Assembly: GCF_000142905.1 (NCBI RefSeq)
Contig: NW_013657640.1
Location: forward strand, 123,208-187,207
DNA length: 64,000 bases
Origin: Thecamonas trahens ATCC 50062
Lineage: Eukaryota > Protista > Apusomonadida
Direction of reading: 5' to 3'
Shown here: piece by piece, positions 1 through 64,000 of the stretch
Layout of the letters: every line of letters begins with the position of its first letter
Position numbering within the stretch: position 1 is the stretch's first letter
Notes under the pieces: model-generated
What the model saw: only the letters and a program-made list of their open reading frames with translations
What the model was told of the DNA's origin: nothing
The model's database searches: none
Made by a program: the position numbers and the translations under genes

Positions 1-324
1 CGAAGGAGAAGAATCATCTAACGGCGACGGAGACGAATCATCCACCTAGCCGCATCCACAAACTGACCACCACCAACCAACTTCCACGACCTGACCATCA
101 TCAACTTAAACTCGTCTACCTGAGACCTTGCATACCATCATCAACACGCCGACCAACCAGTCGTCGACCCGCCAGCTGCCGACCAGAGCCACCGACTGAC
201 AAACCGACGAACAAACATACAATCATCACGTGCTTCCCTCCCGCCCCCCCCCCCCCCACCCCACCCCCCACCCCCACCCCTCCCCCACCCCGGGACCCCA
301 CTCATCTCCCACTCACCCTCAGCC

Positions 325-1707
325 ATGACGCCGAGTACGACCATGCTTGCTATGGTGTGCGTGGCACTGTGTGCGGCAGCGGTGGCGCAGGGCAACACGT
401 CGCCGTCGACGTTCCAGCAGAAGACGGACCACTTTGACAACAGCAACACGGCGACCTTCAGCCAGCGGTACACGGTGAACGCGACGCACTACCGCAAGGG
501 CGGGCCCATCTTCTTCTTCCTCTCGGGTGAGGCACCCATGGAGGCTTTTGAGTTCCAGGAGGTCCAGGCTCAGCTCTGGGCTGCCCAGCGCGGAGGCATG
601 TTTGTGGTCCTCGAGCACCGCTTCTACGGCCAGTCCATGCCAGCGCCCGACTTTGCCACCCCCGGCCTCTCGCTGCTCTCCTCCGAGCAGGCGCTGGCCG
701 ATGCCGCTGCCTTTGCTGTCTGGTTCAACGCCGATCTGGAGGCCCGCGGCATGGCTCCGGGCCCCTGGGTCGTTGTCGGCTGCTCGTACTCGGCCGGCCT
801 CGCCGCCTGGTTCCGCACCCGCCATCCTTACCTTGTTGTCGGCGCCGTCTGCCCCTCGGGCCCGGTCCAGGCCACCCTCGACCAGTCGGACTTTCTGGCC
901 TGGTTCGAGCACGCTGCTCCCGCTCCGTGCGTGGCTGCCGCCAAGGCTGGATCCGCCGCCATCGAGGCCGAGCTTGCCCGAGGCCAGCCCGGCCTCGCGG
1001 CGCTCTCGACTGCTTTCAACACCTGCGAGCCGCTCACCGACGACGACGTCTTTTGGTTCCTGTGGAACGTGGCTCTGGCTGTCGGCACCGCCGACCAGTT
1101 CTCCAACTCGGTCCCGGAAAACACCCTGACTGAGGCGTGCGACATCCTCGCCGCCGAGTCAGACCCGATTGCTGCCTTTGCCAAGATTGTGGCCACCTCG
1201 GAGAACATCTACACTGCGCGTCCCGGTGGCAACTCGTGTGTCCACCTTTCGCAGTCGTACTTTATTGCAGACATGGCCCGTCCCGACAACCCCAACCGCT
1301 CGTGGTGGTGGCAGAAGTGCACCGAGTTTGGCTACTTTAAGACCTCAGTCAACGGCTCGTCTATTTTCTTCCCCTCGTACTCGCTCGGCCTCGACCGCAT
1401 CGTCCCGCTCTGCGAGGCCATCTACGGCATCGACGGCCTCGCTCCGCAGATCGAGTGGACCAACGCCAACTACGGCGGCAAGAACCTCGTCGCCGACAAC
1501 GTCGTCTTTACCAACGGCCTCCTTGACCCGTGGCATCTCCTTTCCATCTCCTCCGACCTTCCGGCCCCTTCCAAGGTCAAGGCTGTGACCTACGAGGCCG
1601 GCCACTGCGCCACGCTCAACGCTGCATCGCCCGACGATCCGCCGTCGCTCCTCGCTGCGCGCAAGTTTGTCGAGGCCCAGCTCGACGCCTGGCTGGCAAC
1701 CCATTAG
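325..1707 (+). CDS. Secreted serine carboxypeptidase family S28 (PRCP/DPP7/thymus serine protease-like)
   Basis: Signal peptide; Q-x-x-DHF; LEHRFYGQS; SSEQALAD; nucleophile elbow GCSYSA; W-x-W-Q-x-CTEFGY; NG-x-x-DPW; C-terminal HC. Confidence 0.93.
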   Translation: MTPSTTMLAMVCVALCAAAVAQGNTSPSTFQQKTDHFDNSNTATFSQRYTVNATHYRKGGPIFFFLSGEAPMEAFEFQEVQAQLWAAQRGGMFVVLEHRFYGQSMPAPDFATPGLSLLSSEQALADAAAFAVWFNADLEARGMAPGPWVVVGCSYSAGLAAWFRTRHPYLVVGAVCPSGPVQATLDQSDFLAWFEHAAPAPCVAAAKAGSAAIEAELARGQPGLAALSTAFNTCEPLTDDDVFWFLWNVALAVGTADQFSNSVPENTLTEACDILAAESDPIAAFAKIVATSENIYTARPGGNSCVHLSQSYFIADMARPDNPNRSWWWQKCTEFGYFKTSVNGSSIFFPSYSLGLDRIVPLCEAIYGIDGLAPQIEWTNANYGGKNLVADNVVFTNGLLDPWHLLSISSDLPAPSKVKAVTYEAGHCATLNAASPDDPPSLLAARKFVEAQLDAWLATH

Positions 1708-2390
1708 TGCGACAGATCCACCATTGAACAGGTACCTCCTCCTCATGCACAGCTCGAGCTACTCATTCGCGCACTCGGTTTCCCTGCTGGAATCGACCAC
1801 GCCGATGCCGGCCTGGAATGGACATGGCCAATGACGTCGATCCGCCGCCACAGTGCTCCATTTTCTATGTGTAAACAAACACAAGCATACTACTTCCTCT
1901 GCTTACTCCCATTGCAGAGCAGGGCTGATCGCTCCAGCTCGGGGGCGGGGATGCGGTAGATCGACATTTTGTCCGTGATCAATCATGCTCGAGACGGAGG
2001 GATGAGAGGATGACGAGGTTGTTCGGTCAGAAGAGAAGGAATGGAGAAACAGATCAATCGAGTCAGGTAAGAAGAATGGGCGGCGATAGCCGAGGTGGCT
2101 AGATGATGCTGTGACAGCCGGATGGAACTGGTTTGGCCCTCTGCATACGTTGTAGTCTTTGGTATCGGCTGGGTTCTGCATCAAGAGGTGGTTGGTTGAC
2201 ATCCATCGCATTCGTCGGCGTCCATCATGGGTGGCCATTGATCGTGTCGCCATTTCCAGTTGTGTAGAACCCGCGATGTTCAAGTCATGACCATGCTTGA
2301 TGGTGGCTCGGGCAACCGAGGGCGAGTTGCACCGCTCAGTTTGCCAGGTCGGCAGGCAGCACTTGACTCACCTGTGCTTAGGCGGCCAGG

Positions 2391-5300
2391 ATGGCGCTTG
2401 TAGCACTGCAGAAGACGACGGTCACGGTGGGCCTCAAGAGCGAGGGACGGGTGTTTGTGTACGACAAGGAGACGGATGGACTGGTGGTGGAGGCGCGTGT
2501 GCCATTCAGGCTCACGGCGCTCATCAATGGCCCTCGGGACGTGGTCTATCTCGGCGGCGAGGCTGGCAACCTGGTCGCCGTCTCACTCATATCCGGCACC
2601 GTCATCTGCTCCTTCCTCGGCCACTACGCAGACGTCGACTGGCTCTTTTTCACACACGGCGCCCTGGTCTCAGCCTCGGCTGTCGACCGCTCGCTCCGTC
2701 GCTGGGACATCGAGGTAGGCCCCTGTGGGTGGAGGGGGGGGGGGGGGGAGGTCGGGGTGGGGGGGGGGGAGGGTGGTGGGAGTGGCAGCGGGTGTTCCAC
2801 TTGCCCGCCGAGTGTTCGCCATGTTCCACGGGGCTGGGCGGGAAGTGTGGGGAGGGGGGGGGAAGGCAGGGGGTGTATGGCAGGAGAATAGGCATGCAGA
2901 GTGGGTGTGGGAGGTAGGAGGTGGCCCATGGTGTGTGGATGTGGGTGTGCGGATGTGTGTGTGTCGGGCGTGTGTGGGCAGGTTGGCACTTGGTCTATTC
3001 CGCAGGTGGCGGGTTGGGAGGGACTCACGGCAGGCGCGGGTCGGATGGACGGGACGGATGGACGGGACGGATGGACGGGACGTGGCGTGCGACAGACGGG
3101 TGCATGTCTGATGCGATATGTCGGGCCGGGCGATGTTTTGACTTCAGCGCTGGTCAAGGATGGGGTGCCGGGCATCTTTGCCGGTGCCTTCAATGGGCGT
3201 GTGTACCTGTGGCGGTGCCCGTGGTCGGACCAGCTAGGCGGAGGAGGCGAAGCTAGCGGCCGGCCGCGGCATTTGGTGTTTGACGGCGAGATGTCGAGCA
3301 GCGATGCTAGCCACGAGGCGCCGGACAGGCCTGGGGGTACAGGAGGTGGGGTGGACGAAGGCCGAGTAGGCGTCAGCGGAGGTGGCGACGAGGTGCTTGG
3401 CGAAAGAGAAGAGGACGAGACCGAGGAAGAGGATGAGAGCGGGGTCGAGCTGGTTGGATCTGAGCCACCGGCCTCACCACTGGGTACGACACCTATCATG
3501 CGACCGTGGAAAGTAATGGAGAGCCACATCAAGCATATCCACTGCATGGAGGCCGATGAGAACTCGCTCTTTACGGCATCGAACGACAAGTCGATTTGCG
3601 TGTGGAGTGTGCATGACGGGTCGCTGCTGCAAGTGCTCAAGGTTCCGCAGCGGCGAACGTCGACGCAGTTTATGGTCCGCGACGGCAACTATCTGTACAC
3701 GGCCAACAAGGACAAGACGGTCCGCAAGTGGGATCTGGCCACTGGCGAGTGCGTTGCGGTGTGGGTGCAGCATTGCAAGACCATTTTCGATCTCAAGATC
3801 CATGAGCGGTTCCTGTTTTCATCGTCGATGGACAAGTGTGTGTGCCAGTGGGACCTTGTCTCGGGCCAACTCGTTCAGACCTTTCGCGACCACCACTCGC
3901 GGACGATTCGGGCTGTGGAGACCGACGGACGGGTGCTGTATTCGGCGTCGGAGGACGGGACGGTCTCCAAGTGGAGCGTGGCGACCGGAGAGCATCTCAT
4001 CAAGTTTGACAACCGCGAGTCGCATGCCACCTGTATGTATGTCGATGATAACTCGGGCTCTCTCTTTTTCTCGCACGGCGCTGAGTTGTACCGCTGGGAC
4101 TTGGCGTCCGGCATCTGCATCCAGCGGTACACGGGGTGCACCGACGACATCAACGTGTTGAGAGTATCGGGCTCGCGGCTGTGGGCAGCCGGGGCGGGGG
4201 CGGCGATCTATCTTTGGGATGTGGAGACTGGCGAGCTGCTGACCAAGATGATGGGACACTCGCGGACTGTCTTTGCGCTGGTGGTTAGCGAAGACGACGG
4301 TGCGGTGTTCTCGGGCTCGCTCGACAAGACGATCCGCAAGTGGAGACTGGGCGGTGAGGCGGTTGCCCGGCTCCGGCGGCACCACAAGAGCATCCAGAAG
4401 CTGTGTGTCCACCGCGGCATACTCTTTTCGGGCTCGTACGACCACACCATCATCTCGTGGGACATGCACGTTCGCGGGCCAGTCCATCTCTACTCGGCAC
4501 ACACCAAGTCGATCAAGTGCATGCTTATGGTCGACGGGTACATGTTTTCAGGCTCGTTTGACCACGACATTCGGGTTTGGAGCGTGGAGGCTGGGACGCA
4601 GGTCGGCCATCTCACAGGCCACCGCAAGTCTGTGGTCTGCCTTGCCACTGAGCCACTCTCCGCTGTCGACATCTCCAACTCGGCGCTGGTCACCTCACCG
4701 GACGGAGTGGTCCGCCCGCTCTCGGGCCTGGCCTCTCATCTCCGCCTCGACTACAGCTCTGGCTTTCATCCTGGTGATCCTGTGCCCGACGGCGTTCACC
4801 CGTTCCCAGTCATCTACTCGGGCTCAGACGACTGCACTGTGCGGGCGTGGCGAGTCGCGGGCCACTTTGCCTGTATCATGGTCTACCGCGGTCACTTGCG
4901 TGGAGTCCAGTGCCTCGAGGTGGAGCCTGGTGGACGCCACTTGCTCTCGGGCTCGGGTGACGGGCAAATCCGACGGTGGTCGGCGCAGACTGGGGCATGT
5001 GTCCAGGTCTTTGACGGGCACTTTAGCTCGGTTGTCTCGCTAGTCCAGCTCACTCGTGGCGTGCTCCTCTCGTCGTCGCAAGATGGGACGGTCCGCAAGT
5101 GGAACATCACCGTGCCAACGCTTCGCGAGCTCTGCGTCCGCAAGGTCCGCGAGATGCGGACAGCAGTCGAGCACGAGAGCACCATCATGGAGGAGCTTCG
5201 TGCGTTGCGGTTGCCAAGGGACGTGACCGACGCCATTCTTGGTCGGGTCCCCGCCATGCGGTCGGAGATTGTTGCACGAATCACGCCCGAGCTTGCAGAG

Positions 5301-5414
5301 CTGTTTCCGGTATCCACCGGTGGTGAGGCCGGCGCGAGTGGCGCAAGCAGCAGTGGCGGAGCTGGAGCTGGAGCTGAAGCTGGAGCGGCCGATGCTGCGG
5401 ATAGAGCAAACTAA
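2391..5414 (+). CDS. Multi-WD40-repeat protein with C-terminal SOCS/BC-box-like motif; join(2391..2714,3096..5414)
   Basis: Many GH...WD-type repeats. GT at 2715 and CAG at 3095 join WDIE|TGACLMRY in frame. C-terminal VPTLRELC...LRLP. Start codon uncertain. Confidence 0.85.
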
Positions 5415-5465
5415 AGCGATGGGTTGGTTGTACGTGGTACGGGCCCCGGCCTGCATGGGGCGGTT

Positions 5466-8400
5466 TTACTCCTCATCGTCACCGAGCAGGAGCTGCGAGA
5501 CGATGGGCGAGCGTGCAAGCGAGACAGCCTCCCACAGCTCGTGCTCGTGGCGCGGGGCGCCGAGGTGGGCGAGCGAGGGGAAGCGGGCGACAAGGTCGTC
5601 CCAGTCGGGGGTGTCGGGAACAACGATAAAGTTGGAAGAGGTGGACGACTCGACCCAGACGGTGGCAAAGGGCAGGCCAAGGGCGTCGATGGCGGCAGCG
5701 ATGGCGTCCTTGGTGGCGGGAAGGGCGAGGAGGTCGCGGGCCGGGACGGAGCCGTCGCCCACGGTGAGGGAAACCTGCTTGAGGCGCTGGCCGGGGACGT
5801 TACCGGCCTCACAGGTGACGGCCCAGCCATCACCCGACACCACGTCGGTGTTTGTCGAGTTGACGTACCAGTCACCGCGGCGGAGGCCACCCTTGAGGGC
5901 GTGCGAGTGCTTGCAGCCGCGGGCGGAGCAGCCAGACTCGGCAACCATGTTTGCGGTGCAGAGACGCGAGACGGCGAGGCCCTCGTGGCCGCGGACGTGC
6001 TTGGCACTGCACGCCGGCTGCGAGATGCAGCCGTCAGGCTCGACGGTAAAGTCGGCGCACTCGGTGCCCGAGATGTCCGAGGCGCAGATGGTGACGGCCT
6101 TGGAGAGCTTGGAGAGGATGGCCTCGTTGACAAAGGCGGCCTTGGCGACGCGGACCGGGTCGAGCGAGAAGAACGAGCCCAGGATCTTGTCGAGGTACTT
6201 GAGGACGGCCTTGGCCTTGGGGTTGACCTTGTAGAACCACTCGAGGGCCGGGACCTGGACAAAAGCGTTGACGGCCCACGACGGCGTCGGTGCCGGCTCG
6301 TCGGCCTTGTCAGCGGTCGCCGACGAGCCCTTCTTCTTGCGGCGCTTCTTCTTCTTGGCCGGCGCCTCCTTCATAAAGGCGAGGGTGATGTTGGCATAGG
6401 CAAAGGCGTCGTCGAGGGCGGCAAAGACCTGGGCGAGCTCGACTTCAGGCGAAGCCACAAACGGCTCAAACTTGACCATGCCCGGGCGCTTGAGCAGGTC
6501 CGGCAGGGTGCGGTGGAGGACGGCAAAGGCCTCGATTGAGGGGTTGGTCCAGAGGCGAGCGGCACCGACTACGTCGCCGTACTTGTCCTCGACATCGGGG
6601 TCGACGTCAGACGGGCCACCGGCAGGCTCCTCAGCGTTGGCCTTGCCCTTGCCCCCCTTACCCTTGCCCTTACCCTTGCCCTTACCCTTGCCCTTGCCGC
6701 CGCGCGACTTGTTGGCGCGCTCCTCGTCCATCTCGCGGAGCAGCTCGCGCATCTCGTGGATGAGATCCTCACGGTACTCGTCAAAGGTGCCCGGGTATGT
6801 GTTGACCTTCTTCTCGTGGTCGCAAATCCAGACCTCATTACAGGCGCCCGAGATGAGCGACGGCGAATGGGTGACGAGGACGACGCCTCCCTTGAACTGG
6901 GAGAGCGCGGCGGTGAGGGCGTCGGTGGTTTCGAGGTCGAGGTTGTTGGTTGGCTCGTCGAGGATGATGATGTGCGGGTTGGAGAAGGAGAGCTCGACAA
7001 AGGCGACACGCGACTTCTGGCCACCAGAAAGAGTGGAGATGACCTGCTTGTGCTGGGCCGACTTGAGGCCGTACATGCCGAGGTACTGCCGGATCTTCTG
7101 CTCGTTCTTTTCGGGGAACTTGGCGGCGAGGTACTGGATCGGGTTAGCGTTCATGTCGAGCTGGTCGACAAAGTGCTGCGAGAAGAGGCCGATGCGGAGC
7201 TTGCGCGCGAGCATAACCTCGCCCTGGCGTGGCTCGAGCTCGCCGGTGATGAGCTTGAGCAGCGTCGACTTGCCGGTTCCGTTCGGGCCGACAAGGGCAA
7301 TGCGCGACGACATGGAAATGCCAAACGAGACGTCCTCGAACAGCGTGTCGCACCCCGGGTAGCCAAAGGAGACGTTGGAGACCGAGACCAGCGGCATGGA
7401 GAGCTGGGTCGGCTCGTCAAACTGGAGCTTGATGGGCTTGAAGCGGATGATCTTCGCCTTGTCGCCCTCTTGCGGCACGTACTTGCCGGACTTTTTCTCG
7501 CGGGCAATGCGCTTGTCCTTGGCCACGATGCTTGCGTTGTACTCGTCGACAAAGGCCTGGAAGCGGACCTCAAACAGGTCGTAGTTGCCCTTGTACAGGG
7601 TGAGGCCCTGATTCCACACATGGTACGTGTGGGTGGTGACCTGAGCGAGAAAGTCGCGGTCGTGCGAGACAACAAGCAGCGTGTGCGGGTAGGTCTGCAG
7701 GTACGACTCGAGCCAGATGACAGCGTGCAGATCGAGGTGGTTCGTCGGCTCGTCAAGGAGCAGGAGGCGCGGCTCGATAAAGAGCGCACGGGCGAGCGAG
7801 ATGCGCATGCGCCAGCCTCCAGAGAACGAGGTCGTCGCTGCAGCCTTCATCTCCTCGGTAAACTGGAGACCGGAGAGGATGGCGGAGGCGCGGGCTTCGG
7901 CCGAGTCAGAGCCCATGTCCTGCAGCTTCTCGTACACCTTGTTGAGCTCCGAGGAGAGGGCGTCCGCGGCACGGCCGTCGCCCATGGTCTCTAGCTTGGC
8001 TTCGAGCTCCTCCTTCTTGGTCAGGTACTTGAGGCGGCGCTTGTCAGAGCGAATGACAAACTCGAGGGCCGAGAGCTCGTTGAACTCGATTTCCTGCTCC
8101 ACAAGCATGGTGTCGATGTACGACGGGATGCGGAAGTCGCCCTCGCGGCGGGCAATGTGGTTGAGCAGCGTGGTCTTGCCGGACCCGTTGGGGCCGACCA
8201 GGCCGTAGCGGTTGCCCTTGGCGAGCGTGATCGACGCCTCGCGGTAGAGCTGCGCGCCGCCCATAAAGATGTTGAACGAGTCGATGATGATGTCTTCGCC
8301 CATGTTGAGCCCGGTATCCGACTCGTCGTCCGAGTCGGCGCCAGCCTTGCCCTTGCCTTCCGACGCCAGGATGTCGGCCTCCAACTGTTGGCGCTCGGCC

Positions 8401-8965
8401 TTGCGCGCCGCGGCCTCGAGCTTCTTCTGCCGCGCAGCCGCCGTTCGCGACGTCGTTGCCTTGGCCGCCGCTGCCGACGGGAACACCTTGTTCACAAACC
8501 GCTGGAAGGCCTTGTCGTCAATCTCGGCCTCGAAATCATCGACCAGGACGGTGCGGACGACCTCGGCGAGCTGACAAGACGACGAGGTGAAGAAGAGCCG
8601 AAAGGAGCGCATGGTGAGTTGGGGGGAAGAGCGGGGGAGGGGGGAGGAGGAGGGGGAGGAGAGAGGGGAATGGAGAGGGTGCGTACTGACTCTGCGTCTT
8701 CGGGGACCTCTTCGCTGACGTCTTCCATGATGAGCTGTGGCGGGGAGGGAAGGGGGGGGGGGTGGGGAGGAGGGAGGGTGTGAGTGGTGGATGGATGCCG
8801 CAGGCAGGCGACGGGGGGGGGGAGGGAAGAGGTATGGTATGGGATGGGGAAGGACCATGGCCGTACCTCGATGATGGTCGGGTAGAGGTCGGTGGTGTTG
8901 ACATCGTCGTTGGCTAGGATAGACGACATGCAGTCCTGCAGCATGGACTCGATCTTGGCAGCCAT
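5466..8965 (-). CDS. ABCF-family (GCN20/ABCF-like) soluble ABC ATPase with long C-terminal extension; complement(join(5466..8570,8687..8734,8867..8965))
   Basis: Two ABC domains (GPNGSGKT, FSGGWRMR, LLDEPTNHLD; GPNGTGKS, LSGGQK, LDEPTNNLD) and no TM segments. Two phase-0 GT-AG introns give the N-terminus MAAKIESML...IIE|LIMED...AES|LAEVV. Confidence 0.9.
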
Positions 8966-9049
8966 GGTGCGGGCGGTCTGCGACGAGTGGTGCCCGACTC
9001 GGACTCGGACCGGACGCGTTCGCCGTCTTCGTGGGCAGGGGCGGCCGTG

Positions 9050-11289
9050 ATGGCCAGCGGCATTGGCGGTGCGACCCTTGCTCCTAGCACCTTGCACCTG
9101 CGCTACCCACACCTCTCTTTCTTCACCTGGGACTGGCCCCACCTGCAGCCGCCCTCCGGGCAACCCCACCCCTCTGCATCCACCCCTACACACACCACCC
9201 TCCCCACCCCCCCCGGTCCCCCCCCCCTCCCCCCCCCTCCACAGCCATGCACTCCTCGCTTCTCGGACAGTCGATCCAGAAGCGCGACCTGCTGCGGACG
9301 CTGGTCCGCGATCGGCAGGACCCCTGGCCGTCCATCATCGACGTGCTCGAGTCCGAGGGTGAGACCGGATACGCCTTCCGCGTTCCCTTTGCCCGCCAAC
9401 TCGCCACCGACGGCTTGCTTGCCGAGCTCTGCCGCGGCGCGGCCATCATGTGCCAGGCTGCCGAGATCGAGCCGGACGAGGCGCTGGCGCGGGTTGATCC
9501 CTTTGGTCCGCTGTGGCACCAGCTTCCACCGCCGTCGCGCAACGCGTCGGCCGCTGTCTCGCTGTGGCACTCGGCCGAGAGTGGGCGGCCCATTGTCCGT
9601 CGTGTGTACTCTTTGGCGTCTGATCCGGGCAACACCCGCCGGGTGGTGACGTACGCTGAGGAGGATGTGGCCGTGCCTGGCGATGCCGTGCCGCGTATTC
9701 TGGCACTGACGCTGGGCGTTGCGCGCGAGTGTGCCGCCTGCGGCGTCTTGCACCTACCGGCACTCGTCCAGTGCCCCGAGTGTCGCTCCGAGCTCCCGCT
9801 CGTCTTCACCATTGTCTGTCCACACTGCGCGGTGCGCCAGCGTCTTGTCGCTCTCTGTTGCGCCAGCTGCCAGATTGACATCTCTGAGCCGCACTCGTGG
9901 ATTGCCGTCACCCGCGACCGTGTCGAGGCCCTTGCTCGCCGCCGCCGCCGCCACCTCGTCAAGCAGCACAAGCGCGCCCAAGCCGAGCAGCGGGTCCGTG
10001 ATCGCGCACGCGCCAAGGCCAAGGCTGCCAAGCGGGCGCGGGGAGCCGCTGGGCCGCCATCGCCAGGCTTGGTGCCGTTGGTTAATGGGGTCGCGCCCGA
10101 TCCCGACGTCCGTAGCAGCGAGCCTGCGCTGCTACACCCTCCGCGTGCCAAGCGACCGCGACTACTTGGCTCGCGGTTGTCTTCCACTGGGCCGCGTTCT
10201 GCACCTGGTATGGGCCTGGGCTTCGGCATAGCCAGAGCTGGTCTCTCGTCAGCGTCGCCGTCGTCTGCTGCGGTCGGCGCTCCGCTGCCGGTCTCTGTCT
10301 CGCTCAGCACAGACTTGCCGCTGCGAGCGTTTGATCCTCGGCGGCCGCTGCGAGTCTCATCGCCGGCAGTTTCCGCCGCATTGCTTGCCAACCGGCTTCC
10401 TGTCGAGCCCGCTGTGGGTCGTCAGAGCTTGGCGGCAAGCGTAGGCGCACCATCGGCTCCACCATCGCTGCAACTCCATGACGACGGTGACAGCGAATCG
10501 CCGACATTCATGCTCTCGGCGCCGCCGATTTCCGTCGACCTCGACCTCGAACTGTCGCTTATCGAGGATGCTCACACGACCCACGGCGTCAATGGCCAGC
10601 GCAGGACTGGTTCGCTGCGGGCATCGTCGGGGCGGGCTTCTTCGCAGGTTGTGGCCGGCGCAAGCGAGGTGCTCGAGACGGGTGCGACGAATGCGGCAAC
10701 TCGGGCCACCCACATGTTCATGCATCAGCCGCCGCACATGCACATTGTCATCCAGCGCGGGCGGCTGCCTGTCCGTCTCCGCGGCGAGGACTACATCTTC
10801 CTCATGGGATGTCTCTCCAACTCGCTCGGCTCACTCCTCAACATCCCGACTTTCAGCCTGCTTCCCACCTGTCTCGAGAAGCTGGTGGGGCGGCTGTTTC
10901 TAATTGAGCTCGTCGAGCACGTCCGAGACGACGTTGTCGAGTATGTTGTGCCACGGATGCCCAAGTCAGCGGTGCCCGAGCTCAATCCCGAGTGCGATCC
11001 CATGGGCGTGCCGCCGGTCAAGTGGCGGTCGACCGGGGGGTGGCGGTCGATAGCGAACGATGCCTCGGTTCAGGTATCGTTTCGCGCCCGGTCCGACAAC
11101 ATTGTCTCGTACATCCGCGTCCGCAAATCTTCCCATCCTCAGCGCGTCCTCATCCACGTGTATCGCGGCCGTCGCCACCCCAAAGCCAACGAATCTCTCG
11201 CCCGGTTTGTCCCACGGCGCTTGGAGCCGTTTGCCCTGTATCCGCCGCGTCTCTTGGCGCCACACCAGTATCTCGAGGACGGGGAGTGA
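9050..11289 (+). CDS. Uncharacterised protein with four CxxC pairs (zinc-ribbon-like); join(9050..9068,9245..11289)
   Basis: 680-aa ORF with CAAC/CPEC/CPHC/CASC. GTGCGA donor at 9069 and poly-C/CCACAG acceptor at 9244 join in frame (MASGIG-A-MHSS). Confidence 0.7.
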
Positions 11290-11518
11290 GTCCCACCCAG
11301 GACGCGCTCGGCTCCATCCCGTTTTTCCCTCACGATTTCTCGAGACTGGAAACGTGCATGGCGCTTACGAGGCAGTAAGCACATTGCTCTGTCCTTGGGG
11401 CAACCGTTGATGTTCGTAAAGGTTTAGTGGTGTTCATAGAGAGTGCGTATAGAGGAGGAACGTGGCGAGCTGAGCTGGACCTGGACCGAGCCCGATGGTC
11501 ACATCGCGTTCTTGGGAT

Positions 11519-11660
11519 AGCGTTCCGGGACCGTTCCCAGAACGCTATTTTGGCGAACGTTCGGGGGACGCTCGAGCGTCCCCCGACCGTTCGCATTTGG
11601 GAACGTTCTGGGAACGGTCGCATTTGGGAACGTTCGGGGAACGGTCGGGGAACGGTCCTG
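11519..11660. repeat. Imperfect palindrome built from GGGAACG(G/T)TC-type units, centred on CTCGAG at 11571-11576
   Basis: TCGGGGGACGCTCGAGCGTCCCCCGA is a perfect palindrome. GACCGTTCCCAGAACG on the left arm is the reverse complement of CGTTCTGGGAACGGTC on the right arm. Confidence 0.85.
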
Positions 11661-12336
11661 TAGTATTTCTATGGGCTGTCCATGGGGTCGCTGTGGGGAT
11701 GCCCCGACTGGCCCTATAGGCCGCCGAAGTGATGCAGATCGTGTTTTACTGGACCTTGAGGCCGCTGTCGGTACTCGGGTGACTTGGGATCACATCAAAG
11801 TCAATCATAGTTGTCATTCGCATGGCAGGCGGCAAGAAATAGCAGGATGTAAAAAAACAAGTCCTCAAACGACCGAAATATCAATTTTATATAATTTATC
11901 TTGTAGTATACGTACAAAGTTCAACTACTTTATTCCCACATTATTTTTTATATTTTTACAATACTAAATCTATATATTTTGAATCAAAACTTTTGAATCG
12001 CATCTATGTGGGCGTTCTCGACGATTTCGAGCAAAGACCACCCACTACCACTCCTAGCAACCTGCTATTGGCCTACACATGACATGATTCTCTAGAGCAC
12101 AACGTGAGCTATCTGTTGGTATCCATGAAGTACTCTCCAAATGTGTTCTCCTCGAGAAAACCGCGAAAATGTTCATATCATCCGATGATCCACATAGCAC
12201 TGCCCCCTCGTGGATGTGTGGTAGGGCATAGCCGAGTACTGCTGAGGCTAGTTTACATGGCACGGCGGCGGTAGTACGACAAAAGCGACGCATACCATCG
12301 ATTCGGCCACCTTGCAACCAGTGGGTTGGGCGTAGG

Positions 12337-13649
12337 CTACGACCAACCCCACATAAGCAGCCGCCGCTCCAGGCGGGCGCAGACAGCGCCGGTAAGCGTC
12401 GAGAGAACGATGTGAAGAGCGCGTGCGGTGGCAATCAACTCGTAACCGTGGAAGAGACCTGCCGGCCCGTACTCTGTCATGCGGTCGCGCCACGCGTCGG
12501 CAATGCCGCAGAACGCCGAGTAGCGGGCCGAACCCGACGGCTGGCCCTTGTACTCGGGCGCCTGCTCGCCGTCGCGGGCCAGCACGATTCGGATGGTGTC
12601 AAGCGGATGGCAAGCAAGCGAGGAGATGATGCCGCTGACCACGTACGAGAGGAGGACGTGGGTGTTGAGCCACGGCGAGCGGAAGTTGAGCACAAAGTAC
12701 CGCAGAAAGACGTGATGGACAAGGTCAAAGACCAGGTCGTCGAGCCGGTCTGAGACCATCTCCACAAACGCGATTTGAAGAGCGAGGCCCATCCGGTCTC
12801 GGCCACGGCCGTCTTGGCCGCGTCCCACCACGAGGCGTACTTGGGCTTGGCTGTCCCGCCGTGAGCCGACGGCACGTCGCTCATGTACCGCAGCGTGATG
12901 GTCCGCAGCGGTGCGAGCAAAATGGTGAGCACGTGCTCGGTGATGTAGTATGGGTCGTTGAGCGGGAAGACCGCAGGCAGGCGCAGTCGCGGCGGCCAGG
13001 TCCGGAGCCCGCGCACCAGCTCGCCCATCGACGAGACAGTCTTTTCGCCGCGCTGCGCCACCAGCGCGGTGTAGACTGGCTGGTCAAGCAGTGTGTGCAA
13101 GCCACGCGAGACAAGCGAGATAAACATCGTCGCCCACACGCCCTTGTACACTCCGGTCGCCCGCAGCTCGTCCAGGACGGCGATGGCGCCGGCCCGCGGC
13201 GCGAGCAGGACGCCGTACGAGACCGCACCGCCGTCGTCGGCCGCCGCGCCGTCCCCCTCCAGCCGCGCCTGCACCAGTGGATGGTCAAGCGGGAGGTCCA
13301 TATACGCCACACCCGGCCCGCGCGCCCGGAGCACTACCCGTGCCCGTCGGACCACAAACAGCGCCACCGCTGGCGCCACCACCCGCAGCGCGCCGAGCCC
13401 GAGCCCCACCAGCGAGACCGAGGCCAGCAGCCCGCTCAGCATCCCGCCACCACTCGCGAAGTTGCTGTCGCTGCTGCTGCTCCCGCTCGCGCCTGCGGGC
13501 GCCTTCCCGCTCCTGCTTCCTCCCCCGTTCGCGCCCTGCATCTGCGCCACCATGCGCGTCACCGAGCCGACCTTGGCCCCACCACCTCCGCCGCCGCCGC
13601 CCATGCCCATGCCCACGCTCCTACCACTGCTGGATCCTCCGGCCTGCAT
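12337..13649 (-). CDS. Divergent mitochondrial carrier (SLC25; MTCH/SLC25A46-like), frameshifted near 12775
   Basis: Carrier repeats PLRTITLR, Y-x-S-x-x-D...E-x-G-x-x-x-LFK, HPLDTIR and G-x-x-GLFHG are split over ORFs 12477..13649 and 12337..12831. One extra A in TTC AAA (A)TC rejoins them. Confidence 0.7.
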
Positions 13650-13909
13650 TCTCGCTCAGGCTCCTCCACGCGGTCTGTCCGTCAGAGCCTCCGAGTCGTG
13701 TGTGTGTGTGCCTCCACTGTCAGTCGAGACTGGTGCCGCCGGCGGGGCCACACGCCCAGGCGCGCCGCGCCACGCCACGCCCGGTCGCTGCCTAGCAGTC
13801 GTCGGCCCGCCAGCCAGCCAGCGGTCGGCCATCCATCGTCTCCATCGCCCATCACCGCCGACACCTTGCCGCCCCTCGCCACGCCACCACTCTCTCTCCA
13901 GCACACGGC

Positions 13910-15098
13910 ATGGCATCCACCGAGCTCGAGGGCACCGTGTCGGGCTTTAGCACCTTTGGCCTCGACGTCGAGCTCGAGCAGGCGCTGCTCGACCTTGGGT
14001 ACACAACGCCGTCGTCGGTCCAGGTCCAGGCCATCCCGCTCATCCTGGACGGGCGCGACGTGCTGGCCCGGGCACGGACAGGGTCCGGCAAGACCGTTGC
14101 CTATCTCGCGCCGCTCATCCAGCGGGTGCTGCTGCACAAGGCGGTGGCGCTCGAGTCCGGGACCGAGCCTGCGCGTGGCTCCATCAAGGGCCTGGTCCTG
14201 GTCCCCTCGCGCGAGCTCTGCCGGCAGGTCTACGACGTCGTCTCGCAGCTCACCGTCCACTGCCCGCAGCGGATCTCGTTCTACCAGGTCGGCTCCGACG
14301 ACACGCTCAAGTCGACCCGGCTCCTTGGCGCCTTGCCCGACGTCCTCATTGGCACTCCGTCGCGTGTCCTCCTCCTCGCCCCGCTCCTCAATCTGGCCGA
14401 CAGCCTGCTGCAAGTCGCTGTCGACGAGGCCGATCTGCTGCTCTCGTATGGCTACGAGGCCGACATGAAGGCTCTTCTCGGCCACTTTCCACGCATTGTT
14501 CAGACCGTGCTTATGTCGGCCACGCTCTCGGACGACGTCCTTGCCCTCCGTGAGCTCCTCCTCAACAAGCCCGTCGTCCTCCGTATCGGTGAGGACGACG
14601 CCTCGGGCATGTCCGCCAGCTCGCTCAAGCAGTTTTACATCTACGTCGACGAAGAGTCCAAGTACCTGCTCCTCTACTCACTCCTCAAGCTCCGCGTCAT
14701 CAAGGGCAAGGTTCTCATCTTTGTCAACTCGGTCGACCGCTGCTACAAGACAAAGCTCTTCCTCGAGCGCTTCTCGCTCCGCTGCGCTGTCCTCAACGCC
14801 GACCTCCCGCTCAACTCGCGCTACTCGGTAGTGACGCAGTTTGGCAAGGGTATGTTTGACTACCTCATCGCCACGGACAAGGCGACTGTCATGCCGGTCC
14901 AGCCGACGAGCGAGTCCAAGCCGGAGGCCAAGACCAAGACCAAGACCAAGATCAAGGCCAAGACCAAGACCAAGGCAAAGGCAAAGGCAAAGGCTAAGGC
15001 CTCTGGCTCCAGCTCCGGCTCGGGCTCCGACTCTGGCGGCTCTGCTTCTGGATCGGCCTCGAACTCGGCCGCCGGCTCTGGCTCTGGCTCTGACTCTG

Positions 15099-15153
<55 letters not shown>

Positions 15154-15913
15154 CTCTGCCTCGGATGGCTCCGGCTCGGGCTCCGGCTCGGACGCCCCGC
15201 CGGCCAAGAAGGCCAAGGCCACGTCTGGCAAGGCCAAGACGACCAAGAGCAACCTGGATGAGGACGAGATCGGTGTCTCGCGTGGAATCGACTTTAAGGA
15301 GGTCGACACCGTCATCAACCTCGACTTTCCTAACAGCGTTGAGACGTACATCCACCGGATCGGGCGGACGGCTCGCGGCGGTGCCGCAGGCTCCGCTCTT
15401 TCGATGGTTTCGTCGCGCGACAAGCAAACGCTTGAGCGCCTCCGCGGCGAGCTTGCCCGTGAGTCTGCCACCGCCAAGAGCAACCCCGAGACCCGGAAGC
15501 GCATGGCGCGCGGCGAGCTCGATCTCCAGGCGTACAACTTTGACCTCAAGCGCATTGTCCAGTTCCAGTACCGCGTTCGCAACGTTCTCATGTCCATCAC
15601 CAAGAAGACCGTCAAGGATGCACGTATTGCCGAGATTCGCAACGAGATCGTCAACTCGGACAAGCTCCAGGCTCACTTTGAGGACAACCCCACTGATCTC
15701 GATGCCCTCAAGCACGACGTCGTCCTCAACCCGCAGGCCGTCAACAAGGGGCTGGCCAAGATCCCGTCGTATTTGCTCTCGTCTACTGAGCTGCAAATGC
15801 TGCACAAGGAGGCCGACGCCATCGCCGTCCGCAAGAACAAGGGCGTCAAGCGCCGCGTCTCCAAGAATAAGCGCAAGCGCCGCGGTGACCCGCTCAAGCG
15901 TAAGCGCAGGTAA
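13910..15913 (+). CDS. DBP9: DEAD-box RNA helicase DBP9/DDX56 (60S biogenesis)
   Basis: [48 protein letters not shown]; C-terminal AHFEDNP-x-DL and P-x-YL; basic tail. Confidence 0.93.
15075..15157 (+). repeat. (GGCTCT)n coding microsatellite giving a Gly-Ser tract in DBP9
   Basis: Direct tandem GGCTCT hexamers. Confidence 0.9.
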
Positions 15914-15981
15914 AGCAAGATCGTGCCCTCCCGCCTCCTTTCCGCTCAATCCGCGGCAGGGCGCCGCCAGTTGCCGACACA

Positions 15982-17878
15982 TCACGTGTCAAAAGCCTCA
16001 AATAGCGTCCACGACGCAAGAAGCTGCAGCTCTTGAAACTCACGATGCACTTCTTGCAGCTGCTGCATGTCCTGCAGGTAGTGGAAGAGCGTGTCGCGCG
16101 GCCAGAGCGTTTCCAGCTCACCGGCGGTGAGACCCTGGAGGTTGGCAGCAATGTGTGCTTCCCATCCCAGGCCCTCTTCGCGGTTGGTGAGGAGGAATGA
16201 GTTGACCCGCTGCACGATCGAGTCGAGTGTCGCGTTGGACGTCGCCAGCGAGCGGTTCGACGGCCTGCGGCGAAGGCCCGAGTTGGCGCGCGAGAGCCCG
16301 CCCGGCGACGCCAGCGTTGTGTTGGGCAGGCTCGAGTCGTCCTCAGTGGACGACTCACCGTCAGTGCCTACCGGCGATGCGGCTCGCGATGAGCCGCGCG
16401 AGACCGGCCCAACGCCGCCGGCGCCTGGCGCCCCGGCCGGCGCCCCGCCTCCGGGCGGCGAGTGCAGCGCCGACTTTGCGCCTGCCGACGCACCAGCACC
16501 TGCCACCCCAACGCCAAGGTTCGGGCTTTTGGTGGCGCCCTTGGCCATCGCCGTGTTGTACGTGTCGAGCTTCTTAAAGTACCGCCGGATCGAGCGCTTC
16601 TTTTGCGGGCCATCTTCTCCTCGTGCATCCGCTCCGATGCAATGGCAAAGTTCTTGACCATGACTCCCACAAAATGTTGCGAAAGGCAAAAGCGCCGATG
16701 AAGACCCATGAGAGAAAGTACGTCGCCGTAATGAACCGCGGAATGATGAGTGCCACATCCTGGTGGATGAGATACCATTGGTCGAGCGTGATGAGCTGGA
16801 AGAGCGTGATGAGCGCGTTGCCCATGCCTCGGAACTTCTCCTGGTACTGCAGATCGCTCCGCTCCGACTCGGTGTACTCGGCAAAGAGGTAGATGCCAGC
16901 GACGGCGTAGATGTACGCCACAAGGCCGAGCAGAATCATGATGAACGACATCGAGTTGAACGCCTGGAGCGTCGTCTCCACGATGATTCGGATGCCTGTA
17001 AAGTGGACCAGGAGCTTGAGCGCTCGCAGGACGCGGAGAAGCCGCAACTGCTTGGCAACCACCGCAAACTTGCGCGACGACGCCGATGAGCCCGAGAGGA
17101 AGAACGGGAGAACTTCCGGCACCGCCGAAAGGAGCGTGACCAGAAAGTCAAAGACGTTCCATCCCGACTGCCAAAACTTCATGAACGAGTCGATCCACTT
17201 GAGCCCGATCTCCAGGAGAAAGACGTAGAGCGCAAAGAGATCGAGAAAGTACAGGATGCGGAGTGTGAGCCAGTACTCGCTTTCGTTCTCGCTCAGCTCG
17301 GCCTGGACGCCGAGCACGACTGCGTTCATGAGGATGACGCCCAGAATGAGCCACTCAAAGTAGTGGTGCGTCACGATCCAGTGCGCCCACAGGCCGAGCG
17401 GTGGCGAGTTGACGTTCTTCAGCCGCGTCATTCGCTTGTCCTGGAACTTCTTGAACTCGCCCTCCTTGTCCGGCCGCCGCTTAAAATGCTTGAACTTGAC
17501 CATCTGGTGCGGCGTCTCCTTCAGCACCTTGGTGAACGTCCGGTTTCCGCCCGGCTCGAGCACGCCAGCCTCGGCTGCTCGCGCATCGAGCGATGCCATC
17601 TCCACTCCGCGCCCACTCCCACTCCCACCGCCACCGCCGACGACGTCCTCGTCTTCGTCGGGCGCCGGGAAGAGCGAGCCTGCGTCAAAGACCGGCGCGT
17701 GCGAGCTCTGCGTCTGCTCCAGGTTCTCCAGCAGCCGGAACTCCTCGATCAGCTTGTCGCGGAAGACAGAGGCTCTCGTCGAGATGTCGTTGAACGTGTG
17801 CTTCTCCTTCTTGGCCTTGACCTTGGCCTCGGCCTGCTCCTCATGCGCCCGGTGGACTCCCGAGGCAATGGCTGCCAT
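15982..17878 (-). CDS. CATSPER2: CatSper2-like cation channel alpha subunit (6TM), two apparent frameshifts (~16672, ~16602)
   Basis: PPL-x-LWA-x-W, FW-x-S-x-WNVFDF, S4 LRLLRVLRALK, F-x-EYT-x-S-x-R-x-DL-x-Y, pore TLDQW and C-terminal WPRD(T/S)LF-x-Y all match my recollection of animal CatSper2. Split over ORFs 16574..17971, 16368..16778 and 15982..16923. Confidence 0.88.
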
Positions 17879-18581
17879 GCCCTCGCCACTACACCTGACG
17901 AGCCGAGCCGAGTCTTTGCCTGCTTGCCCGGCCCGCAGCCACCCCCCCCCCCCCCCCCCCTTCCGCTCCACTCAATTCGGCTCTTAACCTTTACGGTACG
18001 GAATCGACAAACTTGTCCATCGCACAAGCCGCGCTCCGCAACGTCCATCGATCGCGGTAAAAGAGAAGTACAAGGTGTTGATGGCTGCTGTGGCCACTGG
18101 TGGGCTACAACAGAACACAGTCGGCGATGCAGAGATGGACGCCGCACGCGGCGCAAAAGGTCCGCGGCCGCGATCGCTTACCATGAAGCCCCCGGCAGGC
18201 GGGGCAGTCACGGCGTACGGCGGCTTGTTGGGGAAAGCGGTGATGACGAGCAGTCGCTGCAGAGGGACGTTTCCGCTTGCGCGAGGTCGTTGAGTCTGGA
18301 AGACGAGAGCAGGTTGCCAGGAAGCGGCACTCGATCGAGTTCTTGCACGCGAGAACAGCGAGATCGCCGCCCACGTTGCACACAAGAGCGTCGCCAGAAC
18401 AAGCGTCGGGCGGCAGGACCCACGTGCGAGCCACGCATCGGGCGCGCCTCTTATTTCAAGCCGCAGGCTGAGCAGGCGTCGCGCAGCGTCGGCTGGTGAC
18501 CTGGAAGTCAAGCATCATCAAGTTGTTCACTTTGAGACGCGCGACAACGCGTCCGAACAACCGTGTACCGGTAAGGGCTAT

Positions 18582-19904
18582 TCACCACAGCGAGTCAAAG
18601 TCGCCGTCATACCGCACAGGCCCGGAATGGCCGCCGCTTGTAGGGGCCGGCGGCGCCGCAATCTGAACCCGCTTGGACGGAAAGGTGCTGCCGCCGACAG
18701 AAGATGGTGGCGGGACGAGCTTCTTGCCGCCAGCAGCTGCAGGCGCGACTTTGACCGCACCGGCTGCCTTCTTGACGGGGGCCGGCGGCGTCGGCGCCGA
18801 GGCCGCCGGCATGGTGGCGGCAAGCGCGGGCGCGCCGCCGGGCAGGCTCCCATCGACGTTCGGCAGCCGCCAGTCGATCGGGTCGAGGCCGCGCTTGGCA
18901 AGAAAGGCGTTGGCCTTGCCAAAGTGGTTGCAGCCAAAGTAGCCGCGGTAGGCCGAGAGTGGGGACGGATGGACCGACTTGAGGACGCAGTGCTTGGAGG
19001 TCGACACAATCTTACCCTTGCTCTGCGCATATGAGCCCCACAGAAGAAAGACCAGGCCAGTCCGGTGCTTGTTGAGCGCCGCAATGACGGCGTCAGTAAA
19101 CTGCTCCCAGCCCATCTTCTGGTGCGAACCAGCGTCGCGGGCCCGGACGGTGAGCATCGAGTTGAGGAGGAGGACGCCCTGCTTGGCCCACGACTCGAGG
19201 CACCCGTTGTCGGGCTTGGCAAAGCTCTCGTACTCGGCCTCAAGCTCCTTGAAGATGTTCTTGAGCGACGGCGGCGGCGGGACGCCGTGCCGGACCGAAA
19301 AGCACAGGCCGTGTGCCTGCCCGGGCCCGTGGTACGGATCCTGGCCGAGAATGACGACCTTGACCTTGTCAAACGGAGTAAAGCCAAAGGCGTTGAAGAC
19401 CTCGGCCGCCGGCGGGAAGATCCGCCGCCCGCTCACGGCCTCGCGCCGCAGCTTGGCTTGCAGTGCAAGCCAATACGGCTTGTCGAACTCGCGGCCGAGC
19501 CGCTTGGCCCACGACTCGTCGAGCGCAAGCTCCATGTTTCCGAAAAAGTCCTCGGCCAGCGCCGCCTTGATCGCCCGCTTGCGCAGCGCCGCCCGACGCT
19601 TCGCCTGCACCGCCTCGTGCTGCGTCTCGCTCAGCCCTGAGTTTGGGTTGTGCGGCTCGTCGGCTGGGAGCGACGCCTCGAGCGCCGCCCACCGCGAGCC
19701 GCACCCGGCCGCCGCTGCATGGCCGCCGCCATGTCCGCCATGCCCACTGCCCCAGCCCCCGCTGCTTCCGGGCTCCGGAAAGTCGGACCGCTGCCGCTTC
19801 GACGCGCCCAGGGATGCCGGATGCGCCGTCTCACGCCCGCGCTTGCGCGAGCCGCCGCCAGCCCCGCCCGCCGGCGGGCCGAAGAACGACGTAATGGACT
19901 GCAT
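18582..19904 (-). CDS. UNG: Uracil-DNA glycosylase, family 1
   Basis: GQDPYH, GLCFSV, PPSL-x-NI, WA-x-QGVLLLN, LWG, HPSPLS; N-terminal PIP-like MQSITSFF. Confidence 0.96.
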   Translation of the reverse strand: MQSITSFFGPPAGGAGGGSRKRGRETAHPASLGASKRQRSDFPEPGSSGGWGSGHGGHGGGHAAAAGCGSRWAALEASLPADEPHNPNSGLSETQHEAVQAKRRAALRKRAIKAALAEDFFGNMELALDESWAKRLGREFDKPYWLALQAKLRREAVSGRRIFPPAAEVFNAFGFTPFDKVKVVILGQDPYHGPGQAHGLCFSVRHGVPPPPSLKNIFKELEAEYESFAKPDNGCLESWAKQGVLLLNSMLTVRARDAGSHQKMGWEQFTDAVIAALNKHRTGLVFLLWGSYAQSKGKIVSTSKHCVLKSVHPSPLSAYRGYFGCNHFGKANAFLAKRGLDPIDWRLPNVDGSLPGGAPALAATMPAASAPTPPAPVKKAAGAVKVAPAAAGGKKLVPPPSSVGGSTFPSKRVQIAAPPAPTSGGHSGPVRYDGDFDSLW

Positions 19905-20186
19905 GCTCTGCCTGCTGCTGCCGATCAACACGCCCTGCAAACGGTGTCTCTACTTGCTCTCTCTGCGTCTGCACCGGCGCTTCGAGTGCCGATGGTTGCC
20001 GAGTGCGGTGTGCCGGGCCCGTGCGGCATCGTGCCTGGCCGACCTCCCGTGGCTGACGTCCCCTGGCTGCGCTATCCGCCGTAGATTCTACCTCCGTTGG
20101 CGCCCGCGGACCAACCGGTGCCCAGCCGCAGCCAGTCCCTCCCCCTCCCCCTTCGTCACCAGGACTCCTCTCTCCTCTTTCACACC

Positions 20187-21098
20187 ATGCTCCGCTGCAT
20201 CGCCACGCTGACTGCCACCGCGGCGCCACGGCTCGGGGCCGCCAGCTGCCGCGCGGTGACGACGGCTGCGGGCGAGTCGGAGCCGCTGGTGGTGGTCACG
20301 ACGAGGGACAATGGCGTGGCGTCACTCGAGCTCAACGCGCCGGCATCGCTCAACGCGCTGACGGTGGCCATGGGCGGCGAGTTTACGGCTGCCGTCCGCG
20401 AGCTCAGCGCAGACGAGGCTGTGCGGGCGGTGGTGGTGACCGGGCGCGGACGGGCGTTCTCGGCCGGCGGCGACCTGGCCTTTCTCCACGAGCGGACGCA
20501 GGACAACCCGGTCTCCAACACGGCGCACATGATGGCCTTCTACCGAGCCTTCCTCGCCGTCCGCGACCTGCCTGTCCCGGTCATTGCCGCCATCAACGGC
20601 CACGCCGTTGGCGCCGGCTGCTGCTTTGCGCTCGCCGCAGACATGCGCCTCGTCCACGACGCCGCAAAGGTCGGCTTCAACTTTGTTCGCCTCGGCCTGC
20701 ACCCGGGCATGGGCTGCACCCACACGCTACCGGCTCTGGTCGGCCCGCAGCGCGCCGCACGACTCCTGCTCTCTGGCGATCTAGTCTCTGGGGCCGAGGC
20801 CGTCGACCTTGGCCTTGCTAACGAGCTGGTGACAGCGCCCGAGGATCCGGCTGCGGGCATCCGGTCCACCTTTGACGCAGCCCTCGCACTTGCCGCCGAT
20901 CTCGCCGCCAACACCTCGCCCGAGGCCTCGCGGACTCTAACTCGCACCCTTCGCAACGCCGCAGATGTCGGCCTCGACGCCGCGCTCGCCCGCGAGGCTG
21001 ATTGCCAGGCCCACTCGTACGCCTCACTCGACTTTCAGCAGCGGCTCGCCGACATGCGGGCTGCCACCTCGTCCAAGGCCAAGGCCAAGCGCGCCTAA
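20187..21098 (+). CDS. Enoyl-CoA hydratase/isomerase (crotonase) family, probably mitochondrial
   Basis: AFSAGGDL, PVIAAINGHAVGAG, LALxxDMR-like segment, GLHPGMG; Arg/Ala-rich presequence. Confidence 0.9.
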   Translation: MLRCIATLTATAAPRLGAASCRAVTTAAGESEPLVVVTTRDNGVASLELNAPASLNALTVAMGGEFTAAVRELSADEAVRAVVVTGRGRAFSAGGDLAFLHERTQDNPVSNTAHMMAFYRAFLAVRDLPVPVIAAINGHAVGAGCCFALAADMRLVHDAAKVGFNFVRLGLHPGMGCTHTLPALVGPQRAARLLLSGDLVSGAEAVDLGLANELVTAPEDPAAGIRSTFDAALALAADLAANTSPEASRTLTRTLRNAADVGLDAALAREADCQAHSYASLDFQQRLADMRAATSSKAKAKRA

Positions 21099-21114
21099 GT
21101 CTAGCCGTCGATGC

Positions 21115-21915
21115 CTAAAACATGAGTCCCTTGCCCTTGCTCGTTGCTGCGCCGCCAAACAGCGGCGGCGGCGCAGCAGCCTCGAACACAGCCTCGACCG
21201 CGCCCGCGCCCGTTCCGACCCGCGCTGTCGCCGCCCCGGTCTCGTCCTCGGCGGCGGCAAAGGCCATGGCGAGCTGCGGGCCCGGTGTGCCATTGTCGCG
21301 CGTCACTCGTGCCACTATCCCACCATCTGGTGCCTCGATGTCGACGGTGAAGCTCCCGTGCGCGGCCGGCGCGCCGTCGTTAACCTCTGCCGCCACCCGC
21401 AGCGCGTCGTCGGGGACCGCGGCCGTGTCGGCGGCGCCGGCATCGGCCAGCAGCTTCGGGAGAGCCTCGCCAGCCATTACCCACCGCGAGTCCGAGAGGG
21501 TGACCAGCTTGAGCTCCGGCGCAGTGTACGCGCCAGCACGATTCGCCACGCTGCCATCAGCCGCCAGCTCGACGCACAGCTTGGGCAGGGCCGGCAGCCA
21601 CTCGCGGAGGCAGAACAGGTTGTACTCTGCGCCGGCAGAGCCAGCGCCCACTCCGTGGACGGCACGGCACTCGGGTACACCAGCCAGCTCCATGGCGGTG
21701 TCCAACCCCCCAAGCGCTAGCGATGGCACCGCTGGGGCAATCCCGGCGACCGCCACCGGGCCTGGCGACGGCAGTCCGCACCGCGAGCACTCTGTTCGAC
21801 GCGCCCGGGCCGCTCCCCCGCCCGCCGCCCGCGCCCAGCCCCGCCTGCTGCTTGCCGCCACCGCCGCCATCACCGCTGCGCCCTGCCGCGCCATGCGTGC
21901 CCATGCCAGAGCCAT
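21115..21915 (-). CDS. Hypothetical protein with a mitochondrial-presequence-like N-terminus
   Basis: Open frame with GC3-rich codons. N-terminus MALAWARMARQ...RRGWAR lacks acidic residues. No family recognised; the start lies close to an assembly gap. Confidence 0.55.
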   Translation of the reverse strand: MALAWARMARQGAAVMAAVAASSRRGWARAAGGGAARARRTECSRCGLPSPGPVAVAGIAPAVPSLALGGLDTAMELAGVPECRAVHGVGAGSAGAEYNLFCLREWLPALPKLCVELAADGSVANRAGAYTAPELKLVTLSDSRWVMAGEALPKLLADAGAADTAAVPDDALRVAAEVNDGAPAAHGSFTVDIEAPDGGIVARVTRDNGTPGPQLAMAFAAAEDETGAATARVGTGAGAVEAVFEAAAPPPLFGGAATSKGKGLMF

Positions 21916-21972
21916 TCCTGCTTTGCAGCTGCAATGACCAAGAAAGGTGTGTGGATAGCAGGCTGTAAAGAG

Positions 21973-22187
21973 NNNNNNNNNNNNNNNNNNNNNNNNNNNN
22001 NNNNNNNNNNNNNNNNNNNNNNNNNNNNNNNNNNNNNNNNNNNNNNNNNNNNNNNNNNNNNNNNNNNNNNNNNNNNNNNNNNNNNNNNNNNNNNNNNNNN
22101 NNNNNNNNNNNNNNNNNNNNNNNNNNNNNNNNNNNNNNNNNNNNNNNNNNNNNNNNNNNNNNNNNNNNNNNNNNNNNNNNNNNNNNN
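21973..22187. other. Assembly gap (Ns)
   Basis: N run. Confidence 1.
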
Positions 22188-22256
22188 CCAGAACGTCAGC
22201 CACCACCGACAGACCCCTCCCTCTCCCTTCCCCTCGCCCAGCCCTCTCCATCCTCC

Positions 22257-23774
22257 ATGCCACCCATCCACCCGCTGCTGGCGGCCGTGGCTATGGCTGT
22301 AGTCTGCCTCGTGCTCGCTATGGCCAGCCCGCCACCCGCTGCAGGCGCCAGGCACTCGCTGGGGACTACTGATGCTGTGGAGTATGCTGCACAGGTGGAA
22401 GCTGCGGCGGCTGCGGCGGCTGCAGGGGCAGCGGCGGCAGCAGAGGCGTCCGGTGCGCGCACTACGTCATCGCTGGGGTCTGGAGACTGGCTTGCTGGTG
22501 CAGGGACAACTGGCGAGCCGGAACAAGTCCACGTTGCGCTCACCGGCTTCCCGCATGCCCTCCGCGTCATGTGGGTCACCTTTGGTGGCGCGGGCGCAGG
22601 CGCAGAGGCTGCGTGGGGCACGGCGCCGGGCGTCCTGGCTGCTACCGCCCGGGCCAATGCATCGACATACGACGTTGGCATTCTCGGCGGCTGGCACGGC
22701 ACCATTCACACCGTAGACATGGTCTTTCCTTCCCACCTGCCCCCACGGACGACGGTCTACTACGCGGTCTCGGGCACCTGCCCCACCGCCTGCTGGTCGC
22801 CGGTCTTTTCAGTCGCGCTACCGGCGGCGATCGGAATGGAGACGGCAACCACGCTCGCACTGTGGGGTGACATGGGGACGGTCATTCCTGACGGCTGGCG
22901 TGTTGCCGCCGATGTGGCTGCCGCGGCCCGTCGCGCGGATGGGGCCTGGAACGCTATGCACATTGTCGGCGACTTGGCGTACGCCGGCATGGGCGCCCAC
23001 GATGCTTGGCAACCGATCTGGGACATGTTTGGCCGCCAGATGCAAGACGCCGCAGTCCAGGTGCCGCTCATGGTTTCGGTCGGCAACCACGAGGAGTACT
23101 ACGACTTTGAGGCCTACGTCAAGCGCTTCTCGGCTCCGGGAGCCGTCCTCACTCCTGGCGCCAACCGCCACTTCTGGTACTCGTACGAGGTCGGCAACAT
23201 CCATGTCACCTCGATGTCGACTGAGCACCCATACCTACCGGGCACGCCGCAATACGCCTGGCTCGCCGCCGATCTCAAGGCTGTTGACCGCCGCCGCACC
23301 CCGTGGCTTGTCCTCGTCTCGCACCGTCCGTTTCTTGCCTCGGACGCCTTTGAGCACACCGCCCACATCCCCGGCGCACCGCTAGTTGACTCTGTCGGCC
23401 GACTTGCGGCTGCGGCCGGTGTTGATCTTGTTGTCTCGGGCCATTGTCACGTGTACGAGCGGACGCTGCCGACGCTCCCGTCGGGCGCCGTCACCTCGCA
23501 CGGCGCCGCCAACGGGACCGTCTTCCACGCCCCGGGCGCGCCCATCTGGATCGTCGCCGGTACCGGCGGCGCCATCTACCCAGACTCGTGGGTCGTCCCC
23601 ATTCCACCTTGGTCCGCCGTTCGCATCCACAAGCTCGGCGACGACATCGTGTACGGCTACGGCGTCGTCTCCACAAACGCCACTGCGCTCGAGTGGACCC
23701 TTCATCGCGCCGCCCACTCCAGCTACCCCGGCGGCCCCAGCCACATCCTCGACCGCTTCACACTCATCCGGTGA
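22257..23774 (+). CDS. Secreted purple acid phosphatase (FN3-like N-domain + metallophosphoesterase)
   Basis: Signal peptide; PEQVH; GDMG, GDLAY, GNHE, SHRP, GHCH-x-YER. Confidence 0.93.
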   Translation: MPPIHPLLAAVAMAVVCLVLAMASPPPAAGARHSLGTTDAVEYAAQVEAAAAAAAAGAAAAAEASGARTTSSLGSGDWLAGAGTTGEPEQVHVALTGFPHALRVMWVTFGGAGAGAEAAWGTAPGVLAATARANASTYDVGILGGWHGTIHTVDMVFPSHLPPRTTVYYAVSGTCPTACWSPVFSVALPAAIGMETATTLALWGDMGTVIPDGWRVAADVAAAARRADGAWNAMHIVGDLAYAGMGAHDAWQPIWDMFGRQMQDAAVQVPLMVSVGNHEEYYDFEAYVKRFSAPGAVLTPGANRHFWYSYEVGNIHVTSMSTEHPYLPGTPQYAWLAADLKAVDRRRTPWLVLVSHRPFLASDAFEHTAHIPGAPLVDSVGRLAAAAGVDLVVSGHCHVYERTLPTLPSGAVTSHGAANGTVFHAPGAPIWIVAGTGGAIYPDSWVVPIPPWSAVRIHKLGDDIVYGYGVVSTNATALEWTLHRAAHSSYPGGPSHILDRFTLIR

Positions 23775-24188
23775 TATTTCATAGTTTCCAACTGCAAACA
23801 CTCTTCCGCCGTCAGACAGGCCGCGCGGCCCAGCCAGCTGCCATCGATCCGGGGCCAATCGGTCGTGCCGCTCCGCCACGACGGCCAGCCAGCCAAGCCA
23901 ACTAGTCAGCCAGCCAGCCACCCCCCACCACGGGCGCACCCACTCCCACGGGCACCCCACTCCACCCTTCCCACCCCCCACCCCCCACCCCCCACCCCCC
24001 CACCCCCACGCCAAAACCGCCCCCTCCACCCCACCCCCCCCACCCAGGTACGCCCTGCCGCCTCCCGCTGCCCGTTGCCGGTGCCTGCCTGCGCCCCTTC
24101 CCCGAAGCCTCCAACGAATTTTTGCCGGTGGCAGACCACCCCTCTCACACCCGTCCACCGCCCCCTCCCCCTCCCCCCCACGCACAGC

Positions 24189-26444
24189 ATGGCGGACCAG
24201 ACACTGGGCATCTCGTTTGCGGCTGCAGAGCCCCTGGATGACTCGGACTCGGACGAAGGCGTCGTGGCGCATGTGGCTGACGAGGACGACTCGTCGTCGG
24301 ACCCGCTGTCGTCCGACGACGACGCTACCGAGTCGGACGACGGCGACGGCGGTGATGGCCGCGACGGCGACGGGAGCTCAGCAGTGCTCGGCATCTCGTT
24401 CTCGTCGGCCGCTGGTGGCGACGGCGACGGCGACGACGACGGTGGCGACGACGACGACGACGACGGGCTGCCGGACTCGGACGCCGACGATTCGGACGAG
24501 GAGCTGTCGGACGATTCGTACGACGAGGACGGCCTGGTGCTTGTGCTCAAGTACGGGGCGCACGGGCTGACCGGGCGGCGCAAGACGATGGAGGACGCGC
24601 ACTTTGCAGCGGTGCAGGCGTCGCAAAAACTAGAGACGGCCGAGACGCAGGGCGGCCCTGCGGTGGGCTTTTTCTCAGTCTTTGACGGCCACGGCGGCGA
24701 CGCGTGCGCGCTGTATCTCTCACAGAACATGTTCCCCGCAGTGTTGGAGACGATGCCCGAGCTGGCGATCCGGACCAAGGAGGTTGACCCGGAGAGCCTC
24801 CCGTCGCAGGCCGAGGAGCTGCAGGCGATGGAGACCAGTCTCCGCGAAGCGTACGCGCTCGCCGAGTCGCGGTTCATCTCGCTTGCCGAGAGCAAAAACG
24901 TTGATTCAGGTGCGACAGCCGTCTCTGCCCTCATTCATGGCAACAAGCTCGTGGTTGCCAACGTTGGCGACTCTGAGGCTGTGCTCTCGCGTGATGGCAT
25001 GCCTGTCAACCTGACAGTCATCCACAACCCGGCCAAGAACCCGGCCGAGGAGGAGCGAATTGTGGCTGCCGGCGGGCGGGTGTACAAGAAGCGGGTGGCG
25101 CTACCGTCGGTCCCGCCGCACCTGTGCAACATTGCAGTCTCGCGGGCGTTTGGCGATATCCTGTTCAAAAACACGCCTGACGGGACAGCGTCGGGGCTGA
25201 CGGCGGATCCGGACGCAGCCACGTGGCTCATTGAGCCGCAGGATGAGTTTCTCATTTTGGCATGCGATGGGGTGTGGGACGTGATGACACACGAGGAGGC
25301 TGTCGACGAGGTGTCATCGAGCCTTGCGGCGTCGCAGTACGACCCGCAGGCTGCTGTTGAGTGCCTGGTCAAGGCGGCGTACGCGCGCGGCTCGACCGAC
25401 AACATCACTGCGCTGGTGGTGCTCTTCGAGTTTGTGCCCGAGGAGGACCTTCTTGAGCTGCTGGAGGACGACCCGAGCCCGCCGCTGGCGCTGGATGTCA
25501 ACGGCGAGCCCGCGAGTACCGAGTTTGAAGGCAAGGTGAGCGAGCTGCAGGCGCTCGGTAACGGGTTCTCACCGGTCGCGCCGGTCCACCAGACCGGGAC
25601 TATCAAGCTTATGCCGCGGACGGCGGCGGGCCCGTCGACGCCGACCGCAGGCGGATCGGGCATTACCTTTGCGGCCACGGGAGCAGGCTCGGACTCTGAC
25701 GACGGTGTCTCGCCGTTTGGCGTCGACTCGGACGAGTCGGGCTCTGACGACGAGTGGGACGAGAAGGCGCTGTGGCCGGGCAAGCTCGCGGCTTACACCG
25801 AAGAGACACCACTCAACGGTGCGCAGCGCAACGTGCCGGGCACCAAGCGCGACGAACTGTTTGCATGGAAGGCCGCGCCGCTCGAGGAGCAGACCGGCTC
25901 GCTTGAAGTCCAGCAGTACCTGCAGCAGCTGATCCGGAGCGACCCCGCAGACGTGGACAAGATTGTGGAGACGCCCGAGGGCGTGTCGTCGGTGGTGTGG
26001 CAGTACGAGCACCTGCGCCAGCTGACACTCGAGCTCTCGCATCTGGCAGTCATGCTGGAAGAGTGCGGGTGCTCGCCCGAGTCGTGCCCCAAGATGAAGG
26101 CGACTCAAGAGTGGATGTTCCTCTGCGCAGCCCACAAGGAGCCGCAGGAGTGCTCCGCCATCGACTACATGTGCCACACGCTCGAGGGCGCCGCCGCGCT
26201 GCTCAACTCGCAAAAGTACTTCCCCTCGCGCATCAACCTCAAGGAGGCCGACGCCAAGCCGAACCTCCAGTCGGTCGCCCGCCGCCTCTATCGTATCTGC
26301 GCCCACGCCTTCTTTGCCCATAACGACGCCTTTGAGGAGTTTGAAGCCGAGACGCACACTACCGAGCGCGCCGTCAAGCTCGCTGCCCGCTACAAGCTTG
26401 TTGGCCGCAAGATGCGCATCATCCCGCCTGTCGAGGAGTGGTAA
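24189..26444 (+). CDS. PP2C (PPM) phosphatase fused to C-terminal MOB4/phocein domain
   Basis: PP2C: GRR-x-x-MED, VFDGHGG, ANVGDS, VSRAFGD, LACDGVWD, DNIT. MOB4: RNVPGTK, VQQYLQQLIR, VWQYEHLRQ, WMFLCAAH, AIDY-x-x-HTL, KYFPSR, RRLYRI. One uninterrupted frame. Confidence 0.9.
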   Translation: MADQTLGISFAAAEPLDDSDSDEGVVAHVADEDDSSSDPLSSDDDATESDDGDGGDGRDGDGSSAVLGISFSSAAGGDGDGDDDGGDDDDDDGLPDSDADDSDEELSDDSYDEDGLVLVLKYGAHGLTGRRKTMEDAHFAAVQASQKLETAETQGGPAVGFFSVFDGHGGDACALYLSQNMFPAVLETMPELAIRTKEVDPESLPSQAEELQAMETSLREAYALAESRFISLAESKNVDSGATAVSALIHGNKLVVANVGDSEAVLSRDGMPVNLTVIHNPAKNPAEEERIVAAGGRVYKKRVALPSVPPHLCNIAVSRAFGDILFKNTPDGTASGLTADPDAATWLIEPQDEFLILACDGVWDVMTHEEAVDEVSSSLAASQYDPQAAVECLVKAAYARGSTDNITALVVLFEFVPEEDLLELLEDDPSPPLALDVNGEPASTEFEGKVSELQALGNGFSPVAPVHQTGTIKLMPRTAAGPSTPTAGGSGITFAATGAGSDSDDGVSPFGVDSDESGSDDEWDEKALWPGKLAAYTEETPLNGAQRNVPGTKRDELFAWKAAPLEEQTGSLEVQQYLQQLIRSDPADVDKIVETPEGVSSVVWQYEHLRQLTLELSHLAVMLEECGCSPESCPKMKATQEWMFLCAAHKEPQECSAIDYMCHTLEGAAALLNSQKYFPSRINLKEADAKPNLQSVARRLYRICAHAFFAHNDAFEEFEAETHTTERAVKLAARYKLVGRKMRIIPPVEEW

Positions 26445-26539
26445 AGTGCTTTTTCGTTTCCTGCCTGCAGCCGGTCGAGCCCTGCCTCGCTCGCAAGCCG
26501 TGTTGCTGGCTCCTGTTTACGGCAGTGTCTTGTTGAGAG

Positions 26540-27726
26540 TCAAAGAAAGTAATCGGGCACCTGCTTGGCCTGGCCCGACGGCACCTCACGGCGGTCCTCG
26601 GGCGCAGCGGAGAAGACGTTGAACTCGCGGTTGAGCGAGGCGTCGATCTCGCAGATGGACGCCACGTTGCCGCAGCGGTAGCAGTAGTTGGGCGCGGACC
26701 AGACGGTGGCCAGCAAGCCGTCAAAGTGAATCTGGTAGCCTTCCATGCACAGCTGGTGGGCGCGAAGGACAGTGGAGAGGCCGTTGACGTGCAGGAAACG
26801 CTCGACGGTGTCTTTGCCGAACAGATGGCCGGCGTTGCGCTGTGAGAGGTTGAATCCGTCACGGTCGGACGGATCCGACCACAGCAGGTCAGCAAAGACG
26901 CCCTCGGACGGCGGCTCGCGGAAGCGGTCGATGAGCTTGATCTGGTCAACCGAGAGCACCGCCGGCGAGAGCCCACCGTGGACACAGAAGATCTTGCCGG
27001 CAATGATGGCCGAGAGCGGGAGGTAGTCAAAGACCTCGCAAAAGTACGACCAAACGTCGGCCGACCCGTACTTTTGCACGACCTCTTTGTAGAACCCGTA
27101 CACTTGTGTAATCTGCCGCGACTCGTGGTTGCCGCGCAGCAGCGTGATGCGGTCCGGCCACCGGAGTTTGAGGCACGTCAGCAGCGTGATCGTCTCCAGG
27201 TTAAAGTGCCCGCGGTCCACGTAGTCGCCCAGAAACAGGTATCGCGTATCGGGGCACTCGCCGCCGATCTGGAAGATCTCCAGCAGATCGTAGAACTGAC
27301 TGCAGTATCCAGCCGCGATACCGTTACCGTGTTGTTGTGTCGCACCCCGGCTGTCTGTCAGTGGCGAGCCGTCTCTTCTACCCGCCCCCCCTCCCCCCCT
27401 CCCCTCCCCTCTGCGCCCTACCTACCAACCTTCTGCCCACCGCTATCCCACGACAATGCCCACGGCCACCGCCCCCCATCCCCCTCCCCCCCCCCCTCGC
27501 CCCTCCCTCCCTCCCCCTCCCCCCCCCCCCCCCCCCCCCCCACCCCTCCCCCACCCTCAACCTACCCATGGACGTCACCCACAACAGTCACCGGCGCGTC
27601 GACCTCGCACACGTTCGACTCGTCCAGAAGGACGTCAATGACCCGGGTGCAGATGTCCTTGATCGTTGCCTGCGACAGCAGCTCGCACCGCTTGAGCTTC
27701 TCCAGGCACTTGTCCACGTCGTCCAT
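26540..27726 (-). CDS. PPG1: PP2A-family Ser/Thr phosphatase catalytic subunit, Ppg1-like; complement(join(26540..27299,27566..27726))
   Basis: GDVHG|QFYD across a GT-AG intron; [24 protein letters not shown]-terminal [16 protein letters not shown]-x-IDRFRE and AHQLC-x-EGYQI-x-FDGL resemble yeast Ppg1 more than PP2A/PP4/PP6. Confidence 0.85.
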
Positions 27727-27869
27727 GCCTCCCCCCCGAACGCCTGACAGAGCCAAGTGTTGCTCGCTCCCCTCCTCCCTCATTTCAATCCACAGGCTCA
27801 GCAGTGCTGAGCATGTCTTGCGGCAAGACATCGTTTATCACTTTACATCCAGGGGCCGGCCGTCTCCAA

Positions 27870-30497
27870 CTACTGACCCTGCTCCGAGACGGCAAGCGCA
27901 GAGCCGACAAGGCCGTTGGCGGTGTTGAACAGGTTGACCGGCGAGTTGCCGTCGGTGAGGAGGACAGACGAAAGGCCGAGCGAGCCCAGGAGCTTGGCCT
28001 GCATCTCGGGCCCGGCCTTGGCAATGTCCTTGATGACCTCGGGCGTGATGGCCTCGATCATGGCCTTGAACTTGCCGGTCTCGATCTCGGTCAGCTGGGC
28101 CTTCTTGTCGAGCTCGAGCTTGTTGAGTGCGGCGACGTGGGTGAGCTCGGCGGCGTAGTGGGCCTGCAGCCGCTTGAGCTCAAAGGCAGCCTCGACGTCT
28201 GCGGCGTCTGCACGGAGCTGGGCCTGCTCGACACTGGCCTCGCACTCGATGACGGTGGTGGTGGCCTGGGCCTTGGCCTCGGCCTTGGCCTTGCCCGTCG
28301 TCTTGATCGACTCGCACTCGGCCTGCAGCCGGAGAAGCTCGATCTTGGCAGCCTCGGAGAGGCACGAGTCGCGGATGCGGAGCTGCTCGAGCTCGCCAAG
28401 CGCGTCCTGCTCCTCTCGCTTGGCGACGTTGCGCGCCCGCGCTTCGAGCGCGTCGGTGGTGATCTCGATGGCGAGCGAGACCGACTTTTGCAGCGAGTCC
28501 CGCGTCCGCTGGTCCACGGGGTCAACGTTCTGGATGTCGACGTTGGTGATGACAAGGCCGTTGGCCGGAAAGACCCGCTCGTCGCAGACCGAGCCATTGT
28601 CGTCGAGGCCAAAGACGGCTGCGCGGATGATACGTGCCGAGTTGGCGTGGAACTCCTGGAACGGAATCGAAGCCACCGTGCCGCGGATTGACGAGCCGAG
28701 CGCCTTGCACGCGTCGCCCACAAAGTCGGCAACCGAGAAGATCTTGCGGGTCGAATCCTCCGTCGACCGGTCGACACGGAACTCCCAGTTGTACCCGAGC
28801 TGAAGCGAGAGGCGTGCATGGTCCGACGTCTCCACCACGATGACGTCGATCATAAAGTCCGGGCCAAGGTAGAGGAGCAGCGACTTGATGGCGTTCGACT
28901 GCTTCGGCCGCCCGCCCGAGAGCGAGAAGACCGTGAGGTGCTCATTCGGCTGGAGAAGCACCAGCTCTGGGCCAAACACCACCCGGGCATCCTTGGTCTT
29001 GTAGTCAAAGATCTGGACCGCTGCGTTGTGCGGGACACGGTAGGTGACAACCCGCCACTTTTCGCGCCGCTGCATGCCTGTCAGGCCAGCCGCCCGCGAG
29101 CCGGTCGACGCAAGGTTGAGGATCGTCGACTGCAGGCCCGGCGTGCGGCTTGCAGACGAGGAGAACAGCACGTTTGAGCCGGCAGCAAGCTCGACCGGGG
29201 TGTCGGTGAACGGCGTCTCACCGTTGATGAGCGCCTCCATGTCGGCAGGCAGCTCCTTCTCCCACAGCTCCTCGTCGGCCTGCAGCATGTACGACGCGCC
29301 GATCTCGGCGCGCACCTTGCCGGTCGTCATGTTGCGGACGTACACGCCCTCGTTCTTGTCGAGCGGAATGAGCCACCGCTGCGCCGCCACACTGCATTGC
29401 GGTGCTGGGTAGTAGTCGCGCGGCCCAAAGACCATCCACCGCTCACCCGGCTCCCGCGCCACGCCCTCGTCGTCCACGTACGCCTCGACACACCGCAGCA
29501 CTAGCGCGTCCTGCTTCGACAGCAGGTGCGCCGTCTGCTTGCCGGCAAGCAGCCGCTCGCCGGGCTGCAGGAAGAACGTCTTGGGCCCTCGGACCATGGT
29601 CTTGGTTCCCAGCACGTTCTTGCCGGTCGACGCGTCCACAGGATCCACAATGACGCAGTAGTCGGTGTTTGAGAGCGAGATCGCCGTCACAGGCGTCACC
29701 AGCTGCTCAAAGACCCCGAGCATGTGCGTCGGCGCCTCGGCAAGCGTCACCAGCCACTCGTCGCCGACCTTGCGCTCGATGCCGTAGACATCGGTGAAGG
29801 CTTGCGTTGCGCGCAGGTGAAGGCCCGTCGTCTCGGTCAGGACATGCAGCTCCTGCACCTCGACAAGCTCCTCCGTTACCCGGCACAGGTATCGCCCCGG
29901 CTGCCGCACAATCCACTCGGAGCCAGCAAGCCGCGCCGTTCCATCCGGCTCGGTAAAGTCCTCCGTCGCCCGCAGCCGCAGCGCCTGGGTCTCGAGCACC
30001 ACTACAGAGTGCACCTCCTCCAGCACCGTCACCACCCGCGACGGCAGATACGTCCGCGGGCCCTTGACCAGCCACTGCTCGCCCGCAGCACGCGTCACCC
30101 CACCCTCGTCCTTCACCTCGCGCTCCGCACGCACCCGCAGCGCAGCGCCGTCCTCAATCACGCGCAGCGGCGTCACGCCCAGCACAAGTGCCTCGCCCGG
30201 GTACAGCGGGAACGGGTCCGGAAAGTCGGCCGCAAGCCGCACCTCCTCGTCACCCCACACGCACACGTAAACCCCGTGCTCGTCAATCACAGGCTGCCCG
30301 GCGTCATCACGCTCCACAGGATTGGCCACCACGCAGTACGACGCCGGCGGCAGGACAATCATCGCCAGCGGGCCATCCACCACGGTCTCATGTGCCTTCT
30401 TGGTGAACGTCGCTGGGCCAACCACCAGCCGCTGCACATTCGTGTTGTTGTCCTCCACCGTCACATACGAATACGGCCGGATGCGAATGAGCGACAC
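27870..30497 (-). CDS. MVP: Major vault protein (5' exon or start unresolved)
   Basis: Vault repeats ([10 protein letters not shown]-x-EWLV, FFLQPGE); shoulder LGPDFM-x-D...[16 protein letters not shown]; cap helix SLQKSV-x-LAIEITT; C-terminal GPEMQAKLL...[13 protein letters not shown]-x-GL. Confidence 0.96.
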
Positions 30498-31092
30498 TAC
30501 TCACGACCACCCACAACACAGTCTGCTTCGTGAGTTCATTGCCTTGCTCCCTCCTTCCCTCTCTGTCCCTTTCCCCCGTCCCTTTCCCCCTTCCCTTTCC
30601 CGCCCCCCCCCCCCCCCCCCTTTTGTTTTTCTGCGCCACCAATGGAAAGAAAAATCATCCGAGTGGAACAAGGAAGAAAGCCACCTTCCCCTCCCCGTCC
30701 TTCCCTCCACAGCACAGGCACCTCCCCACCCCCACCCCCCCCCAACGCCCACCCCCCTCTCCCCCTTCCCCTCCCCTTCCCTCCCCTCCCCCACTCACAC
30801 CGTACTCTTGTTGCGGGTTGGTGAGACGGATGGTGCTCACCCCCACTCTCACCGCCTCACCCTCCTGCCTGCCCGTCTCCACTTCGGCCAGCCCCGATCG
30901 ATCACCCGCCACCACCAGCCAGCCAGCCAGCCAGCCAACCGGAAGACGACCAAACCCCAAACCCACAGGTCTTTCCTTTTCCCTTGACACATTGCCTGGC
31001 GGGTGGACCACAAAGTCACCACCCCACCCCCCACCCCGCCTTCCCCCCCCTCCCTCCTCCCTCCCCCCCCCCCCTTCCCAAGTGGGCGCATC

Positions 31093-34013
31093 ATGTCTGT
31101 TGCCATCCGCATCGAGCTGGATAAGCCGTCAGGATTTACCTCGGCGGTGAGGCCGTCCATGGTGTGGTGGTGGTGGACTGCTCAGCACGTGCCGACGCTA
31201 CGGCCTTCAAGAGCCTCGAGCTGGCGGTCCACTCGGCGGAGCATGTCGAGTGGCAGCGCCAGGAGATGCAGAAGGTTGCCATCGATCCGTTTGGCCATGG
31301 CCACAACCACAGTCATCATCATTCCCACCGCAGCCACAGCCACGGCCACGGCCACCACTCCCACTCTCGCAGCGACAGTGGCTACGGCGGCGACCGGTTT
31401 GTCATCACCCACTCGGGCGGGCAGACCCAGATGGTGATTGAGGATGGAGCAGCTTCGCATGGCTCGTCACACTACGGATCGACCGTCTGCGAGCCGGGCT
31501 ACGAGATGCGCCAGGTGACCGTGACTGTCAGCGACTCGGCGCCGGTCGTCACCCTCCGCATCGCACTCGATGCCAAGGGCGGCTCATTCGACTCACATGG
31601 CGTCTATCACTTTCCGTTTGCCTTTGCCCTTCCAGTCGATACCCAGGGCTCGCTGGAGGTGCCACAGGGCGGGACTGGGACGCCCATCACCGGCTCGGTC
31701 CGCTACTGGCTCAAGGCCATGCTCACCCGCAAGGGTCTCAAGTTTAACGTAGGCTCGCCACAGCGCGACTTTGTTGTCGCACCGCTCTTCACCTCGGTTG
31801 TTGCCCGGCCCAAGGCGTTGCCTCGCAGCCGGTTGCCGGCGGTGGCGCCTACACTGCCACCCTCTCGCTTGATCGCAATGCTGCTGTCCCGGGCGAGACC
31901 GTTATGGCTCATCTCCACGTCGCCAACAACTCGCCCATGCCCATCTCCTCGGTCACCTTTCAGATTGTCCAGACCATCTCGGGAACACGCCGCTCGCCGC
32001 CCGAGTCGGGCCAAAAGTCGCTGGTCATTTTCACCTCGTCGCGTCCAGGTGCACAGCCGTACACTCCCCTCACCATCGAGATCGGCATCCCGCTGCCGCC
32101 GGCATTGTGGGCGACCGTCACCGGCCCGCTCCTCCGCAACGAATACGCCGTTGTCGCTGTCATCCATCCGGCGTCTGGGCCTGACGTCCATGCCGGTGTC
32201 GGCCTCTCGGTTCTCGCTCCGAACGCGCTTGACGGCGGCGCGCTTAAGGCTACCCCTTTGGCACTCCGCTCCGCCTCATCGCCGCCAAGGCACCGCCGTC
32301 AGTTGTCCTCGCTCCGCCACCGGGCGTCGACCCGCTGCCGCTCGACGGCACCGTCCTGCCAGAACGCAAAGTCGGCCTCAAGTCGTGGCACATGTACTTT
32401 ATCGACGTTCCCGCCCTCACTCACGAGGCCCGCCTCGAAATCGTTCTTCGTGGAACGTCCAAGGCCACGCTGGCCCTTCGCCTTCGCAAAGCCTCGCAAC
32501 CCTCTCATTTGACCTCGTACGACTTTGCCGGCACCAAGGCCGGCAAGCACGTCTACTCGATCGCCATCAACAAGAACAACGGCGTGCCGCTCCAGCAGGG
32601 CCGCTGGTTTGTTGGCGTCTGGGGTACAAACGTCTTCCCACCCTCCTCCAAATATGTTCTCTCCGCCACACTCACTGGTGCCGCTCCGCCGCCGCCGCCT
32701 GCTGCGCTTCCGGAGCGAAGGTCATCGCTAGAGTTGGAGTCTGGCGGCGCATCGTCGTCGGCTGCGCCGTCCACCTCACCGGTCGTTGCCGACGAAACGC
32801 CGCCCCTCCCGCCGTTATCCGGGAATCCGAGAAGTCTGCTACCGCCTCAGCTTCAGCACCGCCGCCGCCGTCGTTTCACGATCCCAACTATGCCTCACTC
32901 GCGTCGGTGGCTTTGGCGGGATCTGCGTACGCTGCGCCGCCTCCAGAGCCCGGAGCAGGCTCGGCAAGTAGTGTCGAGTCGTCGGCGGCCGATGGTGCCG
33001 GAGTTGCCGACGGCGCCGACGACAACAGCTCGTACAGCATTGCGGCCAGCGAGCTGCAGCGCGGCGAGTTGGTCGGATCAGGCGCGTTTGGAGTGGTCCA
33101 TCGCGGTACCTGGCGCGGCGGCGACGTGGCCATCAAGACCATCAAGGTCGATTCGTTGGCTTCCGACGCCGTGGCAGAGTTCAAGGCCGAGGCCAAGCTC
33201 ATGCGCCTCCTCCCACCACACCCCAATGTTGTCCAGTTTCTCGGGGTGTGCAAGGCCGGCGAGAACGAGCTCTGCATCGTCTCTTCGTTTGTGCCTGGCG
33301 GCACCCTCCTCGCTCTCCTCCATCCAACCTCGGGCTTTGTGTGGAACGTCGAGAAGAAGCTTGGCGTGGCAGTCGGCATTGCCGCCGGCCTCCTGCATCT
33401 CTCAGCCGAGTCGATTGTCCACCGCGATCTTGCCGCCCGCAACATCCTTGTCTCGGTCGGCGGCCATGGCCCGGCAGCCACAGTCACGCCACTCCTCACC
33501 GACTTTGGCATGAGCCGCGACGCGTCAGGCGCCGGCGACAACTACACCGCGTCCGTTGTCGGCCCGGTCAAGTGGATGGCGGTCGAGGCCATCACACATC
33601 GCAAGTACTCGGCCAAGTCGGACGTCTGGTCGTTCGGCGTGCTTCTCTTTGAGATCTTCACCCAAACTGAGCCGTACGCCGGCCTCACTCCGCTGCAGGT
33701 TGCAGCCGGTGTCTCCAGTGGCTCACTCACCCTCGACCTCGATGGCCACGCAGCTGACATCCCTCCGCCCGTCGTTGATCTCATTCAAGCCTGTATGGCC
33801 CACGAGCCCGAAGACCGACCCTCAGTTCGTGACCTGTTCCGCACCGTCTCGCACCTCCGCACTCAACTCAGCCCAACGCCCAGGCCTATCAGCTATGCCA
33901 CTGTCAACCCGTTTGCCCCATCGTCGTCGGCGTCGTCGTCCCCGGCCGCAACCCCGACACAGACCGCAACCTCAGGCCCGGCCTTTGCCTACTCGGAGAA
34001 TCTGGGTGGATAA
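31093..34013 (+). CDS. Arrestin_N/Arrestin_C + PPC-like beta-domain + tyrosine-kinase-type catalytic domain; four apparent single-base frameshifts (~31135, ~31818, ~32257, ~32795)
   Basis: IELDKPSGF(Y)LGGEAVHGVV, FPFAFALP...GSVRYWLKA, LDRNAAVPGE-x-x-x-x-x-LHVANNS; G-x-WFVGV-x-G; kinase GSGAFG, VAIK, HRDLAARN, DFG, PVKWMAVE, SDVWSFG. Confidence 0.8.
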
Positions 34014-34233
34014 TAATGCCATTCAGGAGGTTAGTGCGATGCCAGCCGATGCCAGCAGCAACCAGAGGGCGACTGGCGTCGTAGTTTCCCCCGGAAAGGC
34101 ACCTGACGCAAACCCGGCGTGAGGAGCGGTGGCCGCGATGAGCGGCGGCGGTCAGAGATAAACAAGACAACACGATGAGAGTGGCAGTTGGGGATCGTTT
34201 GTGTGGAGGAGCGAGAGGCAAAGGTTGATTGGA

Positions 34234-35752
34234 TTAGCCGGTAAACGCGAGAGCAATGTTGACGCCAGAGAGGACGCCAGCGTTGAGGAGGAAGCTCATC
34301 TGGATGCCACCGTTCTCCTTCTCGTACGGCTCGAGCTCGTCGGGCCCATACATCATCGCCAGCGTGCCACAGTAGCCGTTGGAGAGGGCAAAGAAGGCCA
34401 TGAAAAGAAACGGGTAGCCGGCCCAGCTGGTAAAGTACGGCTCGGTAAAGGTGCCGGCAGCGAGGAGGAAGAGCGGGACAAAGGCGAGGCGGCAGAGGAT
34501 GGGGATGAGCAGGGTCCGTGGCGAGAAGAGGCGGATGAAGCGCGGCGAAGTGCGGCCGATATAGTCAAAGAGCATAAACTCGGAAGTGAGGAGGACCTGG
34601 TACCAACCCGAACTGAGAAAGTTGGGGTCCTTGGGCTTGATCTGCGAGGTGACGCCCGGGAACATGGAGAGGGTGACGACAAAGACAATGTAAACGCCGA
34701 GTCCCTCCTTCCAGAGCTTGGAGAAGACTTCGACGACGGACGGGTCTGTGCGGCAGACGATGACACCGTCCGAGTAGACGTCTAGCTGCGGGCGAGGGCT
34801 CAGTGCCTGAGAGTCGGCGGTAGTGACGTCTGTGGCATCCAGCGCAGGCGGCTGCGACTGGGCCACGATGTGGTACTTGACAAACGGGTGGCGGAGCATG
34901 GCAAAGTACAGGGTGATGCAGACAGCCAGGACAAGACCGGCGAGTGAAAAATAGATAAACGTCGACTCGCGCAGGCCCTTCTCGGTGTTGGGCAGCGAGG
35001 CCTTGGTGACGATACGGAGGGCAGCGGCGACGATTCCGGAGAGGCCGATGCCCGACATGGCGGCGGTGATGTACGACGAGGGGAAGAGCGAGGCAAATCC
35101 CAAGACGGTGCCAAAGACCACTCCGGTGCAGACACCCGTGATAAAGACAGCGAAGAGAGTGAGCCAGAGCTCGACGTCGTAGGAGAGGCCGAGCAGCGAG
35201 AGGCAGGGTGTGACGACGAGCATGACTAGCGAGATGGAGTACGTGGCGGCGATACGAGTCGAGACCGACCATGAGGCGGCGTAACGGACCGAGACAAACA
35301 GCATGATGAGCGAGGGATAGTTGAAGGCGCACGAGATGCGGAACTCGATGTTGTTGCCGAATCGCTCCGAGAAGTAGTCAAAGGCCGAGATGAACGAGTT
35401 CCAGGCCATCAGCACGCCCGTACCCAGAATGACCATCGCCAGCCACACCAGATGGTACTACCCTCCTCCATCCGTCCGCCCGTCCGTTCCATCCGTCCGT
35501 CATCCATCCCTCACCAGCCCATGAGTCCCATCCCTCCCCTCCCCTGACCCCCTTCCCCAGGTCACATGGCCGTCACTGCGGGCGTGGATGCTACGTCGCC
35601 GCTTCCCCTCCCCCTTCCCCCTCCCCTCCCCTCCCCTCCCCTCCCCTCCATCTCCCGCATCCCCTTACCTTGTCACGTGGCGCCTTGCGCAAAAGGGGCT
35701 GGCCAGCCTTTCCGTCCTCCTCGCCATGGAGGCGCTCATACGACTTGCCCAT
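34234..35752 (-). CDS. Equilibrative nucleoside transporter (SLC29/ENT); complement(join(34234..35457,35669..35752))
   Basis: APRDK|YHLVW across a GT-AG intron; G-x-G-x-L-x-x-WNSFI-x-A-x-DYF; TLS-x-FPG; FD-x-x-GR; SNGY; about 11 hydrophobic segments. Confidence 0.92.
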
Positions 35753-36246
35753 GTGGCCGTGGCAACGGAGAGGTGGGGCAAAGGGAGGTACGGCTGGTGA
35801 TGGCACCGCTTTCGCCAGAGCCATTGCCGATGGACGACCAGCCGGTGAAAGGCGGCCAGTGGCAGGGGAGGGGGAGGGGAAGGGGGGGGGGGAGGAAGGC
35901 AGTTGCTGTGTGATGGATGATGAATGGTATGATCGACGGGGAGAGTGGCATCATACAGATGCTGTCGATGTCGATGATCGTCTCTGGGGACTCATCGCAC
36001 CATGCACACCCCCGGGATGGAATAATCATCGGTGGGGGTGCTGGACATGTGATGATCGTTCCATGTGCAGGCTCTGGGACGTGTGTTGATCGACCACCGG
36101 GGGAGGGTGATGGCTGTGGTTGAGCCGCGTGTGGCGGGAAGGCCGTGCACTCTCGTCGCCGGCGGGGCGGGCCTTGGCCGGGTGCCATTGGGCCAGCCAC
36201 CTGACTCGGACTCGGCGGTAGCAGGGCGGGCCTGGGCGGGGCGGGC

Positions 36247-39200
36247 ATGGACGAGCTTGATTCGAGTGCCACCGACAATGACGAGGTGAGGCTGCTGGCC
36301 GGGGACTGGGGACTGCTAGACGGTGACTCGAGTAGTGGCGGTGTGCATGGCGAGGCCGACGTGGCGAGGAAGCCGCCGCCGCCTCTGGACTCGCCGCCGC
36401 CTGCTGCCCAACCATCGCCTGATGCCCGGCCGCCACCACCTCCGGACTCACCGCCGCCTGATGCCCAATCATCGCCTGATGCCCGGCCGCCACCACCTCC
36501 GGACTCGCCGCCACCTGCTGTCCAACCATCGCCGCCTCCGGACTCACCGCCGCCTAATGCCCGGCCGCCACCTCCTCCGGACTCGCCGCCGCCTGATGCC
36601 CAATCATCGCCTGATGCCCGGCCGCCACCTCCTCCGGACTCGCCGCCACCTGCTGTCCAACCATCGCCGCCTCCGAACTCACCGCCGCCTAATGCCCGGC
36701 CGCCACCTCCTCCGGACTCGCCGCCGCCTGATGCCCAATCATCGCCTGATGCCCGGCCGCCACCTCCTCCGGACTCACCGCCGCCTGCTGTCCAACCATC
36801 GCCGCCTCCGGACTCACCGCCGCCTGATGCCCGGCCGCCACCTCCTCCGGACTCGCCGCCGCCTGTTGCCCAATCATCGTCGCCTCCGGACTCGCCGCCG
36901 CCTGATGCCCAATCATCGCCTGATGCCCGGCCGCCACCTCCTCCGGACTCGCCGCCACCTGCTGTCCAACCATCGCCGCCTCCGAACTCGCCGCCGTCTG
37001 ATGCCCGGCCGCCACCTCCTCCGGACTCGCCGCCACCTGCTGTCCAACCATCGCCGCCTCCGGACTCACCGCCGCCTAATGCCCGGCCGCCACCTCCTCC
37101 GGACTCGCCGCCGCCTGATGCCCAATCATCGCCTGATGCCCGGCCGCCACCTCCTCCGGACTCGCCGCCACCTGCTGTCCAACCATCGCCGCCTCCGAAC
37201 TCGCCGCCGTCTGATGCCCGGCCGCCACCACCTTCGGACTCGCCGCCGCCTGCTGCCCAACCATCGCCTGATGCCCGGTCGCCACCTCCTCCGGACTCAC
37301 CGCCGCCTGCTGTCCAACCATCGCCGCCTCCGGACTCACCGCCGCCTGATGCCCGGCCGCCACCTCCTCCGGACTCGCCGCCGCCTGTTGCCCAATCATC
37401 GTCGCCTCCGGACTCGCCGCCGCCTGATGCCCAATCATCGCCTGATGCCCGGCCGCCACCTCCTCCGGACTCGCCGCCACCTGCTGTCCAACCATCGCCG
37501 CCTCCGAACTCGCCGCCGTCTGATGCCCGGCCGCCACCACCTCCGGACTCGCCGCCGCCTGCTGAACTCACCGCCGCCTGATGCCCGGCCGCCACCTCCT
37601 CCGGACTCGCCGCCACCTGCTGTCCAACCATCGCCGCCTCCGAACTCACCGCCGCCTGTTGAACAAGCATCGCCGCCTCCGAACTCGCCGCCGCCTGATG
37701 CCCGGCCGCCACCACCTCCGGACTCGCCGCCGCCTGTTGCCCAACCATCGCCTGATGCCCGGCCGATACCACCTCCGGACTCACCGCCGCCTGTTGCCCA
37801 ATCATCGCCTGATGCCCGGCTGCCAATGCCCGGCTGCCACCTCCTCCGGACTCGCCGCCGCCTGCTGCCGCTGCCCGCCTGTACAAAATTGTGGCTGAAG
37901 AGGTCACCCAAGAACTCGCTGACGCCACCATTGACGCTGTCACTACCGAATTGTCCCACAACATCACCCGCGATGTGCTGCTCGTCGCTGACGCCTCTTC
38001 AGTCGTCGAAGATCTTGTCACCGACGCTGCCGCCGCTGTGGCTGCCGCCGTCCATTCTTCGGCCGTCAACGAGGCCAACGCGGCCGCTGAGATTGTGGAC
38101 AATGTGATTACAGATGGAGTCGCTGTATTGCTCTCCATGCTTGCTGCAGAAGCTGTATCTGAACACGCTGCCGCTCTGGACGCCGCTCTGGACACCGTTA
38201 TTGCTGACCTTGCTGCAGACGTCATCGATCATGATAGTTCACTCGTCGCCGCCGCTGCCCTTGACCACGCTCGCGATGTCGACGCCGCCAGCCATGGACT
38301 CGCTGATGAGATCTTTGATGCTGCGGTGACGACTGCACTTCTTGCCAGCGCTGAGCACGCGCTGGACGTTGATCTTGCCGGGCGCGAGGTTGTTGACGAG
38401 CTCGTCGATGGCGTCTGTGCCATTGTCGCTGACGCCGCCCTGCACCACGAGCGCCTTATCGAGGCCGCATTCGCCGAGCTCGTGGAGCAGCTTACTGATG
38501 ATCTCGGCCTTGAGGCGGGAATGGAGGCCTGGGATGAGCTAGTCTTTGAAGACGCCGTTGACTGCTGTGTATCGGAGCTCACGGATGACTTTTCGGCCTT
38601 CCTCGCCTTTGACACCTACATCATGCAGGAGGCCATTGAGGCCGGGACCCAGGAGTGCTATGCCGAGTATGTGGGCGAGGTCACTGCCTTCTGTGCAGCT
38701 GACATTCTGCTTTACGAGCGCGCTCTTCATGCCGCGCTGGTTGAAGAGCTGCAGCTGTGGACCGACGATCTTGCGCTCGAGGTGGCGTCGGACGTTGTCA
38801 CCGACGCACTCATTGTGGCCATGCCGCTGATGGAGCCACAGCTTCCGCGGACCACGCACTATACCCCAGCTATCCAGGCTCAGCTGGCGGCATTTGCCGA
38901 GTGGACCGGCGCCGTCCGCGCCCTTCTCCCCAAGATCGATGCTGGTCTCGACGCCGAGCTCGCGGTTGCTGCCGCCTGGCCACCACCGCCAGAGCTACAC
39001 CTCGCGCACGATGGCATTGCCCTCGTTGGTCCTGCGCCCGACGAGCCTGGCGACCTCGCGCTGGTTGTGCTCACCGAGCCCGAGCCCGCCACGCTCGCCG
39101 CCGCCGCGCCTCTTGCGCTCGCCTGCATCCCGCGACTTGCCCGCTCAGGCGTTGTCCCTCCACGCTGCTCCATCGTTGCGCACGTTTCTATCTCTGCTGC

Positions 39201-39636
39201 ATCTGCTGCGCTTCACTACGCGCTGCAGCCGTCGGTCCGCGCCGCCTGCGCCGCCCTCTCCGACGCACTCGAGCACGAGCCGTACGATGTTGCTCGCGCT
39301 GCCGACGCCCTCGAACTGCCACAGCTCTACGTTTTGGCTATGGCCTTTACGTACAACACCCTTGACTCACTGGCGTCGATGCTCGACGAGCTCGGTACCT
39401 CGTTTATGATGCGCCTCTCGCCGCGAGCATGGCGCAAAGTCGACCGCGCGCTTGCGGGCAAGCCTCGGGACACGCCTTCGCTGCCGGCGCAAAAGACAGT
39501 CATGGACCTGCTCTGGTTCCTTCGCACGACTGCGTTGGTGCCAATCCGCCTCAACTACCAGTCTGCAGCCTCGCGCTGGCGCATCGAGTACGCACGCGCG
39601 GCCGTGGCAGCGCCTGGTGCATCGGCTCCGCTGTAA
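36247..39636 (+). CDS. Uncharacterised protein: long Pro-rich tandem repeat followed by an acidic Ala-rich helical region (frame broken in the repeat at ~37565 and ~37830)
   Basis: ORFs 36247..37581, 36323..38107 and 37891..39636 relay one protein sequence (DARPPPPPDSPPP repeats). Confidence 0.6.
36370..37870 (+). repeat. Compound coding minisatellite (DARPPPPPDSPPP / AVQPSPPPDSPPP / DAQSSP units)
   Basis: Dozens of near-identical CCGGACTCGCCGCCGCCTG-containing units. Confidence 0.95.
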
Positions 39637-39646
39637 CACCTCGGCG

Positions 39647-41260
39647 TCAGAGCTCGTCGCCGGGCGCAAAGGAGTTGTGTCCGTCCGACGAGCACGACGA
39701 GCACGAGCCGGCTCCCCGCCGCCCACCAGGCTCCAGCACCGCCAGTGCGTCGGGCGTAAACAGATCGTCGCCGAGCATGTGGTGGTACCGGCTGGAGCCG
39801 CGCCTGTGGTACCAGTACCCGCCACCAGCAACGCACCCAATCACGCCGCACACCAGCAGCAGGATGATAGCCACCGTGCCGGCATCTGTCGGCCCGGCCG
39901 CAGGCGCCGGGCTCGGCGACGAGGCTGTCTCCCGCCCGCATGCCGCGTCCCAATCGTCGTAGAATGAATCACGAGTAGCGTCGAGGAACGCGTCCAGCGG
40001 TACGATGCACGCGTCGCTCCGGGTGTCCAGCGCCACGCTCGCGGCGCTGACGCAGATGCCGCCGGAAAAGACCAGCGGGGCGTCATTGTAAAACGCCGAG
40101 ACGTACGCCGCCCCAGTATCGGTTATGTGCAGCTCAAAGACGACTGACGAGGCGTACGGCGGAATGCCACCGGCTTCGGTGACTGGAAGCGCTGCCAGGA
40201 GCGACGCCAGCGTTGTGTCGTGGGCAGAGAGCAGGTAGAACTTGCGGAGGTCGGCGGGCAGCTCGCCAGGGCCGATCGACGGCGATGGCGAGGCTGTAAA
40301 GCCCTCGGAAGCAGCGGCCGGCGGTGGCGGCGGCGGCGCCACGTAGGCCTGGAACAAGTCGCGGAGAGTGGCCACCATGTTGCCACCAGCCAGCTTGCCG
40401 GCCTTGTCGTGCGAAAAGGTATGAGCCGTGACCCAGTCGGCCGTGGCAATGATGTCGTCGAGCATCGGGAGCGTGACCTTGCCGTTGAGCAGCGGCTTGC
40501 CGTGCGACCACGCACAGAAGAGTGGGTCGTAGATCAGGTACCACTTGCCGAGCGTCACCTCTTCGCCGGCGAGCTCAGCCAGCGTCTCGGCCAGCGTTGC
40601 CACGTCCGCAGCCTTGGCCACAAACTCTGGCGAGCTCTGGCGCGCCTTCTCCAGTGCGTCAAACTCGGGACAGTTGTTGTACCCGCGGAGCAGCGTGTCG
40701 TAGACCACCGGTCGCGAGTGGATCGGCACGTACTGCACCCGCTCCGGCGAGTCGGCCGGGCCGGTCCCGGCCGGGAAGAGCCCGGCTAGCAGCGCCTGCG
40801 CCGACTGGATGGTCCGATCGACAGCGGTGGCACGGGCGTAGACGTCAAAGACCGAGTACGTCTCCATGGCTAGCAGCGCCGAGTAGTTGGCCCTTAGCCG
40901 CTGGCCCAGCGCCACGTGCTGCGCCATGCCGCGCCCGGTCAGCTGACCGCGGCCCTGCGGCCACTCATTGTCATCCTCGGGCAGCGCATGGACCGGCGTC
41001 CGGTCGCCATGCCGGGTGAAGACCACCACCGCCTGCAGCGTACCAGGCCGAGCCCCTGCCGCCCGCTTGCCCACCCGTCCGCCCCAATGCGGTCCTCCAG
41101 CCTCGTCGGCCAGTCCGCCGTCCCACCAGCCGCCGACCTCCTCGTCGGCTCCCACCGCAGTCACCACCAACGCCACCACCACCACCGCCAGCACCAACAC
41201 CACCACCACCCCAGCCACCCCATGTCCTGGACCATCCGTCCGTCTGCGGGCACTTGCCAT
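39647..41260 (-). CDS. Histidine acid phosphatase (lysosomal ACP2-like), type I membrane protein
   Basis: RHGDRTP, GQLT-x-x-G, RT-x-x-SA, SAHDTT; N-terminal hydrophobic signal; C-terminal TM followed by a YHHM Yxx-phi-like motif. Confidence 0.92.
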   Translation of the reverse strand: MASARRRTDGPGHGVAGVVVVLVLAVVVVALVVTAVGADEEVGGWWDGGLADEAGGPHWGGRVGKRAAGARPGTLQAVVVFTRHGDRTPVHALPEDDNEWPQGRGQLTGRGMAQHVALGQRLRANYSALLAMETYSVFDVYARATAVDRTIQSAQALLAGLFPAGTGPADSPERVQYVPIHSRPVVYDTLLRGYNNCPEFDALEKARQSSPEFVAKAADVATLAETLAELAGEEVTLGKWYLIYDPLFCAWSHGKPLLNGKVTLPMLDDIIATADWVTAHTFSHDKAGKLAGGNMVATLRDLFQAYVAPPPPPPAAASEGFTASPSPSIGPGELPADLRKFYLLSAHDTTLASLLAALPVTEAGGIPPYASSVVFELHITDTGAAYVSAFYNDAPLVFSGGICVSAASVALDTRSDACIVPLDAFLDATRDSFYDDWDAACGRETASSPSPAPAAGPTDAGTVAIILLLVCGVIGCVAGGGYWYHRRGSSRYHHMLGDDLFTPDALAVLEPGGRRGAGSCSSCSSDGHNSFAPGDEL

Positions 41261-41470
41261 TCCAGACCAGTAGCGAGAGGAGTCGTGAAGAAGAGTCCAC
41301 CAGGCAGGAAGGTAGCCAGGGAGGAAGGTAGCCAGGCAGGTGGGTAGCCTGGCAGGTGGGTAGCCACACCAGGCCACCCCGGTCATCCTACGCCCATCCA
41401 CCCCATCCACCCACCCCCCCCACCCCATCCACCTACATTCCATTCCATCCACCCACCCCCACGAGATGCC

Positions 41471-41920
41471 NNNNNNNNNNNNNNNNNNNNNNNNNNNNNN
41501 NNNNNNNNNNNNNNNNNNNNNNNNNNNNNNNNNNNNNNNNNNNNNNNNNNNNNNNNNNNNNNNNNNNNNNNNNNNNNNNNNNNNNNNNNNNNNNNNNNNN
41601 NNNNNNNNNNNNNNNNNNNNNNNNNNNNNNNNNNNNNNNNNNNNNNNNNNNNNNNNNNNNNNNNNNNNNNNNNNNNNNNNNNNNNNNNNNNNNNNNNNNN
41701 NNNNNNNNNNNNNNNNNNNNNNNNNNNNNNNNNNNNNNNNNNNNNNNNNNNNNNNNNNNNNNNNNNNNNNNNNNNNNNNNNNNNNNNNNNNNNNNNNNNN
41801 NNNNNNNNNNNNNNNNNNNNNNNNNNNNNNNNNNNNNNNNNNNNNNNNNNNNNNNNNNNNNNNNNNNNNNNNNNNNNNNNNNNNNNNNNNNNNNNNNNNN
41901 NNNNNNNNNNNNNNNNNNNN
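41471..41920. other. Assembly gap (Ns)
   Basis: N run. Confidence 1.
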
Positions 41921-42028
41921 CCCCCCCCCCCCCTTTTTTTCCCCTGGCTGGTATTCGCGCCCAACGGCCTCACCCGGCTACCCCTCCCGCCACAGACCGC
42001 ACATAGCCCCACACTCCACTCCACTTCC

Positions 42029-44211
42029 ATGCTCTCTGCGGCTGCAGTGTACGAGGTATGCCACCATCTTCCGTCCCCCTCCTCCTTCTCCTCCTCCTCC
42101 ACTGCTTCCTTTCCACACCACTCACGCCGCTGCCATCGCCAGGACTCGGAGGAGAGCCGCCAACGGAGAGCTGCTGTCCTTGCTGCCCACGGACTGCCAT
42201 CGGGGGAAGACGCAGAGTCACGCAGGCGGAGAACGAGCCATGCTGTAGCCACGCCAGAGCTGCGGCCGAGGTCTCTGCCGGCGGCGGCGGCGGCGCGTGC
42301 CACTCCGCAGCCAACTCGTCGCTTCCATCAGCAGCAGGCCAGGCAGCTCTCGCGCCGCCGCACCCCGCTCCCGCAGCAACAGCCGACTCCGGCCCCTGCT
42401 CGCTGTGAGGAGGAGGCATCAGACCTGGCCCCCGAGCTGGATGCCGCGTATGGTGCCATCCGCGCGAGGTATGCCCCTGATGATCACGATGGTGAGCCGG
42501 CCGGTCAGCTGCAGGCCATGCTCGACTCGCTGGAGCTGTCGTCCATCGACCCGGCCTTGTTCTCCTCGCTCGACGAGCGCTCGGCAAAGCTAGCTGCCAT
42601 CCAGTATTCACCGCCACGTCCTGCAGTTGCAGGTCTGGCGCTTCCGGAGCGGAGAGTCCCGCTTCCGTTTGTGGGCACGGTCTCGCTGCCGCTCCGCGCC
42701 ACGGTTCCGCTCCGCGAGAGCGATCCATCCCCTCCCCAGTCGCAAACGCCGCAGCCTGCACGGCCGACATTGCGTTTGCAGCAAAGGCACCAGCCAACGT
42801 TGCCGCTGTCAGTGCCAGCAGCATGTCAGCCGAGCGTGGGCCGGCACCGGGCCACCCCGACCACCCCACCATGGAGGAGCGGTTTGACGCGCGCAACAAG
42901 GCATGGCGTGAGGCCCGCGCTGCCCGCGCCGCCGACCTCGAGGCCGACAGCTTTGGCACGCTTCGTGGCCCACAGCTGGCGCCTGGCACTCGCAAGCTTA
43001 TGGACAACCGATCGTCATTCAGCGACCGCTATGACGCGTGGCTGGCGAGAACGCGCGCACACGCTGCGGCTGTCGAGGCTGAGAAGGCGGCCGCCACCCG
43101 CGCGCAGGCCAACGTGTCCAAGATCACCGCTCGCTCACGTAAGCTTGCCGCCCATGTTCCGTCAGTGGCGGAGCGAACAAGTACTGCTACCGGGCGGTCG
43201 AGCGCGAGTTTGGTGGCATCGTCGTCGGTTGCCGGCGACACGACCATGTCGGAGGCGTCCGCTTCGGTCGTGGACTTGCCGTCGTTCCGGCCTCAATTGA
43301 GCAAGAAGACCAAGCAGCTGGCAGCCAAGCGCGCCGCCGCAGCTGCCAGAGAAGGCCGTGCCGTCGACGTCGTCTCGCGCATCGAGGCCTCGGCTGCCGA
43401 GCAGGCGCGTCGGCGCACCGCCCGCGAGGCCGAGGCGCGCCGCGCTCGCGAGGCCGAGTTTGCCTCGGCCCATACCTTTAAGGTTGAGCGGGAGGCCGTT
43501 GTGCCGAGCAAGAGCGACAAGCGAGCCAAGGCTCGGACTCGGCCGCGGGCTAGCGTCCGCGGCAAGTGCGCACCCTCGGCCCAGAGCAGGCGTCGCACCA
43601 AGCCGGAGCACAAGAGCCCAAAGCCGCACGTTCACTTTGAGGACGAGGGCAATGACAACTGCGGTGGCGATGACGGTAACGATGGCGGTGACGACGATGT
43701 TGCACCAATTGTTGCCCCAGCGCCTGAGGCCGCTGCGCCCGAGCCGATCCCGCAGCCAGAGCCAAAGCTGGTGGCCACGCCAGTCCCGCAGCGAGTCCGG
43801 CACAGCCGTGATAGCGAGCGCAGCCGTGGTCGCGGGCGTAGCCGGGCCCGCACGAGCGGGCAGCTTCCTAGTCGGTGGGGAGCGCCGGTGCCAGCAAGCG
43901 AAGCGGGCTCCAAGCCTACCAGCAAGCCGTCGCGGCTGGCGTCCGAGTCGTCCTCGGTCGACACTGAGGTGCGGATGGCGCGGCAGGCGCAGGCCGCCGC
44001 TGCAACTATGCGCCCTGCATTGGGCGCCACAAGTGCGCGGGGCAAGAGCTCGCGGAGTAGCCGGCGGCGGGTCGAAGAGCAGGTAGTCGTGCCACGATGG
44101 GGTCCCGCGGAGAATGAGTCCGTCGACGCGAGTGAGCCGGAGCCGATTGTGGTCTCGTCACGGGTGGCAGCTGTGGATCGAGACTTTTGGCGGTCGATGG
44201 GCCGACGGTGA
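42029..44211 (+). CDS. Uncharacterised low-complexity/coiled-coil protein; probable frameshift between 42600 and 42750
   Basis: ORF 42029.. reads as coding up to LAAIQY, then coding signal continues in ORF 42823..44211 (SFRPQLSKKT-type motifs). Confidence 0.5.
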
Positions 44212-44232
44212 GCGCTTGTGTTTAGTGGGGAG

Positions 44233-45102
44233 TTAGCCGAGGAAGCCGACGACATCGCGGTCGAGCTTGGCCTCCTGCTCGCCGAGGTCATTCATGTCTG
44301 CGACGAGGGCCATGCCGAGCTTGCGCGCGACCTGGAACATCTCGATGAGCATGGCAGGCGGAATGCCGCCATCACCAGAAAGAGTTGCGCCAGAGAGGGT
44401 GCCGTCTGCAGTGACGCCCACAGTGAACGCCGCGGTCTGGCAGGCCTCCTCCTCGAGGGTGGGGTCAGCGACGTAAAAGTCGCCGAGTCGAGCGAGGGTG
44501 ACCGAGACCGGGAGGCGGGAGACGTCGAGAGCAATGACGTCGTCGGGATCGTCAGAGACCTCGAGATCAAACTCGCCAGGCGTCTCGGACGGGACGGTGG
44601 AGACGCGCGGGAGGGTGGTGTTGGCCAGAGCAGCGCGGGCGGCGGCGCACACGGCATCGAGCACGTTCCCGCCCGAGTCCAGGACGACGGCATCGACGTG
44701 GACCACCCAGCAGTGCGTGTCCGGACGGATGCAGAGCGCCTCCAGATCCAGCGCGCCGGGCGCGGCCAGATACGATGCGGCAGCGGCAGCGAGGCCGGCG
44801 TTGACCTCGCGGGCGCCGCGCCCCTCAAACAGCGGCGAGGCCGACGGAGCGCACTCAACCGCGACTTCGACACGGCCTGTGTTGGGTGCGGCGAGATCTG
44901 GGACGCCTACCGAGAGCTTGACACCGACAAGCACATCGGTGTTGCCCCGACGGAGACGCGACGATCCGTTTGCCTGCGACACAAGGCCCGTCTCCACCAC
45001 CACCGGCCGCAGCTGCGTCCGCGACCGCCCGTCGGACCGCAGGTTGTGGGCCACGCCCTGGAGGAGGAAGGCCACTTCGGACGGCGACACGAGCTGAGTC
45101 AT
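44233..45102 (-). CDS. RRP42: Exosome core subunit RRP42/EXOSC7
   Basis: S-x-x-E-x-x-F...R-x-DGR, ANGSSR, TDVLVGVK, L-x-x-LCI, W-x-x-x-VD-x-x-VL, GGN, DPT-x-EEE. Confidence 0.92.
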   Translation of the reverse strand: MTQLVSPSEVAFLLQGVAHNLRSDGRSRTQLRPVVVETGLVSQANGSSRLRRGNTDVLVGVKLSVGVPDLAAPNTGRVEVAVECAPSASPLFEGRGAREVNAGLAAAAASYLAAPGALDLEALCIRPDTHCWVVHVDAVVLDSGGNVLDAVCAAARAALANTTLPRVSTVPSETPGEFDLEVSDDPDDVIALDVSRLPVSVTLARLGDFYVADPTLEEEACQTAAFTVGVTADGTLSGATLSGDGGIPPAMLIEMFQVARKLGMALVADMNDLGEQEAKLDRDVVGFLG

Positions 45103-45543
45103 CCCGCCTTTTCACGCTTCTCCGCTCTGCTGCCTCGCGTTACTTGCCCTCTGCTTCCTTGCGGAGTGGGGTGTGCCGGACTTGCCCTGTTGCCCCATTT
45201 CCCCCTCCCCCCCTCCCCTCCCTGTCGTCGCCGTCTTGTCAGACCTGCAGGATGGATGGCTGCCGTCCGTCCGTCCGTCCGACAACCGGCCGCTCGCCCG
45301 GCCAGCCGGTCAACTCTGCCGCTCCGGCCGCCTCTGTCTGCCGGGCGCGGGAAAATGAAGGGTGACGAGCGCAGGTAGGATCGATAAGTGATGGCGGTGG
45401 AGTGGATGTTGCTGTTGGGACTGTAAAGGTTTACAGAGGATGGAGAGCATCCCGTCCCACTCCGCCGGCCAAGGCGAGGGGATACAGTGGGGGGTGGGGG
45501 TGAGGGCCTGGTCGGGGTGTGGGTGTTGTCGGGGCGATCCGGG

Positions 45544-46295
45544 TTAGAACATCTTGTTGGAGGCCTTGACCGAGGCGCGGACAAAGTACAACTGCCATGC
45601 GGTGAGGCAGAAGACGAGGAAGAAGCCGACGTTGGACCATGTGTCTGCCCAAGCAATGGTGGACTCATTGGTCTCGCGGAGGCGGGCCTCTCTGTTCCGC
45701 ATGTGAATGAGATCATCCTTGATGACCCGAGCAATGTCGGTCATCCGCCGCAGCTCCACCTCCATGGGCGAGAGATGCTCCTTCTGCGCCACCTCGGTGT
45801 AGTCATCGGTCTTAAGGCCTGCCGAGATGTCGATGCTCACCTTGCGCCCGTTGGCCTTGCGCGACCGCGGCAGCTTGCCGACTACATCCAGCGCCGAGGC
45901 ATGAGGACGTGAGTGTGAAAGGGGGAGGGGGGAGGGGGGAGAGAGGGGGGGGGGCAGAGTGAGGCACATCGCGTACGGTTGAAGCAGACCGAGTAGGTAC
46001 CCTCCTCAGTGGTGGTAAAGCCAAAGCGGCCGGAGAAGTCCTGTGCGCGCTCAAACATGACCGCGCCCGAGGGACCACGGATGACGACGGAAAAGGGGAA
46101 CTCGTGGATGCGCTGCGGAGTCACCGTCTCGGCAGCAATCTCGTAGTTGCCATGGACGAGGTAGTCGGCGTCCCACTCGGCGGTGAAGCACCGGTCGCCA
46201 GCCTCGCGCATGAAGAAGAACGCGCCCTCACTGACGCCTGCAAGCACACACACCGCAACGACACAGACAAGGGCAAACACGCTTGTCATTCGCAT
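45544..46295 (-). CDS. p24/emp24/TMED cargo receptor; complement(join(45544..45881,45977..46295))
   Basis: Signal peptide; GOLD domain (RCF, FGFTT, G-x-YSVCF); REARLRETNEST; TM ending WQL-x-F; GTACGC..TAG intron 45882-45976 keeps frame. Confidence 0.9.
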
Positions 46296-46353
46296 CTTTC
46301 TGCTGTGTAAAGTGGAGTGTACGTGCCTTGGCAAGCCGGTCGGCTGGGCTAGT

Positions 46354-46384
<31 letters not shown>

Positions 46385-46591
46385 TTGGGCCGCGGGCGTC
46401 TGTCTGTCCGACTCGACTCGGCTTGACTCGGCGAGAGCTGGCGCCGAGGTGGCCACGTCAGCGATGGTGGTGGATGGGGGCGCAATGGTGTTTGGGGAAT
46501 GGATGTAATCGGCCACGATGTGTTCGCGACTAGTCTGATGATGGAGTGGGTGGATGAACGGTAGTGGTGGTGGTGGGAGTGGTGGTAGCGG

Positions 46592-48133
46592 TCACGAGCT
46601 GAGCAGCTTGCGTCGCCGCGGGGAGCGACGGACGGGTGAGGCCGGCGACTTGGCGGACGGAGCGGTGGTCGATGAGGCAGCAAGTGGTTCTGTGTCGTCA
46701 CGCTTGCGCTTGCGAGGAGATGGCGAGGTTGCTGATGAAGGTAGCGGAGCGGTCGTGTGCGATGGGGCTAGGAGGCGTGGTGACGACGATCTGTCCTTGA
46801 CGGCAGGAGGCGGCGGCGGCGGAGGTGCAGCCGCCGGCTGGATGGCGACCAGCTTGGGCGGGTCGCTGCCGCTCGGCGGCAGAACAAGAACAGTGTAGCC
46901 ATGCGTCTCTTGCGACGGGTCGGTGAGCTCTTGTGGCGGGTCAAAGGTGCCGATGTTGGCGAGCGCGTTGTAGTAGAACGGTTTGCCGGAGACCGGGTCC
47001 TCGACGACCCGCCACGGGTTCTCAGCGGCTAGCTTGGCAGCCTCTGCAGCCTCAGCGGCGGCTTTGGCAGCCTTGGCGGCCTTACGCTTGCGGATCTCCT
47101 TGATGAGTGCCTTGTGCTTCGACTTGGCCTTGGACTTGGACTTGGACTTGGCGCTGCCGCCGGCTCTGGGCTTTCCTGCCGACGCCGGGCTCGATTCAGT
47201 CGACACCGAGCCGGAGGACTTGTGGGCCTTGCTTGCCGATGATGCTTGCTTGGCCGACGCCTTGCGGTGCTGCTCGTCGTTTGTGACGCGGGCAGCGATG
47301 GCGTCGTAGGTCGGCGCCTCGCCGCCGTCGAGGGCGCAGTTGTATCTGAGCGTAAACTCGGAGAGCCGCCAGACCATGGCCTTGCGGTTGCCGTGGGTTG
47401 GCAGCCGGTACTCGCGGAGCTTGGCCTTGATCTGCGACGGCTTCATAATCGAGTGCACGAGCTTGGGCAGCCGCTTGGGCGGCTTGCCACATGGCTTGCG
47501 CCCGAGCACAACCGGCGGGGCAGAGTGGGCCGCATTGCCTCCCGCAGCCTTGCCGCCTGCTCCGCCTCCGCTGGACAAGCAGGTGTCCAGATGAGTATTG
47601 AGCATGTCCGGGCTAAGGGCTAGGCCGCAGACCGGACAGCGGACCTTGCCCGGCGGTGGCGGCGGGTGATCGTCATCGGCGTCGAGGACAATGGGCGCGG
47701 CCTGCGATCCCATGTTCTCAGCGGCTATGCGGCTTGCGCGACGCGAGGGCCGTGGCTTGGGCGGCTCTTGCTGAGACTTTGGCTCGGCAACAGCGGGCGG
47801 GGCCGGCAGCAATGCCGACGGGTCCTGGTCGCGATCGGGGATGCGGACGGCCTCGAGAGCGGTGCGGAGGGTGCGGTAGGCCGAGACGAGGGCGTCGACG
47901 TGATGGTTGTTGCGGACGTCCATGGAGGTGGCGGGAAGGCGGCACGAGGGACATGCTGGGCGATGGCGGAGGGCACGCCGCAAGCAGAGCGCACAATACG
48001 TATGCCCACATCCGGCCAGTTGCATGGCCGTCACTATGGGCTCGTGGCAGATGGCGCAAGCCACGACTGAGTCCATGCTCGCCATGGCCGGGCCCACGCC
48101 GGCCAGCTCGCCACACAGCTCTGGTGGATCCAT
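46592..48133 (-). CDS. RAD18: RAD18-like E3 ubiquitin ligase (RING, UBZ4, SAP); an upstream exon is possible
   Basis: C3HC4 RING CAIC...CGHTYCALCLR...CPSCR; UBZ CPVC...HLDTC; LPKL...SAP (L-x-T-x-G-x-R); WW-like segment near the C-terminus. Confidence 0.88.
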   Translation of the reverse strand: MDPPELCGELAGVGPAMASMDSVVACAICHEPIVTAMQLAGCGHTYCALCLRRALRHRPACPSCRLPATSMDVRNNHHVDALVSAYRTLRTALEAVRIPDRDQDPSALLPAPPAVAEPKSQQEPPKPRPSRRASRIAAENMGSQAAPIVLDADDDHPPPPPGKVRCPVCGLALSPDMLNTHLDTCLSSGGGAGGKAAGGNAAHSAPPVVLGRKPCGKPPKRLPKLVHSIMKPSQIKAKLREYRLPTHGNRKAMVWRLSEFTLRYNCALDGGEAPTYDAIAARVTNDEQHRKASAKQASSASKAHKSSGSVSTESSPASAGKPRAGGSAKSKSKSKAKSKHKALIKEIRKRKAAKAAKAAAEAAEAAKLAAENPWRVVEDPVSGKPFYYNALANIGTFDPPQELTDPSQETHGYTVLVLPPSGSDPPKLVAIQPAAAPPPPPPPAVKDRSSSPRLLAPSHTTAPLPSSATSPSPRKRKRDDTEPLAASSTTAPSAKSPASPVRRSPRRRKLLSS

Positions 48134-48639
48134 ATCCACGGCGTTGGCTGCAGAGAGAGATAGTGCGTGTGTGTGCGGTGGGGGGGGGGGGGGGGGGAAG
48201 GGGGGTGAGGGTGAGGTGCGTGCGTATGAGGTCAAGGCCCGTGCTTGTGTCTTGGCGGTGTGGCGCGCCGAGTGGTTGAATCTACATGCTTTGCAGGGCG
48301 GAGGCGGGGGGGGCGGAGGGGGGGGGGATGAAGGAGAAGAAGAAGATGATGATGATTACGGCGATGACATTATTATTATTATTATTGGTGGTGGTGGTGG
48401 TGGTGGTGATGATGTGTACAGATCGAGTGCAATGAAGTTGGAAATGGTGCTGGATGTGTCTTGGATAGGGGGATAGGGCTGCGCAGAGGTAGCCAGCTGG
48501 CACCGGCGAGTCGTTCCACCGGCGACGAGCGGAGCGGCAGCGCCGGCTGAGGGTGGGAACTGAGGGCATTGCGGCGAGACACCTCACCCACACACGTGGT
48601 GCACCACTCCAGGTCAAATTGGCGGAAAGAGAGACCGGC

Positions 48640-48936
48640 ATGGAGGCGAGGTTCACCGGCCCGAGCGGGTCGCACACCATTGTGGCGACGGACGTGCCCG
48701 GCTCGCTCGCCGAGCTCGCCGACGCGGTCGACGACATGCACGCCGCCATTAAGGCGTTTGTCGATGCCCGGGCCGCAGAGGACTCGGGTTCCAAGAAGCG
48801 CCCGAGCGATGACGGCGGAGCCGACGACAATGAGCTGGCGGCCATGGCCATCGAGGGTGAGACCGATGATGGCGGCAAGGGCGCGTCGACGGATGCCTCG
48901 GCCGCGCCGGCTGCCAAGCGCCCGCGGGTCTTGTGA
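48640..48936 (+). CDS. Small acidic protein, GON7-like (KEOPS subunit)
   Basis: 98 aa: MEARFTGPSG, amphipathic helix LAELADAVDDMHAAIKAFVD, acidic tail, AKRPR end; layout resembles yeast Gon7 and human C14orf142. Confidence 0.5.
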   Translation: MEARFTGPSGSHTIVATDVPGSLAELADAVDDMHAAIKAFVDARAAEDSGSKKRPSDDGGADDNELAAMAIEGETDDGGKGASTDASAAPAAKRPRVL

Positions 48937-49295
48937 GGGCGTCAGTGGCGTCCGATCCCCCTCGTTTGCCCTCGCCTCCCTTGATTTCCTCCGACTGTGG
49001 CTGTCGGCCTTGTTTGGCGGTGCGCAGCGGAAGCTACCGTGCCATCCAGTCGAGCTGAGTGGCTGGCTGCTGGCTTCCTCTCGCGATCATTCCAGCTTGT
49101 GGCAGTACTGGAACACTGGAAACAACCTAGTCTATGTCCCCCTCCCGTCGTCTTTCCCTCTCCCCACACATCAAATCCCACCTACACAACACCAACCCGA
49201 TGGCAATCACATCAACAGCGCCCCGCCAGCCGCCAGCCGCCAGCCGCCAGCCGCCCCCTCCCCCCCCCCCTCCCGCCCCACCAGCCGCCAGACCG

Positions 49296-50543
49296 ATGGT
49301 GCGCAGCGGCACATTTCGGTTCGTCGGCTGTCACCGGGAGCGTTCAATTGATGAACGGCGAGGTTCGATGCGACGACGATCGGGAGAGCCACCATATCTC
49401 TCCCCTCACACAATGGTACGAACTCCAGTCCGAGGCGCATACCAGGGCCACGGGCAGCCATACGTGGAGTATGCATATATTCTGTGGTGCTAGTGTCTAT
49501 ACGTGGTGTGTGTGCAGAGCTTGTGGGTCTGCTGTGGCCTGCATACCACCCTCGTCCCTCTTGCTCCCATTTCCCCACTTTTGTATGACTCGCCCATCTA
49601 CCGCGAGTTCCACCCTCGGCACCCTCCGCCCATACAGCACCTACCCCCTACCCCCACCCCCTACCTCCACCCTCTCCACACTGCATACACCCCCTCCCCG
49701 CTCCCGCATCTCTCGTCGCTGCACTCTCCACAGGTTACCGTCTCCAGCATCCCGCTGCGGTGGCTATTTTTGCGCCGGCTGCCCATCCCCCCCTTCCCCC
49801 TTCCCCCCCGTCCCGGTCACCTTGCTTGCCCTCGCTCTCTGCTCCCGGCCTCCCTCCGCACCCAACCACTGCCAACACCAGGACCTTCCTCTCTATAACC
49901 CTGTGTCTGTTGGAGTGCCACAGGCGGGGCCCAGGCACCACGGTGGCGGTGGGGCCCAGCAGTTGGGGTGGGCGGGCGGGCAAAGCGTATGATTTTGAGC
50001 AGAGCGAGCGACACAGGCCGCAGCAGGACTGCAGCCAGTTCACGCGCTACAGCCGGCTACCCGCCACTGTCCGCAGCGACTCACCTGGTTGTTGTGTGAG
50101 GAATGTCACAGTCGAGCCAGCCCCGCCGTCGCGTGTTCCGCAAGTTCACCTACCGTGGTGTGGACCTTGAGCAGCTGCTCGAGATGAAGCAGGAGGAGCT
50201 CATCCAGCTCTTCACTGCCCGCCAGCGCCGCTCGATCAACCGCGGCCTGCTCAAGAAGCGCTCGTCGCGCACTCTGCTCAAGAAGCTGCGCAAGGCCAAG
50301 GCCGAGACCCCGCAGGGCGAGAAGCCCGAGCCGGTCAAGACCCACCTCCGGAACATGGTCATCATCCCTGAGATGATCGGCTCGGTCGTCGGTGTCTACA
50401 ACGGCTCGCAGTTCAACCAGGTTGAGATCAAGCCCGAGATGGTCGGTCACTTCCTTGGCGAGTTCTCCATCACCTACCGCCCGGTCCGCCACGGCCGCCC
50501 CGGTGTCGGCTCGTCCAACACTGCCCGCTTCATCCCGATCTAG
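49296..50543 (+). CDS. RPS15: 40S ribosomal protein S15 (uS19); probably join(49296..49298,50112..50543)
   Basis: [25 protein letters not shown][12 protein letters not shown], RFIP. ATG|GTGCGC donor at 49299 and TCACAG acceptor at 50111; alternative unspliced start at 50103. Confidence 0.93.
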
Positions 50544-50758
50544 AAGCCCCGCACTAAAACAAACAACCAACAATACTCTCCCTCTCCCTCTCCCTCTCCC
50601 ACCACCTTTACATCGTGATGTGCACAGCCGTCTGAGCAAGCCATGACGGCACGCCCGCCACCGCTCCGCCTCCCGCCTCCCGCCTTCAGCTGGCCACTCC
50701 ATCACCCCCCCCCCACTCCTTCCCCCCTCCCCCGCTCCCCCTCCTCCATTCCCCCGGT

Positions 50759-51817
50759 ATGGCCCATCGCAGCCAGGCTCTCTCGCTCTACCGCGAGCTG
50801 CTCCGTGCGGCATCGGCATCGGTCTTCCCCAACTACCCCAACGCCTCGGCCACCATTGCCGCCAAGATCCGTGCCGAGTTCCGCGGCCAGGCCCACCTCG
50901 ACCCTGTCGCCGACGCCGCCGCCGTCGACAGCGCCATGTCCAAGGCCCGCCGCTCCGTCCATGCCCTCCACCAGGCTGTACCTACCAAGTTTGTCTCGCC
51001 TGCCCTTCAGCGCACCTCGCCTCGCCCGTCCCCACCTCGTCGGGCGCCCTTGCGCCCAGTGGCGCCAAACGACGCGGCCGGCGCCCGACCGCCCGTGCCT
51101 GCCTCCAGACCGCCGCCCACCCGCGCCTCTGCGGTATCGGCGCCTGCTCCTGCTCCCGCAGCCTCTGCCCCGCGCTCGCAGGAACACGTCCGCACATCGC
51201 AGTCGTCGTCGTCGTTCTGGACTACCTATGCCGACATGCAGGGCGGCGGGGCGGGGCGGCCCAAGACTGCTCCGACGCCGACGCCGCCGCCGCCGTCGCC
51301 ATCGCCGTCGCCGCCACCAACCACCACCACCCACCGCCCATCATCGCCGTCGGTGATCGCCAAGCCAGCGCCACCACCGCCGCCGCCTGGTGCTGCCGTT
51401 GCCAGGCCGCCGTCACCGTCACCGCCGCCGCCGCCGCAAGCCGGTCCTCGCTTGGCGCCGGCGCCGCCGTCTCCGCGACCTGCATCTCGTCCTCTGGCGG
51501 ACGTCGCTCCTGCCACGCCCATTGCTGTCGCCCGGTCGCAGATGACCCAGTTTCTGGCGGACCATCCCTCGCTCGATGCCATTGCGGCCGAGTTTGACAT
51601 GATTGACGTGCGCGCCGCCGAGCAGCGACGACGCGCGTCGCCGCGCCGCGCCGTCACGCGCCGCCGAATCGGGCACCACCCGCGTCTCGGGCTCGATTCT
51701 TCCGCAGGCCTTTGTCTCCCGCATTGTGGTAAACCAATAGCAGGCAAAGTACGGCGTAGGGCGTGGGCGAGCTGCGAGCGGAGTCAGCGGGTGGCCGTCG
51801 CCAATCCAATGTGTTAG
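50759..51817 (+). CDS. LYR-motif protein with long Pro-rich extension
   Basis: ALSLYRELLR...IRAEFR Complex1_LYR pattern; C-terminal extent uncertain. Confidence 0.7.
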   Translation: MAHRSQALSLYRELLRAASASVFPNYPNASATIAAKIRAEFRGQAHLDPVADAAAVDSAMSKARRSVHALHQAVPTKFVSPALQRTSPRPSPPRRAPLRPVAPNDAAGARPPVPASRPPPTRASAVSAPAPAPAASAPRSQEHVRTSQSSSSFWTTYADMQGGGAGRPKTAPTPTPPPPSPSPSPPPTTTTHRPSSPSVIAKPAPPPPPPGAAVARPPSPSPPPPPQAGPRLAPAPPSPRPASRPLADVAPATPIAVARSQMTQFLADHPSLDAIAAEFDMIDVRAAEQRRRASPRRAVTRRRIGHHPRLGLDSSAGLCLPHCGKPIAGKVRRRAWASCERSQRVAVANPMC

Positions 51818-51850
51818 CTAAGAGCAAGAGCGGATTTTTTCACCGATAAT

Positions 51851-51935
51851 GCACACGTGTCTCAGTGGTTACGGAGTCGGTCTTATGAACAGATTAGAAT
51901 ACCGAAAGTCGCGAGTTCGAATCTCGCCGTGTGCA
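51851..51935 (+). tRNA. tRNA-Ile(UAU) with ~12-nt intron (about 51888-51899)
   Basis: Acceptor GCACACG/CGTGTGC; anticodon stem TCGGT/ACCGA; CT-TAT-G then insertion; T arm GCGAG-TTCGAAT-CTCGC; downstream T7 Pol III terminator. Confidence 0.9.
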
Positions 51936-51961
51936 CTATCTATTTTTTTACCCTGACCGCC

Positions 51962-52074
51962 ACCCTCGCACGCACACCTCGCATCGCAAACACGCCTTTA
52001 GCGGGGGGAGAACAAGTGCTACCCTCGCACGCACACCTCGCATCGCAAACACGCGTTCAACGGGTGAGAACAAG
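51962..52074. repeat. Two-copy tandem duplication (59-bp period) covering the stop and 3' flank of the saposin-PAP gene
   Basis: ACCCTCGCACGCACACCTCGCATCGCAAACACGC at 51962 and 52021, each followed by CGGG..GAGAACAAG. Confidence 0.85.
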
Positions 52075-53661
52075 CGAGTCTAGGACACCGCCGGTCGAGG
52101 CGTCAACGTACTTGGTGGTGAGCGTCGAGGCGGTGGTGGCAACATGGAGATAGCCAAAGTCGTTGGCACCGAAGACCGACCACGGCGGCGGCGAGGCAGG
52201 ATAGCCTGAGGTGCCCTCCTTGGATCCGCCGACGCCGCAGACAATGTACGTCGGAGCCGCGCCGGCCGGCATGATCTTAGAGTGCAGAACAGGCGTGGTC
52301 CGCGAGTACGAGTGGCGATGGCCCGAGAGGTGCAAGTCGACGTGGTAAGTGGCGAGCAAGTCTTCGATGGCCTCGCGGAAGAGCGGCGCAAACGTGTCAC
52401 AGTCGGTCGAGTGGTCCGGGCAGTACATGGGTCGGTGCATGGTGACAATGACCCATGGGTGCAGGGCCCGCGCCGCCGGCGTGTCGGCGGCCTTGAGTTC
52501 GGCTTCGAGCCAGACGTGCTGCGCGCCTCCGGGCGCGAGGCTCGGCGCGAGGCCAAAGTCATCCTCCGAGTTGAGGGCGATGATACGGACATGGCCGTAG
52601 GTAAACGAGTAGTAGACCGTGTCGGGCGAGCGGGTGCCGCCGGGCGTCGGTGCCGGAACCGGAAAGAGCTTGAAGAACGGAACGCCGTCGTAGTAGTCCT
52701 CGTGGTTCCCGCGCAGCGTCTGGTACGGGAGATACGCCGCAAAGCTCGAGATCTTTCGCTTGAACTGGCCCCAAAGGTCAGTGGCGCCGTCGGCGTAGCC
52801 AATGTCGCCGGCGTGGAGCACAAAGTCGAGCGCCGAGTCGAGCGCCATTGCCGAGATCCGCGCTAGCGTTCGGTCCGATGCGTCGGTCGCGCCCATGTCC
52901 GCCACCTGCACAAACACGGTGGTGGCATTCGGCGGCAGCGCACCCGGCGCAGGCGGCATGACAAACGAGAGATCCTTGGGCAGCGCCCAGTTGGGATGAT
53001 CCCAGTATGGATGCGCGTCAGCGCCGACGGTGTAGTAGTACCGCGCGTCCGGTGCGAGTCCAGTCATGACGCATGTGTGGATCATGCCGACCCACCCGCC
53101 GTTGGGAAAGGTGTCCGAGACTGCCGCTGCGGACTGGGTGTACTCCCCCTGGACCGTGCCCCACTTGCACATCGGCGCTGGCATGTCCATGAGGGTCACC
53201 CACGTCACCCGCATCTCGCCGGCCGAGCCGCCGAGCGAGATGTGGATCTGCTCGGGCGTATACGGTGTGGCGCAGCACGGCACGGCGCAGAGGCGCGCAA
53301 ATGCGCAGATCGAACGCGGCGTGTACTTGACCAGCACGCTCTCGTCAGACTTGTTCAGCAGTGGCGCGAGCGCCTCAAACTCGGCTTCGCACGCCGCCTT
53401 CTTCTCACTCGGCAGCGGAAGCAGCCCACACATCTTGCCTAGCGCCTTCACGATCGCCTCCTCCGTTGCGTTGGTCGCCAGCGACGACTCGACATCGAGC
53501 ACCACGGCCTTGCACAGCGGACAGAGCTCGTCAAGTTCCAGCAGCTCACGCTCATGCTCCACACGGACCGCCAGGCCGCTGTCAACGCACCCGAGCACCA
53601 CCACAGCCACAGCCAGAACCGCTACCGTCGCCGTCCACCGCGTTCCTGTCGTCGTCCGCAT
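52057..53661 (-). CDS. Secreted purple acid phosphatase with N-terminal saposin-B domain
   Basis: Signal peptide; six-Cys saposin pattern CPLC...C...C...PRSIC...LC; PEQIH; ADMG, GDIGY, GNHE, MHRP, GHRHSY-x-R. Confidence 0.88.
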   Translation of the reverse strand: MRTTTGTRWTATVAVLAVAVVVLGCVDSGLAVRVEHERELLELDELCPLCKAVVLDVESSLATNATEEAIVKALGKMCGLLPLPSEKKAACEAEFEALAPLLNKSDESVLVKYTPRSICAFARLCAVPCCATPYTPEQIHISLGGSAGEMRVTWVTLMDMPAPMCKWGTVQGEYTQSAAAVSDTFPNGGWVGMIHTCVMTGLAPDARYYYTVGADAHPYWDHPNWALPKDLSFVMPPAPGALPPNATTVFVQVADMGATDASDRTLARISAMALDSALDFVLHAGDIGYADGATDLWGQFKRKISSFAAYLPYQTLRGNHEDYYDGVPFFKLFPVPAPTPGGTRSPDTVYYSFTYGHVRIIALNSEDDFGLAPSLAPGGAQHVWLEAELKAADTPAARALHPWVIVTMHRPMYCPDHSTDCDTFAPLFREAIEDLLATYHVDLHLSGHRHSYSRTTPVLHSKIMPAGAAPTYIVCGVGGSKEGTSGYPASPPPWSVFGANDFGYLHVATTASTLTTKYVDASTGGVLDSLVLTR

Positions 53662-53952
53662 GCTGACTTGAAGCGTGTGCAAAGAGTGGCGTGGTAGGTC
53701 ACAGACATGGTCACAGGCACGGTCACAGACACGGTCACAGGCACAGTCGGGCACGGTCACACACGCACGGTCTCGAGCCGTGACCAACCGGCGGCAGCAT
53801 GGTGGCGTGCGGGGCGTGACCTTGCGAATGGAGATGGAATTGGAAATGAGTGATTCGCGCGAGCTCGTTTCGGCTGTTTTTCACTTTTTGAACAACCAAC
53901 TCGCCTCAATGGCGAAGCAGACATTGCTTCTCCAAACCCGTCTCTGTCCACG

Positions 53953-54960
53953 ATGAAGTTCTCGTCCAGTACGTACCCCACCAGCAGCCAGTCATGGGGA
54001 GGCACAGCAACCAACCATACAGAGTGTGTGTGGAGACCGTCCTACAGCACTCTGCACTTTCTGCCTCCAAATGCCCATACTCCCTCTGCTAGAGCACCCC
54101 CCCCATTGCCCTGCCCCTCCCCCCCCTCTCGCCGCGCTCGTCGGATGCGGGCCTCGGTCCTATTTTTGCCGGTCCCCCTCTGCAAGCACTCTTGCTCCCG
54201 TGCCAGCCCCTTTGCAGCCCGGTGGAGGCAGAGCACGAGGCGTTGCGTGGATCACTCCTGCGCATCCTCCTGCTCCCTCCACTGTCTGTGCTGCGAGTAT
54301 ACTCGCTTGCCCACGCCATGCCGCTGTCGCCCGCCGAGTGTGTGATGGAATTTTGTGTGCCTTGGTCTGTCCTCCCACGGGCGAGATGGGGGCACTCCCG
54401 CACGCATTCAGGGCCGTCCTTCCCCCCCCCCCCCCCTCCTTTCCTCCCTCTCTGCCTACCTTCTCACTGCCCACATGCTGGACTCACCTTGTGTATGTTG
54501 GACTCCCGCGACTACTCTTGTTGGAAATGTGCTGCGATACGGTGTATGGGCTACAGACGTCACGTCGTCGCGCCGCAAGAACCGGAAGGCTCACTTCACG
54601 GCCCCCTCACACATCCGCCGCAAGCTGATGTCGGCGCCGCTGTCGGCTGAGCTCCGTGCTGAGCACAACGTCCGCTCGATGCCGGTCCGCCAGGGCGATG
54701 AGGTCGAGGTCACCCGCGGCACCTACAAGGCGCACACCGGCAAGGTTGTGTCCGTGTACCGTAAGAAGTGGGTCATTCACATCGACCGCCTCACCAAGGC
54801 CGCTGCCAACGGCAAGACCCCGTTCGTGGGCATCCACCCCTCCAACGTCAAGATCGTCAAGCTCGAGATGAACCGTGACCGCCAGGACATCCTCAACCGC
54901 AAGGCTGCCGGCCGCACCGCCGCTCTCGAGAAGTCGAAGGGCAAGCTCGACCAGGAGTAA
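53953..54960 (+). CDS. RPL26: 60S ribosomal protein L26 (uL24); join(53953..53968,54557..54960)
   Basis: [23 protein letters not shown] formed by the GTACGT..CTACAG intron; VYRKKW, GIHPSNV. Confidence 0.96.
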
Positions 54961-55136
54961 ACCAAGTCAAACCTTGCTCACGGCCTCGTCATTGTCCCCT
55001 CTCCCCTCTCACCTCTCCCCTCTGCCTGCTCTCCCCCCCCCTCCGGCTCATCATTGCCCTTTGCAAGACATTGTTTGCTTTTTCCTCCTATTCCGCAACG
55101 ACGACAACCGCTGCGGCTGGGGCAAGCTCTCCCTCG

Positions 55137-55898
55137 CTACAGACCCGAGCTCGAGTCCGAGCCTGACGACAGCGATCGCTCGCCCTCGGACTCGGCAATC
55201 GAGGAGAGCGACGAGCGTGAGAGGGCAGCATCGCGATTCGCCGTCCGCCGCCAGCCCTTGACAGGCTTGGAGGTAATGTGTTTGGTCACCTCGTCAGACG
55301 CATTCAGCAGCGGCAACGTTGAGAGCCTTGTGCGACCCAATGTGTAGTACCGCTGCATGACCACCAGATCTGCGGCGTCATCGCCAAACTGAGCGTCATC
55401 TGGTGCCGCGTTGCGGGCCTCCCGCTCACGCTCATACTCTTGCCGCGCCTCCTCGCTCATCCGCTCATTGTGCGCCTCCAGATTCTCATCAGTCAGCTCG
55501 GAGCACGTTGACATGTTGTCGTCCGGCGAGTTGGTTCCCGACATCGCACCTGCAGGCAGCTCGCCGCCGCCGGCCCCGGTGCTGCTGTCCGATCTCGATC
55601 TTCTCCGCTCGCGACGCCTTGCGCGTGACGAGCTCGGCGCCTGCCCCGTCGCCTCGAGGCCACCGTCGTTGTCATTAGACGGGCGACCCTTGTCGGTCTC
55701 ACTCATTCGTGTTGCATCCAGCTCGGCAACCGTAGCGCCGCGCGACGACTCGGTCGACCGCGACGGTGGTCCCGAGTCGACAAGCCCTTTCAACCCCGAG
55801 GTGCCGTTCTTGACGCCGTCTCTGCCCGCTCCGCCAGCATCCCTTGAACTCCTGATATCCTTTCCATCCGCCGCCGTCCGTGACGATCCACAGCCCAT
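55137..55898 (-). CDS. Uncharacterised hydrophilic protein with N-terminal MGCGSS acylation motif
   Basis: MGCGSS fits a myristoylation plus palmitoylation consensus; the rest is low complexity. Confidence 0.6.
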   Translation of the reverse strand: MGCGSSRTAADGKDIRSSRDAGGAGRDGVKNGTSGLKGLVDSGPPSRSTESSRGATVAELDATRMSETDKGRPSNDNDGGLEATGQAPSSSRARRRERRRSRSDSSTGAGGGELPAGAMSGTNSPDDNMSTCSELTDENLEAHNERMSEEARQEYEREREARNAAPDDAQFGDDAADLVVMQRYYTLGRTRLSTLPLLNASDEVTKHITSKPVKGWRRTANRDAALSRSSLSSIAESEGERSLSSGSDSSSGL

Positions 55899-56455
55899 GG
55901 CCTCCAAGCACAAGCGTAGCTCAAAATAATTGCTCTGCTGGTGGTGGAGGCTCCTGAGAGTCGGCCTCGACCAGTATTGGCTGTCGGCTCCCGGTGACCG
56001 ACCGACGCCTATGCCAGCCACAACCACAACCGCAGCCACAACCAGGCAGCCAGCCAGCCAGCTAGCCAGTCAGCCAACCACGACACACGCTCGTGAGTCG
56101 CGCTGCTCAATATGCGCTCCGCGCCCTCGACCGGTGCACAAGTGGAGTGAGTCGCCTTGTAGGATGAGGCGCCTTTGCTTGCGGCTGGGAGGGAAGGGTC
56201 GGGGGGGGGAGGCCGGTGGGGGGGCGGGAGTGGTTGGCTCCTTGCATCAGTTGAAGGCCGAAACCAATGTTTGTTGTCAGCCGCTCAATATCAAGACGGA
56301 CGAAACAAATGGCTGGCAATCAACTCACAGCCGACGCCATAGCTGCTCCTCATCAACGAATCCGTCGTCAGTCTATGATCAGCCTATGGTCCGCCTGTCA
56401 AGCCATCATCTTCCACTGTCATCTCGTCACTGCTCTCTCCTGACTCTCCGTTTTT

Positions 56456-58349
56456 TTACCGCTTGGACTTGCGCCGCTTGCGCGATCGCCCTGCGCTCGA
56501 GCTGGAGGTCGAGTACGAGGCGGAGCCTACTCCTGAGCAAGACGAAGCCGAACCTGTGGAGTAGCTGCTGCTGTAGCCGTAGCTCGAGGCCGAGGCCGAG
56601 GCCGAGGCCGACGACGGTGAGCGGCGGCGCGAGGACCGATGCGACGAGCGGCGGCGCGACGAGCGATGGCGCGACGAGCCATGTCGCTTGCGGGACGAGC
56701 GCGAGGAGCGCGAGGAGCGCGAGGAGCGCGAGGAGCGCGAGGAGCGACTGCGCGAGGGACCGATGGCGCGACGAGTGGTGGCGCGAGGAGCGCGAGCGCT
56801 TGCGCGACGAGTTGTGGTGTGAGGAGCGCGATGAGCGGCCATGTGGTGAGGCCGACGGAGGTGGCGCCGGGGGCGGCGGCGTCGGCGGCTTGGGCGGTGG
56901 CTGGACGATGGGTCCGACCGTTTCGTGAACTTGGTCCATGACTGCGTTGAGGGCGGCGATCTGGCGCTCGACCAGAGTGTTGTTGAGGCGGAGGACCGAG
57001 TCAAGGAAGGCGGTGTCCTGGGTGAGGAACCGCTGGGGAACGAGCGAGTTCTCGTGGTAGGCGTGGACGGTCTCCAAATGCTCCTTCCAGAACAGAAAGG
57101 TGGCTGAGGTCACCGACCGACACGACTTGGCTGCCAGGTACCGCTCCGAGTTGACCGTTCGCGACTTGATGGGCTTGACCACAAAGACCTCGTCAAACAG
57201 CTGGGTCATGACAAAAAAGAGCGAGACGGTAAAGGCCGAGAACGAGTCAAAGAGCTTGACCACAAACGAGCCGCCGGCCTCGATGCACTTGAGCATGCAG
57301 ACCGTCTCCGAGAGGATAATCCGCGCCGAGAACAGCTCCTGCAGGTTCTCCTTGTGCCGACCCTGCGCATCCTTGGAGATCTGAAACCCGCCGTCGCCCA
57401 CCACCATGCCCGCACGCTGCCGCTTCGGATCGAGCTCGGCAACTTTGGCTGCCACCGCGTCGAGGTTCTCGGGAATAAAGACCGAGCCGTTCGAATCGGG
57501 CCGCGGGCCCTTGACCGGCGTAAAACGCGGGTTGCGCCGCCCAGACTCGAGGAACAGCAGCGACTCGTACCACTGGAACGCGCCGCGGTTGCCCACCCGC
57601 TTCGTCGCATCCTCCAGCGTGATCCCCACGCCCTGGCACCCGCCGTACATCGAGAGGAGCACTTGCGAGAAGGCGCCCGGTCCGCCGCACACGTCGACAA
57701 ACACAAACTTGCGCGGCGAGCTTCGCAGCCCGATCGAGTTGAGCACCTGCTTCAGCTTATCGCCTGCTCGGTTCCAGTACTTGGACGAGCCTGACTTGTC
57801 GAGCGGAAACAGCGCATCGCGGGCCTTGTAGTACTGCTCCTGCAGGCCGGCGTCAAACACGGCATCCATCCGGTCCTTGGCCCGCCACAGCTCTGCCACT
57901 GCGCCCTCGCTGGCAAATGGCGCGTCGCGCATCAACGCCGGCGTGTCCATCGGCGCAGCCTCAAAGTCCTCGGCGCCCATCGACACCTCCGACGGCTTGA
58001 CCACCGTCGCCGAGATCCGAAACTTGAGCGTCTTGCCCGGCGGCAGTGACGTCCTCAGCGCCAGCACGTACTCCTCATCGTCGTCCTTGACGTCGGCGCC
58101 AGCAGCAGCTTCGCCCGCTTCCTCGCCCTCGACCTCGCCCGCGCCTTCGCCCTCGCTCAGCCCGGCACCGGCAGTGGTGCCAGCCACATCCTCTTCATTC
58201 GCCACCGTCTGCAATGCCGCATCTCTGTCACCGCTACCGTCACCGTCTCCCCCCTGCATGCTCTGCAGCCCAGGACGGACCTCGCCCTTGCCCTCGCCCT
58301 CGACCACGACCTCTTTGCCGAGGCCAGTGCCACCCGCCAGCTCGGCCAT
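56456..58349 (-). CDS. CMTR1: Cap-specific mRNA 2'-O-methyltransferase (CMTR1-like, FtsJ fold); RS-rich tail after an apparent +1 frameshift at ~56757
   Basis: NRAG-x-KL, DVCGGPGAFS, GDGGF, FVVKLFD, KP-x-x-SR-x-x-NSERY (K-D-K-E tetrad). Confidence 0.85.
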
Positions 58350-58473
58350 ACCAAGCAGAGTCTATGTAGTAACGGGGTGGTGGCAGCTGTGGCGGTGGTG
58401 GAGTCAGGTGGTGGTGACGGAGTGTAGGAGGGGGGTGGGGTGGGAAGGTGGGAGTGGTGGTGGTGGGAAATCG

Positions 58474-58804
58474 NNNNNNNNNNNNNNNNNNNNNNNNNNN
58501 NNNNNNNNNNNNNNNNNNNNNNNNNNNNNNNNNNNNNNNNNNNNNNNNNNNNNNNNNNNNNNNNNNNNNNNNNNNNNNNNNNNNNNNNNNNNNNNNNNNN
58601 NNNNNNNNNNNNNNNNNNNNNNNNNNNNNNNNNNNNNNNNNNNNNNNNNNNNNNNNNNNNNNNNNNNNNNNNNNNNNNNNNNNNNNNNNNNNNNNNNNNN
58701 NNNNNNNNNNNNNNNNNNNNNNNNNNNNNNNNNNNNNNNNNNNNNNNNNNNNNNNNNNNNNNNNNNNNNNNNNNNNNNNNNNNNNNNNNNNNNNNNNNNN
58801 NNNN
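58474..58804. other. Assembly gap (Ns)
   Basis: N run. Confidence 1.
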
Positions 58805-58909
58805 TTAGCTTCCCGTGTCGCGCCAATCGGATCATCCCCCCTCCCCCCCTCTCCCCCCTCCTCCCACCACTCCTCCTCCTCCTCCACCCACAGCCTCTCT
58901 TCGTCAAAT

Positions 58910-61012
58910 ATGCTTCGGTCATGGGCACCCATGGTGAGGACGGTGGTTGGCCCATGGGTCATGGTTCCTGCACGAATGCGGTCAAAGAAGAACAAGCGGT
59001 CGGCGCGGAAGGCCGTCCATGCTGGTCAGCGGGCGGTAGAGGCTCGTGGCGGCGCTCCGCAGCGGAGAGCTCGTCGATCTCGGGGTGAGTTGCCGCCGGC
59101 AAGTGGCTCTCTCGCTCTCTCGGCTGATGGTGAAATGAACTGGGGCGGTATGGTCGTGGCTGTGGTCGGCAGGCCAAACGTCGGCAAGTCGACCTTGTTC
59201 AACAGACTCATCGGCAGATCGCTGGCTCTGGTCGACTCGCTCCCGGGCGTCACCCGCGATCGCCGCGAGGGCGCCGCATCGCTCGGCGGCATGGACTTTA
59301 CCGTTGTTGATACCGCTGGTCTAGACGAGCCGGTGAAAAAGGCGGCAGTGCGCGGGGTTCGTGGCGCGGCGGCGGAGGCTCTGGCGATGGAGCAGGTCAT
59401 GGCCGACAAAGGCGTGCTCTCGGCCATGCTGGAGCAGACCACCGCCGCCGTCCGCGCCGCATCGGTTGTTGCCTTTGTAGTTGATGTTCGCCACGGCATT
59501 TCGCCATGGGACGAGTACTACGCCCGCTGGCTCCGCAAGACCCTCGCTGACGTCCCCTCACCGCCGCATCTCCTCCTCATCGCCAACAAGTGCGAGGGCT
59601 CGGTCGCCGACGAGCTGATGTTCTCGGACGAGCTCGACAACGGCTGGTCCACCGCCGCCGCCCGCCGCCTCGGCTTTGGCGAGCCCATCTACCTCTCGGC
59701 CGAGCACGGTGACGGCCTCGCGGCGCTGTACAACGCGTTGGCGCCCATCCACGAGCAGCTCGCTCCGCCGCCGCCAGAGCCGCCGGCACCGGCAGCAGCA
59801 GAAAGCGACGCGCCGCCGGCAGACCTAGCCGACGCCGAGCATCACACCCAGCCGATCTCGGTCAAGGAGATGCGCCGCCGCGAGCGCCATGAGCGCTCGG
59901 GCCTGCGAGTGGCGGTTGTCGGCAGGCCAAATGTCGGCAAGTCGACGCTCGCCAACAACCTGCTCGGCACCGACCGGTTTGTGGTCGGCGACATGCCCGG
60001 CGTGACGCAGGACGCCAACTCGGTCCACACCGTGTGGCGAGTTCCCGAGTCTCACGCGCATCTCGAGGCCCTGGGCACGCCGCCGGTCTCAGAGGTCTCG
60101 GTCACCCTCGTCGACACTGCCGGGATGATGCGGCCGTCGGCGAGTGCAAAATCGACGACGCCCAAGCGGCTGGCTTCGCTCGCCTACCGCGATGCGCTCT
60201 CGGCCATCCGCCGCGCAAACGTCGTCGTCCTCGTCGCCGACATCAAGCCGTCGGTCCGTGGCGACGGCTTCCACAACCCGCACGACCCGAGTCGCGCCTC
60301 GCGGAAGCGCTCGCGCAAGGCTGGGGCTGTAGCCCGCAGCAGCGATGATGTCGAGAGCGACGACGACCTGGCGTATAAGTTCGAGTTTGACACCGAGCAA
60401 ACGGTCTTCTCGCCGATGGACGCGTCCATCGCCAAGCGGGTGGCCGACGAGGGGCGCGGCCTCGTGGTTGCCGTCAACAAGTGGGACTTGCTCGGCGCCC
60501 ACGGCCTGCCGCGCTCAGTCGACAACCCGCACTCGCAGCTCCCGGCCATTGTCAAGCACCTCGAGTCGAAGCTCGCCTTTGTGGCGCCGTACCAGCTTCG
60601 CGACGCGCCCTGGGTTGGGATCTCGGCGGCGGCGTCGATGGCGTCGGCCCCAGCACCGGGCGAGCTTGCTCCGGTCGCTACCTCGTTTGATGACCTCTCG
60701 TCCATGGCCGCGCTCTCGCCGCAGACGCTCCTCGTCCCGGAAATCCTCTCGGTCTACGACGGGTGGAACATGCGGCTTCCGACCGGCGCGCTCAACGAGT
60801 GGCTCGCTGGCATTGTCGGCCACCGCTCGGCACCGGGCAAGGTCCGTTACATCACCCAGGTCGACTCACGGCCGCCCAAGTTTGTGCTCTTCGCCGCAAA
60901 GCGCGGATCGTCAACCCACTGGGCCGGGTGGATCAAGTTCCTCACCAACGAGATGCGAGCTCAGTTTGGCCTTTACGGTGTCCCGATCCGCATCGCGGTC
61001 CGCAACGGGTGA
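58910..61012 (+). CDS. der: EngA/Der double GTPase, probably mitochondrion-targeted
   Basis: Two G domains (GRPNVGKS x2, PGVTRD/PGVTQD, DTAG x2, NKCE/NKWD, SAEHG); KH-like tail YITQ-x-x-x-RPP-x-F...FGL-x-GVPIR; Arg/Lys-rich N-terminus. Confidence 0.9.
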   Translation: MLRSWAPMVRTVVGPWVMVPARMRSKKNKRSARKAVHAGQRAVEARGGAPQRRARRSRGELPPASGSLALSADGEMNWGGMVVAVVGRPNVGKSTLFNRLIGRSLALVDSLPGVTRDRREGAASLGGMDFTVVDTAGLDEPVKKAAVRGVRGAAAEALAMEQVMADKGVLSAMLEQTTAAVRAASVVAFVVDVRHGISPWDEYYARWLRKTLADVPSPPHLLLIANKCEGSVADELMFSDELDNGWSTAAARRLGFGEPIYLSAEHGDGLAALYNALAPIHEQLAPPPPEPPAPAAAESDAPPADLADAEHHTQPISVKEMRRRERHERSGLRVAVVGRPNVGKSTLANNLLGTDRFVVGDMPGVTQDANSVHTVWRVPESHAHLEALGTPPVSEVSVTLVDTAGMMRPSASAKSTTPKRLASLAYRDALSAIRRANVVVLVADIKPSVRGDGFHNPHDPSRASRKRSRKAGAVARSSDDVESDDDLAYKFEFDTEQTVFSPMDASIAKRVADEGRGLVVAVNKWDLLGAHGLPRSVDNPHSQLPAIVKHLESKLAFVAPYQLRDAPWVGISAAASMASAPAPGELAPVATSFDDLSSMAALSPQTLLVPEILSVYDGWNMRLPTGALNEWLAGIVGHRSAPGKVRYITQVDSRPPKFVLFAAKRGSSTHWAGWIKFLTNEMRAQFGLYGVPIRIAVRNG

Positions 61013-61019
61013 TCCTGCC

Positions 61020-62480
61020 CTACGAGCACCCGGCGTCGGGAATGTTCCCGCAGTCGGTCGTCGTCGTCATGTCAATGCACTCCATCTTGGCGAGGAGCTC
61101 GTCGCCGCATGATGCGTCGCAAGTGTACGCGTTGGCGATGAGGTGCTCGCCCACAAAGGTCTGCCACAGCGACGGCGCCCCCGGAGTCGGCGCCTTTGAC
61201 GCATACAGCTTGAGGTAGAGCTTGTAGACCGAGGCCACCGAGAGGTCGTCGACGGGGTACGCCTCGCACGCGCTAAAGTATGGTGCCCACGACGTCTTGT
61301 TGGCCGCATTGTCGGCCTCGAGCACCGTCCGGTACACCGTGTAGTCGAGGATGCCACCGGCGAGCGAGGCCGAGTAGAGGCGGACCGCCGGGTTGCGGTG
61401 CTTGCGCGACGTCACTGATGAGCCCGAGAACTGGGCCGCGATGGGAGCGCCGGTGATGGGAGCGCCGTCGCCGCCATACGCGCTCTCGTCCCACAGCAAC
61501 GAGATCATGTTTTCGTGCCAGTGGGCAAAGACAAGGGCGTAGATAGCGTCCGAGTACTTGCGCAGGATCTTAACGTACTCGGCGTTGTACTGATCGTGGA
61601 AGTTCTGCGGTGGGATGTGGCCCATGAGAATGACCTTGGCCCCGACCGCCACCGCCGCTGCCAGCCGCGCCTTGAGCCAATCAAACTGGTTGAGCGGATC
61701 GTCGTCGAGGTTCGGCCGCGAAAGCTGGTTCTCCTTGTACCACAGCACTGTGTTGAGCGACAGGACCGTGAGGTTCGTTCCGGGCAGGCCCTGCGCGTAG
61801 TAGCCGGTCGACCGGAACTGCGCCAGCGCGTCGAGCGTCAGCCACGGCGCCCACGCATCAGCCACCACAGCAAGCAGCTCGGTCGACTCGACGTCGGGCA
61901 GCTGGCCGTTCGGAAAGACGTCCAGGTTTCCGAGGGTGGGAAAGACCGGCGTGCCAGTCGGCAGCACGTCCTGCAGCGTCCGCGAGGTCGTCAGCAGCGC
62001 CGCCAGCGAAGACGAGGCGTCGTCCTGGGTCAGCTTGTGCGGACCCGAGTCGCCGGTCCAGAGCACCGGAATGGGCACGCCGCCGTTGCCTGCCATCAGC
62101 GCACGGCTCTCCACCGCCACAAAGTCTACAGCCGACTCGACCATGACCTTGGGGATGTCACAGTCGTACGAGCCCCAGAACTCGGCGATGTGGTCCTTCT
62201 TGCCCACCCCGTGTCTATCGCCACCACCACCGACCGCAACCTCTTGGAACTCGTCGCCCACCGAAGCCTTGGGTCGGCAAAAGTGCTTTGTCTCGCACCC
62301 GACGCAGTAGAGCGGCTCGTAGTGCAGATCGGTGACCTGCCAAAACACAAAGCCGTCGCCGGATCCGTCGCCGTCACTCGCACCTTCGGCCGCACCTGCC
62401 GCGACCGCCACCACCACCGCCATCACCACCACCACCACCACCGTGGTTGTTGCTGCAGAAAGTCTCGGCACGGACACCAT
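61020..62480 (-). CDS. Sphingomyelin phosphodiesterase acid-like (SMPDL3-like) secreted metallophosphoesterase
   Basis: Signal peptide; TDLHY, G-x-Y-x-CD-x-P, WTGD, LGNLD, G-x-Y, LNT, DP-x-x-QF-x-WL, GHIPP, AHWH, NPAVRLY; no saposin domain. Confidence 0.85.
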   Translation of the reverse strand: MVSVPRLSAATTTVVVVVVMAVVVAVAAGAAEGASDGDGSGDGFVFWQVTDLHYEPLYCVGCETKHFCRPKASVGDEFQEVAVGGGGDRHGVGKKDHIAEFWGSYDCDIPKVMVESAVDFVAVESRALMAGNGGVPIPVLWTGDSGPHKLTQDDASSSLAALLTTSRTLQDVLPTGTPVFPTLGNLDVFPNGQLPDVESTELLAVVADAWAPWLTLDALAQFRSTGYYAQGLPGTNLTVLSLNTVLWYKENQLSRPNLDDDPLNQFDWLKARLAAAVAVGAKVILMGHIPPQNFHDQYNAEYVKILRKYSDAIYALVFAHWHENMISLLWDESAYGGDGAPITGAPIAAQFSGSSVTSRKHRNPAVRLYSASLAGGILDYTVYRTVLEADNAANKTSWAPYFSACEAYPVDDLSVASVYKLYLKLYASKAPTPGAPSLWQTFVGEHLIANAYTCDASCGDELLAKMECIDMTTTTDCGNIPDAGCS

Positions 62481-62675
62481 GACCAGTGGCACTATGTGCA
62501 AGAGAAGTGTGTGTAAAGTGGGAGGGGGGAGGGGCGGGCGGACACGTACTCGACGCAACATGCTGCACGCCAAACAGCGACTGGTGTCCATTGGTGGCTA
62601 CGCGGGGATGCGGGGATCGGCTGCTGTGGTCGTCGGTGACTGTGGTCGATTACTGCGGTTGGGCTCGGGCTGCGA

Positions 62676-64000
62676 TCAGTAGTATCGGGCGCTGCCGCTG
62701 GTGGCAAACATGGAGGAGGCGCCGGCGTAGTGCGACGACGACGTTGAGTTCTGGCGCTGGAGCTCGCGCGAGACGTCCTCGATGCGGTAGTGCAGTGAGG
62801 CCGACGAGTCGTCGATCCACTGCAGCGAGTTGAGGTGTGCGTTGAGGATCTGAACAATCTGGTTGATCGGGTTGTCGTCCTTGACACGCTCGGCGTGCGA
62901 GGAGTTGAGCTTGGAGATCATTTCTGTGAGCGACCTGCCCATGTGCAAGAGCTGGACATTGAGGTTCTCCGCCAGAGTGTACGCCTGCTCACGCTCATGA
63001 TCGGCCGGCTGTCGGAACTCGCCACCGCTCTCGTGCTTGGCGATCTCGGCCTCGAGCTGGGTGAGGTTGTGCCTGAGATCGCTCTGCTGCGTGAGAATAA
63101 ACTCCAGGTTCGAGTTGAGCGAGTCCTGGGCAATCTTGACTCGCTGGACATCGTTGTGCAGGTTGGAGATCTTCTCGCCGTTGTCCACCACCACACGATC
63201 CCACTCGGAGATCTGGATCGCCTGGTTGGTAAACGTCTCCACACACTCGCGCAGCTCGGCCCGCCACAGATTGATGATCTCCTCCAGCGACTTGTCGCGG
63301 AGCTCGGGCGACACCGTTGGGTCCTTCTGTGCAGACGTGGCTGATGTACTGATGCCGCCGGCCTTGCCGCCCAGCGCAAACCCGGTCTTGGCCCCGCTGC
63401 TGCTACTCGCCGCAGCACCGTCTGTCTTTTTGCCGAGTGAGAAGCCACCGGTCTTGGCTCCGCCGCTCGCCGCCGCGCCATCCGTCTTCTTGCCGAGCGA
63501 GAAGCCGCCTGCCTTCGCTCCGCCGCTCGCCGCCGCGCCATCCGTCTTCTTGCCGAGCGAAAAGCCGCCTGCCTTCGCTCCGCCGCTCGCCGCCGCGCCA
63601 TCCGTCTTCTTGCCGAGCGAGAAGCCGCCTGCCTTGGCTCCGCCGCTCGCCGCTGCGCCATCCGTCTTCTTGCCGAGCGAGAAGCCGCCTGCCTTGGCTC
63701 CGCCGCTCGCCGCTGCGCCATCCGTCTTCTTGCCGAGCGAGAAGCCGCCTGTCTTGGCTCCGCCGCTCGCCGCCGCGCCACCCGTCTTCTTGCCGAGCGA
63801 GAAGCCACCCGCCTTGGCTCCGCCTCCAGCTGCCGCGCCGCCGGACTTTCCGAGCGAGAAGCCACCAGCCTTTGCACCGCCGCCGCCACCAGCCTTTGCA
63901 CCGCCCGGGAAAGCAAAGCCCTTGCCTCCTGTCTCTGACGCCTTTTTCACCGACGGCTCATTGGCCTTGGGCGCTGCGCCAAAGCTCTTGAGGCCGCCAC
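62676..64000 (-). CDS. NUP62: Nucleoporin Nup62/Nsp1 (5' part runs beyond the window)
   Basis: Nsp1_C coiled coil LEEIIN-x-W, F-x-x-QA-x-x-I-x-x-WDR, ERE-x-x-Y-x-LAE, I-x-x-ILNAHL-x-SLQWID; FG-like repeats upstream. Confidence 0.93.
   Translation of the reverse strand, partial: GGLKSFGAAPKANEPSVKKASETGGKGFAFPGGAKAGGGGGAKAGGFSLGKSGGAAAGGGAKAGGFSLGKKTGGAAASGGAKTGGFSLGKKTDGAAASGGAKAGGFSLGKKTDGAAASGGAKAGGFSLGKKTDGAAASGGAKAGGFSLGKKTDGAAASGGAKAGGFSLGKKTDGAAASGGAKTGGFSLGKKTDGAAASSSSGAKTGFALGGKAGGISTSATSAQKDPTVSPELRDKSLEEIINLWRAELRECVETFTNQAIQISEWDRVVVDNGEKISNLHNDVQRVKIAQDSLNSNLEFILTQQSDLRHNLTQLEAEIAKHESGGEFRQPADHEREQAYTLAENLNVQLLHMGRSLTEMISKLNSSHAERVKDDNPINQIVQILNAHLNSLQWIDDSSASLHYRIEDVSRELQRQNSTSSSHYAGASSMFATSGSARYY
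63410..63870 (-). repeat. 60-bp tandem repeat encoding GGAKAGGFSLGKKTDGAAAS
   Basis: Near-identical consecutive 60-nt lines at 63481-63780. Confidence 0.95.

Follow-up and report, generated by a model that had tools for sequence, protein, structure and literature searches.

Thecamonas trahens ATCC 50062 carries its only phocein-type MOB protein (MOB4) fused to a PP2C phosphatase in one gene (gene A), and this gene lies tail-to-tail with a gene encoding a PP2A-family catalytic subunit of the Ppg1 clade (gene B). The reading that we favor, with a probability of roughly 0.6, is that the fusion is real and holds the sole phocein of the genome, that gene B belongs to the Ppg1 clade, that MOB4 would tether the PP2C domain to a striatin/STRIP scaffold, that gene B probably also serves the organism as its PP2A catalytic subunit in general, and that the adjacency of the two genes is neutral. 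Hippo/MST kinases, cell fusion, and development are under the control of STRIPAK, a conserved hub whose known forms carry a single phosphatase chemistry of the PP2A type. Both genes plausibly encode STRIPAK parts, and the STRIPAK of Thecamonas may thus hold two kinds of phosphatase. Finding a sole MOB4 welded to an apparently intact PP2C in a lineage near animals and fungi amounts to a natural experiment, which suggests that a MOB4 module can incorporate PP2C activity or direct it and which offers a concrete hypothesis that is testable in other organisms.

Both genes sit within a window of 64,000 nucleotides, the whole stretch of DNA that was analyzed, with gene A on the forward strand (24189-26444) and gene B on the reverse strand (27726-26540). 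The first-pass annotation had described converging MOB4/phocein and PP2A-family catalytic genes with stop codons about 95 bp apart, and this arrangement is confirmed. The features are the following.

24189..26444, + strand: complete coding sequence of gene A, the PP2C-MOB4 fusion, as a single unbroken frame of 751 codons plus stop
24189..24548, + strand: N-terminal region, residues 1-120, acidic and of low complexity, in which two G-I-S-F motifs are conserved
24549..25406, + strand: PP2C (PPM) catalytic domain, residues 121-406, Pfam PF00481 with E 2.6e-54
25407..25949, + strand: linker, residues 407-587 (180 aa), with LDVNGE, KLMPR..GPSTPT, GSGI(T/S)F, and LWPGK conserved
25950..26411, + strand: MOB4/phocein domain, residues 588-741, Pfam PF03637 (Mob1_phocein) with E 2.5e-32
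26445..26539: spacer between the convergent stop codons, exactly 95 bp as read from the sequence
26540..27299, - strand: exon 2 of gene B, the last base of the Gly54 codon plus 252 codons and stop, ending in ...VPDYFL
27300..27565, - strand: intron of gene B, GT..AG and G-rich on the coding strand, placed by its splice sites and a spliced RNA contig
27566..27726, - strand: exon 1 of gene B, running from Met1 into the Gly54 codon (its first two bases) and including GDVHG, as read from the sequence

The two domains of gene A are readily assigned. The PF00481 match spans profile positions 2-255 of 255, and the metal-binding motifs RRKTMED, FDGHGG, DGVWD, and STDN are all present and are invariant in the alignment with a marine metagenome relative (alignment A1). 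With a full domain and the acidic metal-binding motifs RxxMED, DGHGG, DGxWD, and xDN in place, gene A counts as a PP2C family member, and its PP2C domain is predicted to be catalytically intact. At the other end of the protein, likeness to human phocein begins near residue 548, upstream of the Pfam domain start. The MOB domain matches human MOB4 (7k36_H, from the STRIPAK structure 7K36) over chain residues 13-213 with E 6.6e-65, as against 1e-9 for MOB1 and 1.8e-5 for MOB2, and its best full-size stand-alone matches bear the names phocein or MOB4, all of which upholds the phocein-type assignment made in the first pass. The genome has three more MOB genes, all of them MOB1-like, and no second phocein-type MOB.

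The same fusion architecture occurs in the marine metagenome relative (740/742 aa, 65% identity overall), so that the fusion is seen as one open reading frame in two species separated by a dS of 1.3-1.5, with a dN/dS of about 0.2. Between them the MOB4 domain is 80% identical, the PP2C domain has a pN of 0.21 and a pS of 0.63, and the linker is 57% identical. The pN of 0.33 in the linker against a pS of 0.73 indicates that it is translated sequence under constraint. At the N-terminus, Thecamonas and the relative have LGISF (residues 6-10) and GISFSS (residues 68-73) in identical form, and the relative's matching 'MA..LGISF' backs the ATG start of gene A. Could a PP2C gene and a MOB4 gene nonetheless have been misread as one? 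The 180-aa linker is of low complexity and has no Pfam match, as might be expected of such an error, but purifying selection acts on it and the frame is free of stops over all 751 codons in Thecamonas and over 740/742 in the relative. RNA contigs, with one mismatch each, cover 25306-25589 and 25743-26040; the first crosses from PP2C into the linker and the second from the linker into MOB4, which are both of the domain-linker junctions. Moreover, no stand-alone MOB4 among 5.8 billion proteins exceeds 54% identity. We consider a misread pair of genes very improbable. The fusion alignment search found no further fusion relatives in metagenome contigs, its matches being mostly generic PP2Cs that share about 30-35% identity. 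Two long MOB4 proteins (P0123 and P0127) were tried as fusion relatives and set aside, as they have the MOB4 domain alone in common with gene A and contain no hidden PP2C.

Gene B encodes a PP2A-family catalytic subunit of 306 aa and has one intron. Exon 2 matches the Pfam Metallophos domain with E 5.9e-35 and is 100% identical to a database protein (P0001) that is likewise 306 aa long; full-length analyses of gene B used this database protein and the others used exon 2. A seawater metatranscriptome RNA contig aligns to 27568-27729 and 27215-27300 with 0-1 mismatches, and because it lies on both exon flanks, the intron must be spliced out. The intron of the relative's gene B has the identical position and phase, and exon 1 is 67% identical to the start of an intron-less relative. 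RNA contigs from the runs examined gave no depth over the spacer at 26445-26539. The convergent genes A and B of Thecamonas trahens are both genuine and both expressed.

Phylogenetic analysis places gene B apart from PP2A, PP4, and PP6. The search of protein representatives returned mostly unnamed entries of odd length, and canonical PP2A and PP6 anchors for the tree were obtained after name look-ups. In the careful maximum-likelihood tree, gene B falls in a clade with 100/100 support and a stem of 0.41, and the Ppg1 clade also received an SH-aLRT support of 100 in a quick tree. Its named members include Fusarium PPG1, Rhizophagus Ppg1p, and Dictyostelium discoideum pho2B, and it further spans Amoebozoa, CRuMs, breviates, malawimonads, Discoba, and Fonticula. 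An AU test rejects the union of gene B with canonical PP2A (p = 0.00017). Gene B lies outside the animal/plant PP2Ac clade, is missing the RRGEP..TRRTPDYFL tail, and has the Ppg1-type residue at 11 of the 14 positions that set the clade apart from PP2A, PP4, and PP6. The first-pass proposal that the catalytic gene is Ppg1-type, rather than PP4 or PP6, is thus borne out by the PPP phylogeny that it had called for. It might still be argued that gene B is a fast-evolving canonical PP2A, PP4, or PP6 with an artifactual likeness to Ppg1, given that its DYFL tail is the one generic to the PP2A family, that none of the PPP motifs is missing, and that the automatic names of its close matches mix 'PP4', 'PPG1', and 'PP2A B'. 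Against this stand the full support for the clade in both trees, the AU result, the clade-specific residues, and the distinct PP4 and PP6 orthologues in the same genome, and the argument is hardly tenable; we regard it as already largely refuted.

A published review describes Ppg1 as found in fungi and seemingly absent from humans and plants (PMC6506691). The first-pass annotation had suggested that this locus would place the subfamily outside fungi, which is correct insofar as many protist lineages fall in the clade, but it is not Thecamonas that establishes the point, because the clade is broad and Dictyostelium pho2B was already in the databases. As the clade spans so many non-fungal lineages, enzymes of the Ppg1 type occur widely beyond fungi. 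The Ppg1/pho2B clade is a paralogue of long standing, separate from PP2A, PP4, and PP6 and present in fungi and in many protist lineages, and the 'fungal' Ppg1 is probably one part of an ancient, widespread fourth branch of PP2A-like enzymes. Our literature search on Ppg1 in protists, on pho2B, and on a PP2C-phocein fusion found nothing relevant.

The striatin and STRIP that the first-pass annotation had proposed to look for are both encoded in the genome, together with SIKE. Striatin is on the same contig as the gene pair, about 104 kb away, with exons for its N-terminal domain (PF08232) at C40:41606-42054 followed by an open reading frame with WD40 repeats (E 6.6e-45). STRIP, at C29:139531-141335, matches both N1221 and DUF3402; the reading frame of this locus shifts within the gene, owing to either an intron or a frameshift. 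The SIKE-family protein is at C23:191640-191999 (59 bits). In the mechanism that we favor, the MOB4 domain would dock gene A on the striatin/STRIP scaffold in the manner of MOB4 in the human STRIPAK core, and docking would tether the PP2C beside a PPP-type catalytic subunit, which would most probably be gene B. A complex prediction with the 200-aa striatin segment before the WD40 repeats and the 204-aa MOB4 domain scored 0.01, a result that speaks neither for nor against such docking. The MOB4 domain might also act apart from striatin. In that case it would be an adaptor that brings the PP2C to Ste20-like (MST/GCKIII) kinases or other phosphoproteins outside STRIPAK, an idea that draws on the role of MOB proteins as kinase adaptors, on the MOB4-MST4 complexes that have been described (reviewed in PMC7761452), and on the conserved short motifs in the linker and N-terminus. 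We think this unlikely, since the STRIPAK of animals and fungi has phocein among its core subunits (PDB 7K36; PMC10423325) and since striatin, STRIP, and SIKE have all been retained in a genome that offers them no other phocein. More speculatively, the fusion could be taken as a 'Rosetta stone', which would predict a hitherto unrecognized functional link between PP2C and MOB4/STRIPAK in other eukaryotes, for example on MST/GCKIII kinases.

The genome raises a further question about the duties of gene B. All 131 contigs were searched twice in six frames, with gene B and a bird PP2Ac-beta as queries, and no canonical PP2A catalytic gene was found, although full-length PP4 and PP6 genes were recovered. 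The best matches to canonical PP2Ac were PP4 (68%), PP6 (60%), and gene B (59%), followed by more distant PPPs. A match on another contig (C14; 56% to PP2Ac over 200 aa) was rejected as PP2A, being a PP1 with an intron. Canonical PP2Ac is regarded as near-universal, and its absence, if it holds, would be unusual for a free-living eukaryote. Because no canonical PP2Ac was found while B56 is encoded (573 bits), gene B probably serves Thecamonas as its general PP2A catalytic subunit and is not confined to STRIPAK, and its adjacency to MOB4 would then be less specific. Taken further, this line of thought leads to an apusomonad STRIPAK of dual chemistry, in which PP2C is tethered via the sole MOB4 and the Ppg1-type enzyme has replaced canonical PP2Ac and serves B56 holoenzymes too; we put this forward tentatively, as possible rather than probable. 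Alternatively, a canonical PP2Ac exists but was missed by the assembly, and gene B is a STRIPAK-leaning paralogue as in fungi. The assembly does have gaps, including runs of N at one locus (L042), both types are kept in fungi and Dictyostelium, and canonical PP2Ac is, as noted, regarded as near-universal. Yet the 131 contigs that gave full PP4 and PP6 gave nothing above 68% to canonical PP2Ac, and the sole other candidate is a PP1, which makes a missed gene rather doubtful.

What the adjacency itself means can be judged from how far it is conserved. The fusion and the convergent pairing are both preserved in the marine metagenome relative, whose synonymous sites are saturated (dS 1.3-1.5), and the tail-to-tail arrangement is inherited within a small apusomonad group. 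In the next, more distant relative the pairing is absent and an unrelated convergent neighbor is found instead, and no MOB gene lies within 10 kb of the Ppg1-type gene in Fonticula or Cavenderia. The expectation of synteny in related protists therefore stands for one diverged relative and fails for the others. A tblastn search of the relative's short contigs for exon 1 of gene B, the major vault protein, and the purple acid phosphatase gave no match, the 1.7 kb available not reaching exon 1. A functional adjacency, in which overlap of the 3' ends or a common chromatin domain couples the expression of two complex subunits so that they are produced together, would account for the persistence of the pair in the relative. 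It would also suit the location of striatin on the same contig and a chance of about 0.004 that any two STRIPAK genes are directly adjacent, a rough post hoc estimate that assumes about 11,500 genes, 7 STRIPAK genes, and 21 possible pairs. However, convergent genes do not share a promoter, and the spacer is 42 bp in the relative and unrelated in sequence to that of Thecamonas. With the pairing also lacking in the more distant genomes, a function of the adjacency itself is weakly supported, and we judge it improbable. The simplest explanation of the adjacency is not a regulatory device but neutral linkage, with the very short spacer as its protection, because 42-95 bp offer few breakpoints at which a rearrangement would be harmless.

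Comparison with known systems sets out what is shared and what is new in each protein. Human MOB4/phocein (PDB 7K36 chain H; 5YF4) is about 50% identical to the MOB domain of gene A, with nearly the whole human protein aligned (13-213) and the Cys...Cys and His...His zinc-site positions within the aligned part. In contrast to known phoceins, which are stand-alone proteins of about 210-280 aa, MOB4 is here the C-terminal third of a 751-aa protein with a PP2C domain and a conserved linker. The solved structures nearest to the PP2C domain are PPM1B and PPM1A, and PP2Cs of this type match it over the full length of the fold and share all of the metal-binding motifs. The similarity is distant (E 2e-30), the best environmental PP2Cs being about 34% identical, and sequence and literature searches found no known PP2C fused to a MOB domain.

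For gene B, a close known parallel is fungal Ppg1/Ppa3, the PP2A-like catalytic subunit of Far/SIP/STRIPAK complexes. The fungal enzymes (S. cerevisiae Ppg1, S. pombe Ppa3, and N. crassa and F. graminearum Ppg1) share its clade at 62-64% identity and have the DYFL tail in common with it. STRIPAK has Ppg1 as its catalytic subunit in both F. graminearum and N. crassa (PMC10423325), and Ppa3 is the S. pombe equivalent (PMC6506691). Association of enzymes of this type with striatin/Far8 and with the PP2A A subunit is on record for fungi alone. S. cerevisiae Ppg1 differs by an internal 10-residue insertion and a C-terminal extension of about 50 residues (PMC6506691), both missing from gene B; as most clade members are 305-320 aa long, these are a yeast peculiarity and do not define the clade. 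Dictyostelium discoideum pho2B (DDB_G0283187, 'protein phosphatase 2A catalytic subunit B') is a 312-aa member of the clade, and a close dictyostelid cluster-mate is 65% identical to gene B over exon 2; the Cavenderia genome cited above for its lack of a nearby MOB gene holds the pho2B orthologue, and our literature search found no published account of pho2B function. Canonical PP2A catalytic subunits (PPP2CA/B, Pph21/22) are 59% identical to gene B and share the PPP motifs and the ...DYFL end, but they fall in a different clade and have the RRGEP..TRRTPDYFL tail. Fungi keep Pph21/22 alongside Ppg1, whereas gene B appears to be the sole PP2A-proper catalytic gene of Thecamonas.

The first-pass annotation had a MOB4/phocein-containing gene and a PP2A-family catalytic gene converging with stop codons about 95 bp apart, and this observation is confirmed and correct to the base. 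The window corresponds to G000:C40:123208-187207 in the Thecamonas assembly (28.7 Mb, 131 contigs). Thecamonas trahens is an apusomonad, and this lineage is a close outgroup of animals and fungi. The pair, with the gene B structure taken from the sequence reading, is arranged as follows:

24189-26444, + strand: gene A, PP2C-MOB4 fusion, a single open frame of 751 codons
Residues 121-406 of gene A, + strand: PP2C domain (Pfam E 2.6e-54, whole profile)
Residues 588-741 of gene A, + strand: Mob1_phocein domain (Pfam E 2.5e-32)
26445-26539: spacer of 95 bases between both stop codons
27299-26540, - strand: gene B exon 2, C-terminus ...VPDYFL
27565-27300, - strand: gene B intron, GT..AG
27726-27566, - strand: gene B exon 1

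Exon 2 is 100% identical to the database protein P0001, [quoted passage not shown], which was used wherever the whole gene B protein was analyzed; exon 2 was used otherwise. The coding strand of the intron (27300-27565) is very rich in G, with long G and GGGA runs, and the intron at the same site in a marine relative (contig L012, ~1200-1776) is longer and consists of GA and CA/CT simple repeats. On the other side of gene B, a complete major vault protein gene (27870-30497, - strand; Vault repeats and shoulder domain) ends 143 bp before the gene B start codon. A purple acid phosphatase gene (22257-23774, + strand; Pur_ac_phosph_N, Metallophos, Metallophos_C) lies directly upstream of gene A, and the resulting row of three phosphatase genes, distantly related at most, is probably a coincidence.

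Near-identical pieces of both genes are present in public metatranscriptome contigs. A 249-nt contig from a seawater run matches 27568-27729 and 27215-27300 with 0-1 mismatches, and its splice is exactly the predicted gene B intron. Two stretches of gene A are covered with one mismatch each, 25306-25589 (PP2C end into linker) and 25743-26040 (linker into MOB4 domain). When 23800-28000 was compared, contigs 99-100% identical to the Thecamonas trahens genes came from seawater, marine, and subsurface metatranscriptomes, which indicates activity of Thecamonas trahens itself, or of a strain very close to it, in those habitats.

A marine relative, present in assemblies of Tara Oceans and of other marine samples, has the same PP2C-linker-MOB4 architecture (P0122, 740/742 residues). 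Synonymous sites are saturated between the two (dS 1.3-1.5) with dN/dS of ~0.2, and the linker itself is constrained (pN 0.33, pS 0.73, 57% identity). This marks the fusion as one protein that is translated and conserved, not as a mis-joined pair of PP2C and MOB4 genes. Among proteins of 413-1316 aa, both Pfam domains occur together only in the Thecamonas protein and its marine counterpart, and none of the MOB4 proteins of stand-alone size is >54% identical to the gene A MOB4. The MOB domain aligns over almost the entire human MOB4/phocein in structure 7K36 of the STRIPAK core (E 6.6e-65), whereas MOB1 reaches only 1e-9. Since the three other MOB genes of the genome are all MOB1-like, the fused MOB4 is its only phocein. 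The PP2C domain is generic and PPM1A/B-like (E 2e-30). Metal-binding aspartates of PPM enzymes sit in motifs of the kind RRKTMED, FDGHGG, DGVWD, and STDN; all four are there and invariant between Thecamonas and the marine relative, so the domain is probably catalytically active. Gene A also carries three G-I-(S/T)-F motifs (LGISF, 24204-24218; GISFSS, 24390-24407; GSGITF, 25653-25670), each adjoining acidic tracts and all kept in the marine relative, which may be docking motifs.

Six-frame searches of the Thecamonas genome revealed only two close paralogues of gene B:

C12:65623-66402: PP4c-like gene, 61% identical to gene B
C46:216191-217018: PP6c-like gene, 59% identical to gene B, ending TPYFM

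Trees were built with sequences from database searches, named as given by their sources. The careful ML tree has 47 rows, was computed under LG+C20 by PMSF, and is rooted on a Thecamonas PP1-like gene. It joins gene B and its two relatives in a 100/100 trio within a larger 100/100 clade that has a long stem of 0.41. This clade holds fungi (Fusarium PPG1, Rhizophagus "Ppg1p", Pneumocystis, Saitoella, and others), Fonticula, Dictyostelium discoideum pho2B (DDB_G0283187), Cavenderia, Ceratiomyxa, Balamuthia, Endostelium, Pellita, Pygsuia, Mantamonas, Diphylleia, Gefionella, Pharyngomonas, and Ancoracysta. PP4 (with the C12 gene), PP6 (with the C46 gene), and canonical PP2A (with bird PP2Ac-beta and plant PP2A-3) form separate clades outside it. 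Gene B groups with neither PP4 nor PP6, an outcome that would have refuted the annotation. A tree constrained to unite the trio with canonical PP2A is worse by 55 log-likelihood units (p-AU 0.00017). Of the 14 alignment positions that distinguish the clade from PP2A, PP4, and PP6, 11 carry the Ppg1-type residue in gene B. The proposed Ppg1 identity thus held, and direct tests support the domain and subfamily assignments of both genes. The further claim that gene B would place Ppg1 outside fungi is true but not peculiar to Thecamonas, as the branch occurs widely across protists. A review from 2019 still reports Ppg1 from fungi and describes it as apparently missing in humans and plants (PMC6506691), and our literature search found no paper on protist members.

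A canonical PP2Ac query of the 28.7-Mb assembly found no canonical PP2A catalytic gene. The only full-length matches were PP4 (68%), PP6 (60%), and gene B (59%); the next match was PP1. B56 regulatory subunits are encoded (C8:546023-547237, 573 bits, and two weaker loci). Either an assembly gap hides the canonical gene, or the organism has no PP2A-proper catalytic subunit other than gene B, which would serve B56 and striatin holoenzymes alike. Reported interactions of yeast Ppg1 with Tpd3 and Cdc55 (PMC6506691) make such double service biochemically conceivable. Gene B would then be less a dedicated STRIPAK enzyme, and its place beside MOB4 less telling.

The adjacency itself recurs in the marine relative: on four independent contigs the two homologues converge tail-to-tail with 42 bp between them, and the gene B intron has identical position and phase. 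The next relative's Ppg1-type protein (P0006, 71% identical) is sister to the Thecamonas and marine-relative pair, but the convergent neighbor of its gene, 110 bp downstream on a contig that may derive from RNA, encodes an unrelated protein similar to neither MOB nor PP2C. This neighbor (L043 1201-1731, - strand) has 176+ aa and no Pfam match or similarity to gene A. No MOB gene lies within 10 kb of the Ppg1-type gene in Fonticula or Cavenderia. Retention in the marine relative could reflect a functional, selected linkage, but we consider this unlikely. Convergent genes have no promoter in common, and a breakpoint could hardly fall within a spacer of 42-95 bp without doing harm, so neutral evolution would also conserve the pair over this distance. 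The gene-pair argument is weak.

As to the proposed STRIPAK setting, striatin and STRIP were both found in the genome. Striatin (G000:C40:41606-43756; L042 2607-4757) has its N-terminal domain in two short exons (PF08232, C40:41606-42054) and its WD40 repeats in an ORF downstream of them. It lies ~104 kb before gene A, making it the third STRIPAK gene on this 338-kb contig. STRIP contains N1221 and DUF3402, and a SIKE-family gene is also encoded. At the STRIP locus (G000:C29:139531-141335, L034) the frame switches between the N1221 and DUF3402 parts and the long ORF continues into low-complexity out-of-frame text, which means either an intron or an assembly frameshift. By homology, the products of genes A and B likely both join the striatin scaffold. 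If the MOB4 fusion does so, PP2C would be part of the complex, there being no second phocein, and a joint complex with dual phosphatase chemistry is a reasonable inference. Three points stand out most: the only phocein is a PP2C-MOB4 fusion, the Ppg1 branch is broadly distributed, and canonical PP2Ac may have been lost. Among known systems, S. pombe Ppa3 is bound by the striatin Csc3 (PMC6506691), and the STRIPAK complexes of F. graminearum and N. crassa have Ppg1 as catalytic subunit and Mob3 (phocein) as a subunit (PMC10423325).

Follow-up and report, generated by a model that had tools for sequence, protein, structure and literature searches.

MOB proteins are generally seen as adaptors that have a single domain and no catalytic activity, and known PPM phosphatases are, to our knowledge, targeted via other appended domains or separate partners, not via a MOB. 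One locus in the GC-rich genome of the protist Thecamonas trahens raises the question of whether a PP2C phosphatase and a MOB4/phocein protein can be encoded as a single polypeptide and, if so, what such a protein might do. The locus lies in a 64,000-nucleotide stretch of DNA, here called the window, where a first-pass annotation made from the sequence had proposed an in-frame fusion of the two.

Layout of the gene and its two domains

The gene at 24189-26444 on the forward strand is a single open reading frame that needs no intron; its 751 codons are followed by a stop. The open frame spans 23865-26444 (+), has its first ATG at 24189 and is free of stops up to 26442. A Pfam profile search places the PP2C and MOB4/phocein domains in one protein of this one uninterrupted gene, as the annotation had claimed, and its coordinates were right to within a few codons. 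The features are as follows.

24189..26444, +, whole PP2C-MOB4 gene (open reading frame; the collinear orthologue P0002 matches aa 5-751)
24189..24524, +, acidic disordered N-terminal region, aa 1-112, with two GISF motifs (AF2 pLDDT)
24534..25439, +, PP2C (PPM) catalytic domain, aa 116-417 (PF00481, PPM1B alignment, AF2)
25440..25556, +, PP2C C-terminal extension, aa 418-456, helix-strand-helix (AF2; partly conserved in P0002)
25557..25778, +, disordered tether, aa 457-530 (AF2 pLDDT <50 in both models)
25779..26441, +, full-length MOB4/phocein module, aa 531-751 (human MOB4 alignment, AF2)

As read from its sequence, the product is a protein of ~80 kDa with an acidic, predicted disordered N-terminus, a PP2C domain, a flexible tether of ~75 residues and a MOB4/phocein module. 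We infer that the fusion is expressed as one polypeptide. AF2 models two confident folds joined by low-confidence sequence, which is probably disordered. In the N-terminal region pLDDT is <50 over residues 1-38, 40-80, 101-103 and 106-112, and blocks within 81-100 average 53.

The PP2C half matches Pfam PF00481 at aa 121-406 (nt ~24549-25406) with 185 bits, where the cut-off is 20.3, and the match runs from position 2 to position 255 of the 255-position profile. It aligns with human PPM1B (2p8e; E 4e-30) such that the MED, DGHGG, GDS, DGVWD and DN motifs line up, and the metal-coordinating acidic residues of the RxxMED, DGHGG, DG(V/I)WD and DN motifs are all present. In 44 PP2C homologues the residues D166, G167, H168, G170, D261, D360 and G361 never vary; E135, D136, D404 and N405 are nearly invariant. 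The predicted fold alternates strand blocks with helices as expected; pLDDT over aa 116-417 is mostly >90, with three 10-residue blocks dipping to 63-68. These features suggest a catalytically competent, Mn/Mg-dependent Ser/Thr phosphatase.

The complete fold and all metal-binding motifs are thus shared with human PPM1A/PPM1B, which likewise extend at the C-terminus. The corresponding short helical extension of the fusion (aa 418-456) has pLDDT ~66-72 and a stretch, LDVNGE, that is kept in P0002. Identity to stand-alone PP2Cs reaches ~40-46% at most; the genome itself holds at least 15 PP2C paralogues, the closest of which also falls within ~40-46% identity, and the nearest named cluster member is ILKAP-like. 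Unlike known PPMs, this PP2C is preceded by an acidic region containing GISF motifs and followed by a MOB4 module.

The C-terminal part contains a Mob1_phocein match at aa 588-741 (112.7 bits against a Pfam cut-off of 27). From the RN(V)PGTK motif onward to the C-terminus it aligns with human MOB4 (7k36 chain H; also 5yf4) over residues 11-213 of 225 (E 9.5e-66), and the MOB4 part is therefore essentially full length. The module scores 225 bits to human MOB4 versus 41 bits (E 1.7e-9) to Mob1, and by sequence it is a class IV MOB (MOB4/phocein). The zinc site, C-x4-C plus H-x4-H, is intact and aligned with that of human MOB4: C628, C633, H706 and H711 occupy alignment columns C216, C221, H294 and H299, which are invariant or near-invariant among 40 MOB4s. 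The phosphate-binding triad R698, R699 and R702 is likewise kept, in the sequence R-R-L-Y-R (R-R-I-Y-R in human), and its columns are invariant or near-invariant in the same 40 proteins. The equivalent phosphate-coordinating residues of human MOB4, R161/R162/R165, have been defined and their function documented (PMC5461540). pLDDT is >90 from ~aa 563, preceded by blocks of 75-85 across ~aa 533-562.

A typical MOB consists of one domain and is 210-240 aa long (PMC7096357), in agreement with the annotation's view of them as stand-alone. Whereas known MOBs stand alone, here the MOB fold comes after ~530 additional residues that include a catalytic PP2C domain, and at 751 aa with an N-terminal PP2C the protein departs from the single-domain form of ~210-240 aa. 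The extra PP2C is the point of novelty and no ground to doubt MOB4 homology. The fusion copy is the genome's only MOB4, a matter that the annotation had raised; the remaining MOBs are 28-29% identical.

Orthologue, linker constraint and rarity of the architecture

A 740-aa orthologue, P0002, is collinear with the fusion across aa 5-751 and 65% identical. It belongs to one distant marine relative and is present in two independent marine-metagenome assemblies, L007 and L008, from different samples. Among 1.84e9 representative proteins searched with phmmer, P0002 (949 bits; next protein 222 bits) was the sole sequence with both halves, in a search where the summed scores of PP2C joined to MOB1-, MOB2- or MOB3-type domains would not stand out. 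Ten of the 13 listed matches with two matched stretches were each PP2C-only or MOB-only; P0015, P0048 and P0143 were not among the ten. A scan of JGI metagenomes with a two-sequence alignment returned only loci that encode PP2C by itself (29-37% identity) and brought no additional fusion to light, and a junction-spanning query (aa 400-600) found no fragments or transcript-derived pieces. Literature searches on a PP2C plus MOB4 fusion and on STRIPAK plus PP2C yielded no description of the architecture, which agrees with the annotation's impression that it was undescribed. In the sequences searched it is not widespread either; wide occurrence was one of the annotation's grounds for rejecting the fusion. 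We conclude that PP2C-MOB4 is a new domain architecture made from known families. The fusion is known from two species only.

For the residue comparisons the PP2C and MOB4 halves were aligned separately (alignments A4 and A3, respectively); a joint alignment put PP2C C-terminal parts in the MOB region. The segment between the halves was compared with P0002 at the codon level. Across the linker (aa 413-544), 131 of 132 codons align at 53% amino-acid identity, with pN 0.365 versus pS 0.80. The domains give pN of 0.21 (PP2C) and 0.17 (MOB4), and pS is 0.50-0.82 throughout, i.e., saturated. GC at codon positions 1/2/3 is 0.69/0.50/0.80 in this linker, where GC3 of 0.80 versus GC2 of 0.50 matches the pattern of the domains, and 0.64/0.61/0.80 in the tether proper (aa 457-530). 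The tether carries a conserved block, T-G-T-I/V-K-L-M-P-R...G-P-S-T-P-T, as well as an acidic run and the first residues of an LWPGK motif (aa 528-530). Mononucleotide shuffles of the 132-codon linker stayed stop-free in frame in 3% of cases for the window and 2% for the orthologue, and the other five frames contain 1, 5, 1, 1 and 6 stops (window) and 0, 4, 1, 1 and 6 stops (orthologue). Chance is excluded as the source of the open linker.

Two less interesting origins of the locus must be weighed against a genuine fusion gene. The architecture might be mimicked by a mis-assembly, by a pseudogene undergoing decay, or by a sequencing error through which a stop or frameshift was lost, and "MOB4 fusions" with RecA, SPX, GAPDH and eIF3 elsewhere in databases indicate that merged gene models are common. 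Here, however, the architecture of this genome recurs in two metagenome assemblies that come from different samples, purifying selection acts on both domains and every key residue is intact, and L007 and L008, although they differ at 4 nucleotides within the gene, encode an identical protein, so that we regard an artefact as exceedingly improbable. The locus could also yield two products if a promoter or start inside the gene were used at Met475, if polyadenylation took place internally, or if the tether were spliced, and PP2C and MOB4 would then act separately. Such an arrangement would suit a family whose members stand alone almost everywhere (PMC7096357), and the genome does have introns. 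Because M475, within KLMPR of the tether, is conserved in P0002, an additional MOB4-only isoform from an internal start is conceivable. A PP2C-only message, however, would end without a stop codon; the linker has kept its frame, length, codon periodicity and pN<pS despite saturated synonymous sites; its short motifs are conserved at the amino-acid level; and none of the three independent assemblies shows a stop or an indel in the linker, features whose presence in raw reads the annotation had named as grounds for rejecting the fusion. We consider separate products unlikely. Sequence comparison confirms the fusion as genuine and selectively maintained, not read-through or an assembly artefact, because independent orthologue assemblies exist and the linker retains its frame, GC pattern, pN<pS and motifs at saturated synonymous sites.

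A putative MOB4-anchored phosphatase

MOB4 is a phosphothreonine-binding adaptor: it binds STE20 kinases of the GCK/MST type that have autophosphorylated, and it belongs to the core of the striatin-PP2A complex (STRIPAK). Since MOB4 binds phosphorylated GCK/MST kinases and sits in STRIPAK, an anchoring mechanism appears likeliest. The MOB4 module would serve as the anchor, docking on phosphorylated kinase linkers and/or within STRIPAK, and would keep the Mn/Mg-dependent PP2C near bound phospho-proteins, where it could act on activation loops of the kinases or on the very phosphosites used for docking. The outcome would be a built-in reader-eraser and possibly a STRIPAK with two kinds of phosphatase. 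We think it reasonably probable that this selectively maintained gene acts as such a MOB4-anchored PP2C. The proposal that it is aimed at GCK/Hippo-type kinases, already suggested in the first-pass annotation, would be compatible with catalytic and phosphate-binding residues that are all intact. That the protein binds GCK kinases or STRIPAK is likewise inferred from sequence, and the identity of the substrates is a guess by analogy with MOB4 binding in animals. A predicted complex of the PP2C and MOB4 domains scored 0.00, which bears neither for nor against docking. The role of MOB4 inside STRIPAK has itself been called an open question (PMC7096357).

Short GI(S/T)F motifs in the flexible regions could point elsewhere. 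Two GISF copies lie in the N-terminal region, at aa 7-10 (nt 24207-24218) and aa 68-71 (nt 24390-24401), and a third GI(T/S)F motif lies in the tether at aa 491-494 (nt 25659-25670). Three motifs occupy positions common to both species, and P0002 has four in all; each is trailed by small, then acidic residues. In the same genome, the linker of a MAP4K-CNH kinase ORF contains G-T-M and S-G-T-F motifs.

The fused PP2C might act mainly in cis or on its own complex, as a self-regulating switch and not a kinase-aimed device: a GCK-type kinase would phosphorylate GI(S/T)F, the MOB4 pocket would bind it (auto-inhibition or oligomerisation), and PP2C would reset the state. Arguing for such a switch are the conserved positions of the motifs, which are missing from 163 other PP2C/MOB4 homologues except for one chance match (P0012), the motifs in the MAP4K-CNH linker, and the hydrophobic +1 residue, a preference shared by the consensus of MST kinases and that for MOB1 binding (PMC5461540). 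However, six of the seven motif copies carry Ser, although MOB1 and MST kinases strongly favour Thr (PMC5461540), and the +2 and +3 residues are small instead of hydrophobic. We consider a switch in cis rather unlikely, if somewhat less so than two separate products.

STRIPAK genes and significance of the fusion

The preferred reading, a MOB4-anchored reader-eraser, can be set beside the other STRIPAK genes found in the genome and the gene that converges on the fusion.

26540..27726, -, divergent PP2A-like catalytic subunit, convergent neighbour (exon 1 27726-27566, exon 2 27299-26540)
C40:41606-42054, striatin gene, same genome
C29:140553-141335, STRIP (N1221) gene, same genome
C23:191640-191999, SIKE gene, same genome

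The PP2A-like gene has a GT-AG intron (27565-27300), encodes a protein with the C-terminal sequence DYFL, and has its stop at a distance of 95 nt from that of the fusion gene. In L007 a PP2A-like orthologue likewise converges on the fusion gene, with 43 nt to the stop, and the pairing is thus conserved; its protein is 75% identical to the neighbour versus 61% and 57% to the paralogues. MOB4 is contained together with PP2A-C in PDB 7k36. A search of the genome with PF06840 found no CCM3, which in animals connects GCKIII kinases with striatin as an adaptor; the search had no positive control and provides weak evidence.

Compared with STRIPAK as described elsewhere (striatin-PP2A, STRIP1, MOB4, SIKE/SLMAP, CCM3-GCKIII), the core parts are encoded in the genome. 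Canonical STRIPAK has one phosphatase, PP2A-C, whereas with the fusion as its MOB4 subunit the complex would have a second, PPM-type catalytic centre. A bolder and tentative proposal, which we consider possible but doubtful, is that STRIPAK in this lineage has the fusion as its obligate MOB4 subunit, combining a MOB4-tethered PPM with a dedicated, divergent PP2A-like catalytic subunit, whose gene is the tail-to-tail neighbour, and using the lineage-specific GI(S/T)F motifs as phospho-regulated docking sites. If that were so, the fusion could be taken as a "Rosetta stone": it would argue that MOB4 works in STRIPAK by presenting phospho-substrates to be dephosphorylated, and that cooperation of PP2C enzymes with STRIPAK or MOB4 may occur elsewhere too.

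The practical weight of the fusion, known from two protists, is limited. That selection has kept MOB4 covalently joined to a phosphatase catalytic domain is nevertheless independent evolutionary evidence that the MOB4 phospho-pocket serves the dephosphorylation of bound proteins, and it suggests that PPM phosphatases are functionally tied to the STRIPAK/Hippo-type kinase module.

Domains and layout of the fusion protein

The window has ~64% GC, spliceosomal introns and an adjoining major vault protein gene, all of it eukaryotic in character, and is positioned on contig C40 of the 28.7-Mb assembly (131 contigs). The fusion gene encodes a product of 751 aa that matches two Pfam families.

Open frame (window coordinates), Pfam matches and AlphaFold2-predicted layout of the product. 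The halves were modeled separately, with about 40 homologues each.
23865-26444, + strand: open frame, first ATG at 24189
aa 1-112: acidic N-terminal region, low confidence (mostly pLDDT <50)
aa 116-417: PP2C fold (pLDDT mostly >90)
aa 121-406: PP2C Pfam match, 185 bits, profile positions 2-255 of 255
aa 418-456: helix-strand-helix extension (pLDDT ~66-72)
aa 457-530: tether, low confidence (pLDDT <50)
aa ~533-751: MOB fold (pLDDT ~75 climbing to >90)
aa 588-741: Mob1_phocein Pfam match, 112.7 bits

A search of solved structures aligned the C-terminal part with residues 11-213 of 225 of human MOB4 (7k36 chain H, E 9.5e-66), starting at the RN(V)PGTK motif; for Mob1 proteins the score is just ~41 bits. 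The N-terminal part matches PPM1B and PPM1A (E 4e-30) with all signature motifs in register. The first-pass annotation had described a PP2C and a MOB4 sharing one frame, and the single ORF, Pfam matches and structure alignments bear out both that description and its coordinates. The PP2C half has the defining features of its family, and the MOB4 half has those of a class IV MOB save the stand-alone, single-domain state. As a rule a MOB consists of a single domain and is 210-240 aa long (PMC7096357); the fusion differs by its attached PP2C.

Key residues are present in both halves. Metal-binding D166, G167, H168, D261 and D360 of the PP2C are invariant among 44 homologues, and E135, D136, D404 and N405 nearly so. 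The MOB4 zinc ligands (C628, C633, H706, H711) and basic triad (R698, R699, R702) occupy invariant or near-invariant positions across 40 MOB4 homologues. In human MOB4 the equivalent triad is R161, R162 and R165, and its mutation abolishes phospho-dependent pull-down of MST1 and MST2 (PMC5461540).

An orthologue and a constrained linker

A word-index search with the MOB region as query, restricted to long candidates, turned up just one further protein in which both Pfam domains occur, the 740-aa orthologue P0002. Two contigs carry its gene, each from a separate marine-metagenome assembly, and one of these assemblies belongs to Tara Oceans project PRJEB4352. The ORF is unbroken on both, and the two gene copies differ by 4 nucleotides with identical translations. 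P0002 is collinear with the fusion protein, at 65% identity, from residue 5 through the C-terminal residue.

Nei-Gojobori comparison of the fusion gene with the P0002 gene.
PP2C region: pS 0.63, pN 0.21
MOB4 region: pS 0.50, pN 0.17
Linker, aa 413-544: pS 0.80, pN 0.365

Synonymous sites are saturated in every region (pS 0.50-0.82). Despite this divergence, 131 of the 132 linker codons can be aligned with P0002 (53% residue identity), and the linker GC1/2/3 (0.69/0.50/0.80) follows the pattern of both domains. Shuffled linkers were free of in-frame stops in 3% of trials for the window and 2% for the orthologue. Because frame, length, periodicity and amino acid motifs are all kept, the linker is not an intergenic spacer, and separate products made through internal starts or ends are improbable. 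A query spanning the PP2C-MOB4 junction found no fragments. Three independent assemblies show the same unbroken gene, which excludes a local assembly error and leaves an artefactual fusion a negligible prospect. We conclude from these comparisons that the fusion is very probably a real, single gene product.

The frame also stays open for 108 proline-rich codons 5' of the ATG (23865-24188, + strand). GC1/2/3 is flat here compared with the linker (0.70/0.67/0.75). Lacking a codon-position pattern, this stretch probably belongs to the 5' UTR and not to the coding sequence. P0002 begins at a Met equivalent to the fusion-gene start.

Rarity and genomic context

With the whole fusion protein as query, phmmer was run against 1.84 billion representative sequences (~15 billion proteins clustered at 50%) and returned P0002 at 949 bits; the next scores were at most 222 bits, from proteins with one of the two domains only. 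The architecture search proposed in the first-pass annotation thus shows that the combination is not widespread, P0002 being the only other case among these representatives. Both domains were found in none of the 10 hits scanned with Pfam, out of 13 listed with two matched stretches, and a scan of JGI metagenome contigs gave PP2C-only loci and no fusion. The first-pass annotation gave the architecture as one not known to have been described, and full-text literature searches likewise found no paper on a PP2C-MOB fusion. PP2C-MOB4 is a new domain architecture built from known families, so far seen only here and in one uncultured marine relative.

Nematode, Rhizopus, Aphanomyces and chytrid records (P0006, P0008, P0011, P0012) join MOB4 to RecA, SPX, eIF3/WD40 or GAPDH. 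Such long database fusions are mostly single records and are probably merged models of neighboring genes, which is why a conserved, intron-free PP2C-MOB4 ORF matters.

The fusion gene also proved, as had been asked earlier, to be the sole MOB4 of the genome. MOB loci on contigs C14 and C3 are 28-29% identical to the MOB4 query, and a third, on C75, gives no match whatever. A masked N run lies directly upstream of the Mob1-type gene on C14 (L001, C14:334877-338377). The genome has at least 15 PP2C-related loci; the nearest paralogue is 46% identical, no nearer than foreign PP2Cs, and the PP2C half is therefore not a recent duplicate. STRIPAK genes present are striatin, STRIP/N1221 and SIKE; CCM3 was not detected in a genome search run without a positive control.

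Other genes on the contig of the fusion gene.
C40:41606-42054: striatin gene, matched by PF08232 in two exons, same contig, ~80 kb upstream of the window
Window 26540-27726, - strand: PP2A-like catalytic subunit gene, tail-to-tail with the fusion gene, 95 nt stop-to-stop
Window 27870-30497, - strand: major vault protein gene (875-aa ORF), directly beyond the PP2A-like gene

A single GT-AG intron (27565-27300) interrupts the PP2A-like gene; the coding strand of this intron is extremely rich in G and contains long poly-G runs. The encoded protein ends in DYFL. Of the genome's three PP2A-type paralogues this one diverges most, scoring 289 bits to human PP2A-C versus 347 and 309 for the others. 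Its metagenome orthologue is 75% identical to it, versus 61% and 57% to the paralogues. That orthologue keeps the same convergent position on the metagenome contig, with a 43-nt gap, so the gene pair is also conserved, though over just 3-4 kb of the relative and perhaps to no greater extent than background synteny.

Proposed function of the fusion

Animal MOB4 is a member of the striatin-PP2A complex. PDB entry 7k36 holds MOB4 together with PP2A-C. Animal MOB4 also binds MST/GCK STE20 kinases at their phosphorylated linkers (PMC5461540; PMC7096357), and its role in STRIPAK has been described as an open question (PMC7096357). In the fusion, one chain carries both a PPM catalytic centre and a MOB4 phosphate-binding pocket, each of which looks competent, with a flexible tether between them. 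Given these properties of animal MOB4, the MOB4 module would dock the protein on phosphorylated MST/GCK-type proteins and/or in STRIPAK, and from there the tethered PP2C would remove phosphates from the bound kinases or from their docking sites. A possible partner is the ORF beside a CNH domain on contig C39 (L099:1381-2742, - strand), in which acidic runs precede G-T-M-M and S-G-T-F-I motifs similar to the phospho-motifs that MOB proteins bind in MST-type linkers.

The disordered parts carry motifs of their own.

G-I-S/T-F motifs of the fusion protein (window coordinates).
24207-24218: extreme N-terminus
24390-24401: near residue 70
25659-25670: tether

After each motif come small residues and then acidic ones, and the three positions are kept in both species; P0002 has four copies. 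GI(S/T)F is absent from 163 other fetched PP2C or MOB4 homologues, save one chance match. A T-G-T-x-K-L-M-P-R...G-P-S-T-P-T block in the disordered parts and an L-W-P-G-K block directly before the MOB fold are likewise retained in both species. These GI(S/T)F motifs could serve autoregulation, but this seems unlikely, as Ser occupies six of the seven copies whereas MOB and MST proteins favor Thr. We lean, with some confidence, toward a real fusion in which MOB4 would target the PP2C.

The fusion is narrowly distributed, and its function is inferred from sequence. Read as a Rosetta stone, it supports a view of MOB4 as presenting phospho-substrates for dephosphorylation and points to PPM-STRIPAK cooperation.
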